DNA of 62,780 nucleotides, counting the filler. It is 13 parts of 13 records of this genome, joined end to end, with 100 filler letters (N's around TTAATTAATTAA, not from the genome) between each part and the next. Parts side by side here need not be neighbours in the genome. Positions count along the whole stretch, not along the records: positions 53,335 to 57,854 come from SRR7504441_10072; 12 more parts are not named here. One strand, 5' to 3'. A program made the position numbers and the translations under genes. The notes below the pieces were generated by a model that did no database searches, had not been told where the DNA came from, and was given only the letters and a program-made list of their open reading frames with translations. Below, in pieces: positions 1 to 62,780 of this stretch (position 1 is the stretch's first letter; each line of letters opens with the position of its first letter).

Positions 1-3000
1 AGGTTCAGCAGCAGGCAGCGGCGCATGAGCGGGCCCTTGAGCAGCAGGCAGCTGCGCACAAGGACAGGCTCAATGCGCAGAGCAAGCAGCTGGAGAGCAA
101 GCAGCTGGAGAGCAAGCCGGCTGGCCGCGAGCTGGAGCAGGTCAAGCAGCAGCTGATCCGGCAGCAGGAGTGCCGGGCCATGGAGCGCGAGGCCCGGCAG
201 CTGGAGCGATCCACCCAGGAGCAGGCGATTGCGGAGCTGTCGGCCGAGCTAGAGAGCAAGTCTGACCAGACGGGCATGCTGGCGGAGATAGATCGGCTCA
301 AAGCAGAGCTGGCTCGGCTGCAACGCGAGAACAACCAGCTCCGGACCCAGCTGGACGCGCTCTCAGAGAGTGAGGCCCGGTTGGATGGGGCGATGCAGCA
401 GGTGTCCGAGCTAGAGCAGGCGCTGGAGCAGCTGCAGCACAAACCAGACAGGAGCCGCGAGCTGGAGGCCGAGCTGGAGGCGGTCCACCTCAAGCTGAGC
501 AAAATGCTGCTCTCGCCTGGGGCTGCCGAGGTGGCCCAGGTGTCGGTCCCAGTGTCTGAGCAGGAGTACTCTAGCATTCTGGCTGAGCTGCGCACTGAGA
601 TAGATCTCTTCGAACAAGCATTTGCTGCCGCAGAGAAGCAAGCCGATGCCAATGACGAATCTGAAAAGAATGCGCTGGCCGAAACGTTGCAGAATCATAA
701 AATTCAGCTCGAGACACTGCATGGCAAGCTTGAAATCATGGGGGGAACCAATCAGGCCGACAGTAAGAGTGCGCTGCTGTTACAGCGGATGGCCGTGTCT
801 ACCCGGGTGGCACGGCTGCGGCTCCAGTTTGCGACAGAGCGGCACTCCGACGCCCCGGAATGGGCGGGGCTTGTTGGGCTGCCGGAAGACTTTCCACCTG
901 GCCAGAACCCGCTCCAGATGGCTGGACTGAGCATTGCTCGAGCTCAGAAGGCGCTTGGCAAGAAGCCTCACCCCCCGCCAGCCCGGTTCGGTGCGGGCAA
1001 CAGTGCTCCACTAGGCACGCCGACAGCCTCAAGATCTTCAGCTGCTGATTTTGATTTGGACATGATGGTGAAGAGGTCGCTATCAGCACTAGAGTCGAGT
1101 GAGAATGGGGCAAACAGAGAGATGAACAGGGACTTGGTGGCCTCAGTGACCATCCTGTCCCAGCGGCTGGCGGCCTCGGAGCACGAGTTGCACCTGTGTC
1201 GCGAGCAGCAGCCCGAGCACCCGGGGCTGGTCACACCGGAGCTGATCCGAGCAGTCGGCAAGGAGCAGACCGGGGCCAGCAAGAACGCGGCTCACGAGCA
1301 CTTGGTGGCCGCAAGCAAGGCAGTAGTATCGGCCAGTGCGTGGCTGGCCCAGATGGAAGTGCTGCACCGATGGGAGCTCTCCCGGTGCAATCAGGGCATC
1401 CATGCAATTGCCACTGAGCTGTCGCACAAGCAGACTGAACTGAACGAGGCCATCCAGAGGCTCGAACAGCTGGGTTCTGAGCAGGCGGCGAGCACCGACG
1501 AGTCGGCTCGCAGGTTGCACTTTGAGGACAACCAGCCGGTGCAGCAGGAGCTCGAGGAGACAAAGCGACTGCTGGTGTTGGAGAGGGCCAAGTCGAGCAT
1601 GTTGGCAGGCGCGTCGCCCGAGTGCGAGATTCTGCGTATTCTGCCTCTGATGGCCCTGACTGACGCGGTCGAGTTGGGCGACCAGCACCAGCTTGTCCGG
1701 GCGGTGGCCAAGCAGCGGGTGCAGGCCGCCCAGCTGGCCGTGTTCGACGGGCTGCCGGAGCCCGCTCTGCTTGACCGGCTCAGTCTGCAGGCGGTCGAGG
1801 ACTTGATAGAATTCTGCGAGGAGAAGCTCGTGCTGATTCAAGCGGGTGGACCAGCCGGCTCTGAGCATGGCATCCGCCAACCCGACCTGAAGACCGGGCT
1901 GGCCAAAGTGAAGGCGTACTTGTTTGAGCGTGCAAACGATGCCGGGCTAGTCAAGTCCATAGCCGATGCAGCCACAGATACGCAGCGCTGCTCAGCCGGG
2001 GACATTGGGTTGGTGGCGCGGGCCGAGCTGAGACAGGCCTGGATAGAATTGTGTGGCCAGAAGGCCTGCCACGAGGCAGAACTGGAGGCAGCGGTAACAT
2101 TAGTGCCTGAGGAGGTGTCCAAGCGGCTGTTGGAGCAATTGGTGCCTGTGGGGCAAGAGCGGGTCTTTCAGGAGGAGTTGGACAAGTTTAATGCCCTGTG
2201 TGGGCACAACACGCAGTCTCAGCTGGCAGATCTAGCGGATGGCAAAAGTCTGTCTCGGCAAGAATTTGGGCAACTGCTGCTCAATTTCGCAATCAGCCAG
2301 CCACGCAAGTGTGGCTTGATTGTGCACAAGCTGCAGATCAGTCCCAGTGCTAGCGTCGGACCGATTTCACCGGTGAGCAGCCCGCGAGTTGAGGCCCGGC
2401 AGCATCTGTCTTGGCTGCGCGAGGACATGCTCCGATGGCACGAGCTGCTTGGAGACACCCTAGCGCTCAGAGAGCTGGTCACTGGTCTAGCTGACAATCC
2501 GAGTGCCGCAGCGCTGTTCGAAGAGTATGACGACAAGGATAAGCAGTTAGTAGACAAGGACAAGCAGTTAGTAAAGCTGAGGCTAGAAGCTGAGGCTGCT
2601 AGCAAAGCTGTTCTGGATGCAACGCTCAAGGCTGACGAGTCACAGCAGAAATATAACCAGGTTCAGCAAGAGTTTAACCAGGTGCACCATGCCCTGCGCA
2701 AAGTGATGAATTTTGCGGCAGCTTCAGGCGGACCAAGCGCTGCAACAGCCAGCAGCAGATGCGCTGCAGCAGGCGGCTGGCTGGTTTAATGGCTTTACTA
2801 ACTGAAGGCTCTGCAGGCACTAGAGGAGAGTAGGACTGAGAATAAAGCGTTGCGAGAGATGCTCAAGCAAGCCTGCAAAAGCCAGTCCCCGCAGCGCAGT
2901 CGCGCCTCGGTGCGACTGACAGCGCAGCCGACGGCCAACTGACTGGTTGTAATGCAGCTTGCGAGCAGCCCAAGGTTGATGTCGACTCCAACAATATCGC

Positions 3001-3215
3001 ATGCCGACTGGCCTGCTGATAAGCGCGAAAAGGTGGACATCCTGTACGCTGATTGGTTCGAGATGCGACTCGCGGTCAAGACTCAAATGGAGCAGCTGTC
3101 AAGTGTGATCAACCCAGCGATGGGCAGGATATTGTCTGAGAGCACACAAGATCCCGCAAATATTCCACAAATATATAGTTATGATGCCGTCGAGGCGGCA
3201 ACAGGAAGCCCTCCC
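1..3215 (+). CDS. Large coiled-coil protein, partial at both ends, with short introns near the 3' end
   Basis: Frame is open from the contig start through ORF 180-2789, with E/Q/L/A-rich heptads. It continues through a GTGCAC..GGCAG intron, a GC-AG intron (2773-2816) and a GTGCGA..ATGCAG intron into ORF 2952 and runs into the linker without a stop. In-frame 21-nt duplication encodes DKDKQLV twice. Confidence 0.7.
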
Positions 3216-3315
3216 NNNNNNNNNNNNNNNNNNNNNNNNNNNNNNNNNNNNNNNNNNNNTTAATTAATTAANNNNNNNNNNNNNNNNNNNNNNNNNNNNN
3301 NNNNNNNNNNNNNNN
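3216..3315. other. Artificial contig linker N44-TTAATTAATTAA-N44 (also at 9998-10097, 15088-15187, 22028-22127, 25721-25820, 30555-30654, 33900-33999, 39021-39120, 44482-44581, 48138-48237, 53235-53334, 57855-57954)
   Basis: The identical 100-nt spacer, carrying stops in all six frames, occurs 12 times and truncates genes. Confidence 0.98.
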
Positions 3316-3609
3316 GTCCTTTCCTGTTTATCCAATACTACGACGTCGTATAATTATCTACAGTACAACTGAATAGACCGGGCCAATAAACGCTCGGCTA
3401 TGCCGAGGGTATCCCGAGGGTCCCTCATCTCCGGTGGGATCATGAATGTACATGTACTCGTACAAGTACAACAGTACATGAAACAATACGAATTATACGA
3501 TACATGTATATGCATGTACTGCGTATACGCACTCCAGCTGCAGCTCTGTATGTCTGATCTTGAGCAGACGCCAACGGACTGAAACGGTCAGTGCGGGTCC
3601 GGCACTTTT

Positions 3610-5816
3610 ATGGGAGCCAGTGTGCCAAGCTCGACGACCGGGATGTGCGCCCGTCGGACCCGGCGCCAGCCAGTCAGCCTCGCGCTGCGCCCACGCCCGA
3701 GCCGAGCTCTGTGCTCCGTGCGCTGCTCCAGTCGCTGCAAGTGTCGGACCTCCTCAGGCCGACCACCATGCTCACCCTCAGCACCGACGACTGCCCGATC
3801 CAGGCCTTCAGCAGCCTGATCGAGCGCGGGGTGCCCGCCTCACTCGGCCCGGCTGACCTCCGGGCAGCTCCACTCAGCCCCCGTGTGGGACGCCGCCGAG
3901 GAGCAGTGGGTAGGATACCTCGACGTGCAGGTGACCAGTCCCCCCCGGCCACCCCGAGCCGCTGGTAGGACCTGACTGAGTACCTGGTCCGGCTTTACGC
4001 GGCCAGCGAGCGCAAGCCGGCCCGGCCGATCCTTTTTGATGTGGTACAGCTCAGCTTGCCGGACCTGGTTCAGTCGTTCGGGGATGGCTCGGTCGCCGGC
4101 CGGCCTGGCTCGGCCGCTGAGGCCGGGCAGATGTCGCCGTTGAGAGAGGACTTGGCCGGGCGGAGCCCGAGGAGCAAGCTGCAACTGTGCGGCCTGTCGC
4201 GCTCTGCAGGCACTCACAGATTGGCGGCAGCGGCGCGCGCGCAGTCGCGACGGCCTGTCGTCGGAAAAAGCTCGCAGAGGCGGCGATCGGTGCGATGCAG
4301 GACAAGCTGCTGGCCAAGGAGCTCCAGCCCAGCCACCGCGCCATGCGGGTGCTCAGTCTGCGCAGGGCGGTTGAAACCGTTACCAGTCAGGCCGAACTGC
4401 TCCAGGTTTGTCTGGCTGTGCATTCGCTCGGCCGAGCCGATCCCAGGTGGCACATCTGCTCGCGGACGGGTGTAGGCGGGTGGCAGTGGTGGACGAGGCT
4501 GGAGCCCCCGTGAGCATGCTCTCGCGCTCCCGACTGGTCTCGTTTATCAATATTGAGCGAGAGTTATGGCAGTCTGAGCGGCCAGCGGGAGATGACGAGA
4601 GCGGAGATATGTTCAAAGGGACTGTGGCACAGTGGAATCTGGCCAGCAAGCAAGTGCACTCAGTCTCGGCCGAGTGCTCGCTCATACGGGCGCTCGGCCG
4701 GATGGTCCAGTTACAGGTGCCCGCCTCAGCCCATGCCTCTGACTGGGCCTCAGGTACACTCCCTCGCAATCGTCGATGACTCCGGCCGGTTGATGGCCGC
4801 GCTCGGCACTCGCGTGATCCGTCAGCTGCTCCGGGAGCAGTTGGACTGGGCGGCGGCAGAGCGGCCGCTCTCCGATCTGCTGGCCACTGACCAGTCACTC
4901 CAGCTGCCTGGGGCAGTGGTGGCGCCAGACGACCCGGTCTCACGCGTATTCCAGGCGCGAGCAGGGCGCATGGCCAGTGAGCCCGGGGCAGGTAATGGAC
5001 CGGCACAAGGTGCACCGGGTGTATGTAACCGACCAGCTGGGCAAGCCGGTCGGAGTCATCTCGATCCGCGACCTGCTCAAGGCCCTTCTGGCTGGGCCCG
5101 CCACGCCAGTGGGCCAGGCGGAGCCGCTCTTGTCGGCGCTTTCGCCCACGGCCGAGCGCCGGCTGACGGAACATTTCTTCCTGCCGGAGCAAGTGGGCGG
5201 GCTAGGCGCGCTGCTCCAGATACCGCACGCGCGCAAGCTCTGGCTGCACCTACCGCGAAACATGCGGCACAGAGACTGGCGGCGGCTGTACTCGCTCGAG
5301 GAGGATGGAGCCTCGCTGCGCACAGTGTACCGGCGGTGCGAGGGCACGAACGAGCCGTGCCTGCTGCTGCTGCAGGATACGGAAGGGCTCGTGTTTGGCT
5401 GCTTCAGCAGCGAGCCGTGGCGGGTGGACAGAGACATGTACGGGAACGGGCAGAGCTTTGTGTTTAGGTTCTCTGGCCATCTGGAAGAGGACTGGTCTGA
5501 GCAGCTTGAGGTGTTCCGATGGGAGCAGGAGCGGCTGTGCGACATGTTTCAGTTCGGCATGCCCGACTATCTTGCCATAGGAGACGGCCCAGCGATTCAA
5601 GTGGACAGCACGCTGCTGCACGGCCAGAGTCAGCCCAGCCTCACATTTGGGACCGACAGCCCGCTCACCAGTAAGGAGAACTTCAGGTTGGCGAACGTGG
5701 AGCTCTGGGGGCTGGGCTGGCGCCCGCTGAGGACGCTTAAAGCTGCTGCCCAAGCGACCCAAGCAGCAAATTTGGCTGCCAAGTTTATCAAGGACAGTGC
5801 ATCGGCGGTCGAGTGA
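3610..5816 (+). CDS. CBS-domain (AMPK-gamma-like) plus C-terminal TLDc domain protein, multi-intron, start uncertain
   Basis: Spliced peptides AFSSLIERG|LHSAPVWDAAEEQWVGYLDVQ|DLTEYL, RRVAVVDEAG, VHSLAIVDDSGRL and KVHRVYVTDQLGKPVGVISIRDLL match CBS repeats. WRRLYSLEEDGASLRTVYRRC..VFGCFSSEPW..YGNGQSFVFRF..SLTFG..NVELWG matches TLDc. Confidence 0.85.
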
Positions 5817-6030
5817 CTCAAGTCTGGGACGCCTTTGATGCACCTGCGCACTCACCGCCACAGTCGAGTCCCAAAGTCTGGCAGTTTGGCACCTTCGGTT
5901 TTGTTACGGTCGTTTGAGGCGGCCGACGTATTAATAACATCGCATCCACGAACGGATGATTAAGTAATTACTTTCATTACAAGTACGAGTATAATTTTAA
6001 GCATCTTACGTTTAGGGGTTCTATCCTGAA

Positions 6031-6046
6031 CTACTCGTACGAGTAG
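6031..6046. promoter_or_regulatory. Perfect 16-bp palindrome CTACTCGTACGAGTAG, an instance of the recurrent intergenic TACTCGTAC element
   Basis: Self-complementary. The same core recurs at 3454, 5983, 11506, 13566, 18610, 21131 and 38449. Regulatory role is inferred. Confidence 0.5.
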
Positions 6047-6218
6047 CTCTAGAGCTCTTCCGGAGCCTTCAGCCCTTCTCCTCCATGTTTGTCCGTTGAG
6101 CTCTCCTCCAACCAATGGTGTTCACTGGGGCTGAGGGCAGAGGCGAGTCGGCCAGGCCGGGGGCTGGGGCTGATGAGGTTGGGGGCAGACGGTCGCTTGC
6201 CGTAACGATGAGCGGACG

Positions 6219-9200
6219 ATGAGCGTCTTTGGAAAGTCGGACGTGGGGGTCGAGATGACCCCCTTGGACGAACTGGAGGAACCGCACGACGACATGAACG
6301 GGGGCGCGCCCATCATGGGCTCCATGGCCGCCGAGGTGCCCCGTCTGGGCCCCGGGCGCCGGCCGACTGGGCGGTGCAGCTAGCCGAGATAAACCCGATA
6401 TACCTAGACCAAGAGCCACCCACGGTCAAGGCGCCGCCCCCCGCGCCTTGCCTGGACGAGCCCCCGGGGCAGCCAAGCTCTCCAGCCAAGCCGAGCGCTC
6501 CTGCCAAGGAAGCGGTGGGCCGGCCGCTCGCCCGGGCTGACCTCTGAGTGGTTGACAGGAGAAACCGAAAGCCAACGTGTACGATGAGGTGGAGGAGGCC
6601 AACGAGATGCGCCAGCTCACTCGGAAGGTGCGGGCAGTCCAGTCGGCTGCGAGCCGTGGCTAGGTTGAAGACTCGTTGCTGCTGCTCGAGGCGATCCACC
6701 GGACGCCGATAGACGCGTACAAGAAAGAGGCGCGCGGCCGCCAGCCGCCGATGTGACGGTGTGCAGGCCGCGCTTCACAAGGGCAAGCTGGCAAAGGCGA
6801 GGAACAAAGCTATCAAGATCGGGGAGCAGATCTGCTCTTTGCGGGAGAAAGGGTACTACATCGTGCGCGAGCGGCAGGTGGCACTCTCGACGGGCGGCGG
6901 CTGAGCACTGTGCTAGATGCGGCTGGAGCAGCAGGCTCGACTGAAGCAGCAGCTGCGCTGCTCAATGGAGATGGTGCAGCAAGAGCAAGAGCTGCAGGCA
7001 GCCCAGCGCCAGCCTTGGCCCTGACTCTGGGGGGCAGGAGGTGATGCTTGCCCGACTGGACTCTGAGACGCGCGAGCTCGAGTCAGTCGAAGCTTACTTG
7101 GAGCACCAGCAGAACATCAAGGCTGCACAACTCGAGATCAAAAGGCTGCAGGCGGCCAACCGGGATGCGGGCAATGTCCGCTCCGGGTTCGGTGGTGGAA
7201 AGAGGCGCAAGAAGAAGTCGGGTCGTAACCTCAAGCTGATGCGGGCCGTGGTGTTGCCAGTGGAGTTCATGGACGACAATCAGAGATTTCGTGTCCCTTG
7301 GTCCTACACTTTCGGAGAGCTGTTGGTGGATTGCGCGCAGCTCTGGTCTCAGCCGATCGAGAACATGGTGCTCGAAGACGGGTTTGACAATGTGTGGCTC
7401 TCCGAGTCTTGCGTCACCTCTGAAGTGCAGCCCAAGAGCGGTGGGCACGACGATATGGACGAGACCCCAAGAATTGTGATGGTTGACAAAACGGAAAAGC
7501 TCTCGGCGTTTGAGACTGAGACTGCGGAGGAGAAGGCGGCTAAGATGGCTGCAAAGATGGTCTCCAAAGTGGCTGTTGGTCCCGAACTGGAGGACCGGGA
7601 TGCCAGAAGTTTCAGGATTCGAGGTGACATTGCTTCCAACATTGGATCGTTTCTTCTCTTCTGCGGGGTCTTCGTTGCGTGCATCATGCTCAAATGGAAT
7701 GTATTCAACGCGTGGACCATGCAAGATGCAATCGTGGGTTACTTCGCAACCGAGAGCTACCCTGAGGAGGCCAAGCCAAATGTGGCGTTTTCGCTGATGG
7801 ACGTGGCCAACTCGGAGGAAATGTATCAGTGGATGAACCACATTCTGGCGCCAGGTGGGCTTAGGCTTAAGGGTGCCATAGACTAGCTTTGTGCGGTGTA
7901 GGGCTGTTTGATGCAGACAACGGGATGGTGTTGCTGTATGACAGACCAGTCGGTGGAGTTCAGGCAGCCCAAAGCCGCACAGGAGCTGAGCAGCTGAGCC
8001 TGGGGACAGATTCGTACAATGCGTGTTCGCTCTGACAGCTGCGACATCCCCAGTGACTACAACTCAGGTCAGTCTGCAGCTTGGGGATTATCAGTGACCA
8101 ATTTGGGCAGGGCTGGACTACCCTGGCTGCTATGGTGACTACAAAAAGGACAACAGAGAGAAATCGCCATTCGGGATAGTCAGATTTCGGCCTGATGGCG
8201 AGCAGTACCGCTGGTACTGGCACACTGGAGCCGAGGAGGCCATTCCCTACACAAGCCCGCACACAGCTATCGAGTACGACACCTCTGGGTATTGGACAAA
8301 TCTGCCGCTTGACCAGGATGTGTTCACACAAGGCATAGCTGAGCTGGAGGCCAATGGGTTCACGGACAAGCAGACTCGGGCAGTTATGGTCACATGGGTG
8401 CTCTTCAACGTCAACTTCAACATGTTCAATTATGCACGAGTCCTGTTCGAGTTCACCCCAGGTGGAGTTGTCCTGCCGTCCATGCAGACACACACATTTC
8501 GGATGGACACATATGGCGAGGCCGAGTGGCAGTGGCGCTTCTGCATGGATATGCTCTTTGTGTACTGCACATTCTACTGGTTCAAAAAGATTCGTCATAG
8601 GGTCATTGATGCTTATCTCGACACAGCATCTTACCTCAACTTCTTTTTCAACTTCTGGAACTTCATGGATGTGGCCATTGTTGCTCTCTGTGTCACCTAC
8701 ATTTCTCTCGAGCTGTATCAAGCATGCAATAAAGCCCGACAAGATTTTGACATAGCCGTCGATCATTACGTGGAGCTTGGTACCTTTGCAGAATATTTTG
8801 AGCTCTCCATTCAAATGAACGCGTTTGCAGCCCTCCTGATTATACTACGGCTTTTCGAATTCCTCAACATATCAGAGCGGATTGCCCTGCTTTCTCGAAC
8901 AATCATGCTCTCAGTGCCGGACGTGGTGTCATTTATGGTCATGTTTTCAATCATATTTACTGCGTTTGCCATGATGGCACACACCCTCTTTGGGTAAGCT
9001 GCCCGGCCTGGTTGTTTCACTGTTGACTGATTATGGCTGCACAGCTGTGCGGAGGAGGGCTACAGCCAGTTTACAAAGTGCATCATCACGCTGCTGCTCA
9101 TGCTGTTGGGTGAATTCGACTATGAGGTGCGGCAACTGCCCCTATGCCCAAACCACCCTATTGACAGGCACTTCGGGCTGCGTCGGTGAATTTTGCACCT

Positions 9201-9548
9201 ATATTCTTCCTGCTCTACAATATTGTGGTCGTGTTTGTGCTGCTCAACGTGTTCATTGGTATCATTGGCGAGGCATATGGTGCTGCCAAGGAGCCCTTCT
9301 CTGGTACGATGAAGGATGATATTGGCATATTGTGCAAGGGACTTGGCGTGTCAGTACAGAGCATCTTTTGTGAGCCTGATCCTGATGGCGGGCAAGAGGA
9401 GGAAGAAGCTGCAGCTGAGGATGCAGCGCCTGCAGAAGGTGAAGAAGGTAAGACCGAGGGCGCGCCGGGTGAGGACTTGGACAAGAATCCTTTGCTTGCC
9501 AACAAGGACCAACAACAACAACCTGGCGTTCAACCTACGAGCAAATAG
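6219..9548 (+). CDS. PKD2: Polycystin-2 (PKD2/TRPP)-like cation channel with N-terminal coiled coil, about 11 short introns
   Basis: TM1 (FLLFCGVFVACIML), TOP domain (DVANSEEMYQWM, GGVQ|IRTMRVRSDSC, GFTDKQTRAV, LFNVNFNMF), NFWNFMD, LRLFEFL, pore LMLLGEFDYE and S6 VLLNVFIGII. Confidence 0.88.
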
Positions 9549-10097
9549 AGACAAATGCTATCACTTGCACACACCCACATCTAATCATACGGAGCATTAA
9601 CTATTAATAGTCAGCACGGGTCAACCGGTCACTTGTTTTCAAAATACACCATGTACATACGTAATTTAATACGTATGCAATGCACGTGTGAAGAGTGCAG
9701 GCAGTACAGGAGCGACTTGAGTCACGGCGCCATTGGTGAGGTAATGGCGAGACGTAGAGCACTTGAACGGGACAGAGAATACTATGGCATTGAAGAATTC
9801 CGCCTGGACCCGGAAGCAGGAAGCGATGAGCCACACCGTGACGACCCGGCACCCCCAAACACGATGACAGTGCGGCATTTCAGTCGCCATGGCCGTGGCA
9901 GTTTGGAGACCACCAGTGAAGTGGCTCCCTTCTCGGATCATTACAACTCGCAGTGCCTGATTCGACTGGTGGACCACAACCTACTCATGGTGGTTTTNNN
10001 NNNNNNNNNNNNNNNNNNNNNNNNNNNNNNNNNNNNNNNNNTTAATTAATTAANNNNNNNNNNNNNNNNNNNNNNNNNNNNNNNNNNNNNNNNNNNN

Positions 10098-11216
10098 GGG
10101 GCCAAGGTGATGAAGAAGCTGTCCAAGAACGTGACGCACATGGTGGTGCCCAACGGCTCGTTCACTGGCTCGCAAACTGTGGGCGGACTGATCGTGGTGG
10201 ACGAGTCGTGGCTCAGGAATGTGGTTCCGGCCGGGACTCACACCCCGTTGGACGGGCTGGAAGTAGAGGGGGAGGGCTCGGACAAAGCCCGCCGGATTCC
10301 TGTGTGGAACCGAACCACCAAACGGAAGGTCCGGCGGGCGCCGATGGAGAAGAATCTGCAAAAATACCTCCAGAACCACCCGGACTGCGAGCTGTACACC
10401 GGCCAGGACCGGTTCCTCACTAGCGAGGAGGTGCGCGCTAGCCTGGGCCCGGGGCGAGGGCGGACAGAAACAATGCCTGATCCAAGAGCAGAACCGGATC
10501 CTGATATGGAACAAGCAGGAGCAACGGAAAATCTCGGGAAACGCCGGTGCGGCCGATCGGCAGCGGCTGGGCTGATAGGGCACAGTTCCGTACGAGAAGA
10601 ATCTGGCTGATTACCTTCGGAAGCGGCCGCACTGTGAGGTGTATGCCGGACAGGACAAGCCGCCGGGTGACCGCCGGGTCGAGTGGCGGTCGAGCGTGTG
10701 ACAGGCACCGGGACGCAGTCGAAGCAAGCGCCTTCGTCCCAAGAGGACGGCTGCACGTGCAAGGACGACCCGCTGACGTGCCAAGCCGAGTGGGTCGCGT
10801 CGACGACGTGCGCACACCCGAAGTGCCTGGGAGTGACAGATCCGGGCGTGGTGAAGAAGAGGGTCCACGCGATCGGCTGCATGAAAGGCCATCGTGCGGC
10901 CGGGACGACGCACGGCGAATTCAACACACTCCAGCAGAAGAACAAGGACAAAGCCGAGAAGAGGAAGAAGGCGGCGACGGGAGACTCTGACGACGAGGAT
11001 GCCGTTCCTAGCCTTGTTGGCGTGGAGCCACTGGATGCTGCCGGCTCGGATCTTCTGCCACTGGAGCACGAGATTGTGGGCCTGCGGTCACAGCTGGCCG
11101 ATGCGACTGGGGTTAGGCGCGAGCTGCTGCTGCACGTGCTCAACTCTTGCGAGCAGCGCAAAGTGCGAGTGCTTGATGTCGAGAGCAGGCGTGTCTTCCG
11201 CATTGAACTCGACTAG
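10098..11216 (+). CDS. 5'-partial protein: end of a BRCT domain, two BRK-like domains and a Cys/His-rich putative zinc module; 3 introns
   Basis: GAKVMKKLSKNVTHMVV..VVDESWL is BRCT-like. RIPVWNRTTKRKVRRAPMEKNLQKYLQNHPDCELY and spliced RILIWNKQEQRKISGNA|VPYEKNLADYLRKRPHCEVY are BRK-like. CTC..C..CAHPKC..H..C..H follows. Confidence 0.65.
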
Positions 11217-11676
11217 AAAGAATGATGTCTTGATACAAGGCAATTCATGAACTCATCATGATATCGATATCGCCTCTGCGTTAAGAGGGGACATCATCAT
11301 CAATTTGACCTCGATCAAAGCTAGTCACTGCCAGTGGGCGTACACTGGTCGTCTCCACTTGCAAGGTTGTGTCATGAGCCAACAAGTACGTTTTCAGTAT
11401 TGTAAGACTCTACTATTCTCGTATAATCATGGAACCGTGCAGGTACGGGCCCGGTGCAACACGACAGACTTGCATGACCGTACAATAATCGTACAATGTC
11501 ATAATGTACTCGTACAAGAGCTCGAGTTAAGCTCGAGTAGCTAAAGAATAATTAAAGAACGTATAAAGAATGGGCCATTGATCGGCGTGACTGAAATCGG
11601 TGGACTCCGATGCATCAAAAGCTGCAACCCGAGTGATATATATCATTCTTAATTCTAATCAAACGCTATTCGGGTA

Positions 11677-12879
11677 CTATTCGGGGGGCGGCTCGGCGTC
11701 CTCAGCCTGTGCGGCGTGCGGCAGCTCGGATGTGACAATCCGTTGCCTCTTGTTGGGGTCCTGCGGCTCAGCCAGCTCGAGCAGCCGACTGGCCAGCAGC
11801 TCTACGCAGCGCACGTTAATCGAGTTGCCGATCAGCTTGTACTGCTGTCGGCGGGAGAGGCCGGGCTGGAACTCAAACTCCTCGCCAAACCCGTGCAGCC
11901 GGAGCATCTCACGCGGCGTGAACCAGCGCAGCCGCATCTGTTCCTTGGGCAGCCCCCAGGCCGGACTCACCCCATCCGCCACCGCCCGCTCCACCGCCGC
12001 CACCTCCTCCGGCTCCTCCACTGGGGCGCACCGGAGCACCGAACCGGTCCCTTTGGCGAACCTGCCCTTCTCTCAGCCACAGCGGGCGGGCCGGCACTTT
12101 GAGTAGCCGGCGGTGAAGCAGCAGCTGCGGCGGAAGCTCGGGGTGACCACATCCATCGCGTCCCCGTGTTTGGCCACCATCCCTGCCGGCACCGCCCACG
12201 CATCCCAGTCGACCGCCGGCTCCAAGAACTCGGAGAGGGCTCGGTCGGCGCAGCTGCGCGACTGTTGCTCGTCGGCCAGCTCGCGGCAGCCGGGCAGCGC
12301 CCCGAGGGTCGGCCTGAGCCCGGGCTGGCCTCCGATCCATGCGATCAGGTAGAAGCTGCCCCCGGGGTGAGCCGGCGACCGCCTGGACTGTCACCGGAGT
12401 CTGGAGTTGGGCAGGTCCAGTTGCACCGGGGAGAGCCGCACCGGCTGGACCGCATACCCCCGCCCGACCAGCGCGGCACACAGCGCGGCGCAGCCCTGGG
12501 AGCCCTCGAAGGCGGCGACGTTCTCGAGGAGCAGCATCCGGGGCGGGCCGGCCATCTCGGCCAGCACTCCGGTCAGATGGGCCAGCGCGGCCGCCCGGGG
12601 GTCCTGCTGGTCGCGCTGGGCGCCCTGCACCGTGTACGGCTGGCAGGGCGGGCTGAGCAGCCATAGCTCGGCCGCCCAGGCCTCGAACTGGGCTTTCGTT
12701 ATCTTGCAGATGTTGTGCTGGAGCGGTTTGTGCCCGTAGTTGCGCCGGTAGCAGCCCACGGCGTCCGGGGCGATGTCCACCGCCGCCACCACCCGGAACT
12801 TCCGACCGGTCCCCGCCAGCCCCGCCCGGAGCCCCCCGATCCCGCAGAAGAGCTCCAGCACAGCCAGCTGCTCATCCAT
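11677..12879 (-). CDS. DNMT2: DNMT2/TRDMT1 tRNA (cytosine-5) methyltransferase, 2 introns
   Basis: Motifs LELFCGIGG, SPPCQPY, LLENV, PNSRLR|FYLIA, DNMT2-specific CCFTAGYSK|FAKGTGS, LRWFTPRE and YKLIGNSINV. Confidence 0.93.
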
Positions 12880-12960
12880 GGTCGTGCTGGAGGCTCGGCC
12901 TGGGTGGTCGCGTTGCCGTTGGGCTGCCGTTGCCAGACCAGCCCAGTAGCTGAGAGGACC

Positions 12961-13422
12961 ATGTCGGCGCGGCTGGAGAGCGTGAAGAAGTACCTGACCG
13001 ACAAGTTCAAGAACGCGGACAAGGACAGCTCCGGCTACCTGGCGCCCGCCCCCCGGCCGCTCGGGCCAGCCCGGCTCCAGGAGAAGCCGGAGATCGAGGC
13101 GGCGGCCGTCAAGGTGATGAAAAAGTTCTCCGAGATGCCCGGGGCCGCCCTCCCGCCGGGCCTGACCCCCGAGGCGGCCGCCGAGGCCTTCGTGGCCCAG
13201 CTGGACGCCAACGCGGTGCCGGGCGGGCCGGGGCGGGGCGAGAGGCGGGTCAGGACGGGAAGGTGTCCTTCGAGGAGATTTGGCTCAAGTTCAAGGCGGA
13301 CGCCGAGGACAGGATCGACGGGGACGACGAGTGCCCAACGGACACTGGGGGGGGGGGGCTCACCGGGGGGCAGCTTCGACAAGGGGTTCGCCGATTTCAA
13401 GGCTGTGCTGGACGGGATCTGA
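12961..13422 (+). CDS. Small two-EF-hand calcium-binding protein, 3 introns (first is GC-AG)
   Basis: Removing intron 13042-13080 gives the loop DKDSSGYLEKPE. Removing the second intron gives DANADGKVSFEE. Ends FKAVLDGI*. Confidence 0.85.
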   Translation: MSARLESVKKYLTDKFKNADKDSSGYLAPAPRPLGPARLQEKPEIEAAAVKVMKKFSEMPGAALPPGLTPEAAAEAFVAQLDANAVPGGPGRGERRVRTGRCPSRRFGSSSRRTPRTGSTGTTSAQRTLGGGGSPGGSFDKGFADFKAVLDGI

Positions 13423-13771
13423 GCGCTCAACGGCTCGGGCTGATTCAACTGATCAGCCTTCATCAACCCGCCCCGCCTGACTCGAGCCGACAGTGTCACA
13501 GGGCGCGCTGCTCCTACTCGCACTCTTGACGCGTCATCGGCTCGGATTGTTTACGAGTCGGTGCGAGTACGAGACTTTAGTACGAGGTTTACCGTTATTG
13601 TAATAAAATAGTTTGGGCGGTTTGTAGCCCCAGCGCCAGCCCTGCCATACACCGCGCCGCCGACGAGCAGGTCTAAAGCAACCGCGCCCAAGGCTATCTA
13701 AACTGACTCTAGGGTCTAAGGGGTGTTCAGCCTGTATCGATCTTGAAATTCCCACCGCTTTTCCCAAATTC

Positions 13772-14810
13772 ATGGGCAACGGCTGCCGGCGGTGTGAAGA
13801 CAAGGATGAGCGAGCCTGCAGGAGGGGCGAGCTGCTCACCAGCACCGAGCGAAGGCTCAGCTGGGCCCGAGGGACCGGGCGGGCGCACAGCGCGCAGAAC
13901 ATGAACCAGGGGAACGTCACCCGCCAGGCTGAGCGCGAGGCCCACCGCCGGCTCTCGCAGCTCAACAAGCAGCTGTACGAGCTGCACGCCGAGCTGGTCC
14001 CCGCCGGCAGCCGGCGGGCCGAGCGTGTACAGGTGGCGCTGCCGGCCGGGGCGCGGGGCGAGCGGCAGGCCGAGCTGGCCGGGCTAGAGGAGCGGGTGGC
14101 CACCCAGCGGGCCGCGCTCCGCGAGCACACCGTACAACGGCAGCCCTCGGCCCGGCCCGGGCGAGCGGGCGGCAGGCTCAAGGCCGACCTGTTCGGCACG
14201 CAGCAGCGGCTGTTGGAGGCCGAGCCGGACGAGCGGCCCATGATAGACCAGGCAGCCGGGCCGACGGGCCGGGCTGAGCCGGAGGGCAGGAGGTGCAAGA
14301 GATCCGGAACCAGGCGGCCAACGGAAAGCTGCGCCGGCTGAGCGGCGGCCAGATCCTGCGGGCGCAGCTCCGGCGGAGCATCAGTGGCAGGGCCTCGCCT
14401 GCGGCTGCCAGAAGGCTGAGCGTCCAGAGTGGCGAGCAGCCAAACCCGACCGAGCCCGCAAGCGAACGCGAGCTGGCCGAGCTCCGGCGGGCCGAGCGGG
14501 GGCGAGACAAGGCCCGGGAGGTGGGCGGCCGGGTCCGGGCGAGCCGAGCCGTTGGTGACAGGAGACCGCGAGGCTGGAGGAGGAGTGCGGCAAGCTGAGG
14601 CACGAGCTCGAGCAGCAGGAGGCGAAGCGGGCGGACCGGGTGGCCAAGAAGGCGGCCAAGCAGGCGCAGGTAGTCAAGATCCAGCGAGGGCTCGAGCTGA
14701 ACGAGCACTTGGCCGCGAAAGACGCGGCGGAAGCGCAAGAGGTCGAGCTCGCAGAGCGGCTGCGAAGGCTGCGGGCGCAGCAGGAGGAGGCCGAGGATAG
14801 TTTATTATGA
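13772..14810 (+). CDS. Coiled-coil protein of unknown function, several introns including GC-AG 14252-14289; start uncertain
   Basis: E/R/Q/A-rich helical segments in three frames are joined by 38-41 nt GY..CAG introns. Ends EEAEDSLL*. Confidence 0.55.
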
Positions 14811-14954
14811 ACCCAATGATAGCAGTTCAAGGAATCAAAATATAATCGCATATATATACTAGACTTGTGTTCCATTGTGGTTTTACGATTGCACGACGCA
14901 CCGATGTGTCCCGGCTTGTCGAGGAGCAAAGTATAATTCTAGAGGTTCCAACGT

Positions 14955-15087
14955 TCACATCAGAACGCAGCACCGGCCTTGGTCCCGCAGCGCGCCCTGC
15001 TCCTCGCGCATCGTGGCCACCTCGGCCCGCAGTGCGCAAATCGCTTCGTGCAGGACCCGCTGATTGTCATACAGGTGCTGCAGCCCG
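14955..15087 (-). CDS. 3' end of a coiled-coil protein ending in a CaaX prenylation box (CCVLM)
   Basis: Minus frame reads GLQHLYDNQRVLHEAICALRAEVATMREEQGALRDQGRCCVLM*; truncated by the linker. Confidence 0.55.
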
Positions 15088-15199
15088 NNNNNNNNNNNNN
15101 NNNNNNNNNNNNNNNNNNNNNNNNNNNNNNNTTAATTAATTAANNNNNNNNNNNNNNNNNNNNNNNNNNNNNNNNNNNNNNNNNNNNCAGGCTGTGAGT

Positions 15200-18100
15200 C
15201 TAATTTATTGATAGCAAGCAGCGTGCGTTAGTTAGAAACTCGGACCACGCGCGCGTAAACTCCGTCTTCACATTCGCCGGTTGATTGTGGACATTCCGCT
15301 GGCACTCGAGCACGGCGCGCTCGAGCTCAGTCGAGACGGCACCAAACAGCGCGGCGCTCTGCTGTTTGTTGGTCGCGTGCGCTTCGAACACCTGCTGGAT
15401 CATGCGCTGCCAGTGGCCGTCTTGGTTGGTTGGGCGCAGGAAGAGCAGGAAGAGAGGCGTGATGGCTGCCTGGTCAGCCTTGCCAGACAAGTCTCTCGAG
15501 CTGCAGGGCGTGAGCTGCTGGCCGAGCGTCAGCTTGAGCAGCTGCGCGAGCAGATGGTCCCCGGTCTGGAGTGCGCAGTAGTGCTCGGCCACAGACCCGA
15601 TTGCACCAAGCACCTGCAGCATGGCTCAGCTCGCGGGTCCAAGCCTGCTTGCCTGCAGACAGTCGGCCTGTTGGTGGCTGCTGAGTGCGATCTGGAGGCT
15701 TGCAATCAGCCCCAGCTGGGCCGCCTCGGGGAGCAGCACCACCTGCGCTGGGTGCATCTGCAGCCGGTGTCAGGGCTGGGCCGGAGCGGGCGCTGACCTC
15801 GACAGTGTCCAGCACAATCGTGAAGAAGAGCTCACTCAGCTCCGGCAGCTTCAGCAGCTCCTCGTCCACTAACTGAAACGAGAGCGCCAGCCCCGCCCAG
15901 ACCGCTTCAACCGCTGCCGCACTCTCAGTCTCGTCTAAGAATATCCAGCTGGTCCGGATCGCGTCAACTATCGTGAGCAGCGACCAGAGCTCGTGCTGGA
16001 CCCCGCCCGCACCGCCGGCCTTCTTGCACGTCTTCTTGGTCCGATTGAGCAGCGTGTAGGCCTTGAGCACCTCGCATGCACTCTGGAGCACAAAGCGCAC
16101 CTCCGCGGGCTGAAGTGAGCCGAGGAGCCTCTTGACCGCTTGCTCGGTGAGGCTGAGCGCCTGGAGCACCACCTCGCTGCAGTTGTGGTACAGCCTGATC
16201 ACAATAGCCAGGCAGGGCAGCGTCTGGCCCAGTGCACGGGGCAACCGCGACGCCTCTGGCAGTCCCTTGGTGGCGCCGTGGAGCAGACAGAGCGCTGCTT
16301 CGAGCTTGCTGGCGGGCACCTGGGCGGCCGAACCTGCTTGCGAGAGCGCGCCCACAGTGCTTGCCAGCTGGGCTTCGAGCCTGGCTAGCAGCTGGTTGCA
16401 CTCATCCTGACTCTCACAGCCGATGCACAAGATCTGAACCAGCTCCGACTGGCTGTCCAGTCCAAACGCATCGAGACCGGCCGCACTCCCGAGCAGCATC
16501 GCGCGCAAGTGCTGCCAGGCCGGGGTTGTCCGGAGGAGAGGCCCGCACTTTCCGTTCGCTAGGCTGAGCAAGAGCCCAGTGGCCGCGCGCTGGGTGTCGG
16601 GGTCTGAGCACCAGGCCACCATCGCACTCAGCGCCAAATCGGAGGCGGCCACAGCCAACTGGCTTCCAAACTCGGCGCTCAAGTGGCAACGGGCGTGAAG
16701 CTGCTCCAGGCCCGGGCCGCACTTGCTAGTAACGTAGCCTTCAACCACCATCTGTGTGACAGCCAGCACGCATTCGGTCAATCTGGGCGAGGTCTGCGTC
16801 TGCTTGGAACTCCCCTGCAGCAGCTGACTGAAGCCCACGAGCAGCCTCCGGAGCCCGTCCAGCGTGCTCATCACCGCCTCCACCTGAAGGCCCGCTGCAG
16901 CTGGCACGCTGAACGGGCCCGAGCCATCACCTGCCTCGCTGCTCTGCACTAGCAGGTGTGCTAGCAGCAGCAGCGCGCAGTGGAGCAGTTCCATTGGCCC
17001 GCACCCGCCGCCCTGCTGCAGGCTCAAGAAACCCTCCGCCAGCACCGCCTGAAGCTGCGCCAGCCCACTCGCCAGCCGCACCCGGCCTATCTTGCCCGCA
17101 GAGACGAACAAGCCGTCGCGGACTGCCAGCTCATCGGCCGTCTCAGGCTCATCCGAGTCGTCCTCTACCGCCTCCTTGATCTGCTGGGAGGCAAAAGCCT
17201 CGAAAATCTGGCCAGTACACTGGGCGAGCTCGGGGCTTGCACCAGCACCCTCCGAGACCGCCACCCATCCATCTAGCAGCAGCTCGAGGCATAGGACGTG
17301 CTCCTCTTCGGTTGAGCGGATGCATCGCTCTGTGAACCAGGCCACTTCCCTGAGCAGCTCTACGCACAGCCCGCTCTGTGCTATCGCTCCAGTGCCCATG
17401 TGGAGCACCGCCAGCCGGAACACGTCGCTCGCGTCGGCCGCCCACTCGCCATCCACCGAGTACCACCCGCGAACCCCGCTGAGCAGAACGGCGATGAATT
17501 CGACTCGGTCCGCCTCATTGGAGAAGACGGCCCGATCGAGCTGCGCGAACAGGAGCAGCAGCTTGCGACAGCTCGAGGCGAGCCCCGGGTGGGGCGCCAG
17601 CTGCTCGGCGAGCTGGAGCAGCCACTTGAGGTGCTCCCTGTCGAGTACGAGTGGGCAGGGCTTGGCCGGGGCTCCGATCAGCTGGCGGTCGGACCGCTGA
17701 GCCGAGTTCCAGTGGAGCACTAGCTCCATCGAGCTGATGCAGAGCGCCACCACCTGCTCCGGCTGTGCCGGTCCGAGCTTGTTGTGCGCGATGGCTTGGA
17801 GCAAGCTGACGTGCGCTGCGTAGACCGAAGCCAGGTGATCCCGTTCAAAGCTGCGCCGGCGGCTGAGGTGCGCCTCGAGGGGGAGCCCCAGCGGACTGGC
17901 GAGCTCCATGTCGAACTCGGCGAGCACGGCCTGCACAATCTGTAGCGCCGACTTGCAGCCAGAGCCGGCGACGCGATCCACAAGCAGCTGGAAGAACTCG
18001 TCGCACGGCCACTGTCTGCACAGCAGCCTGAATAGGCGCCGGTGCCGGGATTACCGCTTGACGATGCAGGCCACGATCGAGGCCACCGCCTTCCCGAGGT

Positions 18101-18444
18101 AGGGCTCGGCTGCCTCGGCGCGCTCGATCGCGTAGGTGGCCAGGCCGTCGCGCAGTTGGAGCATCTCCGGGGCGGGCACCGAGGCCCAGCGCTTCTGGAC
18201 GATCTCGCGGAGCATGCACGCGGCCTGGAAGCACTGACACAACCAACCACTCAGCCCCGGCGATGATGCGGTGGGCACGCACAGCGGGCTGCGAGCGTGG
18301 AAAGGAGGCCGCGAGCACGTGGGTGCACAGCGCGAGCAGGTTGGGGGCCCGGCTGAATGCCTGGAGCGCCTGGTCCTCGGCCGACCCGGGCACCGGCACG
18401 CCGTTGGCGCAGGCTGCCTCCAGGGTCTGGACCCACCCGTCCAT
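15200..18444 (-). CDS. XPO4: Exportin-4-like karyopherin (HEAT repeats)
   Basis: N-terminus LEAAC..ALQAFSR..LCTHVL..CFQAACMLREIVQKRW..VASIVACIVKR and C-terminus KTEFTRAWSEFLTNARCLLSIN* resemble exportin-4 ends. Leu-rich helical body of about 1000 aa. Confidence 0.75.
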
Positions 18445-18609
18445 CCCCCCAGTCTCCGACCTCACCTCGGCTCGGCTCGGCGCGCCGGGCCCCGCACTTG
18501 AACAGATTTGAGAATGTTCCCGCTTCTTGCAGGTACTTGTAAATACCTGGTACTAGGTACTGTATAGCCGTACTTGGATAACTGGTTCTGTATACGCGTA
18601 CGATGTAAG

Positions 18610-18627
18610 CGTACGAGTACTCGTACG
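18610..18627. promoter_or_regulatory. Perfect 18-bp palindrome CGTACGAGTACTCGTACG (recurrent intergenic element)
   Basis: Self-complementary, in the AT-rich spacer between the F-box gene 3' end and the XPO4 start. Confidence 0.5.
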
Positions 18628-18730
18628 AAGTCGATGTCTACGGCCATATACACTACACGAGACTAATTCACGCTTTCAACGATTCAATCTTATTTTGATC
18701 AAGCCACCGTCATCAAGAGGGCAGCATAGC

Positions 18731-20200
18731 TTAGGTCGGGTCGTATTCGAAGTCGATCACGCCAAACCCGCGACCCAGCTGGCTGATCAACACCAGGCTC
18801 GAGCCGCAGCTCTCCAGCTTCGCCAGCCCGCCCTCCAACCGCATCCGCCACAGCTCGCCCGCCCGCTCCCCCAGCCAGCAGCCTACCAACTCCGCTCCGC
18901 TCCCCTGGCTGTCCGGCCGGCCGGCCACAGCCACGCAGCCTGCCCCCTGTCCTCAGCCACCGCACAGCTCGGCCCGCGGCCTGCCGGGAGCGCCAGCTCG
19001 GTCCAGTCGGCCTGGGCGAGCACCTCCACCGCGCGCGACCCGTCCCAGTGCCCCAGCCCACCCCGCCGACGCCCGAACAGCGCGGCTGAGCCTTGCACCG
19101 CCAGCCGACTCAGCCCTGGGTCGGGCTCAGCTCTGGGGCCGGGGCTGAGGGGACCGTCTGGCACGAGGTGCTCGGCCTGGAGCTTTGGGTTGAGCCCGGT
19201 CAGATCAAACAGGCTGAGCCGGCCGTCCAGGCAGCCGAGCAGCAGCCAAGGCGGCTCAAGCTGCAGCGCCTGCTCCAGCTTCGAGCAGCAGGGCCGGGGA
19301 CTCACGGCAACCAGACTGGCGCATTGGGCCAGCAGCCTGATGCACCGGCCGGTGGGCAGCTCCCAGAGCCGGACAGAGCAGTCGTCCGAGCCACTCACCT
19401 GACCCGGCTGGCGCACTGAGGGGGGGGGGGGCGAGGCACTGCAATGTGCTCGGCTACAGCGAGCTGGCTCACGGTGTTGGAGTGCCCCAGACAGCTGACC
19501 GGCTGCACCAGGCTCAGTCGCACGCCGGCCGACCCTCACCGGCCCGTCCAGCTGCCGCCGCCAGCCGAGCACAGCCCCGGAGGAGCCGGCAGAGGCGATC
19601 CACTGTCCGCTGCAGCTCAGGCAGCGCACCGAACCGGACAGGTCGGGCGACTCGAACGGGGCCGGCGGATCGGCTGTCCGGTACCGCCACCCGAACAGCC
19701 GGCCGGAAGGCTCACCCCAGAACAGCGAGCCTTCCCATCCGACCAGCGCGCTAGCGGCCGCTGGGCAGTTGGCCTGGGCCACCCGCTGCATCGTCTCCAG
19801 GCAGTAGACCGCCAACAGCCGCTCCTCGGCCACCGCCTGCCGGTCGGTTCCAATCGGCCGGCGGACGGGGCACCAGCAGCCGCCGGCCCCCTGACTCGAT
19901 CCAGCAGCACAGCCCGACCACCCGGCCCGCCCCGCCACTCCAGCGCCGGGCCCGCCCGCTCCGCCAGCGCTGCTCCACCACCGCCAGCCGCCCGAAGCAC
20001 CGGCGGGCGCCCAGACTGAACAGCCGCGAGTCGAGCCCCGCGAGCCCGTCGGGCCAGCGCTGCGCCAGCCGGGGCCGCCACAGCTGGGGGGCCGCGGCCG
20101 CCTGGGACCAGAACCGACTGACCGCGCAGCACCGGGCCAGCGCCTCGGCCGGCAGCCAGCCCAGCAGCCGGCCCGCCAGCTCCTCGGTCACCCACTGCAT
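18731..20200 (-). CDS. F-box plus WD40-repeat protein (SCF substrate adaptor)
   Basis: EELAGRLLGWLPAEALARCCAVSRFWSQAAAAPQLW is an F-box. VSGSDDCSVRLWELPTGRCIR and LLLGCLDGRLSLFDL are WD repeats. Confidence 0.8.
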
Positions 20201-20208
20201 CGGCTTCG

Positions 20209-20967
20209 ATGCCGTTGTGTACCGGCAGCAGCATGGCGCAGTCGCGGCCTCTGAGCATGGCAGACCGGATCCGGGGAGCGAGCCGGCCGGGGCCGAGAGC
20301 GAGCCGGGCGGAGGGGCACTTCCTGGTGGCGGACCGGGCCGGGCAGGCCTGGATCTCGGCCTGCGGCCCGGATTGGACCGTCGGCCAGTTTAAGCAGCAG
20401 CTGCGGGCCGACAGGCGGCTCCCGCCCGACTGCCGGGTGCGGCTGTGGCACCAGCAGCAGGAGCTGCCCAACCAGCTCCGACCGCTCGAGCGGCTGCCGT
20501 CCGGGGCCTCGCTGCAGTGCGCGGCCGAGTCCGGGGTGCCGCTCAAGCGGGGCATGTTCGGGGTCAAGGAGCCAGACGACGTCTGGGCGCTCATGCAGCA
20601 GGCCCTCCCGCTGTGCGGGGGCGAACTGCCCCTCCCCTGGCGCCCCGGCGAGCCGCTCGTCTCGTACCGGCGCCGGTTGTCGCTCCGTCGGACGCACACC
20701 GAGCGGTTGTTCGTGATCAGCAATCCGACCGGGCTGCGGCTATGCCTGGCCCCGTTCACCTTCCACAGCACGGTGGGCGAGCTCAAGCACTCGATCGAGC
20801 GGCTGACCGGGATCAAGTCGGGTCAGTTTGAGCTGGAGCACCAGGGCCGACTGCTCTGGCAGCTGGACAACTACGTGCACGGGCTGCCCGACGGGGCCGA
20901 GCCGGACAGCAGCTACGGGATCCCCAACGAGGCCCAGATCGTGCTCCGACTCAACTTCTGCGATTAG
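20209..20967 (+). CDS. Intronless protein with two ubiquitin-like (beta-grasp) segments; start at 20209, 20233 or 20257
   Basis: PDWTVGQFKQQL..RLWHQQQEL and STVGELKHSIERLTGIKSGQFELEHQGRLL..SSYGIPNEAQIVLRL follow the ubiquitin pattern. Confidence 0.65.
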   Translation: MPLCTGSSMAQSRPLSMADRIRGASRPGPRASRAEGHFLVADRAGQAWISACGPDWTVGQFKQQLRADRRLPPDCRVRLWHQQQELPNQLRPLERLPSGASLQCAAESGVPLKRGMFGVKEPDDVWALMQQALPLCGGELPLPWRPGEPLVSYRRRLSLRRTHTERLFVISNPTGLRLCLAPFTFHSTVGELKHSIERLTGIKSGQFELEHQGRLLWQLDNYVHGLPDGAEPDSSYGIPNEAQIVLRLNFCD

Positions 20968-21526
20968 CCAATCCTGTGCCCGTGATTGCGGCCGTACTCT
21001 AGTTCTAGCGCTAGCTCTGCCATACTATACAACAATGCGTCTGTGGCTTCTATGAGCCTCTAGTTCTGCGCCGAGTTCACAGCGATTAGGCGTCACACAG
21101 TCCGCAATGTGGATAGTGTTCTCACATGCTGTACGAGTGGCCGCAGTCTTGGCCGCTCATGATTGTACTACTGACTGTACTGAGCCGGGACAACCACGAG
21201 TGGACATGAGATAAAACGAGTCGGCACGCCCGCCCATGGTTCAGCTACGGAAGCTGCACCACGAGCGGACACAGAACGGTCCGTCTGACCCACAGAATGC
21301 GACGGCACTAGCTGAGGGTTTGCTGACTCGAGGCCGGCGCCCTCGGGCTGGGTTGCAGCCGAGGGCCCGGACTGCGCCACTGGGCTGCACGCCTGAACAC
21401 CTGGACGACGCGCCGGGCAGGCCCCTTGCGGCAGAGGCAACACAGCGGTTTATTCGCACAGCTAATCGGTGGGTATACCGCCGGGTGGGCTGTGTCTAGC
21501 CCGGGGGCGGCCGAAGGTACGTCCGC

Positions 21527-21797
21527 TCACTTCTTGCCAGACTTCTTGATGCCCGACCCGAGCGGCTTACCGCCCTTGAGCCCCGCTGCCGCGGCCTTGG
21601 CGGCCTTGGCGTCCTCCGCCTGCTTCTTCTTGAAGGCGATGTCCTGCGGCCCCCGGTGAGCCCCGGCCGGAGGCGAGGCCACGTCATCGTCGAGCGTCTT
21701 GTTGGATTTCTTGCTCTTCAGCGGCTTGGCCTTGCCACCTGCCGGCCCACACGCCTTGCCCTCCACACTGACACACTCTGGCACCGTCCTTGCCCAT
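21527..21797 (-). CDS. TMA7: Translation machinery-associated protein 7, 2 introns
   Basis: Spliced MGKDG|GKAKPLKSKKSNKTLDDD|DIAFKKKQAEDAKAAKAAAAGLKGGKPLGSGIKKSGKK*, the TMA7 signature. Confidence 0.92.
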
Positions 21798-22298
21798 GGT
21801 CCGTCCTCTGCCTTGCTCCACCGAGATGCCAACGGATAAAAACAGCAGCGAGCGACCAGCCCGCCGAGACGGTCGGTCCGTCGGTCCAGACCAGCACCGA
21901 GCTGTGCGAGTTGACGGCGGTGACAGGCCGGCCCACTTGAAGTTGCATTCCGAATCGAGGCTGCGAGGCCGTCGAGACGATCGGGGTACGCTTCCAGGGG
22001 CGGGCCGTCGGATACGGGCCGGCCGGCNNNNNNNNNNNNNNNNNNNNNNNNNNNNNNNNNNNNNNNNNNNNTTAATTAATTAANNNNNNNNNNNNNNNNN
22101 NNNNNNNNNNNNNNNNNNNNNNNNNNNAGAAAGGTGGAATACTGTATATCAGAAACTCTCTCCTGCCTCTAATAAGGGATCGGATACGCATTTCGAAGAT
22201 TACAACTACACTGTATAGCAGATCTAGCTACTCCCTCAGTCGTACTGAGTCACTGAGTCCCCCAGGGCGGGCAGCAGTCGTGGAAGAGATCTTCGGGC

Positions 22299-25200
22299 AT
22301 GACGGATGAGCCCAACCAGGAATGGCGTGCCAAGCTGGAGCGAATGCGGCGCGAGAAGCAGCAGCTGCGGGCGGCGCTGGCCGAAACCCGCCAGCAGCAC
22401 TGGAATCAGGGCTCCGAGCTCAAGCAGAGGGCTGAGCTGGAGTTGCAGCAGCTGAGGGCCGAGCGGGTCCGAATGGAGCAACAGGTCCATCGGTGCAAGG
22501 CCGGCCGCAGGGCGCTGTTGGCATTAACCGAGAGCCGGCGACCGGTTGCGGCGCCCGGGGAGCTGGGAGAGCCCGGGATGCCTAAGTGGAGCGCAGTAAT
22601 CCGGCGGACCAAGTCAGAGATACTGGAGTGGTTGACTAGGATGGGTCAGCAGCAGCTCGCCAGCTGCAGCCTGGTGCGCGCCCAGGAGTGGGTGCTCCTG
22701 GTCCAGCGGATGCATGCCACGCTTGCCCAGCGGGGCCCCGGAGGATTTGCTGAACTGGGTTTGAGGCGGCCCAGGAAACGCTCGGCCAATAGGCATGTAG
22801 ATAACCAATCCTACCAGCACCGGCCGTGGTTGCCAGAACACCACCACGACCAGGCAGCTGAAGAGCTGCTGTTGAGAAACTTGGTGCTGAACGACTCATC
22901 CGGCGAGCTGGACACAATGGTCCTCTGGCCTCTTCCAGGCCAATCGAGGGCTGCGCTACTCGGTGCAATGGACGCACTCTCTGCTGGCAGTTTCCTGTGT
23001 GAACGGCCAGCCGGCGATTTGACCTGTGTCTGCTGGCTTGAGCAACTGGCTGACCGCACGTACCCGGTCAGTTTGGGTGCCATAGCAGTGAGTTGCATTG
23101 AGCTGGCCATATGGCGAAGCTGGGATGCGCGGCATCAACCCAGCCCGAAAGCGGCTGTCTGGACTGAGCGGGAGCAGCTATTGAGTTTAGTGGCACAGTG
23201 CACCGACACGGCGCAGCTAGAGCAAATTGTGATTGGGGCCAGCCAGAAACAACTGCTAGATAAGGCTGCCAAGGCTCTGCACAAATGGACAAAAAGGCAG
23301 CGACTGGTGGACAACCAAGACAGGATGGGCCAGATGGGCCTGCACACCAAGATGCTGCTGCTGGCGTTCATGACCAAAGGGGTGAGAAGCATGCTGCCAC
23401 CGTTGCGGCCAGAAACTGGGACCGAGCTGATCGAGGCGGTACTGCTGGCACCTTTGACTAAGATGGGCTCCCTGTCCGAGTTCATCCGGTCTGTGGTGCT
23501 AGGCAACTTGCGTGAGGCATTCATTGAGCTGGCACACAGCCAGCTGCAGCCAGCTAGGCCCAAGTTACAGCTTAAGCTCTGCAGGCTCCGGAGGCCGAAC
23601 AATAAGGTGTTAGGCTGCCAGGAAGTTCGAGCCTTGCGGGAAATTGTAGCGCGTTGGCCCTTGCGCTGTGCAACACAAGCAGTGCGGTTGGGTCGGTGCA
23701 GGGTGCTTGCTGTGGCCACACTTGATGCATACTGCAAACTGCTCAAGACAAGCCAGCTGCTGCGGGTTGTGCTTGCAGCCTTCAAGCACGCAACTCGGCG
23801 CAGCCGACCGAATTTCAGGATTCACAAGATGAGCAGCCTTGAACGGAGAGAGCAGCTTAGCAGCACTCTTGCAGCCCTGCTGGAATACACGACACTGCAA
23901 AAAAGCAACCGGCCATCAGATCTGCACCTGGAGATTTGTAAGATGGCCAATAGTGCCGCTCAAGCGCAGTGTACAGCTGAACCGGTGAGTTTGAAGCTCG
24001 ATGTACAGCAAGCTGTGTGCTTGCAGGTGCACAGCTGGATGGTGAGTGCACTGGATCGAATTGGTCAATCAGTGTGGCCTGCCAATTTTGTGGCAGCACG
24101 GGTGTACGGCAGTCGAGCTACTGGACTGGTAAGTCATTGCTCGTCTACACGATAGTCTGTCGCGCAAACTGTTGATGCATTATGGATTGCATAATGGTCA
24201 TTTGAAATTGCAGGCGCTAGTTGGGTCCGATTTAGATGTGGTGCTGCTCTTCAAGTGGCCACCATCCCAGATGCAGCAGGTGCTTGGAAATGGCTGAGGG
24301 CTGGATGCTGGTGACCTGCACTGCTACAGGCTGAACGAGTACTTCAGCTAACTCGGTGCATTGACCAACTCCCATGGGCAGCCAAGGTGGCTTCATGGCA
24401 CCGCTTGGTACTGGCCTCACCGGTATTCACGCAGGTCCAGCCCATCCCTTTTGCTACCGTCCCAGTGCTCAGGTGTTGCGATGGCCTGGATTTGATTCCA
24501 AATATGATACACTGTTGTCTACTAGGTTTGAGCTGAGAATGCAAGGGGCACACGTTTCCATGAAAATGAGTCACCAAGCTTCCTTCCAGGCAACCATTAA
24601 AGTAAAATGTGTGAACAAGTGACACAAATGCTGGGCAGGTGGATGTATCCTTTGGGGGGCACGAAAAGCATCATGGAGCCTTAGCGGTATCAGTCATAAG
24701 CCGGTAGAGTGCCCATGCCTTATCGCAATGCATCAGGTGCACCTAGTCCGGGCCCTGTCGGCTGCACTTCCCCCGCTTCGACCGTGCGTGCTCTGGGTAC
24801 TGTTGGCTCTTCTGTGGACAGATATCATTCTTGTTTCAGGTCAAGCAGCTGCTGGTGGGTGCAGCACTGGCAGAGCATGGCGGCATGTGCTCATATGCCC
24901 TCGTTTTGCTGGCAGCTGACTACCTCCTCAACCAACCAAGGCCTGCTCTAGCTCTAGCCTGTGTGTATCTGCGCTCTCTCTTGCACCACACTTGACTGAA
25001 TCGCGTATTGCAGTCAGGAGAGAGACCTTGGAATCATTGCGATAGGGCTACTACAGCACCTGCTCGATAAGATCACGGTGCAACAATGCCTATGGCCTAT
25101 TGTGCCACCGGCCACTGGCTATGCATCGAGCTACACGAGTCCCTGTTGTGATCTGTCGATTGCACAGCTGCCTGGTCCATCACCGCATGTTCAGCTCGCC

Positions 25201-25623
25201 ACAAGTCAGCTGCTCTCACTGTGCGCTTCCCTGCTATCCATTCACCTCAGTCTACCCACAGATGTCCACTACTGGCGGGATTCATCCCAGAGCTGGCAGC
25301 CGAATCAAAGTACACAACTCACTCGCTCCAAGAGGAGGCGGGCCTAGTTGTGCTTGATCCGCTTGATCCAGCAAATAACGTGGCCAGGTAAGCCGCAAGA
25401 CTGTTGCCTAGTGCTCTTTAGTCTGAAGCAGTGCTGATTGTGTGGTTACAGACTGTGCTACAGGCAAAGCCAACTGCAGCAGGTGGCTGACCCTATACAG
25501 TCATTATCTGCCTTGTATTAGATGTCTTAGTCCTTGGGCTAGTTGTTTTCTGAAGAGCTGGGCAAGTACAAGCACCTGCTCCCAAGACTTACACCGAGTT
25601 CTTTATTGATGCGTGCCTCGTGA
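22299..25623 (+). CDS. TRF4/PAPD5-type non-canonical poly(A) polymerase (Pol-beta nucleotidyltransferase) with a long N-terminal extension; many introns in the 3' half
   Basis: Spliced VYGSRATGL|ALVGSDLDVV, ATVPVL, VDVSF, LRPCVLW|VKQLL..GGMCSYALVLL and the PAP-associated VLDPLDPANNVAR. The last exon is tentative. Confidence 0.8.
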
Positions 25624-25820
25624 GGGAAAGTGCATGCATGCAAGTATGATTGTCTCCTACTGCGTAATTGATTAGTCAAAGATCTGCACATTTAAGCGCA
25701 CAAGCTGTCTTTATTCACTCNNNNNNNNNNNNNNNNNNNNNNNNNNNNNNNNNNNNNNNNNNNNTTAATTAATTAANNNNNNNNNNNNNNNNNNNNNNNN
25801 NNNNNNNNNNNNNNNNNNNN

Positions 25821-26239
25821 CCCCCCCCCCCCCCCCCCCCCCCCACACACACCCGGACGAACAGATCGAACAGCTCGCGGTCGGCCTGCTCATAGTCGGC
25901 CGGCCCGCCTGCGCCAGTCGTCGGCCTGCCCGGGCGGCGGCTCGACCTGCGGTGCGCAGCGTCGCGCAGAACTCTAGGAAGTTGATCTGGCTGTGCCCTG
26001 GCGGCCCGGCTGGCGGCCCGGCTGGCCAGGCGGGCGGACCTATGTCGGCCTGGAGCCCGCCCACCGCGCAGGCTAGGTTGCCCCGCTCCTGCGACGGCCG
26101 CCTCCTGCCGACGTCGACGAAGCTCACTGCGCCGGCCCGGTCAGCTGGGTGGGGGCTGGGCGGCACAGCTGCTCTCGTCCTGCACACGGAGTGCGTACGC
26201 CGAGTCCTGCCACGTCGAGTCCTCCCAGCCCTCGAACAT
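25821..26239 (-). CDS. 5' part of a putative EF-hand-like protein, truncated
   Basis: MFEGWEDSTWQDSAY.. joins through three GT..CAG introns to GHSQINFLEFCATL and DYEQADRELFDLF. Confidence 0.5.
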
Positions 26240-26342
26240 CCGCCCGGCGCCGGCCCAATCGCCGCGGGCCCTGAGAGCAGCCCACTGCGATTCGTGCAGA
26301 GACAATTTCGCTCTGCCGTTGTCGGATCATAACGGAAGTTCG

Positions 26343-26853
26343 ATGGAGCAGGCTCAGGACGAGCCCGACGCCGACGGGGTGTCTGGGGAGGAGGAGTTCG
26401 GAGAGGGGGAGGAGGAGTTCGGCGAGGAGGACGAGGAGTTTGACGAGGAGGAGAGCGCATTGCCCGAGTTGGCGGCGGTCCCCCAGGCACCCCGGGCCGG
26501 CGGCCGTTGAATCGAGCCGTCGGTGCAGAAACTGGTGCAGTTGCTCCGGCTGGCGGCCGACTACGTGGACAAGCTGGGGGCCGAGCCGCCTGCCCAGCCG
26601 GCGGAGGTGCAGGAGCTGGCGTTCGAGTTCTTCACGGGAGTCCGGGTGACCTCGGGCCGGGACGGGAGCCGAGACGGGGGGGCAGGACATCCGGACAGCT
26701 CTGTGCGCCGAGGCCGAGGGGCTGGTGGGGGGCGAGCGGCCGCCCACCCGGTCGCTGTATACCAACAGGATCGAGTTGGAAGGTCGCCGGGCATGCGCTG
26801 CGCTAGTGCGCGACCGGCTGGCCGAGATAGTCGCCTCGCTGCCTAAGAGCTAG
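26343..26853 (+). CDS. MED11: Mediator subunit 11-like protein with acidic N-terminus, 2 introns
   Basis: Spliced KLVQLLRLAADYVDKL..LAFEFFTGVR|DIRTALCAEA..RSLYTNRIELE..LVRDRLAEI resembles the MED11 helical pattern as recalled. Confidence 0.6.
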
Positions 26854-27076
26854 CACAGGCGGGCGGAAGCGACCGGTCGTCTGGACCACATATTATAGCG
26901 TATTGGCTTGAGCGGTATTGAGCGGTGTGGTCTTAATTCGAGTTCGGATTCGGCGTGCCGAGCTTGCCCAGGCACAATATTTACGCGCGTACGTACTCTC
27001 ACGAGTAAGTACGTATTCATGATCGTAGAATCGTGGGCTTTATGCACGGCACAGTATGGGCTTGAGGATCTCGTCG

Positions 27077-27966
27077 TCATCGCGGCCGCGGTAGAACATT
27101 AGCCGGGATAGGGCTGAATCTAGGTGGGACCACGCCAATGTTCGGTTGCCTGCCGCCCCTGCCGTCAGCGAAGCAGTCCGAGGAGCAGCCGTCCGGGGCA
27201 CTCACCAGGCCATGCCAGGGATCAGCTGCGGTTGATGTACCGACGGAATCAGCTGAGGCTGCACGTGCATGCCAACCACTGCCCCCGCAGGCTCGCCACT
27301 CGCCCACCAGCCGGCCACCTGGCATCGGGCGGCCGGAGTACATGTGCTGCTGTATCGGGCGACCCAGCATCGCCCCCATGTGTTGCTGCCCAGCACCTGG
27401 GTCGATCCCGGCCTGCTGCTCAACCATCACACGGGCTGCCTAGCCAGCGCGCACCCGGCCAGCCAGCTCCTCCCCCGCGGTGGCCAGCGGCTTCTTCATT
27501 TGTTGCAGCTGGGCCTCCTGGACCCGCCGGGTCCGCGGGAGCGCCACGGAGGGGGGGACCTTGGCCTGCAGCTCCTCGAGCTGCTGCCGCTCGGCCTGCT
27601 TCTGGGCCTCCTCACCCTTGAGGATCTGCTTGAGCTGCAGAAAGTACGAATGCTTGGCCGAGTGCAGCTCCGTCAGCTTGTCTGTCAGCACTTTAATCTC
27701 GGCCGCCCGCTCCTCGGCGCTCAGCTGCTCCTGCTGCTCCTTGGCCGCCATCTTCTCCTGCTCCTCCTCCTGCTCCAGCCGGGCTCGCTTACGGTCCTCC
27801 CACTCCTCGCGCGCCTTGCTCTCCTGCTCCCCTGGCTGGCTCCGGCCGGCGCTCGGGGCACCGCGGCCTCGTCGGCGGCCTGCCGCTTGTGCAGCAACGC
27901 CCGGATCTTGGCCTGCTTCTCCTGGTCCAGCGGTGCCCGCCGCCAGGTCCGGTTTGTCTTCTTCAT
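27077..27966 (-). CDS. GPS2-like coiled-coil protein with low-complexity C-terminus
   Basis: LSAEERAAEIKVLTDKLTELHSAKHSYFLQLKQILKGEE resembles the GPS2 motif L.EEKHQLFLQLKKVLHEEE. Confidence 0.5.
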
Positions 27967-28039
27967 TGCCCAGCCACACCCCCTAGCCTTGCCCTTCTCC
28001 GGGTGGGCTTCGCTTCAAGGGCGTGCCGTCCGTTGAGAA

Positions 28040-29122
28040 ATGGCCCAGCTCGCTGTATCGAGAGCTCTCTGGGCCCTGCTCTCGATCTGCTGCGGAGTCG
28101 CAGCCGGGGAGGAGTACGCTCTGCGGCTCCGGCCAGCCCCGGCCTTGGAGCACCAGTTGTACCGGAACACCTCGCTGTCCAGCTGGGGCGGCAACGTAGT
28201 CAAGGGCGACCCAGACGACCCGCACGCCTACCACCTGTTTGCGGCGGCGTTTACCAACGGATGCGGCCTCTCCGGCTGGCAGAGCAACTCAGTGGTGGTG
28301 CATGCTGTCGCGGACAGCCCAACGGGCCCGTTCGCTTACCACGACACGGCCCTGCCTCCGTGGCACCACTGCCCGCAGATGATTCGAGCGCCCGACGGTA
28401 CTTGGCTCATCTACAGCATGGGCCGCACGAACGCCTCGAGTGCCCTCCCCTGCAAAGACCACTCGCCCGTGGGCCCGGCCAGGAAGCAGCAGCTGCGGGT
28501 CGAAGTGCACTACTCGCCCTCGCTCTACGGGCCCTGGACATTGCTCCGCCCATCGCCAGACACGTACGACGGTGCCATCGGGGCGTTCAATGGAAACCCG
28601 GCACCGATTTTCCTGCCGAACGGGTCTGTGGTGGTCGTGGGCACCGGCTTCGGGGACTCACTGGCTGTTGCTGTCGCTGATGATTGGCGTGGCCCGTACC
28701 GACCTTGGATGGGCTGCAGAGGATTGCCGGAACCAAAGCCCGATAACAAGGGAGCGAACGTCACGAGGGATGGCTGCATGCCTTTTGTCGGGCGGGGGAA
28801 CTACGAGGATCCTGTTGTCTGGTGGGATGCCCGTGCGCAACGCTTCAAGCTCCTAATGCACCAGTATGCGGGTGGGCTGCCGGTGGGCGGCTATGCCGAG
28901 AGCGAGACTGAGGATTTCTTCGGCGGCTGGAGGTATGACAGTGCAGTTGCAGGCTACAACACTAGCGTTGCGCTCGAAGACGGGACGGGCATCGTGCTAC
29001 AGAGGAGGGAACGCCCCAAAGTGTTCTTGGAGGGCGGCGTCGCCAAGTACCTCTACAACGGCGTTTGCCACACCGACAACAACGCCGATTGCTTCACGTT
29101 CGTGCAAGAGATCGCTACCTAG
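28040..29122 (+). CDS. Secreted five-bladed beta-propeller glycoside hydrolase (GH43/62/32/68-like superfamily), intronless
   Basis: Signal peptide; SSWGGNVV, YHLF, CGL..W..NS.VVHAVADSPTGPF, NGNP, YEDPVVW and RRERPKV. Confidence 0.8.
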   Translation: MAQLAVSRALWALLSICCGVAAGEEYALRLRPAPALEHQLYRNTSLSSWGGNVVKGDPDDPHAYHLFAAAFTNGCGLSGWQSNSVVVHAVADSPTGPFAYHDTALPPWHHCPQMIRAPDGTWLIYSMGRTNASSALPCKDHSPVGPARKQQLRVEVHYSPSLYGPWTLLRPSPDTYDGAIGAFNGNPAPIFLPNGSVVVVGTGFGDSLAVAVADDWRGPYRPWMGCRGLPEPKPDNKGANVTRDGCMPFVGRGNYEDPVVWWDARAQRFKLLMHQYAGGLPVGGYAESETEDFFGGWRYDSAVAGYNTSVALEDGTGIVLQRRERPKVFLEGGVAKYLYNGVCHTDNNADCFTFVQEIAT

Positions 29123-29225
29123 TTAGCTAACTGTGTATAGTAGAGCCATGTGCCTTTTAAACATACATTTATTCGTTGATTCGCTAGTCGCGATGTTGTG
29201 GCTCTGTGGCTGTGGGTTGCGCCCA

Positions 29226-30386
29226 TTACTTACCTCCAAGGAATTGGGACCATAGTGTCGCAAGCTTAGCCTTTGTCTCGTCAAGCTCTGCTTGCAGTTC
29301 GCTGTTCTTTTTGTCAAGCTCAGTCGCTGCAGCTGCCTTTGACTTTTCGGTTGCTAGCTCCTTTTCCATGGCACTGCAACGTTCCTGCTCAGCATCGACA
29401 CAAGCTTGCAGCATTTTGGCACGCGATTCTGCATCCTCTTTGAGCTTGTCCATCTCGCTCTGAGCATTCTCCGAAAGATATGTAGCCTCCTGTGCCTTGG
29501 TCTGCTCTGCAGAAAGTAGTCCTCTTACAGACTCGAGTTCTTGCTCTGAAAGCCTGAGCTTGGCTTCCAACTTGGTCACCTCTGCCTGTAGTTTCTCCGT
29601 CGCTGCAGCTGCATCTGCCTTCGCTTTTGCAAGCTGGGCGTCTGCTGCTTCTGACTGCCCTTGCTTGTTTGCCTCAGCATCCTGCCGAGACTTTTCTAGC
29701 TCTGCTGTGAGCTCACCTATGTTTCCCTCTGCAGCTACTGTTTCTGCCATGATCTTTTCCACCTCTGCTTCCTTCTCCGCAACTTTAGCTTGCGCGGTTT
29801 CAAGCTGCTTTTGCAATTCAAGGACTTGATCCGCCAGCTGTGTTTGCTGCTCCTTGGCACGGTTGTTGTCAGCCTCCTTGTCATCCTCTTGTTTGCGCAG
29901 GTCTCGCTTCATCTTACTGAGCTCCGCCCGAGCGTCATCACGGTCCTGAGAGAGGGCGTCCATATCCCTAACTTTCGACCATTCAAGCTCTGCGATATCT
30001 TTTTTCAGTTGAGCAATTTCAGCATTCAGCTCTTCCACCTTTATCTCGGCCAGCCCGCGCCCTTCAGGTACTGGAGCCGGAAGCCCCATTTCAGCTCCAG
30101 CTGCACGGGCCTTCACATCAATTCCCTCATAGCACGTCATTCCTGAGCGATTCCGAATATTGGGATCTGCTCCTGCCTTCAGCAAGGTTTCGCCGAGCTT
30201 TTTGAACCCATAAGCAATGCAGAAGTGCAGGGCTGTGTTGCCCTGCCCATTCTGAAGGTTGACATTGCAGCCCGATTTAATCAGGAACTTCGATACCTTG
30301 TATTTCCCGTTCTGCGCTCCCACCATCAGAGGCGTGTTGCCGAACTTGTCCCGGCCATCCACGGCGACGCCTTTGCACAGAAGCTC
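29226..30386 (-). CDS. Ankyrin-repeat plus long coiled-coil protein, 5'-partial
   Basis: DKFGNTPLMVGAQNG and NGQGNTALHFCIAYG ankyrin repeats, then about 270 aa of coiled coil. Confidence 0.8.
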   Translation of the reverse strand, partial: ELLCKGVAVDGRDKFGNTPLMVGAQNGKYKVSKFLIKSGCNVNLQNGQGNTALHFCIAYGFKKLGETLLKAGADPNIRNRSGMTCYEGIDVKARAAGAEMGLPAPVPEGRGLAEIKVEELNAEIAQLKKDIAELEWSKVRDMDALSQDRDDARAELSKMKRDLRKQEDDKEADNNRAKEQQTQLADQVLELQKQLETAQAKVAEKEAEVEKIMAETVAAEGNIGELTAELEKSRQDAEANKQGQSEAADAQLAKAKADAAAATEKLQAEVTKLEAKLRLSEQELESVRGLLSAEQTKAQEATYLSENAQSEMDKLKEDAESRAKMLQACVDAEQERCSAMEKELATEKSKAAAATELDKKNSELQAELDETKAKLATLWSQFLGGK

Positions 30387-30671
30387 CTGGTGGCGGATGT
30401 ACCACTGGGCTTACGTGAGTGTGTGTGATGACCGCGTGTACGATTATTTCTTCGATGATGTTGATGGGGAGGAGCTTTGCGTATGGGCTTATGGTAGTCA
30501 GGGACAGGTGAATTGGACATTGCTAGGCGTCTCGGAGTGGTGGTGCGACACCCTNNNNNNNNNNNNNNNNNNNNNNNNNNNNNNNNNNNNNNNNNNNNTT
30601 AATTAATTAANNNNNNNNNNNNNNNNNNNNNNNNNNNNNNNNNNNNNNNNNNNNCAGCACAAGGCGCTGCT

Positions 30672-33600
30672 TTAGTCGATCCAATAGCTGGTTCCGTGCT
30701 CCTGCAAGCGTATAGCCAGTCAGATCGCAGGCAGTTCATCCCTTGACCTTATTGTATTCTACGAGCTTGAGTTTCATAAACTCTTCGGCTTCCTCCTTTT
30801 GCCCGGCTGACAGCAGTGCCGCCACCCGCTTTTCAGTCTGGGCCATCCGGTGTCAGACCGAGCCAGCCAGCCACTGACCTCTCCAAACATCTTCTGCTTG
30901 AGTGCGAGCGAGGACTGCTCGAGCACTGCAGTCCAGCCCTCCTTGAAGGTCATGAACTGGTCCTGATTCATGACTGCCTGAGCGCACTCATACTGCTTGT
31001 TCAGCAGATGTTCAGCAACCTGGCAACAAGTCAGTTGGGCCCGGCACCCAGCCAACCTCGTCAGGGATCTCTCGGACCAGCATGTCAACGGCGGGCAGCC
31101 CGTCCTCTCCTGCCTCCAGCCACTGCTTCCGGGCTGCCTGGAGCATGCTGGCCATCTCAGCCTGCTGATCTTTAGCCAGGAGCGGCATCATCTTCTTCTG
31201 CGAGCTCGTGAGCAGCTGCTGCTTGTCGGCCAGTGAGTCCATTGTCTCCATCTCAGCGTGGTCCTCCAAAAAGACCAGCAGCTGATCTGGCCGGAGTATC
31301 TTCTCGGCCGCCAGCCTCCGATGCTGGAGCAGATACTCCATCATGCTCTGCGTGGCGGATGTCTTCTGTTCCACCTGCTTCTTCTGCAGCCCCCAGCTCA
31401 GCCTGGGCTAGCTTGCCGGCGCACCGCCTCGCGCAGCTCCTTGGCTGGGCCGTCGGCTTGCTCCAGCTGTTCTGCGGCTTGCTTGAGTGTGCTCTCGATC
31501 TCCTCCGCCTTGGCCGCTTGCTGCTCGATTGCTTGCAGCAGCAGCTGGTCGAGCCGCGACGTGCCAGCAAGAGGCAGCTGTTCGCCCATCGTCTTGAGCA
31601 GCGCGGCTTGCTTTTGCTGCGTGTGCCCACAGATGCGGCGGAGCACCTGCCTCTCCAATCGGCCACAACCTCATGCCAAGCGAGCACCGACGGCAGGATG
31701 GACCGAGTGTCGTCCATTGCATCAACGTGTGTGGTCCTGAACAGCTGGGCCACGAACCGATGCACCATTGGCAGGTTGAGATCAGCAATCCCGCCCAGTC
31801 CAAAACCCTCCTGCAAGCCGGCTTAGCTCTACCCAGCTGCTGCACGGTGCACCCCCGCTGCGTGCAAGTCCACTTCCTCGGCTAGAGCCTCGCCGGCGAT
31901 CTTTTCAACGTCAACTTCCAGGCTCTTGTACTCAAACTGCCCGCCTGGCTGAGCAGCCGGTGCCCTGCAGTCTACCTTGGGCAGTGGGGTGAAGAGCCCG
32001 CGCTTGAGCATGGCACGCAAGTTTGGCTGGAGACCTCCCAGATCGTACGGGTTGCCTACAAAACCGTTCTGGGCGTGCGGCATCAGGTATGGGTAGCGGA
32101 AGCCATTCATCCGCTCGTTGGTTGTGAGGTTGACCTTGATGTTGCCCATTTGGAATAACGTGAGCTGGAGAGCCATCAGGCAGCAGAGAACTTGGAAGAC
32201 AGTCAGGTACAGCACGCTCGGGTGCTGGCTGTTCATGGCGACCAGGTTAGGCCCGATCGGGAAGATCGACGAGGCGCCAATCTGGGCGAGCAGCCAGCCG
32301 CCGAGCAGGTAGATCGCGATGATGTGGCTAATGAACTCTGTGACACACCAACCGACAAACGGTAGGTAGTTGCAATGCCCGACCGCGTTGTTGCACCACG
32401 GACAGAAGTGGTCAAACTCGGCCACGCAGCAGTTCATCACCGAGTCGTGCTTGGACCGGATCGGCTTACGAATCATGCAAGTTGTGCACAGGCCTGACCA
32501 CAATCAGCCGCCTCCAGATGAGCCAATCACCTTCGAGCGACACGCCCCGCTCCCCTGCCATCAGACAGTCCCTGTAATCCTGCCAGAACCGATCGCCGAT
32601 CCAGCCCGGCCAGCTGCTACCCGCTCGCTGTGGGGTATCACTCCAGGGTCGGTGTACGAGGCACCGCAAAAGCAAACAACCATCAGCACCGTGTTAGACA
32701 CAAAGATCAGCATCAGCAGCGGGTGCGCTCCCCCCAAACCCACCTGCGCCGGCTGGCCTGTGGCCGGCGGCCGGGTTGTACCGTGTTGAGCAGGGTTCCG
32801 TAGGTGTAGACAAGGCACGAAATGTAGAACGTATGCATGATCGGGTTTGCCTTGATCTGCAGCCCAAGTGAGCTCGAGCCTGTGAGGCAACCGACCTTGG
32901 CCCCCTTCTTGGGCATCAGCGCATTGCCCACTACTGTCATCATGATCCCACTGGCAGCCACTGACAGATACCAAGGCAGCTGCCCGAACAAGTAGAACAT
33001 GGTCGGCGTCGCCACCATCGGAGCCGCCACGTCGGTGAACTTGAGCAATTCATTCGGCCGTTTGAAGCCAGTCATCAGCCATGGCCCCAGCTCGGCCTTC
33101 ACCCCTTTCTTGTCCGTATTCAGCGCCTGCCACCCGCTCAGCAGCCGCGCCTGCTCGCCCGTCACCCGCGCAATCTTTTCATGCCCTTTGGCCTTGGCCA
33201 GCGCCGCCGGTGTCTCTCCGCCGGACTCAAACGCGTGCAAGTCGGATCCGTTATCTGCCGGCCTGGGCTCAGGCCGGTCCAGGGGGTCAGCACCAGCCAG
33301 GAAGAAGCAGTTGGTGCTGAATCCGTTGATCGCGCTCAGATGCAGCGGAGTGCGCCGTTCGCAATCGACCTGTCCGCACAGCTGGCGGCGGGAGAGCCCA
33401 GCCCGCACCTCGTCGCACTGGGACCCGGCGCTGATCAGGGTCTGCATGGTGAAGATCGAGCTGTGGTTGCTCGCCGCGTGGTGGAGCGCCGTGTACCCAT
33501 GTGCGTCCCGAGCCGCTGGATCGGCCCCGAGTGCCAGGAGCACCTGAGCCGGTCAGCCCAGGGTGCGAGGCTGGCCCAGCCACCTTGGTAACGTCGAGCG

Positions 33601-33899
33601 CCTTGTCGCCCAGTCGGCAAGACCAGTGCAGAGGGGTCTCGGACACAGCGTTCGAACCGGCGCTTCCCCCCGGCTGGACCGGTGGGGCTGGATGGGCACA
33701 CCTGTTGACGCTGGCCCCAGCGTAGACTAGCGCTTGGATCGTCTTCACTTCGCCCGCGTGGACGGCCCGGTGCATCGGGAGCAGACCTTGAATTCGGCCG
33801 ATTAACCTCTAGCCGGCCCGCACGCGCACCCCAATGGTCGGGCTGGTTCGGATCGGCCGCCCCCGATTCGATCAGCTGAAGCGCCACCTGCCCAGCACT
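30672..33899 (-). CDS. AKR1: Ankyrin-repeat DHHC-family palmitoyltransferase (Akr1/ZDHHC13-17 type, DHFC variant) with long helical C-terminal extension; 5'-partial, many introns
   Basis: Ankyrins (ETPLHWSC, GYTALHHAA, RTPLHLSA), YTDPG, CTTCMIRKPIRSKHD..FDHFCPWCNNAVG, TTNE and NPYDLG. Introns link onward to ..EYNK|EHGTSYWID*. Confidence 0.85.
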
Positions 33900-34303
33900 N
33901 NNNNNNNNNNNNNNNNNNNNNNNNNNNNNNNNNNNNNNNNNNNTTAATTAATTAANNNNNNNNNNNNNNNNNNNNNNNNNNNNNNNNNNNNNNNNNNNNA
34001 GCAGGAACGGCTTGGGACAGCCGGCCAGCCGCCGCTTGTGCAGCTGCCGGATCGGCGGGGCCATCGACTAGTAGCCAACCGGTCCCGCCATCTCCTGGGC
34101 TTCTCGGAATAGCATGATCCGACAGTGGGAGGAATACAGTAAACATAGTAGACTATAGTCTAGACGGCTCAGTATTGTAGCCGCCACTGAGGCCGAGCTC
34201 GGGGCAGCATGCTCGGGGCTAGCCGTGTTCCTATTGTATCGCGATTATTACACGCACGTGTTATGCACGCGTATGTCTGATTCTTTTATCCTCGATCACG
34301 GTG

Positions 34304-37079
34304 TCAGTCTAGACTAGTATTTCGAGGCGTGAAAAAAGAAGCTCTATCGTTATCATGCGCCGGGCGCAGCTCCGGCTGATCGGCATCCTCGCCCAAAGGA
34401 CTTACATCCACATCCGAGTCGTTAGACCCAGCACCCCAAGAAGAAGAGGTCAGTCTGGATTGCCTCGTGTATTGGAAGATGTCTTCGCTATTCCTCAGCC
34501 CAAACATTGTGCAGAACTGGTCCAGAAGGAAGGTCGAGTTCTCCAGCGGAGTCGCGCCATAGTCCGGGCTCACCTCGGAGTCGTCCAGCCCGGAATGCCG
34601 GGCCTCGTGGTCCTTGAGCAGTTTACTCAGCAGCCAGGACTGAAGGTTCCACCGTGTGATGATCCCCACAGGCCGGTCGTTGCTGGAAACAACCACCAGG
34701 TGCCTGAGTCCTAATCGAGTGAATAGTTGGTACGCACGACACAGCGGCCAGTGCTCAGGAACCTTAAACGGCGCGCTGTCCATTATCTTATCTATGAGCT
34801 CTGTCTCTTGATGCTCTTTGCTGTTCAACTCTTTGATGAGGAGCAGACCTTTGAGCGTGCCTATGCTCGAAACGACTGGGAATCCATTGTGCCCGCCCAG
34901 GCGTCCTTCGGCCTTCCGCTGCAGCACTTCGCGTTTGGTCAGCGTCTCTGCGAGTGTGACGCAATTGCGCGTCATCACAGCGCCCACGGTAATCACGGCC
35001 TGGGAGCACGTGACCCGCGGCGGCAGGAACGGAATTCCTGCTGCCTCCATCTGCGCATGGTACAGGCCTTCCGACGTGAGCAGATCCCCAACGAGCGTGG
35101 CACATATCGCGGCAGTGGCGACGTATGTTATGAGATTGAGCGTGCCAGTGGTCTCCAGCATCACCAGCGTCAGTGTGATTCTTATCCGGCCCGAGCCTGC
35201 CAGCAGGGCGGCAGCACCGAGGAGAGCAACCTGCCCAGGGTCGATGCTGCTGTCGACGTAGCTGTGCAGGAGCAAACCCACAAGCCTGCCCAAAGATCCA
35301 CCCTGCCCTGAGTGAGCACCGTCGCAGCCCAGCGGCGGAGATACCATCAGCATTCCAGGCACAAACAAACCCGTCGGAGCCGAGAGGCCCACCGACACCA
35401 CACAAAACAAGAAGTAAACAACAAAGAATATAGCAAGCGACGCCGCAGGGAACAGCATCGGCAGTCCCACTGCCACCAACTGCTTCATGCTATCGGGCCT
35501 GGCCCATAGTCAGCCCGGCACAAGCTCTGGCTCACCCGGAAGCGAGCACGAGCGTGGCGAGCGGACTGTACTGAGTCGCGTTGCACTCTGCAGACTTGTG
35601 CACTGGCATGCTGAGCAGCTGCTGCTTGTCAGCATTGTCGAATACCGGACTTGTCCAGCAGGCCAGGCAGCCCCTCCGGCTGCTTGTGGGCCCGCAGGAC
35701 GGGTGTTTGGGCTCCAATTGGATATTATCCAACTGGGCGAGGATATACTGAGGCGTGCACTTGGGCGACAGGTCGGCTTGGTGTCGGTCTGTGATGGCTT
35801 GTAGCGTCCGGTCCTGGCAGCTCCCATGCTGGGCCACTAGCACCAGGTAGAGCGTGGTCATACCCACCACCAGCACAGCCTCGGTCACCCGGCGCCAGGC
35901 TATTCCCTTGACTAGCCTCTGCCGGATCTTGGCCAGCGCCAGTGTGAGCACGTTGAACAATGTCCCAAACCCGCCTCCGAGAGCCCCAATCAGCACCGAT
36001 ACTGCAAAGCTAAGCGTGCGGCAGGCGAGCACGCGATCCATCGAGAACTCGTATAGCTCGCTCCCGTCGGAGATGTCGCTGCTGCTCAGCTGCTCGGTGA
36101 TATAGTAGGCTGCAATGCAGGCAACAAACGAATGGAACAGCAGCTTCGTGTCGAAAAAGCTAGCCGCTTCCTCCACTACGAGCATTGTGCCCGAGAGCGG
36201 CGCATTGAATGCGGCAGCCATAGCCGCACCGGCCCCGATCGCCACTGTATCTCTGTAGAGCCGGTCGCCCTGCATATCTCGCATGAACAAGAACGCTCGT
36301 GCGACCTGCTTACCCAGCCCCGCCCCGATATGGCTGCCCCCAAATGTCAGCACGCAGCAGCCAACGGCAACTCACATGATCGGGCCTTCGGGCCCCACAA
36401 ACGTCCCTGCGGCCTGCATGGCCACTGTCCCAAGCGTCTTGTTGAAGAGCACCAGCATCGAAGTGAGCAGGTGGATCTTAGTCCCATTCAGATAAGCGAT
36501 CACTTGGGGCAGCCCACTCCCGGCGATCAGCCCGCTACCCCGGGTGGTCGGCACACACACCACCAGGAGCACCGCAGCCACTACGAACGCTGCCTTGACC
36601 CCCCACAGCGCCAGGAAGAGCTCACCAGTGCTTGCCTTGCCGAGCTGGCTGTTCAGCTGCCCCAGGATGTAGCTGGCCAGCCGCACGTAGGCCTGCTTCA
36701 TGCACCACACCCAGCAGGCCACCACTATTCCAGTCCCGACGCTCATGCCCAGCCTGACCAGCCCGCGCACCACCGCCGGCCCGGGCTGCTGGCTCCGAAA
36801 GAACTGGTTCCAGGAGCGCGGATTGTGCAGGAACACAAAGTCCTGCGAGTCGTGCGCGTGGGCCGAGAACTGGGAGCAGTCCGGGTGCTGATGCTCCGAG
36901 CAGCCCGCCGCGGCCATCCTGCTCCAGCACCAGTTCCACGGCTGGGCCCGGAGGCTCGGCCGGGCGGTTGCCGAGTGGAACATGTCCAGAGCCCGACTGT
37001 GCTCATCCGGCTCGGCCGCCGCATGCCCGGGCAGCCGGTGGTATTCCTGGTCGGTTGGGTCGTCCAGCGCCACCGTCAT
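34304..37079 (-). CDS. CLC-family chloride/proton exchanger with C-terminal CBS pair
   Basis: GSGLPQ, GPEGP, AAAFNAPLSG, VVEEAAS, GLFVP, GLYH, and CBS segments HNGFPVV and LGLRHLVVV. Confidence 0.92.
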
Positions 37080-37208
37080 GCCTCACAGAGCTCTTGGCTG
37101 TCCCTGCAGCGCTGTGTGAAGCCACCGGCCGGTGCCGGCCGGGTTTTTTTTATTCGCTCTGTCGGCTCCCTGCCTGGCGCTGCCCTGCGCTGCCATTGGC
37201 ATTCCAGG

Positions 37209-38246
37209 ATGATACGCGCGGCTCTCCTGCTGCTGCTGCCCAGTGTGCTGGCAGGGCCATGTGATTTGTACGCTCGTGCTGGCACCCCGTGCGCCGCGGC
37301 GCACAGTGTGGTGAGGGCGCTTTTGAGCGGGTTCGACCTGCCGCTGTACCGGCTCCTACGGTCCAGCGACAACGCGACCCTGGACATCCGCCCAGTTACC
37401 CCGGGCGGCATCGCCGACGGGCGCACACACGCCAGGTTCTGCGACCACCCTGTTGCCGCCGGGTACCCTGCCCGCGCTGCCTGCGTCATCTCGGTGATCT
37501 TTGATCAGACCGGGAACGGGAATCATCTTCTGCCGGCTACCCCCGCGATCAACAACCCGGCGTTCGACCTGCCGGTCAATGCCACCCGGCACGCCATCAC
37601 CGTCAATGGCTCTGTGGTGTACGGAGCGTTCTTTGAGACCGGGATGGGCTATCGCGCCCAGAACACCACCGAGGTGGCGCGCGGGAACGACCCGGAGACT
37701 ATCTACATGGTGACCTCGGGCACCCATCTGAACAGCATGTGCTGCTTTGACTATGGATCCAGCGAGAACCGGCCCGACGACCACTCCAAGTTTGTAAACG
37801 GAGCGATGGAAGCCGTCTACTTTGGGACTGGCTACGGAGGGGGTGGCAAGGGCCCGTGGATCGGGGCCGACATGGAGAACGGGATTTATGGCGGTCCGTA
37901 TGTGGCGGGTGATCGAGCGCTGCGGTCGCCGTTTGTAACAGCGATGGTGAAGGGTGGCTCAGATGGGTTTGCAGTCAAAGGAGGTGATGCGAGTGGATCA
38001 GTGGCAGGCGGCCGACTCAAGCGGTACCACGACGGGCCGCGGCCGCATGGGTATCAACCGATGCACAAGACAGGCGCGATAATCCTTGGGGTGGGCGGCG
38101 ACAATGCTCGAATGAAAGGCAAAGTTGGGGTTCCCGGTCTGTCTGTTGGAACCTTCTATGAAGGGCTGCTCACCGCCGGGCTAACCACCGATGATGCCGA
38201 TGATGCTGTGCAAGCCGATATCGTGGCTGCTGGCTACGGTAGCTAA
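37209..38246 (+). CDS. abfB: Secreted GH54 alpha-L-arabinofuranosidase B, catalytic domain only, intronless
   Basis: Signal peptide then GPCDLY..GTPCAAAHS..RAL, DQTGNGNHL, CCFDYG, GAMEAVYFG, GPWIGADMENG, GAIILGVGGDN, GTFYEG and VQADIVAAGY*. Confidence 0.93.
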   Translation: MIRAALLLLLPSVLAGPCDLYARAGTPCAAAHSVVRALLSGFDLPLYRLLRSSDNATLDIRPVTPGGIADGRTHARFCDHPVAAGYPARAACVISVIFDQTGNGNHLLPATPAINNPAFDLPVNATRHAITVNGSVVYGAFFETGMGYRAQNTTEVARGNDPETIYMVTSGTHLNSMCCFDYGSSENRPDDHSKFVNGAMEAVYFGTGYGGGGKGPWIGADMENGIYGGPYVAGDRALRSPFVTAMVKGGSDGFAVKGGDASGSVAGGRLKRYHDGPRPHGYQPMHKTGAIILGVGGDNARMKGKVGVPGLSVGTFYEGLLTAGLTTDDADDAVQADIVAAGYGS

Positions 38247-39120
38247 TCATGCTTGTGACGCTTGTAGCAATGTAAATAAAAACCGATCGAGCGCTTAGCT
38301 TCATTGCGCGATTGGCGAAAATCTCATGAACCGGAATAAGTACTCGTGTGAGACCCCTTGGGATTATTTGGTTGCCTGCGCCCAACGAGCGGTTGTTAAT
38401 TTGTTCATTACAATTGTATTATTAGCCGTACTTAGTTGGAATAGTATATACTCGTAGAAATGTAAGAGCCGATAGCGGCTTATCATGAGCTAGCTTGGTT
38501 TGGTGCGTCGCCAGCGCCACTTGACCCCCTCGGTGCACTTCTTGGCGATTCTTCCGTTATCAAGCCGGTACATCCACCGCCTCTCCGCCCGCACCCAGCC
38601 CCACACCCTCCCATCCAGCCCCTCGATCAGCCTCCGGCCCGCCGTCTCCGCCTCCTGATCGGCCTGCCGCCGCTTTCGCCGCCGGGCTCTGTGCCGCGCA
38701 GTCCGTGCCCTGTTCCTCTCCCGGCGCAGCTCAGCCAGCTCATCCCGCCGCGACTGCTGCCAGCCGCCCCCCGCCCAGCCCGAATCGTCCGCCGCCGCCT
38801 CAAACCCCTGCCGTCACTGTCAGCCCCCCCTGCACCATCCCGCCACCTGCCACCAGTCGGCTTCCCACCACCGCTCCTCGCCCCGCCCCTCCGGCCAGCC
38901 CTCCACCGCCTCCGTGGGCTCTGCAGCTGCGGCACGCTGGGCGACCTGCAGGCATTCCGGAGGGGCTGGCGGGCAGCAGAGTGGTCGCGGTCGCTGCAAG
39001 CGATGAAATCACAGCGGCGGNNNNNNNNNNNNNNNNNNNNNNNNNNNNNNNNNNNNNNNNNNNNTTAATTAATTAANNNNNNNNNNNNNNNNNNNNNNNN
39101 NNNNNNNNNNNNNNNNNNNN

Positions 39121-42065
39121 TGGTCAGGCGAGCCGGGGCCGCCCTCGCCCCGCGCAGGGAACCCCCTTACACCGAGGACCCTAACGTCAAGATCGGGGAG
39201 GGGGCCGCTGAGGCCGGGTGGGCAGTCACAGTGGTCGGGTATCGTTGTGGCCAGCCAGTGCGGGATATTCGAGACCCCGCGGGCAATCTGGTGGATTGCC
39301 TGCAGAAGGCGCAGTATCAATACCTCGGACTGCCGACGCAACGAGTGTGCGCGGCTGCGAGGATCGTGGCGCACACGCCGCCAGAGGAGCGGGCGGGGAT
39401 GGACCTGGCTCCTCCGGTGGGGGCGGTGTGTGCGCTGTGTGGAGATCCTGAAGATACCTCGTGCCGGATCTTCGTGCGGCCAGCGATCTGGGACACCGCG
39501 AAGGAGAGTGCGGTGTGGGTGCACGATAGCTGCATGATAACTACGCCAGACTGCTGGGAGGGCAAGCTCGTCGAAGACTGCTACCTGGAGGTCTTTGGCG
39601 TACTCAACGCTGTCAAACGAGGCAACCAACTTAAGTGAGCTGTGCCAGCCTGGCTCGGAGCTCAGACGGTGCAGGTGTGCGCGTTGCTCCAAGCGAGGGG
39701 CTACGATCGGGTGTGTCGTGCCGAGTTGTAAAGTCTCGATGCACTACGAATGCTGCAGAGCCACAGGCTGGGACTTCAGTGAGAGTAGGGAATTTCAATG
39801 TGAGGCGCACCGCACTGGTCGGTGCACGGAGTGGGTGGGTGTGGTATCTAGGGGGCTTCTGAGCGGAGAATGCAGGTGTGCTGTGAGCTGTGCGACAAGT
39901 GGCGAGTTCTGCCGCCCGGAGTGCTTGCGTCCCAGCTGGGGCCGGGCTGGACTTGCAGCCAGATGGGCCCTGGATGGACTTGTGAGACTAGCCAACAGAC
40001 TGATGAGAACGACAAGCCAGAGCCGGATGACGTTGGCCAACCAGCAGTCCAGGCTCAAGATCCCGAGCAGCCAGCCTCTGCTGTGCCATGCAGTGCGCAG
40101 CAGGCCGATGCAGATGCAGATGCAAGTTCAATAATAGACACGCTTCGGGAGTACGTCACGGCTGAGGACGAGACGCTGCAGGGAATCGCGCTGAAGCTGC
40201 AGACCGAGCTGGGCGGGCTGCTGGCTATCAATCAGCAGCGCTACCCAGGAATAACTGAGCACTCGCACCTCATGAGAGGCACCTCGATCGTCTACTGCGC
40301 CGGCCCCTCAGCCTCTCAGCCGGAGCCCCAGGGCGATGAATATCGGGAATTGGCATTGACCTTCTTCCCTGATGAGGCTGCATACTGGGATGCACCAGCC
40401 AGCACCCAGCTCGGCAGCCAAACGGTACTGTGGGACAGATTTGGTCGGATGAAAGATGCCTCAGGTAGGATATATGTCGGTACTTGGCAAGGTGGATCTG
40501 GGTCGGGCCAGATCGCGTTTCTCGACGGCGAGACTGAGCGGTACAGTTCCCAGCAGGTCAAAGGGTTGCTCAAAGCCCAGCAGGAGTACAGACAACAGTG
40601 GAAGCGCCAGTTGATTCGACTGACCAAATTGATTATTGAGAGCAAACAGTGTGTATGCACGCCAGCTTGCCAGGGCACGAGTGATGCGGCGTGCACTTGC
40701 ACCGCTGACTGCTGGGTCCTCCGATGCCAATGCAACCGTCTTAACTGCATTCAGCGCTTTGAGCTACAAGATTTGGTAGTGATCGATGCCTCCCGATATC
40801 AAGAGCTCAACGGCGAGCAATTGGCACCTCGGTTCCGCCGGACAGTGTTCATGATTGAGCGTATTGTACATGGTCAAGTGCTGCTCAAGGATTGCTCAAA
40901 GGATGCTCACGCTAAAGGCGGGACGCGGATCGATCCTCGGATTCAAGGTTGGTTTATGCCTTCAGTCCTCTGCTGCTGCCCCTCGGCGTCAACCGTGCCA
41001 GCGTGGTGCCAAGAAGGACAAGTTGTGCAAGTCAGGGACCCGTGGTGTGAAGACGAGGCACCACATCGCGTAGTAGTCGAGAGCATTGTGCAAGACCCCA
41101 ACTCCCCGACTGACCTTTATTTTTGGCTCAATTTTGGCAGTAATGCAGACTGGTTCCACGGTGACAACATTAAGCAGTATAGTGACGACCAGGATGAGCC
41201 ACCACCATGTGAGCCGCTAAGTGATCTGAATGAAGCTCACCTGCCTGAAGTAGATGTTTCGGATTGGCTCACGCCAATGGCTGTGGACCTGACCAGTAGC
41301 GTTCAGCAGGAGAATCATTCTCGGATGGAGCACCCAGTGACTAATTCTCGGGCAGCACAGCCTGCCACTAGCCACTCCGAATCTCACCAGCGGCTCAGCA
41401 ATGCACCAGTCGCGCGCACATGGGCGTCGGTAGAGCTGGTCAGGTTTTCTGATGGCGTTCTTGAGCTTTCGCTCGGTGATGGGCTGCTCGGTGTCCAGTT
41501 GGCCAAGTTTGACAGCACCAGCAACAAGGTCCAGGCCGTCCAGAATTCGGATGCCGCGAGCTTGGGCTTGGAAAGGGGCATGCGGCTGACTTCAATTGGC
41601 CGGAATCCAGTCGGGTCCATTGAGGGGATCTTGCCTCTGCTCAAGAGAGTGCAGCGTCCTGTAGTGCTTCAGTTTGAGGAGACAGTTGAGAGCTGGCTGG
41701 CTAGCCTTGGATTGAGTGAACTTCTCGGGCGGTTCATCGAGACAGGCCATGATGACCTCGTCTGGCTGCGGGAGGATCACACTGAGGAGACAGGAATGAC
41801 TGATAGTCGATTAGCCCAGCTTGGAATCGGTACTGTGCAACAGAGGCAGACAATCATAACAGCGTTGCATGGCTCCCATGAGGTGCCACTGGAAAGGTGT
41901 GCTGTGTGCATGGAGGATCTTGGCTATAGTGACCAATTTGGGCGTTGCGCCTCGCTCCCGTGTCAGCACTCCTTCCACGAGAATTGTATCCTGCAGTGGT
42001 TTCGCGAAAAGCCATTTTGTCCTGTGTGCCGAAAGCGAACAACCGCACGCCACCTTTGCTACTAA
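39121..42065 (+). CDS. 5'-partial multidomain RING-H2 protein: extended PHD, CW finger, LysM-like, Tudor/SH3-like, PDZ-like, SAM, RING-H2
   Basis: CALC..WVHDSC..AVKRGNQLK|CARCSKRGATIGC..C..HYEC..CEAH; EW|VCCELCDKWR..WTC; YVTAEDETLQGIA..LLAIN; GLLGVQL..GLERGMRLTSIG; VESWLASLGL..LAQLGI; CAVC..CQHSFHENCILQW..CPVCR. Confidence 0.8.
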
Positions 42066-42423
42066 GTAACTAAAACTCAGTGAACCACACTGAAATTAAT
42101 CAATTGCTTCAGTAAAACGTATCCACGTCGTGTATCCCAGCAGCCCATCATTTATGTAGAAATTATGGCAGACGGGCCGCAGAGCGGGCATAGGCCTAGC
42201 TGCCCTTAGTAGCCAGGCCTTACGTGTACGTACGCTTAACGTACGCTCGACTGGTACGCTGTACCAAGTAGAGTCCATGAGAGTCGACTGACGTCGGGAC
42301 TCTACAATACCGCGGCCGGTGGTCCAAGCCCTCGTGCCACAACTTTTTCTTTTCACTTCGAGATTTGATGATGGCCTGCTGCTCGGCTGTTCGACTGGTC
42401 CTCTAACGCGCCGGGCCCCATCA

Positions 42424-43887
42424 ATGTCGCAGTCGTCGGGTGCCGGGGCTGGCCGGCGGGACTCACCAGGCTGCAGGCAACGATCGATTCGCAGTGCCGC
42501 GCCGCCGCAACCTCGGTCGAAAGAACCCGGGGTGTCCCGGCCGCCTGCTCGGGGCCGACGCTGAGGCCAGGCAACGCCAAACCACCAAGCGGCCGTATGA
42601 AGCGGTGCTGCTCGCCCCGCCCGGGCCCAATCGATCGCCCTCCCTCAACTCGGTGCCCCGCCCCGAGTCGGTGTCGGCCCGATACAATGCCTGCAGGCCC
42701 GTTCCCAGCTCGGCCGCTCCCAGTCCCCCAGGCCAGCCATCCTGTCGCCGGCCCCGCGGTCGACGTCGCTGGGACTCAGCGGCGGGAACGGTGCCGCTCT
42801 GGCCCCTGCTGGCTTGGCCGGACTGACGCCCGCTCGCAGCAATGCCGTCCCCAGCCCCGCCGTCTCCCGCCGCTGTATCCGTCCCGGCGTCCAGGCCTGC
42901 CGAGAGGCCCGCGCAGTGAGCTGCCCGTGGCCCGGGGCGTGGCGAGCTCTGGGCAGGTCCCCAGATGTGCCTCGGCCGAAGAAGCGCAAGTCGGCGCCGG
43001 TCCGTCGGAGGTGGCCCCAGTGCTGCGGGCACGCTGACGAGGGGCGCAGCGTGCGGGGCAACTCAGCCGAGGCGATGATAGCGCTGCGACAGGTGGCGCC
43101 CGGCCAATTGGCGCTCGCTGACCCGGCAGCAGGTGGAGATTCTAGTTGCAGAGCGCAGGTTCCTGTTCGATTGCGTGGGGCTGAGCAGTTCACAGGGCCG
43201 AAGAAAATGACGTCGACATGCACGAGGTCTGCCGGAAGTTTGTGAACGAGCATGCCGGCGAGCTGTCCGAGCAGGCGGCCACTGCGATAGCCGACGCGCT
43301 GACCGCGTGCGCAGGCTGAAGTCATAAATGAAAACTTGCACCTGTCTAGGGCGCACCGCAAGCTCTCTGCACAGAAGCGGTGCGGGCCAGCTGCCCCGGG
43401 GGCGAGCCGTTGGGCCAGAGAGCTCAAGCAGCAGCTGCTGGCGCTGCAGCAGCAGCGGAGTCAAGTGGCGGCTGATATGGGCCAGGCCACCACCGAGGAG
43501 CAGGTCATCGCCCTGTGCCCTGCCGCTCTGCTAGCCCGGCGGCGCAGGCGGCGGTAGCGTTCGAGAGCCGGTCGCTAGGCGTGTCGGAGTATCTTTACCA
43601 ACTGGAGGTGCCGGCGTGATTGTCGGCTGCGCCCTGTGAGAGGGATGGGCAGGAGGCGCAGGACAAGGCAGTGGCGCTGGCGGGAAAGAAGGGCGGGCTG
43701 CCGAATGTGACCACCCGCCGGGCGCCAGCGGGCTGACTCGCCGGGGCAGTTCGATGCAGCCATTGCTGAGAATCTGCCCGTGCTTGCGGCTCGTGCCGAA
43801 CAAGGATGCAACAGGCTCGCGGTGCTGAAGGACACCAATGCGCGGCTGGAGGCGATCCTGGGCAAGCTCCCCGAGTGGGGCGCCTGA
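42424..43887 (+). CDS. Basic/coiled-coil protein with CENP-U-like C-terminus, many introns
   Basis: Contains a PKKRK NLS and a coiled coil. Spliced C-terminus is ENLPVLAARAEQGCNRLAVLKDTNARLEAILGKLPEWGA*. Internal exon structure only partly resolved. Confidence 0.45.
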
Positions 43888-44085
43888 TAGAGGAGCGGAA
43901 GCATGCTAATCAGCACAAGCTGGCGCGACACTGGATTACGGTGATGCTGAGCTTCTGTCCGCGTGTCAGTGACAACATTCAGTCCACTCGAGCATTACTA
44001 GCTACTGGCAGTAGGAATGGATTACTATAGATCATCTTATTATATACAGTGCTATATTTTCAAACTAGATAAACCGCGAGCTGGC

Positions 44086-44481
44086 TCACTTGGTGCGCTC
44101 AACTGGTGCTGGCATCCGAGCTGCAGGCGCCTGCTTGTTTGTGCCAGATCCAGCTGATCGTCCCTCGGCCCCCTGAGCAAACGAATTCCCGCGGTACCTA
44201 CCACCGTCAGCGCAGCCTGCCCGCAACTTACTCCGACTGGTAGCTCTCTGCGAGCAGCCTGCGCCCTCCCGACGTCCTGCAGGCAGCCTGCTCTGACTGG
44301 ACCCGCCGGATGTCGGCGTTCAACGCCGCTCTAACCGACCGCGCGTCGGCCGAGACCTGCCCCGCGGGTCAGCAGCGGTGCTGGGCGGCGGGTTAGTTCC
44401 TCCTCCTCGTCCTCGTCCGATTCCACCTCGGTTAACCTCCGGTTGAGTTCCTCGAGACCTGCCCCACGGGTCAGCATGCTG
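44086..44481 (-). CDS. 3' end of an unknown coiled-coil protein, truncated
   Basis: LEELNRRLTE.., VSADARSVRAALNADIRR and ..YQSE|YRGNSF..VERTK* joined by short introns. Confidence 0.4.
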
Positions 44482-44581
44482 NNNNNNNNNNNNNNNNNNN
44501 NNNNNNNNNNNNNNNNNNNNNNNNNTTAATTAATTAANNNNNNNNNNNNNNNNNNNNNNNNNNNNNNNNNNNNNNNNNNNN

Positions 44582-46360
44582 TCATCTGGGCTCTTGTGTC
44601 GGTGTGCGATGAGATAGACATGATTGAACGCGAGTACGGCCCAGCTGAGCAGAAGTTACGCCTAGCATCGCTTGGTGAGCGCGTGGTAGAGAAGCGCCGA
44701 GGTGGTTGGCTCGAGGCAGTGCCCCGGGCATTCAATTACGCAGCTGAATACACTACAATAAATTTTCTGCAGATGCTCTCCATGCTGATAGAAGCATGGG
44801 GTCTGCACACCCAGAGTCCAATTCTAGCCACAGTAGCCCAGTCAGACGACCATTTAGCAATGGCCTTCAGTACAGGTATGAGCTCGCACGTGAAAGCGTT
44901 CACCAGTGCGCTGCTCGAAGCAGCTGCTGCTTGCCTATTGCCTCAGATGCGAGCTCTAAGGAAAGGCATCGGGGATGTGCTCTCGATCCGAGCACTACAG
45001 ATACTACAGCCAGGAGAGATGAGTTCGTTGTTCTGCGGCGAAGCTGAGATAAACTGGGATGAGCAGCAGATACTCGATGACATTCTGGTCCCAGGTCGAA
45101 ATCAAAATGGTCAGCAATACACTAGCTTTGATCCAGCGATTGTGGTTTGTCCACATGATCCAACGGTGTTCAAACTGTGGCAGGTGTTAGCTCGAGCTCT
45201 CGTTGAGTTCGAGATGCCTGCTCGTGCACAGTTCCTGCAGTTTACCACTGCCATCCCTCGTTTTGTGCCCGGGACGCCCCTTAAGCTGCGAGTGGTACCG
45301 CCGCATGAATCGGCAGGCCGTGCGGTACGGCATGCAATTATTAAGGTGGCACTGAGGTGGGGGCTGGCAGGACGCAGATACCAAGTTCCATCCATATGCA
45401 GGCACCTGCAGCTACCAGCTCGACCTGCCAGACTATTATCGCAAGGCACGCGCATTAGTTGGCCGAATGCTCTGACTCGATTCACCAGGCGGCTCGGCCT
45501 CACGGCGCATTGGTATGGGACTGCTGCGATCATAAGGGCAATTCTCAAGCGGCTTGGGATGCTGCGAGAGTCGCTGCCGTGGCTGCCTTTCCTCAGGCTC
45601 CTGACAGATGCACGCCCCCCGGCTTAGCATGGCTGCAGGCGGCAATCCCGCGGACTTGCCCTCCGGCGTCAACCGCAGGCATCGAAAAACGGAACGAATG
45701 GCTACGGCGCGAGGCAGCGCATCCTGACGCAGCACCTGCTGTCGCCGCTTGCGAGGAGGACTTGGAGAAGCTTGGGGCACTCTTCCGGTGGCCCAGCCCA
45801 TTGTCAAGTCAGCTTGAACTGGGCGACAGGGGCGAATTGGAGGACTTAGAAGGCGAAATGGATACAGTCGACGAGGAAGAGACAGTGCCACGCCAGCCGT
45901 GGCTGCGGGGTGACTGTTCTGGCAGACGCTACCGCGGGAGCCGTTCCTATCGATGTCTGAAGTTGCTGTGGGGATTGCTGTAACGTGCTCAGATGATGCC
46001 GACGCGGTGTGCTGTGGGGGCTCTGGTGCCTGAGAGAACCTTTGCCAGGTGGATGCGGCCATTCTGGCCAATCCTGCGCGCAAGATGGTCCAATTTGATC
46101 CAGAGCAGATATTGGCACACGCGGGGGTAGTTGGTGTGGTAGACGGTGTGGTCGAGAGGCACAGCAACGTCCGAGTGCGGTTTGAGGGCCAGCCTGATCC
46201 GATGTGGGTCCCAATGGAAGCGCTATTCCGTTGTGATGGTCTGGGTTCCACTTTCGACCCCGAGTCGCCGCAGTCTCGCCTTGCGGTTGCGCTGTGTAAG
46301 TTTGGGTTCCAGTTGGCGTTTGAGCACATGCTTGACGGAGGATTTGTCGAGCTGGGCTAG
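44582..46360 (+). CDS. HECT E3 ubiquitin ligase, 5'-partial, with a large insertion after the catalytic Cys motif
   Basis: QMRALRKGIGDV..LQILQPGEMSSLFCG, AQFLQFTTAIPR and spliced HPYAGTCSYQLDLPDY (Cys codon 45407-45409). Terminal ..FQLAFEHMLDGGFVELG*. Confidence 0.8.
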
Positions 46361-46749
46361 CACTAGCACTAGGCTAGCTCAAACTGGTCAACAGAGACTT
46401 TAAAACCATTTTTATCACTTTTGATGCTCGAATTATCCATGTACAATGGCATTAAACCTGAAAGGAAAATCAATGATAAAGAAATGATTATGAGTACATT
46501 TATTAGATGCAGCTGTAGTACCTAGTACCTACTAAATCTAGACAAAAGTACGATTACGGCTACATGTATACGAGTTAACTGTTTTACAAACATGTACATG
46601 TATACAGTCATGTATTGACAGTTACTATTACCTTTAATAATAATTGTAACTCCTAACTAGTGCGCGTGTATGTGCGTGCTCATGAATGAATTAGCTTGCG
46701 CGCGCTTGATGTTCCGACGTGCACATGAGATTTCATTGTGTATTTACGA

Positions 46750-48137
46750 TCATGGATGTTGTGATTTCAACAATGAAGCATGTAATCCTTCCTCAGATGG
46801 ACCAGGCTTGTCGGGCCACGTCAGGGGCTGCGAGATTGTATGCAGGCGTGGCAGGTTCGTCCGCTTGGCAGTGTTGCCTTGCCAGTACTGCGCTTCAGGC
46901 ACGACCGCGCCTCTCATCGGTATCGAGCCCGGGCCTAGCACGGATGCATTCTCGAGTAGAGTATCGCTCACAAACAGCGAGTTGTTCCCAACTACCACTG
47001 CCGATTCCTTCAGAGTAATGAGGCCAAACCCTAACTTGTTGTTGAGGAAAGAGTGGCATTGGAGGAAAACGCTTTCGCCAATGTATACCCTGTCGTCAAA
47101 CTGTGCACAAAATGGCTGGTAAGTCAGCCAGCAGCAGGTGCGCTGATACCTCTAGAAGATCGAAGTCGATCGAGATGGCTGGGGAAAAGTTGTGCACGTC
47201 GTCGCCAACCTGATTTGAGAGTTAGAAGGCGGGCCAGTGATTGTTTAGCTAGACACCTTTGCGCCCATCATGTTGAAGACGAGAGAAATGACGGAAGTCC
47301 CAGTGAAGGGAGACAGAGTCGAGGCCCAACAAAACCAAGCGAGGCTTGCGAGCCCGTACCTGATGAAGAAGGTCGATGCGATGTTGAACTGGAAATTGGG
47401 TTTGACCCGCCCAAGTATCAGCCACTTGTGCAGAATAGCCGTGATGGCGAACCCCAACAACAAGATGAAACCGATCATGAAGCGCCACAGAAAGCAAAAC
47501 TGGGCTGGCTGTGGTCCAAAATACTTGTGGGGTGCCAGAAAGTAGAACCCAGGGAGCAGGCCGATGTCACCTGCCAAGCGTTAGAGCTGCACGCTAAGAG
47601 GGCTCACCAATTATGGCATACATCGCCCGAGTGCCTGCCCACGACGAGAATTGCATGATGGCCAAGAGGTAAATCATGGTGAAAACCCGTAATCCATGAA
47701 ACCACCAAGTTGAGCCACAGATGGCCCAATTTTCTTTCAGGTCCCGAAACATTGTTTCTCCGATTTTATTCTCCTCCCTCTGCACCTCTCGATTCTCGCC
47801 CACCACCATGCTGTAGTCAGCCACTTGGATTCTGGATGCCACAATTGTGAAGTCGCCTATAGTTGCTGAAGCCCCTATATTGCAGCCAGCGCCAATGATG
47901 CACTGATGCCCCAGATAGGTCAACTCGCCAACATGGCTGCCAGCCCAGGTGAGCATACAGTTCTCCGCGTCGAGGGAGGTGCACGGTATGGCGAAGCTTC
48001 CTGCTGTGAAACACTCTGTTCCGAGGGAGATGAGATCGCATTGTACTGTCAGGAACCTACCGTCGCTTATCCACGTATCCTGCACGCAATCACAGTGAGT
48101 GCAATCGATATGACTCTAAATGGCTACCATCAGGCTG
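46750..48137 (-). CDS. Pls/PosA-type NRPS terminal domain (membrane segments plus left-handed beta-helix repeats), 5'-partial, at least 3 introns
   Basis: KWLILGRVKP, FTGTSVISLVFNMMGAK|VGDDV..DFDLLE|FDDRVYIGESVFLQCHSF and SVLGPGSIPMRGAVVPEAQYWQGNTA. Preceding repeat DLISLGTECF..VGELTYLGHQCIIGAGCNIG. Confidence 0.8.
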
Positions 48138-48485
48138 NNNNNNNNNNNNNNNNNNNNNNNNNNNNNNNNNNNNNNNNNNNNTTAATTAATTAANNNNNNN
48201 NNNNNNNNNNNNNNNNNNNNNNNNNNNNNNNNNNNNNTCGAGCCTGAGGCGAGTCTAGCGTAGAATAGTAATTGGACAAGTTTACAAGAGTTAATTAATG
48301 AAATTGTTGTCATTTTGATTGCATAAATTGCGTTTGTGGGGACTCGATCGGGAACTGCCGAACTGCCGACCGTCTTTGATAATTGTAAACATGTAAAATT
48401 ATTTAACAAGAATCAGTTCAAACATAACTAAGCAGGGCTGGCACTTGTTGTCAGACCAATATTTTTCTCTTGTCGGGATTTAGAT

Positions 48486-51400
48486 CTAGTAGGGATTTAG
48501 GAAGGGTGTAGGATGGGTCGCATAAGGAAAAGCGAGAATGTGCTCGTAGTATCTTGCCAACGAGATTCTACAAATGTCACAGAATGACGCTGACCATTCA
48601 CCCCCAAGCATCTCGCTCAACAGATCGATTGAAGCTTCATTGCCCCTTAGCGCCTCCAGACCGAAGAGAGACTCGATGCACAGCAGCTGTATTACCCGGC
48701 CACAGGCCTCCTCGATGCCGCCACAGCCAGCCGAACGCTCAGCAAGATTAATCACAGTGCCCACTGCACCCAGCTTGGCGACTACAAAGGCATGCTTGGG
48801 TGATGTGTATGCAATTGACAAGAGGGTTTTACAACGCTCTGTTACGGCAAGTTCGCTGAGTTCAGCTGAGCTCAGATCATTGATCACCATTTGTATCCGA
48901 TCTTTCGGAATCACCTCGCTCGGAGGCACAAAGAAGTACCAGCCAGTAGCCCGACTAGGGCCGAGCCAGCTGTTGGCCTTGACTAACACTAGGTACTCGG
49001 ACTGCTCTTCGAGGTCTGCTGGTACAAAATCTGTCTCACCTAGTGGACAACTCCAGCTGGTGTGTTGGCCAGCTTTGGAAGCGATTACAGCTGTAGCACA
49101 AGCTGCTCAATCGCAGCCCACAGGACTGTCGCACCGATATCGATATCGGCTGCACGTGGGGCAGGCACCGTACCATCGAACACAAAGGCGCCCGGGTCGC
49201 TTTTCACAAGGGCAGCAAATTCCTACATGCCACTCAGCACAGCGAGCCGCGCGAAGCACCTGGCGCCATTGGTCTGATGCCGGATCAGTGAACTGATCGG
49301 ATGCATCTGCCGTTCTCCAAACGCAGGTAGTGTAGCTATCTACAGCAGGACCATGGGTCGCTGGCTCCTGGAGCACACTGGTCAGCTGTCAACACAATCC
49401 GGAGACCTGCCAGCTGAACTTCCACTGGCTGCCATCAAGTACAATATCCAGAGGCACTGCCTCGGGTGGTGAAGCGAGCTTGACTTTGAACCTGACTGGA
49501 TCCGATTTGGGCCCTTTACCACCCACGTTGAAGCCAGCGATTTGAAACGTGGATGTAGAGTTGAAGGGAAGGTCTCGCGCAGTAAAGCTGGTTGTGCCAG
49601 CATCCACTCGCTCCGTGCATCGAAGATTGCCGTCCTCGTCGGTCACTGTCACGTCATAACCCAACACCTACAGCCATCACTCGCCAGAGCATACCAGCAA
49701 ACGCACCCGGTTGCCACACCCATCCGGGGCAGCCCAAGAGATTGATAGGCCTGTGTACTCAGGCTCGCCCATCCTCACAGGCAACCCCACCTGCACAGTC
49801 AGACAGTGCTCGCAGCCAGCCCCCCAGTGGCAGGCATCTTGCCTTGGCAGGAGGAGCTGCAAGGGTCTCAAAGACTCGCGTTGCCTCGTCGGTGGAGTAA
49901 CCCACGCCATTGAGTGCCAGCAACCTCACTTGGTACGAGGACATCGGTTTGAGCTGCCCGACTTGGTACTGGAGCCTGAAGACAGTGAGTCGCCAGCCTA
50001 CAAGCGCCACTTACTGGCTTCCATTCAGGGTAATAGTGACGCACGGCTCGGAGGGTCGGTTCAGACTCAGCCTATACTCTATAACTGGGGATCCTCGAGG
50101 AAGAGCGGGATCCCATGCGACGCACAGCATGTCAGAGCCCCGCTCCACCAGACGCAGCCCCACATTCGACACACAAGGTACCATCGCGGCCTCGTTGCAC
50201 TCCTCTGGCCCCAACCCAACGCTGTTCGCTGCTGCAACTGCGTAGCCAAGAGGCTGTTCAGGTCCAAAGCCTTCGACTGTGTACTGCAAGCAGCCCGCAG
50301 GGAGGCAGATTTTGGAGCTCCATGTGTCGCCTAACCGATATCGCAGGTGATAATTGGTGATTGGTGAGCCATGGTCCTTGGCCCCCTTCCATCCGATGGT
50401 CACCTGGGTCTATGTTAGGGCCTGGAGTCTGAGGCAGGCGTACCTTGTCTGCAACACCATCAATAAAGAACAATTTTGGGGCAGACGGTACTTCAGGAGG
50501 GGGAGTTTCGACACACGTGCCTTCGGCACCCTCCCCTCCCTCGCTGATAGCCGCGATTTTAATTATGTACCGCTTTGGTGCCTGCACATCCCTAATTGTG
50601 GCTGTGCCAGTGTCCTCTTCGCATTCCACAATCTGCTGCTTCCACGATTTGGACTCATCAGTCTCTTCACACCATCTCAGAACGTAACAGCTCACCCTGC
50701 CACCGAGGCACTTGGGCTTGGAGAAACGGAGCACCATGTGCTGCCAGCTGCCAGCCCTCTGGTCACACCAAAAAGCAGGGCAGGGTGGACACCCAGACAT
50801 GTCCTCTAGCTGCCAGACGGGGGCCATCTGGTCCGGTTTCTGCACGGGCAGCAAACTCCTCTCGCTCACTGGGCCGTGCCTGTTCGATTCCTCAAGATCA
50901 GTGCTGGATTATGCCCACCCGACATGATTCCACGAGGTGATGGCAAACTCGAGGGGAATACCTGTCCAATGCACAGATGGATACTCCATCTGCACTGAGC
51001 AGCAGGCACCGCATGGCAGGAAGACTGTCTGCTCAGTCTCTTGCGCTGCCCCGTCACAGAGCTGCACCAGGCTGCCTTCTCCAGGCTCGATGCACATATA
51101 GATCGTGTACCTGCATCCCGTTGGGGCATTGCAACAAGAACAGCTCACCCAAGCAGTCGTGCACCCCGTAGCTCCGCCTCCTCAAGTGGAACCCAGCTCA
51201 GACACAGCTGCCAGCATATCATCAGTATTTGCCAGACATAGTGTGTTTGGGTTACTTGATCGCCTTGAGACGCGCCAATGATCGGCGGTGCCATCTGCAA
51301 TGGCAAGAGCGGTGGCGCAGTCCGCAGCGCACTGTACACTGCCGGGCCCTCGCCACTGTAGTTGTGAGCAGAGAGCTTCACAGCAAACACAGTATCCGAG

Positions 51401-53149
51401 ACCAGCCTACCAATAACGGCCGAGTTCACCAGTTTGTCTACAATCACCGGCCGCCACTCGTCTTCAGAGCTGAGTATCTTCACGTTGAGAGAATAGCCTG
51501 CCCAACAGCTCACCAACAGCCCAGTGCGGGCTTGCCTGTGACAGGCTTGCCGTTGTCGTTGGCTGGAGGGTTCCAGGATACATTGAGCGAATTCCAGCTG
51601 CTGCTTACCAGCACTGGTGGAGCTAGCCCTGTGCACGTGCGGCTAAGTGGCATTGCCTGATGGTGGCATTGCCTGATGGTGGCATGGCTGAGGCTGTGGA
51701 CACAGTCAGCACGCACGGCTCACTGTGGCCGGCTTCTGAGGTGGCCAGCATCTCGAATCGACACTGTAAGCCTTCCTCGAGTCCCGTGACCTCGAAGCTC
51801 TCTTGATCAGGTCCTAACTGGGCCTGCTGCAGGTTGCCTTGATGACACCAGCTCAGAATGTACCCTGCACCACAGATCAGCGCTAAAAATCGGTCAGACC
51901 CGACCTGTTACAGGGTAAAAGTCGCTCACTGGCGATGCCCAGCGCACAGCCACTGTGGTGTATTGGGCGTCTCTTGAATGGACGTCTGCCGCTTTCAGTA
52001 CTGGAGCCTCGGGAGGGCCTGCAGCCCTCGTTGTGACGATTACCGTCGGTGAGCTGCCGCCTGAAAGAGCCGAGTCACAGCCCGGTTCAACTGATGGGAT
52101 CTGTACCTGGCCCAGCGGAGCACAGACTGTGCACTTGAACGGAGTATTCGGTGCCGAGATCGAGCCCATCAAAAGAGCAGTGGTCTAGCTCTGTGGTCAA
52201 CACGGCCTCCCCGTTGCGGACCACGCGATACCCAGTGAGTGGGAGCACCGTGCTGCACTTGGGCCGGGACCACTCAAAGCTGGCGGCGGTGTATGTAGCC
52301 TGCCAGCGCTCAGGGCCAGCGCGCGCCCAGAACCACCTCAGTGCATCGCAATGACGTGATCGGCCCTGGGAATGTAGGCACAGCCGTCTCCATCACCACG
52401 GGCTCGCTATCCGCAAACACTCCGTAGAAGCCCACAGCCCGGATCCACACCGTGTGGCTGAGCCACACTCAGCCACACTCAGCAGCCACCCAGCCCTAGC
52501 ACCTCTCGTAACGCTTGTTCCATTCGTAGCTATGCGTCTGTACAGGTAGCTCCTTCAGAAACTGGCCATCGGCGTGGAGCTCGTACCGCCTAACGCTCCT
52601 GGCTAGCTCCTCCGGCGGCTCAGACCAGCAGAGGACGGCCGTGTCCTGGCAGCTGGAGCGAAGCTGCAGCCGAGGGGCTGCAGGCCGAATCGGGCCCATC
52701 GTAACCTCCAACGGATCCGACCACGGCCCCCACGCCCCCTCGCCGACTTGCGCGCGCACTCGATAAGCGAACCGTTTGAGCGAACCGTCGGGGTGCGTAT
52801 ATTCGAACTCGGTGCCGAGGGCTACCCCGGCACAGATTGTAGCCTGTTCGTCGGCGAAGTCGCCCGCAGTGTTCACCTGCACTTGGAATTTGCAGCCCCC
52901 GCCGTGCTGGCCTGGAGCCGGGTAAGGCACCCCGGACCCGGACGCACCGCGCGGGTGGGCGAAGCAGTATCTCCAGCACAGCCGGAGGGCGCAGTGTGTG
53001 ACCTCCACGGCCCGCAGCTCGACAGGGGCCGGGTGGTCGGGGGCCGGTGGGTTGTCAGGGACGCCCTGTCGGCGGATGGGCGCGTGGGGGGGAGGGGACA
53101 CCAGGTAGTTGTTGAGCGTGACGGCGTCGAGGGCCTCGCCGCCAAGCAT
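48486..53149 (-). CDS. Large multi-fibronectin-type-III-repeat protein with C-terminal ARM-like helical domain; many introns
   Basis: Repeated FN3 signatures (YRVRAQVGEGAWGPWS, W..P..GSPITNY.L, LKPMSSYQVRLLALNGVG, FQIAGFNVGGKGPKSDP). No clear signal peptide or TM segment seen. Confidence 0.8.
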
Positions 53150-53593
53150 TGCCCAGCCCAACTCGTGCACAGCTGCAGTACTGTAGATCCTACAGTATAT
53201 ACAGTAGGGTCGGTCCCTACTGGTACTCTTTTTTNNNNNNNNNNNNNNNNNNNNNNNNNNNNNNNNNNNNNNNNNNNNTTAATTAATTAANNNNNNNNNN
53301 NNNNNNNNNNNNNNNNNNNNNNNNNNNNNNNNNNCCCGCCGCCAGCGGCTCAGCCAGGAACTGGCCCGATCGAGCACCTGCTCGCGGCTGCGAGGTCGGG
53401 AGGAGGGCAGCCATCCGAGTGATCAGGAAAGTCGGGAGTCGCCTTCATGGGAAGCGGGTTGTCAAGAGCGCGACCAGCTACATGTAACCAGCGGACCAGC
53501 AATGCCCCGCCGGCTTCTGACAGAGTCACAGAGTCCTGCTACCAACGGAACTTTCGAATTGACGTCAAATCACAAAAACAAAAGCACAAAACC

Positions 53594-56500
53594 ATGCGTG
53601 AGCCTGCCGAGTGAGCGACCTCTAGCTCACCTGGGGCTGCAGATTTGACGGAAGTCGTCCTCGATGGCTTCAAGTCATATGGCACCCGCACCACGGTTTC
53701 CGGGTTCGACACCCACTTCAACGCGATCACCGGTCTGAACGGGAGCGGCAAGTCCAACATCCTCGATGGCATCTGCTTTGTGCTCGGGATTTCAAACCTC
53801 TCACAGGTGCCTCCCATACGCCGAGTTATTCGCTCTCGTATGTTTAGTCTGCGGTGCGTCCAGGTGCGGGCCAACAACCTGCAAGAGCTGGTTTACAAGC
53901 ACGGGCAAGCAGGAGTGACCAAAGCCAGCGTCTCTCTGGTGTTCAACAACGAAGACAAGAGCAGCAGCCCGGTCGGGTACGAGAAGTACGACGAGATCCA
54001 AGTCACCCGTCAGGTGCAACCGCCAGTCCGACGCCTCTGGCACACGTTCATTGCGGCTGGCAGGTTGTGATCGGCGGCCGCAACAAGTACATCATCAATG
54101 GGATAACAGCCCAGCAGAGCCGAGTGCACAATCTGTTTCACTCGGTGCAACTCAACGTGAACAATCCACACTTTCTGATCATGCAAGGCCGGATCACCAA
54201 GGTGCTCAACATGAAGCCAGAAGAGATCCTTTCAATGATCGAGGAGGCAGCCGGCACTCGCATGTATGAGATGAAGAAGCTCAATGCCGAGAAGACGATT
54301 ACCAAGAAGCAGGGCCGCGTGGATGAGATTAACCAGGTCCGCCACCGCAGGCTTGCAGTCTGACAGGAGGGCCAGCTGCTCTCGGAGGAGATCACGCCAC
54401 AGCTTGAAACCCTGCGCAAGCAGAAGGACCAGTACCTGCAGTGGTCCGCCAACAATCTGGAAATGGAGCGGCTTAACCGCTTCTCGACCGCATACGAATA
54501 CGCCAACGCCGTCGCGCACTTGAACAAGTCGGCTGAGGATCAGGATGTGCTGCAGAACAGCCTGGAGGAGACCAACACTAACCAGCTGGAGGCGAATGCG
54601 CAGCTGGAAGAGCTTGATCGCCGGATCGAGGAGCTCAAGTTGGACAAGTCAAATCAGATGTCGGGTCAAATCAAGCAGCTTGAGCAGGCTGCTGTCGCGC
54701 TCAGCAAGGAGCTGGTCAAGAAGGACTCGGAGCTGGCCAATGCGCGAGAGACGCACACCAGTGAGCAGAATGCCACTAAGGCCCTGATTGCCCAAAAGGT
54801 GCCTGCCAAATGGACGAGCTTGCTTGTGTGTAGCTGACTGCTGCTGCAGGATGAGTTGGCTGGTAGCATTGAGAGCAAGAAGACTGAGCATTCCGCGAGT
54901 TGCCAGGCAATCTCGTCACACGAGGAAGCAAATCTAGCGGCCTCACGTCAAGTGACCGAACTCGAGAACAAGTTTGCGGCGCTTTCTGCCGGAGCATCAG
55001 CCAGCTCCGAATTGGGCTGCTCCAAATCGCTGAATGAGGAGCTGGCGGACTGCAAACGGACGGAGTCTGAGGCTGATACCAGCATCAAGCAGTGCAAGCT
55101 CAAGCTCAAGCACCTGAATGTGAGCAAGAAAGAGCTCACTGCTGCGCTCAAGAAGGTACGTGGCAGCCAGGATGCTGCTCTGAGTGTGGGCAGGTGTCCA
55201 GAGACAGCTCATCTGAGGAGAAGGAGCATGCCAAGAAGCACAAGCAGCTCAGCCAGCTCAAGCAGCAGCTGGACCAGATGCCCGGATCAGTGGATCACGC
55301 CCAACTGGAGGCATCCCGGGCTGAGTGCGAGGCCAAAGTCGGGGCGCTCCGAAGTAAGCTGGAGGCTAGTGAGGCCCAGCTGTGCTCGCTAGAATTTGGC
55401 TACTCAGACCCCAGCGCCAACTTTGACCGTTCCAAAGTCAAGGGTCGGGTAGCCCACCTGGCTCGTGTGCGTGACGCGAGGAGCATTACTGCGGTGGAGG
55501 TGGTGGCTGGGTCCAAGCTCTTCCAGGTGCATGTGGTGCGGATGTCTGGCTATGAACTGCTGGCCAGGTGGTAGTGGACACCCACGAGACTGCCAAGAGC
55601 CTGCTCAACAAGGGCAAGCTGGCCAAACGTGTCACACTGATCCCACTCAACCAGATCAGAAACAATGTGATGAGCCGCGAGACACTCGAGGCGGCCCAGC
55701 AGGCAGTCGGCGACCCTGAACTGTGCAGGCTGGCTCTTGACCTTGTGGATCACGAGCCGGAGGTGCAAGCTGTCCGCACGCGCTCAATTTGATCGGTGTT
55801 GGCTAGGTAGCAAATGCGATGCGTTACGTATTTGGGGACACAGTGGTATGCAACACTTCTGAGGACGCCCGCAAGGCCACATTTGAGAGCAAGAGGAAGG
55901 TCAAGTCGGTCACACTGGACGGCGATTGCTTCAACCCCTCTGGCACGCTCACTGGAGGATCGAGGCCAAATGGCGGGGACACTGTGCTGGCCAGGATCAT
56001 GAAGCTGCACGACCTGCGCCAGGAGCTGCATCAGGCTGAGACTCAGCTGCTGTCCACAGAGACCAAGACTAAGCAGTGCCAGGTGCGGGCACTGTGTGAC
56101 CGGATGGTGTGAGCCGGTGGTAGGAGAAGAAGAAGATTTCGCAGCAGTACAGCCTGCAAGAGCAGCAAGTGCAGCTGCTCGAACAGCGGATTGCGGCCAG
56201 CACCCACGGCAAGCTATCCCAGCAGCTGCAGGAGACGCTCAGCCAGATTGAATCGGCTGAGGCATGCCTTGAAGAACAGCAGCATGTGATGCGCAAGGCA
56301 GGCAGCCGGCGGGCCGAGCTGGAGGCTGAGATGAAGGACTCGAGCAAGTCGCGCGACAAGGCGCTCAAGGACATCCAGACGCAGCTAGCCAAGAAGAAGC
56401 TCGAGCGGGATGCGCTGCGCGAGTCTAGCCGTGGAGGCGCTCAACAAGTCGAGCTGCTTGGACTGGAAATTGCTGAGAGCCAGCGGGAGATGTCCAGCCT

Positions 56501-57692
56501 GGATGAGCAGATAGCTGCAGCCCAGCAGCTTGAAAGCGAGGCTGCAGCTGTAGTTGACAAGGCAGTCGAAGAGTACGGTCAGGCCAAGCTGGCATATGAC
56601 CAGGCACAGTCCAAGCTGGACATAGCGAGGGAGAAAATCGCCAACTGCGACCAGACAATTACTGAGGCCATGAAAGAGCGGAAGACTCTGGTGCGTACGG
56701 CGTCCGAGGCTGAGCTGGAGAAGAAGAAGATCGAGCACAAGCTGCAGCGGTTCATCAAGGACCAGCAGCAGGCCGCAGAGTAAGCTGCCTGACACTCAAT
56801 CTCAAATGCTGGCTTGACCTGTGCCTGTGACAGCGTTGTAGGCGCATTGGAGACAGCTCATGATTGGATCAGTGCAGAGAAGCAATTCTTTGGACGGCCA
56901 CACACTGACTACGATTTCTCGACACGATCGCCTAGGGACGCTCAGGCACGTATTCTGACGATTGAGGAGGAGCAAGCCCGGTTGTCCAAGAAGATCAACA
57001 AGAAGGTGATGGGCATGTTTGAGAAGGCAGAGCAAGAATATCAAGAGCTAATGAAGAAGAAGCGGTGCGAAGCAGATATGTGGGTTGAGCTAACTCATGC
57101 CTCAGTATTATCGAGAACGACAAGGAAAAGATCGAGGCTGTGATCCGGGAACTGGATGAGAAGAAGTGTGAAGCGCTCACCAAGACCTGGGAAAAGGCCA
57201 GTTGGTGCTGCCGGCTGCTCAGCTGCTCTGCAGGTGAACCACGACTTTGGATCTATTTTTGAGACACTGCTGCCTGGCACCACTGCCAAGCTAGACCCGC
57301 CTGAAGGCCAGACGGTGCTGGACGGGCTCGAAGTCAGGGTGGCTTTCGGTGGCGTGTGGAAACAAAGCTTGCAGGAACTCAGCGGCGGGCAGAGGTAACA
57401 CTTAAGAGACGGCTGGCCAGCCAAGGGTGGTGGCAGGTCGCTGTTGGCACTATCTCTAGTGCTTGCGATGCTAAGGTTCAAGCCAGCACCAATGTACATT
57501 CTAGACGAGGTTGATGCGGCGCTGGATATGTCACACACACAGAACATTGGACAAATGCTCAAAAAGCACTTCCCACAGTCTCAGTTCATTGTCGTTTCGC
57601 TCAAGGATGGCATGTTCAACAATGCGAATGTGCTGTTCAAGACAAAGTTTGTAGACGGCCTATCCACTGTGATGCGCACTTGCAATGCCTAG
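53594..57692 (+). CDS. SMC2: Condensin subunit SMC2, complete, 13 introns of 37-57 nt
   Basis: [56 protein letters not shown], hinge [55 protein letters not shown]. Confidence 0.97.
57197..57233 (+). other. 37-nt GC-AG intron in SMC2
   Basis: Removing GCCAGT..CTGCAG restores the conserved [13 protein letters not shown] and corrects a frameshift. Confidence 0.88.
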
Positions 57693-58034
57693 AGAGATAC
57701 TAGAGAGAGGTAAGAGAGAGGAGGACCGACGCCTCAGTTGTGTACACAAGAATGCAAGATTTCATTGAACATTACTACAAGTACTTATTATAGTTTTGGT
57801 GTACCTTACGTACCTGGTAGTACCAATATTTTTGTATATGGTAGAGAGTTAAAGNNNNNNNNNNNNNNNNNNNNNNNNNNNNNNNNNNNNNNNNNNNNTT
57901 AATTAATTAANNNNNNNNNNNNNNNNNNNNNNNNNNNNNNNNNNNNNNNNNNNNCTAGGTTATACTAAACGATTTGAACAGTAGGTAGATAGTCTAGACT
58001 AGGTTTCGGGCTCAGATACATTCATTAAAACGGC

Positions 58035-61000
58035 TTACGACCCCCTCGAGCCTCGTCTAGCCCCGACCGCCGCCTCGTCAGAGTACCTAAGCCGATCAGT
58101 CTCGACCGTGTAACAGCTCTGAGTGTCATCCGCGTCTAGCAGCAACTCATCCCGTTCGTTGGTCACCTAACCCAGCCGAATAATCCCAAACGGCCACCTA
58201 GCACGCCACCTGTTCGAGCTCCAACTGCAGCTCCCCGAGCTTCTGAGCCCACAATCGCTTTTCTTGTCTATTCTGCTCCAAGATCTCGTCCTTTTCGGCC
58301 ACTTGGGCCATCAACTGGTTGGCCAGATCTTGCAAAGCCTATCAACACAGTGCGATCGACTGGCCACCAGGTGGGAGCCGGACCTTGTCGTTCTTCGAGC
58401 CACCCTCACCAACAAACACTCTCTTAAGCTTATTTCCTAAAGAATTCTTAATCGCTAGCTCATTCTCCGCAGTCTGTCCCGACAAGTCACTCCGCAGCTC
58501 CCCACTCGACACACCTCGCGCGCGGTCTCGGACGCGTGCAGCTTGCTCTCCAACTCCTCCACTTGCGCCTTCAGATCGCGATTATCCCTCACCTGGCCCA
58601 GTTGAATCCCCAACTGCCACCCTGCATGCCTGCTCGAGCAGTTGGTGATTCTGCTCGCGGACCGCCTTGACTTCAGATTCCATCCTCCCAACCTGCGCGC
58701 TGCATGTGGACAGCTGCATCGCCGCGTCGGCTTGCAGGTGATCATTCTCCACTGTGAGCGTATTGTTACTCTCCACCAGTTCCTCGCAGCCCGCCCGAAG
58801 CCGGCGGAACGCCTGCATGGCCTTGGCGAGGTGCGTGTCCACTGCCTCTGTCTCGATCTCGTCCTCCGGCATCTCTGGGAGCGCGGCCGCCCCATTTGTC
58901 GACGCCAAACTGAGCGAATGAAGCAGCTGGTCCGGAAAGTCGGCCTGTCCCCAACGGTTTTCAACGGACTCTTAACGGGCGGGCGCACGTCGAAGCCTTG
59001 CCGGGCTCTGTCGGAGGACATCAAGCAGCAGCTGGAGGGCAAATGGTCCTGAAACCGGAGAAAATCTTCCCACTCTACAGCCACACTGCACGGCCCCTGC
59101 TCAGCCCGACACTAACCACCCACGCGCCTGGGCAACGTGTACTCCTGGCGGTCGGTGTGCTCCTCCTCGGTGAGGTCCATTGATACACGGGCCGCGTCCT
59201 TCTCATTGACCACAATCATTGCCACAGCGCCCGCAGCCTGCTCGGCCAGCTCAGCACCGGAGGACTGGGCTGGGCGCGCCTGCACGTGCTTGGCTTTGAG
59301 TCCGAACGTGACCAGGCCGCGCATCACCACCACCACCGCGTCTTGCCACTGCGACAGCCCGTTGGGATCCAGCTCAGCAGTGCTCAGTGGCACGTCAGCA
59401 TGAGGCGGAACGGCCTGCAACTAGCGCTCACTGGCGTCACGCATGGCGGCTGACCATCACGAGGCGGCCCGGGATATCGTAAGGAAACACAGTCGGTGAC
59501 CCGCTCGCCCCCCCAAACAGCGCTGCGGTCGCCTCAATCACCATTGTTGAGTTGCCCCCGTGTGTCTTGATATGGATCCCCGCTGCAGTCAGCCCACCTA
59601 CAAAAAGCGGCATCAGATACTTTGCACGAGTGAGCTGCACCGTGCAGGTGCTGCGGCTTGCTGATTGCTGTTGGGTCGAGCTGAGCCAGTGACTGCAGCT
59701 CAAAGAACGTGTAAAAGCAGGTCGAACTGCGCAGAGGCGTCTCGGCCTGAATCGCTTTAATATATTCCTGCACACACATGTGAGCAGCCCAGCTTCAGCC
59801 AGCTTGCCTGCAGCAGTGCGTGGCGCTGATTTACTAGATCCGCATGCAACGAGCCAAACAGCGTGCGCGTTTTGAATGCTGCTACGGCATTTGGCGGCAG
59901 CGAGGCCACTGACGAGTGGTGCTCCTTGGTCAACTGCCTATGAAGCTGGACAAAGTCGCTGAATCGTCGATGCACAGGCCATGAAATCGACCCATGTGAC
60001 ACCTCAATCGCATAGACAGTGTGAGTGTCTTCTCGCGTCTCATGTCCCACCACCCGGATATGAAGCTGACGTGTATCCAACTGATTGCCTTTACCTCTCA
60101 GCTGGCTTCCAGAATCCACCCGCGAGCTAAGCGGCCTGGCAGCACAAAATCTCAGCACAGCTGGCAGCAATGGCCAAACACCCGGTGGTTGAGAGCAGCA
60201 GAGCCTCCATCCAGCGCTGCTTCTGCTCTGGATCGTCTGCAATTAGCGTCAAACAGAACCGGGCAGAGTCTCTGATTTTGAAGGCACTGTCTGCTGAGCT
60301 AGTAACCGTCATCGTATCCGTCAGCTCGAGCGTCCCTTGCACCTTGCCATTGGGCTCCGAGTAAGTGGTCAAGGTCCGAGACCCGAGCTCAAAATAGCAC
60401 CTACCCCTTGTGAGCACAGCACAGCACGCGTGGGCACCGTTTCCCCGACCGTTCCTCGGTCAAGAAACCGCAGAACCCTGCCTGCTGCTCTGCAATGACC
60501 TTCATCAGCTCAGAAATCCAGCAGCTCTTTTCTTCAAGCGACGGTGCTTGCAGCAAGATGGTCACTTCAGGCCAGATCAACTGGAAGCACAGCGCATGCT
60601 TGTCGTTTAAGCTGGTCGCTGATATTGGTTGGCAGTCAGAAACCACCGCTCCCTCGAGCTGTATGTGCCCCAAAGGAACAGTACTCGAAGTATCCCGTAA
60701 GTACAGTAGCTCTGCCCCCCTCAACACAAACCATCGTTGCTTCATCTTCCGAATGTGTGTGCCCGCTTCCATCTTTAAATATCCTTGGTTCTTGATCACA
60801 GCATTCGACGCCTGCACAAGCAGCGATCACTTCCGTGGTACTGCTACTCGGTACCTGAGCCACAATCATTTTGTGGTTGTAAATGTTTGGTGTGAGTCCG
60901 TTGTGGCTATAGTGCAGCTCTATGAGTGACTCCTCTATCTTATCCTCCAACTCGCAAATCAGCTCGACTGACTCCTGCCTGCAACCCACCCATTTCAGCC

Positions 61001-62780
61001 TGGTACCCTAACCTGACCCTGAGCGCACCTATCATCAGAGACAATCTCGCTGGACCGCTGGTTGGCCTCCATACCACGGGTGAGAGACTTTTCAATCATG
61101 TCGAGAGTCGATTTGAGATCTGCCCGGCCTAACTGCAAGCTCTCAGGCCCAGGGTCACCCATGCTCGTTCGTGGAGATGGGTGACCCCTGGCCTGAGAGC
61201 TTGCTGCTAGAGGCGTTGGATCGACAATCTCTATCCCCGGGGAAGCCTCAGGCATGACGAGCCCAAAAGCACTGCATATCGCCATCAGCTGTACAGGGAA
61301 CGTATGCTTAAGCAGGCTCATTGTCTGGTCACTCAGCAGCTTAGTGTGGTGCAGCGTGAGCACTTGCTCCACAAAGCAGACGATGTGCGGAGGCAGCGAC
61401 ATGGTCAGTGTGCGCAGCTCGGCAGAGCAGCTATTCAGCAGTGTCCAACGCTCTGGGCCACAGTCCTGCACTCTCTCAGCAAGCGGTGGCATTAAGCCTT
61501 GACCTGTGCTCTTGCAAAGTGCAGCACTGTGGTGAAAGGCTCGACAATCGCGTGCTGTACCCCCGTCGATCTATTTGTGCAGAACAGCCCGACGCTGCCG
61601 TGTGCGTCTGCCTCGTCAGCTCCTCCGGTATCCTCCAGGCGAAGCACCAAGTGAAGCCCTGCTGCCAAGTCTAAATGGTCAAACAACGGTGTGTCTGCTG
61701 AGTCTACAGCAGAGGCCGCAGTAGCCTGCACCAGGCTGAGGGTCATAGCCCGGTATGGCAGCACCGGTGCAGCTCCGGACGTCACTATTGAGATCAAGAC
61801 ATCCTTGATGTTAAGGTCTATTTGGCCAGGGATCCTATTTGCGCCGAGTAAGTCGACTTGTCCTAGGTTGTTAAGCTCCTCCAGGGGCGTCGGTTGCAGG
61901 TGATCTCTCAGACTCGACTGCATTCAGTTCAACTCAGCATTAATCGAGTAACCAGTGTGCACTTAGAGAAAGGGGTTAGCATAAGTCTGAATTGAGGGGA
62001 AGGAATGACACACACCTTGAGTGATCTGGTGAGTGTAGACTGCAGATGTTCCAACTGCTCTGCCATCCGCAGCCCGCGCAGCACGCCAGATACAGCAAAG
62101 AACCCAATCCGAGTTAGGATTTCAAACGATAATCTGAGTCGGAGTCCGTCAAATATCCCCTTGACGTTAGCCTGGGTGATCCCTGTAGGATACTTGCTGA
62201 GCATGCTGGCATCCGATGCCCAGTTCATTCCCATTCGCAATGCAAGCAGTCTCGACTCGCTTTGATCTTCCTGCGCCACAGCATCCAGGATCTCTAGCCG
62301 TGCCAAAGAGACTTTGAGCATGCTGTCAATCATCACCCCATCTTTCAGTCGATGCTCCACTACCGCCCTCACGTCCTGAAGCCTCAAATGGGCAAACACC
62401 TGCACCGCCATCTGCAGCTGAAAGCTCCCGGCCGCACCTCTGTCCCTGTAGTTTCAGAGTAGTCGGCCAGTTCGAGCCTCACTTGCTCCATGATAAATCT
62501 AACGAGCATAGGCGGCACCCAGGGCAATTTCTGCATGCCTCTCTCCGCCTAGGGCACAGCCAGTGAGCCGGCATGCTGGGTAGGGTACACCCAGTGTGCT
62601 AGCACGCTGATCATGCCTCTAGTGATAGTGGGCGGCTAGTGATAAGGCATCTACTAACTAGGCAGCCAATAGCACCTGGTGTCTAAATCTGGGTGTGACC
62701 ACTTCTATAAGAGAAGAAGAGCTGCCCAGCGAGTTGGCTTGAGGTATCAATTGCTCAAACATGAGATTAGTCTGGGCCTT
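58035..62780 (-). CDS. 5'-partial multidomain protein: VPS13-like beta-rich region, PH, PH, PX, PA domain and coiled coil
   Basis: FCTNRSTGVQHAIVEPFT is VPS13-like; QGYLKM..KQRWFVLRG..WI and ..EQKQRWMEAL are PH; HTVYAIEV..RRFSDFVQLHRQL is PX; VVMRGLVTFGLKAKHVQ|AAGAVAMIVVN is PA. Segments can be joined by short introns to a stop at 58035. Confidence 0.7.

What the first reader, a model, noticed from the sequence alone, without database searches (positions are those of the whole stretch)
53594..57692. Divergent 5' splice-site code: +4 C donors (GTGC) with weak U1/U6 consensus in uniformly tiny introns
Seen: the 13 SMC2 donors are GTGAGC, GTGCCT, GTGCAA, GTCCGC, GTGCCT, GTACGT, GTGCAT, GTGCAA, GTGCGG, GTAAGC, GTGCGA, GCCAGT and GTAACA. 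Nine of 13 have C at +4, six lack +5 G, and all introns are 37-57 nt. GTGCC/GTGCG also dominates DNMT2, TMA7, PKD2, CBS-TLDc and the EF-hand gene. Known: typical donors are GTRAGT, and +4 faces the METTL16-methylated A of the U6 ACAGAGA box. Inference: this lineage may have co-evolved U6/U1 variants or lost METTL16, relying on exonic AG and fixed intron length. This is my best candidate for an undescribed system here.
Basis: partly seen in the sequence, partly recalled or inferred. Interest (0 to 1): 0.72.

Follow-up and report, generated by a model that had tools for sequence, protein, structure and literature searches.

The report
Tiny GC-rich introns with weak donors
An uncultured marine protist, probably a telonemid, packs its genes with very short introns whose start signal is weak and most often reads GTGC instead of the textbook GTAAGT, a pattern already seen in a few other lineages.

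Summary
All 13 donors read as written (first donor at 53598), 9 of 13 have C at +4, and the introns are 37-57 nt. Marine metatranscriptome contigs splice out 8 of them exactly, with a ninth shown by a loose end. A protein from a relative's mRNA contig aligns colinearly across 12 of 13.

The pattern is weaker elsewhere. In 36 evidence-backed introns from three genes, +4 is C 17, A 10, G 8, T 1. Per gene that is 9/13, 7/17 and 1/6. Outside SMC2, +4C is 13/32 and not significant (p 0.12-0.23). GTGC still replicates at 12/32 against a 13.5% background (p 6e-4). Only 3/36 donors are GTRAG.

The window is 13 short contigs of a marine metagenome-type assembly. The nearest named relative is Telonema subtile.

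C at +4 is already described in Mamiellales, Thecamonas and Mastigamoeba. Only Mastigamoeba has a compensating U1.

No genome is held, so U1, U6 and METTL16 could not be examined. T at +4 is depleted (1/36), the opposite of the published METTL16-loss signature.

Verdict: a real, lineage-typical weak donor with a GTGC plurality. It is a new member of a known kind, and the snRNA co-evolution idea remains untested.

The parts
53594..57692 (+). SMC2 (condensin subunit) gene, 14 exons, 1172 aa
   Evidence: Open spliced CDS of 3519 nt. It is 70% identical to P0129, 65% to P0002 and 64% to P0003, colinear apart from one small gap with P0129. Pfam SMC_N and SMC_hinge are recorded on the homologues.
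53598..53642 (+). intron 1, 45 nt, donor GTGAGC (after a 4-nt first exon ATGC)
   Evidence: Inferred only. There is no ATG in the downstream ORF, and splicing gives [15 protein letters not shown] against P0003 [15 protein letters not shown]. No RNA contig covers it.
53807..53863 (+). intron 2, 57 nt, donor GTGCCT, in frame and free of stops
   Evidence: RNA joint skipping 57 nt in X1; spliced alignment with P0129.
54014..54063 (+). intron 3, 50 nt, donor GTGCAA
   Evidence: Spliced alignment with P0129. No RNA cover.
54337..54375 (+). intron 4, 39 nt, donor GTCCGC
   Evidence: Loose end of an X2 contig at 54372 continues with the upstream exon sequence; spliced alignment.
54799..54849 (+). intron 5, 51 nt, donor GTGCCT
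   Evidence: Spliced alignment with P0129. No RNA cover.
55156..55193 (+). intron 6, 38 nt, donor GTACGT
   Evidence: RNA joint skipping 38 nt in X4.
55527..55567 (+). intron 7, 41 nt, donor GTGCAT
   Evidence: Spliced alignment with P0129. No RNA cover.
55763..55806 (+). intron 8, 44 nt, donor GTGCAA
   Evidence: RNA joint skipping 44 nt in X1.
56083..56123 (+). intron 9, 41 nt, donor GTGCGG
   Evidence: RNA joint skipping 41 nt in X2.
56780..56833 (+). intron 10, 54 nt, donor GTAAGC
   Evidence: RNA joints skipping 54 nt in X4 and X5.
57065..57105 (+). intron 11, 41 nt, donor GTGCGA
   Evidence: RNA joints skipping 41 nt in X2 and X5.
57197..57233 (+). intron 12, 37 nt, GC-AG intron with donor GCCAGT
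   Evidence: RNA joints skipping 37 nt in X1 and X2. Within the 3-nt ambiguity the only G[TC]..AG reading is 57197-57233.
57395..57436 (+). intron 13, 42 nt, donor GTAACA
   Evidence: RNA joints skipping 42 nt in X1 and X5.
30702..33890 (-). DHHC palmitoyltransferase with ankyrin repeats; 17 introns of 37-46 nt
   Evidence: Spliced alignment to Telonema subtile P0258 and to P0246, P0244, P0247 and P0248.
Introns: 33787-33829, 33663-33701, 33544-33583, 33370-33408, 33255-33293, 33127-33165, 32857-32895, 32744-32781, 32580-32620, 32494-32530, 31937-31975, 31811-31852, 31647-31687 (ambiguous with 31651-31691), 31384-31424, 31020-31056, 30838-30878, 30702-30747.
Seven of the 39-nt ones are in frame, and six of those lie inside long open frames. 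No RNA was laid on this contig.
6941..9546 (+). PKD2-like polycystin channel gene; 6 introns backed by two homologues
   Evidence: Pfam Polycystin_dom and PKD_channel match on exon 8098-8994. Spliced alignment to P0264 and P0265 gives introns 6998-7037 (GC-AG, GCAGCC), 7855-7901, 7964-8009 (GC-AG, GCAGCC), 8068-8110, 8994-9044 and 9127-9167. Three more upstream rest on P0265 alone: 6628-6663, 6730-6766 (GCGCGC) and 6878-6916. Alternative boundaries were checked.

Best explanation
These are ordinary U2-type spliceosomal introns of an intron-dense, GC-rich, uncultured marine eukaryote, most likely a telonemid. The lineage keeps its introns close to a minimal length (36-57 nt, median 41).

The 5' splice site carries almost no information beyond AG|GT. 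Positions +3 to +6 sum to about 1 bit. Within that weak site there is a mild preference for G at +3 and for A or C at +4. Because the introns are GC-rich, this shows up as a GTGC plurality (about 40% of donors) instead of GTAAG.

Inference: donor choice depends mainly on four things. These are the exonic AG, the GT itself, a branch-like CTNAS motif 8-18 nt from the 3' end, and a G-rich GGCAG|G acceptor at a nearly fixed distance (intron definition). The snRNAs are probably canonical, as in Mamiellales and Thecamonas.

Shown: the introns, their removal from RNA, the base counts and the length range. Inferred: the recognition mechanism and the state of the snRNAs.
For: - Splicing: 8 joints plus 1 loose end in metatranscriptome contigs. 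12 of 13 SMC2 introns are recovered with a relative's protein and no splice model beyond GT/GC..AG.
- Core set of 36 introns in three genes on three contigs: +3 G 20, +4 C 17 / A 10 / G 8 / T 1, +5 G 18, +6 T 10, GTRAG 3, AG| 24, -1 G 34. Acceptor: -3 C 31, -4 G 21, -5 G 21, +1 G 24. Lengths 37-57.
- Relative entropy against the intron interior is 0.33, 0.40, 0.13 and 0.12 bits at +3 to +6. At +4 the normalised preference is C 1.8x, A 1.7x, G 0.49x, T 0.16x (30 introns).
- GTGC replicates outside SMC2: 12/32 against 13.5%, p 6e-4.
- AGGTGC occurs 12 times on the sense strand of the three genes and 8 of these are donors. For AGGT it is 21 of 51, for GTRAG 3 of 13.
- Signals learned without supervision from the other 12 contigs raise exact SMC2 intron recovery from 8-9 of 13 (11 of 13 at the lowest intron penalty) to 12-13 of 13. 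The signals are therefore shared across contigs.
- A branch-like CTNA[CGT] lies 6-25 nt from the 3' end in 17/30 introns, against 8/30 on the reverse complement.
- Precedent for a standard U1 despite +4C: five Mamiellales and Thecamonas.
Against: - No snRNA or splicing-factor gene of this organism could be examined, so 'canonical snRNAs' rests on two of three published precedents.
- The third precedent, Mastigamoeba, is the intron-rich one and does have a compensating U1.
- GTGC enrichment (14/36, p 1.3e-4) exceeds what composition gives, so some specific reader of G+3/C+4 may exist.
- RNA evidence exists for SMC2 only. The DHHC and PKD2 introns rest on protein colinearity, and one DHHC junction is ambiguous.
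- The branch motif is found in only 17 of 30 introns.
Confidence: 0.55

Rival explanations
1. Co-evolved U1. The lineage has a U1 snRNA, or a second U1 variant, whose 5' end pairs with GUGC. An example would be ACGUAC or ACGCAC in place of ACUUAC, as reported for Mastigamoeba balamuthi. GTGC would then be the fully paired donor and GTRAG the minority class.
For: - GTGC is enriched about threefold over its background frequency, both in the whole set and in the part independent of SMC2.
- AGGTGC is used as a donor in 8 of its 12 sense-strand occurrences.
- Mastigamoeba is intron-rich, prefers GUGCGC and has U1 ACGUAC.
Against: - 10 of 36 donors keep A at +4, and A is as enriched as C after normalisation. 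A single G-bearing U1 would mismatch these.
- +4C donors show no different use of +5G (by my own count over the donor lists: 9/17 against 6/10 for +4A donors).
- Mamiellales and Thecamonas keep a standard U1 despite +4C.
- No U1 could be looked at here.
Confidence: 0.2
2. Loss or change of METTL16 (U6 m6A), SNRNP27K or U1C relaxed the +4 A preference and allowed C.
For: The +4 position faces U6 m6A43, and METTL16/SNRNP27K presence tracks +4 preference in Saccharomycotina (PMC10581693, passages read). Only 10/36 donors have +4A.
Against: - The published signature of METTL16 loss is a switch to +4U. Here T at +4 is 1/36 against 21% T in intron interiors (p 0.002), and A is still enriched 1.7x.
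- Part of the T depletion may instead reflect avoidance of a second GT after G+3 (my inference).
- Presence of the genes could not be tested.
Confidence: 0.07
3. No selection at +4. The C at +4 is base composition plus the choice of the most striking gene by the first reader.
For: - Outside SMC2, +4C is 13/32 (41%) against 29-33% background, p 0.12-0.23. In DHHC plus PKD2 alone it is 8/23, p 0.36-0.51.
- GTGC is already the commonest GTNN word in the whole window at 13.5%.
Against: - GTGC at donors is 12/32 outside SMC2 (p 6e-4) and 14/36 overall (p 1.3e-4).
- G and T are depleted at +4, to 0.49x and 0.16x.
- The blind first pass over the other contigs gave +4C in 46/115, p 0.014 against 0.30.
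Confidence: 0.13

Closest known systems
Canonical introns of Mamiellophyceae (Micromonas AG|GTGCGT; Ostreococcus lucimarinus GTGCGTG outside chromosome 2)
   Same: G at +3 and C at +4 as the favoured donor in marine picoeukaryotes, with exonic AG and a CTGAC-type branch motif (PMC3879977; PMC2483917). U1 keeps the standard pairing sequence (Roy and Bowser preprint).
   Different: Those genomes are intron-poor. Their donors are strong and homogeneous (4.8 bits for EST-confirmed non-chromosome-2 introns), and the branch motif lies 43-52 bp upstream of the acceptor. Here genes are intron-dense, introns are 37-57 nt, and +3 to +6 hold about 1 bit. The organism is not a mamiellophyte: no named SMC2 exceeds about 50% identity.
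Mastigamoeba balamuthi donors GUGCGC with U1 ACGUAC
   Same: An intron-rich lineage that prefers GUGC at the donor.
   Different: It is an amoebozoan rather than a marine planktonic lineage. Its U1 is known to compensate, whereas the U1 here is unknown. No intron length data were compared.
Thecamonas trahens (apusomonad) +4C donors
   Same: Preference for C at the fourth intron position with a standard U1.
   Different: The preprint lists it among intron-reduced lineages. Here there are 13 and 17 introns per gene.
BOC1 introns of the mamiellophycean outlier chromosome
   Same: Short (under 75 nt), many per gene, weak or no conserved splice signals, and a minority of non-canonical ends.
   Different: BOC1 introns are AT-rich (under 43% GC) and confined to one chromosomal region. 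Here introns are 51-79% GC and the signals are shared over the contigs of the window.
Saccharomycotina +4U donors after METTL16/SNRNP27K loss
   Same: A lineage-level shift at the +4 position facing U6 A43.
   Different: There the shift is A to U. Here U is nearly absent at +4 (1/36) and A stays enriched.

Membership tests
U2-type GT-AG spliceosomal introns | GT (rarely GC) at the 5' end and AG at the 3' end | tested here: met
   33 GT and 3 GC donors, and 36 AG acceptors, in 36 introns. The aligner allowed only these ends, but the RNA joints fit them independently.
U2-type GT-AG spliceosomal introns | Removed from mature RNA | tested here: met
   8 joints and 1 loose end in RNA contigs for SMC2. 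Not tested by RNA for the other two genes.
U2-type GT-AG spliceosomal introns | Donor consensus GTRAGT | tested here: not met
   GTRAG in 3 of 36; +5 G in 18; +6 T in 10.
U2-type GT-AG spliceosomal introns | Branch motif CTRAY-like near the 3' end | tested here: inconclusive
   CTNA[CGT] with its A 6-25 nt from the 3' end in 17/30 introns, against 8/30 on the reverse complement.
U2-type GT-AG spliceosomal introns | Polypyrimidine tract before the acceptor | tested here: not met
   Positions -8 to -4 are G in 17-21 of 36 and C or T in 10-18 of 36.
Lineages with C (pyrimidine) preferred at donor +4 (Mamiellales, Thecamonas, Mastigamoeba) | C is the commonest base at +4 | tested here: met
   17/36 C against 10 A, 8 G and 1 T. 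The excess over background is modest and uneven between genes (9/13, 7/17, 1/6).
Lineages with C (pyrimidine) preferred at donor +4 (Mamiellales, Thecamonas, Mastigamoeba) | Strong, homogeneous extended consensus (GYGCGY) | tested here: not met
   About 1 bit summed over +3 to +6. GTGCG starts 7 of 36 donors, by my count over the lists.
Lineages with C (pyrimidine) preferred at donor +4 (Mamiellales, Thecamonas, Mastigamoeba) | State of the U1 5' end (standard or compensating) | not testable with these tools
   No genome is held. There is no Rfam match in the window. The one metagenome scan gave no genomic contig of a close relative.
U12-type (minor spliceosome) introns | Donor [AG]TATCC | tested here: not met
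   0 of 39.
Introner elements (repeat introns) | Introns similar in sequence to one another | tested here: not met
   Best pairwise identity of intron interiors is 0.75. Across 20 shuffles the maxima averaged 0.70, with a highest value of 0.73.
METTL16-loss type donor shift | Preference for U at +4 | tested here: not met
   T at +4 in 1/36 against 21% in intron interiors.
METTL16-loss type donor shift | Absence of a METTL16 or SNRNP27K orthologue | not testable with these tools
   Only 62.8 kb of the organism is available.
Telonemia (taxonomic placement of the window) | Closest named sequences are telonemid | tested here: inconclusive
   Telonema subtile EP00656 is the best named hit for the DHHC exon at 66% identity. 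The next hits with a visible name or accession are far lower. For SMC2 the closest proteins (64-70%) carry no accession, and the single-gene tree leaves the clade unplaced. No rRNA or multi-gene test was possible.

The most novel reading that the evidence does not exclude
This probable telonemid would be a further independent case, after the archamoebae, of snRNA and splice-site co-evolution. It would carry a U1 with G (or GC) opposite +4 (and +3), matching AG|GUGC. Possibly a standard U1 would sit beside it to serve the GTRAG minority. That would be two donor classes read by two U1 variants, in an intron-dense genome whose introns sit at the minimal length.
Probability: 0.18. Interest if true: 0.65.

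Novelty: new member of a known kind. Interest (0 to 1): 0.4.

Why it matters
Telonemia is a deep, little-studied lineage usually placed beside stramenopiles, alveolates and rhizarians. I found no description of its nuclear introns in the held library (searches; passages).

If the window is telonemid, it shows very high intron density. That is 13 introns in 3.5 kb and 17 in about 2.5 kb of coding sequence (my arithmetic). These introns are near minimal length and have an almost information-free donor. This makes the lineage a useful natural case for two questions:
- How the spliceosome finds a 5' splice site.
- Whether +4C lineages compensate in U1, which so far stands at one yes and two no.

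There is also a practical side. 14 of 36 introns are a multiple of three in length. At least eight of them (seven in the DHHC gene, of which six lie within long open frames, and SMC2 intron 2) carry no in-frame stop codon. Gene callers tuned to GTRAGT will read through them and add spurious 13-19 residue insertions to proteins predicted from such assemblies.

Tried and rejected
- Whole genome: none is held, so no genome-wide logo and no search for snRNAs or splicing factors.
- Rfam at gathering threshold on the window: 0 matches.
Only the SMC2 contig was laid. Parts of it had no contig cover, and I draw no conclusion from that.
- Earlier findings of the scan: nothing by place, words or sequence.
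- Taxonomy from SMC2: best-hit lists, cluster look-ups, the protein atlas and a quick tree (careful search unfinished) did not place the clade.
- Metagenome scan with P0129: 2 intron-less contigs of P0129's own organism and 9 distant loci (best-segment identity 33-70%). tblastn of the window's SMC2 against four of the 9 (L006, L007, L009, L011) showed no close relative. Orthologous introns could therefore not be compared.
- My own gene finder: the blind pass is noisy (8-9 of 13 SMC2 introns exact at most settings, 11 of 13 at the lowest intron penalty). The EM-refined pass over-predicts and is circular for the donor. I use it only for the cross-contig validation, the blind first-pass counts and the 9 unique-solution introns.
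- Introner hypothesis: rejected.
- U12-type introns: rejected.
- Compensation of GTGC donors by exonic AG: not seen.
- Three paper searches or look-ups failed on term syntax and were re-worded or dropped.
Full report
**What the window is**

The 62,780-base window is not one stretch of a chromosome. It is 13 contigs of 3.2-6.8 kb (GC 0.53-0.67), joined by linkers of 44 N, TTAATTAATTAA and 44 N. No whole genome is held for it. Rfam at gathering threshold finds no RNA family in it.

The SMC2 contig (53335-57854) shares words with 20 of 24 listed public runs. 18 of these are on record as RNA, and all are labelled marine, seawater or aquatic metagenome or metatranscriptome. The best share is 0.28. 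The source is therefore an uncultured marine eukaryote assembled from metagenomes.

**The observation in SMC2**

Reading the sequence and testing every acceptor choice for an open frame, I built a model with ATG at 53594, stop at 57692 and 13 introns. It gives a 3519-nt CDS and a 1172-residue SMC2.

The only correction is that the first donor starts at 53598, after a 4-nt first exon.
- Nine of 13 have C at +4, six lack G at +5, and lengths are 37-57 nt.

RNA contigs from four metatranscriptome runs show joints that remove introns 2, 6, 8, 9, 10, 11, 12 and 13 at these coordinates. A loose end fits intron 4. Introns 1, 3, 5 and 7 had no cover. Intron 12 is a true GC-AG intron: within the 3-nt ambiguity of the joint no other G[TC]..AG reading exists.

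I wrote a spliced protein-to-genome aligner that knows only GT/GC..AG and a length of 30-110 nt. Fed with P0129, a relative's 1178-aa protein encoded on contigs of 3564-3588 nt, it returns 12 of the 13 introns exactly. Intron 1 remains an inference.

**Is it more than chance?**

- In SMC2, +4C is 9/13 against an intron-interior C of 0.261 (p 0.0014).
- GTGC makes up 13.5% of all 6333 GTNN words of the window on both strands. GTNC makes up 33%.

*DHHC-ankyrin gene (contig 30655-33899, minus strand).* A search with its largest exon found relatives of 53-70% identity. Spliced alignment to five of them gives 17 introns of 37-46 nt. 15 of these are returned by at least four of the five homologues. 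One junction is ambiguous, 31647-31687 against 31651-31691. Six of the 39-nt introns lie in frame inside long ORFs. They appear as exact 13-residue gaps against the Telonema protein.

*PKD2-like gene (6941-9546).* A representative-library search gave P0264 and P0265. Both support the same six introns, and P0265 alone supports three more. Two or three of them are GC-AG, and for 6998-7037 no GT alternative exists within 20 nt.

*The core set of 36 introns:*

| Feature | Count (of 36 unless stated) |
|---|---|
| +3 | G 20, A 9, C 6, T 1 |
| +4 | C 17, A 10, G 8, T 1 |
| +5 G | 18 |
| +6 T | 10 |
| GTRAG donors | 3 |
| GC donors | 3 |
| Exonic AG before the donor | 24 (G at -1 in 34) |
| Acceptor | -3 C 31, -4 G 21, -5 G 21, +1 G 24 |
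| Length | 37-57 nt, median 41 |
| Length a multiple of three | 14 |
| +4C per gene | 9/13, 7/17, 1/6 |

Overall, +4C against interior C (0.294) gives p 0.018, and GTGC at 14/36 gives p 1.3e-4.

*Counting only data independent of SMC2.* These are the 23 homology-backed introns plus 9 introns on seven further contigs for which only one GT..AG solution keeps both reading frames. There, +4C is 13/32 (p 0.12-0.23) and GTGC is 12/32 (p 6e-4).

The honest reading is that the joint word GTGC marks about 40% of donors and is really enriched. The excess of C at +4 as such is modest and was overstated by the discovery gene.

**Composition-normalised view**

On 30 introns, relative to intron interiors (A 0.16, C 0.30, G 0.34, T 0.21):

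| Position | Normalised preference | Relative entropy |
|---|---|---|
| +3 | G 1.75x, A 1.28x | 0.33 bits |
| +4 | C 1.80x, A 1.71x, G 0.49x, T 0.16x | 0.40 bits |
| +5 | A 1.50x, G 1.36x | 0.13 bits |
| +6 | T 1.47x | 0.12 bits |
| -2 and -1 (exon) | A 4.07x at -2, G 2.72x at -1 | 0.88 and 1.17 bits |

The site is a very weak version of the canonical one (R at +3, A still favoured at +4, faint G at +5 and T at +6), with C added as an equally favoured base at +4. In a GC-rich intron that yields GTGC.

GTGC donors do not carry more exonic AG than the others (7/13 against 12/17). This gives no support to the idea that AG compensates for them.

As a predictor, AGGTGC is used as a donor in 8 of its 12 sense-strand occurrences in the three genes. 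AGGT is used in 21 of 51, GTGC in 14 of 68 and GTRAG in 3 of 13.

**Is it a property of the whole assembly?**

I wrote a small exon-chaining gene finder that uses codon scores and, in its first pass, only GT/GC..AG.

- At most settings it finds 8-9 of the 13 SMC2 introns exactly. At the lowest intron penalty it finds 11 of 13, with 14 predicted.
- I then learned donor, acceptor and length models from its blind predictions on the other 12 contigs, with a codon table that excluded SMC2. With these models it finds 12-13 of 13. The signals are therefore shared between contigs.
- In the blind pass over the other contigs, +4C was 46/115 and GTGC 24/115 (p 0.014-0.069 and 0.019).

The refined models over-predict: 172 introns, 25 of them with GC donors, and a doubtful class of 83-98 nt. 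I do not use their counts as evidence for the motif.

**Other properties**

- Introns are 51-79% GC.
- There is no pyrimidine tract. The five bases before CAG are mostly G.
- A CTNA[CGT] branch-like word lies 6-25 nt from the 3' end in 17/30 introns, against 8/30 on the reverse complement.
- The introns are no more alike than shuffled ones, so they are not introner copies.
- None of 39 has a U12-type donor.

**Who is it?**

SMC2 is 70, 65 and 64% identical to three proteins that carry no accession (P0129, P0002, P0003). It is at most 50% identical to everything named, including plants, oomycetes, Cavostelium, Diphylleia, Nonionella and Paulinella. A quick tree gives a starred five-member clade on a long stem in an unresolved polytomy.

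For the DHHC exon the best named hit is Telonema subtile (EukProt EP00656, 66%). P0002 and P0246 share the same adapter-derived N-terminal artefact, so they are probably from one further transcriptome (inference).

I therefore take the organism to be a telonemid, with moderate confidence. There is no rRNA or multi-gene test.

**What is known**

C at +4 is not new.

- Irimia and Roy (PMC2483917; passages read) report the 'atypical consensus GTGCGTG' for Ostreococcus lucimarinus outside chromosome 2. They already ask whether snRNA changes complement it.
- Verhelst et al. (PMC3879977; passages) give AG|GTGCGT for Micromonas. They also describe the short, signal-poor, AT-rich BOC1 introns.
- Roy and Bowser (bioRxiv 10.1101/2022.06.08.495308; abstract and sections 15, 16 and 22 read) treat exactly this question. 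Mastigamoeba balamuthi prefers GUGCGC and has U1 ACGUAC, which pairs with +4C. Thecamonas trahens (+4C) and five Mamiellales (GYGCGY) keep the standard U1.
- Parker et al. (PMC10581693; passages) link loss of METTL16 and SNRNP27K in Saccharomycotina to a switch from +4A to +4U. They state that U6 m6A is generally incompatible with a +4U preference.

I found no description of telonemid nuclear introns. The searches were 'Telonemia, genome, introns' (45 papers, 20 listed) and 'Telonema, nuclear genome, intron' (8 papers). The one telonemid genome paper among them concerns mitochondria.

**Mechanism**

*Shown:* these are spliced GT(GC)-AG introns of near-constant minimal length with a weak donor.

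*Inferred:* with about 1 bit at +3 to +6 and 484 GT dinucleotides on the sense strand of three genes, of which 33 are donors, the donor cannot be chosen by U1 pairing alone. The informative parts are AG|GT, the GGCAG|G acceptor, the branch-like word and the narrow length. This points to intron definition, with the 5' site read in relation to the branch and acceptor.

*State of U1, U6 and METTL16:* unknown. Published precedent is two standard and one compensated U1. Two observations speak for standard machinery under relaxed constraint: A keeps its enrichment at +4, and T is nearly absent there (1/36, p 0.002). The T depletion may partly reflect avoidance of a second GT after G+3 (inference). 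The threefold GTGC enrichment keeps the co-evolution rival alive.

**Verdict**

- The SMC2 observation is correct and the introns are real.
- The generalisation is weaker than claimed. The PKD2-like gene does not show it.
- The more notable fact is the wider picture. A probable telonemid has 3.7-6.7 introns per kb of coding sequence (my arithmetic). The introns have a median length of 41 nt, G-rich 3' ends, 8% GC-AG ends and many in-frame stop-free introns.

Noticed in passing
window 3216-3315 and 11 further sites (e.g. 53235-53334, 57855-57954): The window is a chain of 13 separate contigs joined by N44-TTAATTAATTAA-N44 linkers. Neighbouring genes across a linker are therefore not neighbours in the genome.
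   Followed up: yes
window 33663-33701, 33370-33408, 33255-33293, 33127-33165, 32857-32895, 31937-31975 (minus strand); 53807-53863 (plus strand): Many introns are in frame and free of stop codons. Seven in the DHHC gene are exactly 39 nt, and six of those lie inside long open frames. 14 of 36 introns have a length that is a multiple of three, so there is no depletion of that class. Read-through would add 13-19 residues and would be invisible to ORF-based gene callers.
   Followed up: partly
window 57197-57233, 6998-7037, 7964-8009, 6730-6766: GC-AG introns make up 3 of 36 (4 of 39), and their donors are not close to consensus (GCCAGT, GCAGCC twice, GCGCGC). The two GCAGCC introns of the PKD2-like gene both begin cag|GCAGCCCA. 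Only 57197-57233 is confirmed by RNA.
   Followed up: partly
acceptor sides of the 36 introns, e.g. 57228-57233, 54058-54063: The 3' splice site reads GGCAG|G. G is in the majority at -4 and -5 and C at -3 in 31/36. There is no pyrimidine tract, which is unusual for U2AF-type recognition.
   Followed up: partly
window 37209-38246 (+): An apparently intron-less ORF with a full-length match to the alpha-L-arabinofuranosidase B catalytic domain (PF09206, E 4.7e-101). It sits beside an intron-bearing CLC channel gene on the other strand. It may be a transferred gene or a mis-binned piece.
   Followed up: no
window 48486-53149 (-): ORF fragments that look like fibronectin type III repeats by eye (not run against Pfam). 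Their codon usage scores poorly with the table trained on the other genes, and contig GC is 0.57.
   Followed up: no
window 25821-25850: The contig starts with a run of about 24 C followed by CACACAC. This could be an assembly end artefact or a repeat.
   Followed up: no
window 53747-53901 and 57375-57477: Some RNA contigs in runs X2 and X4 match only conserved SMC2 pieces and then continue with different sequence. This fits related species present in the same samples (tables 5c and 7).
   Followed up: no
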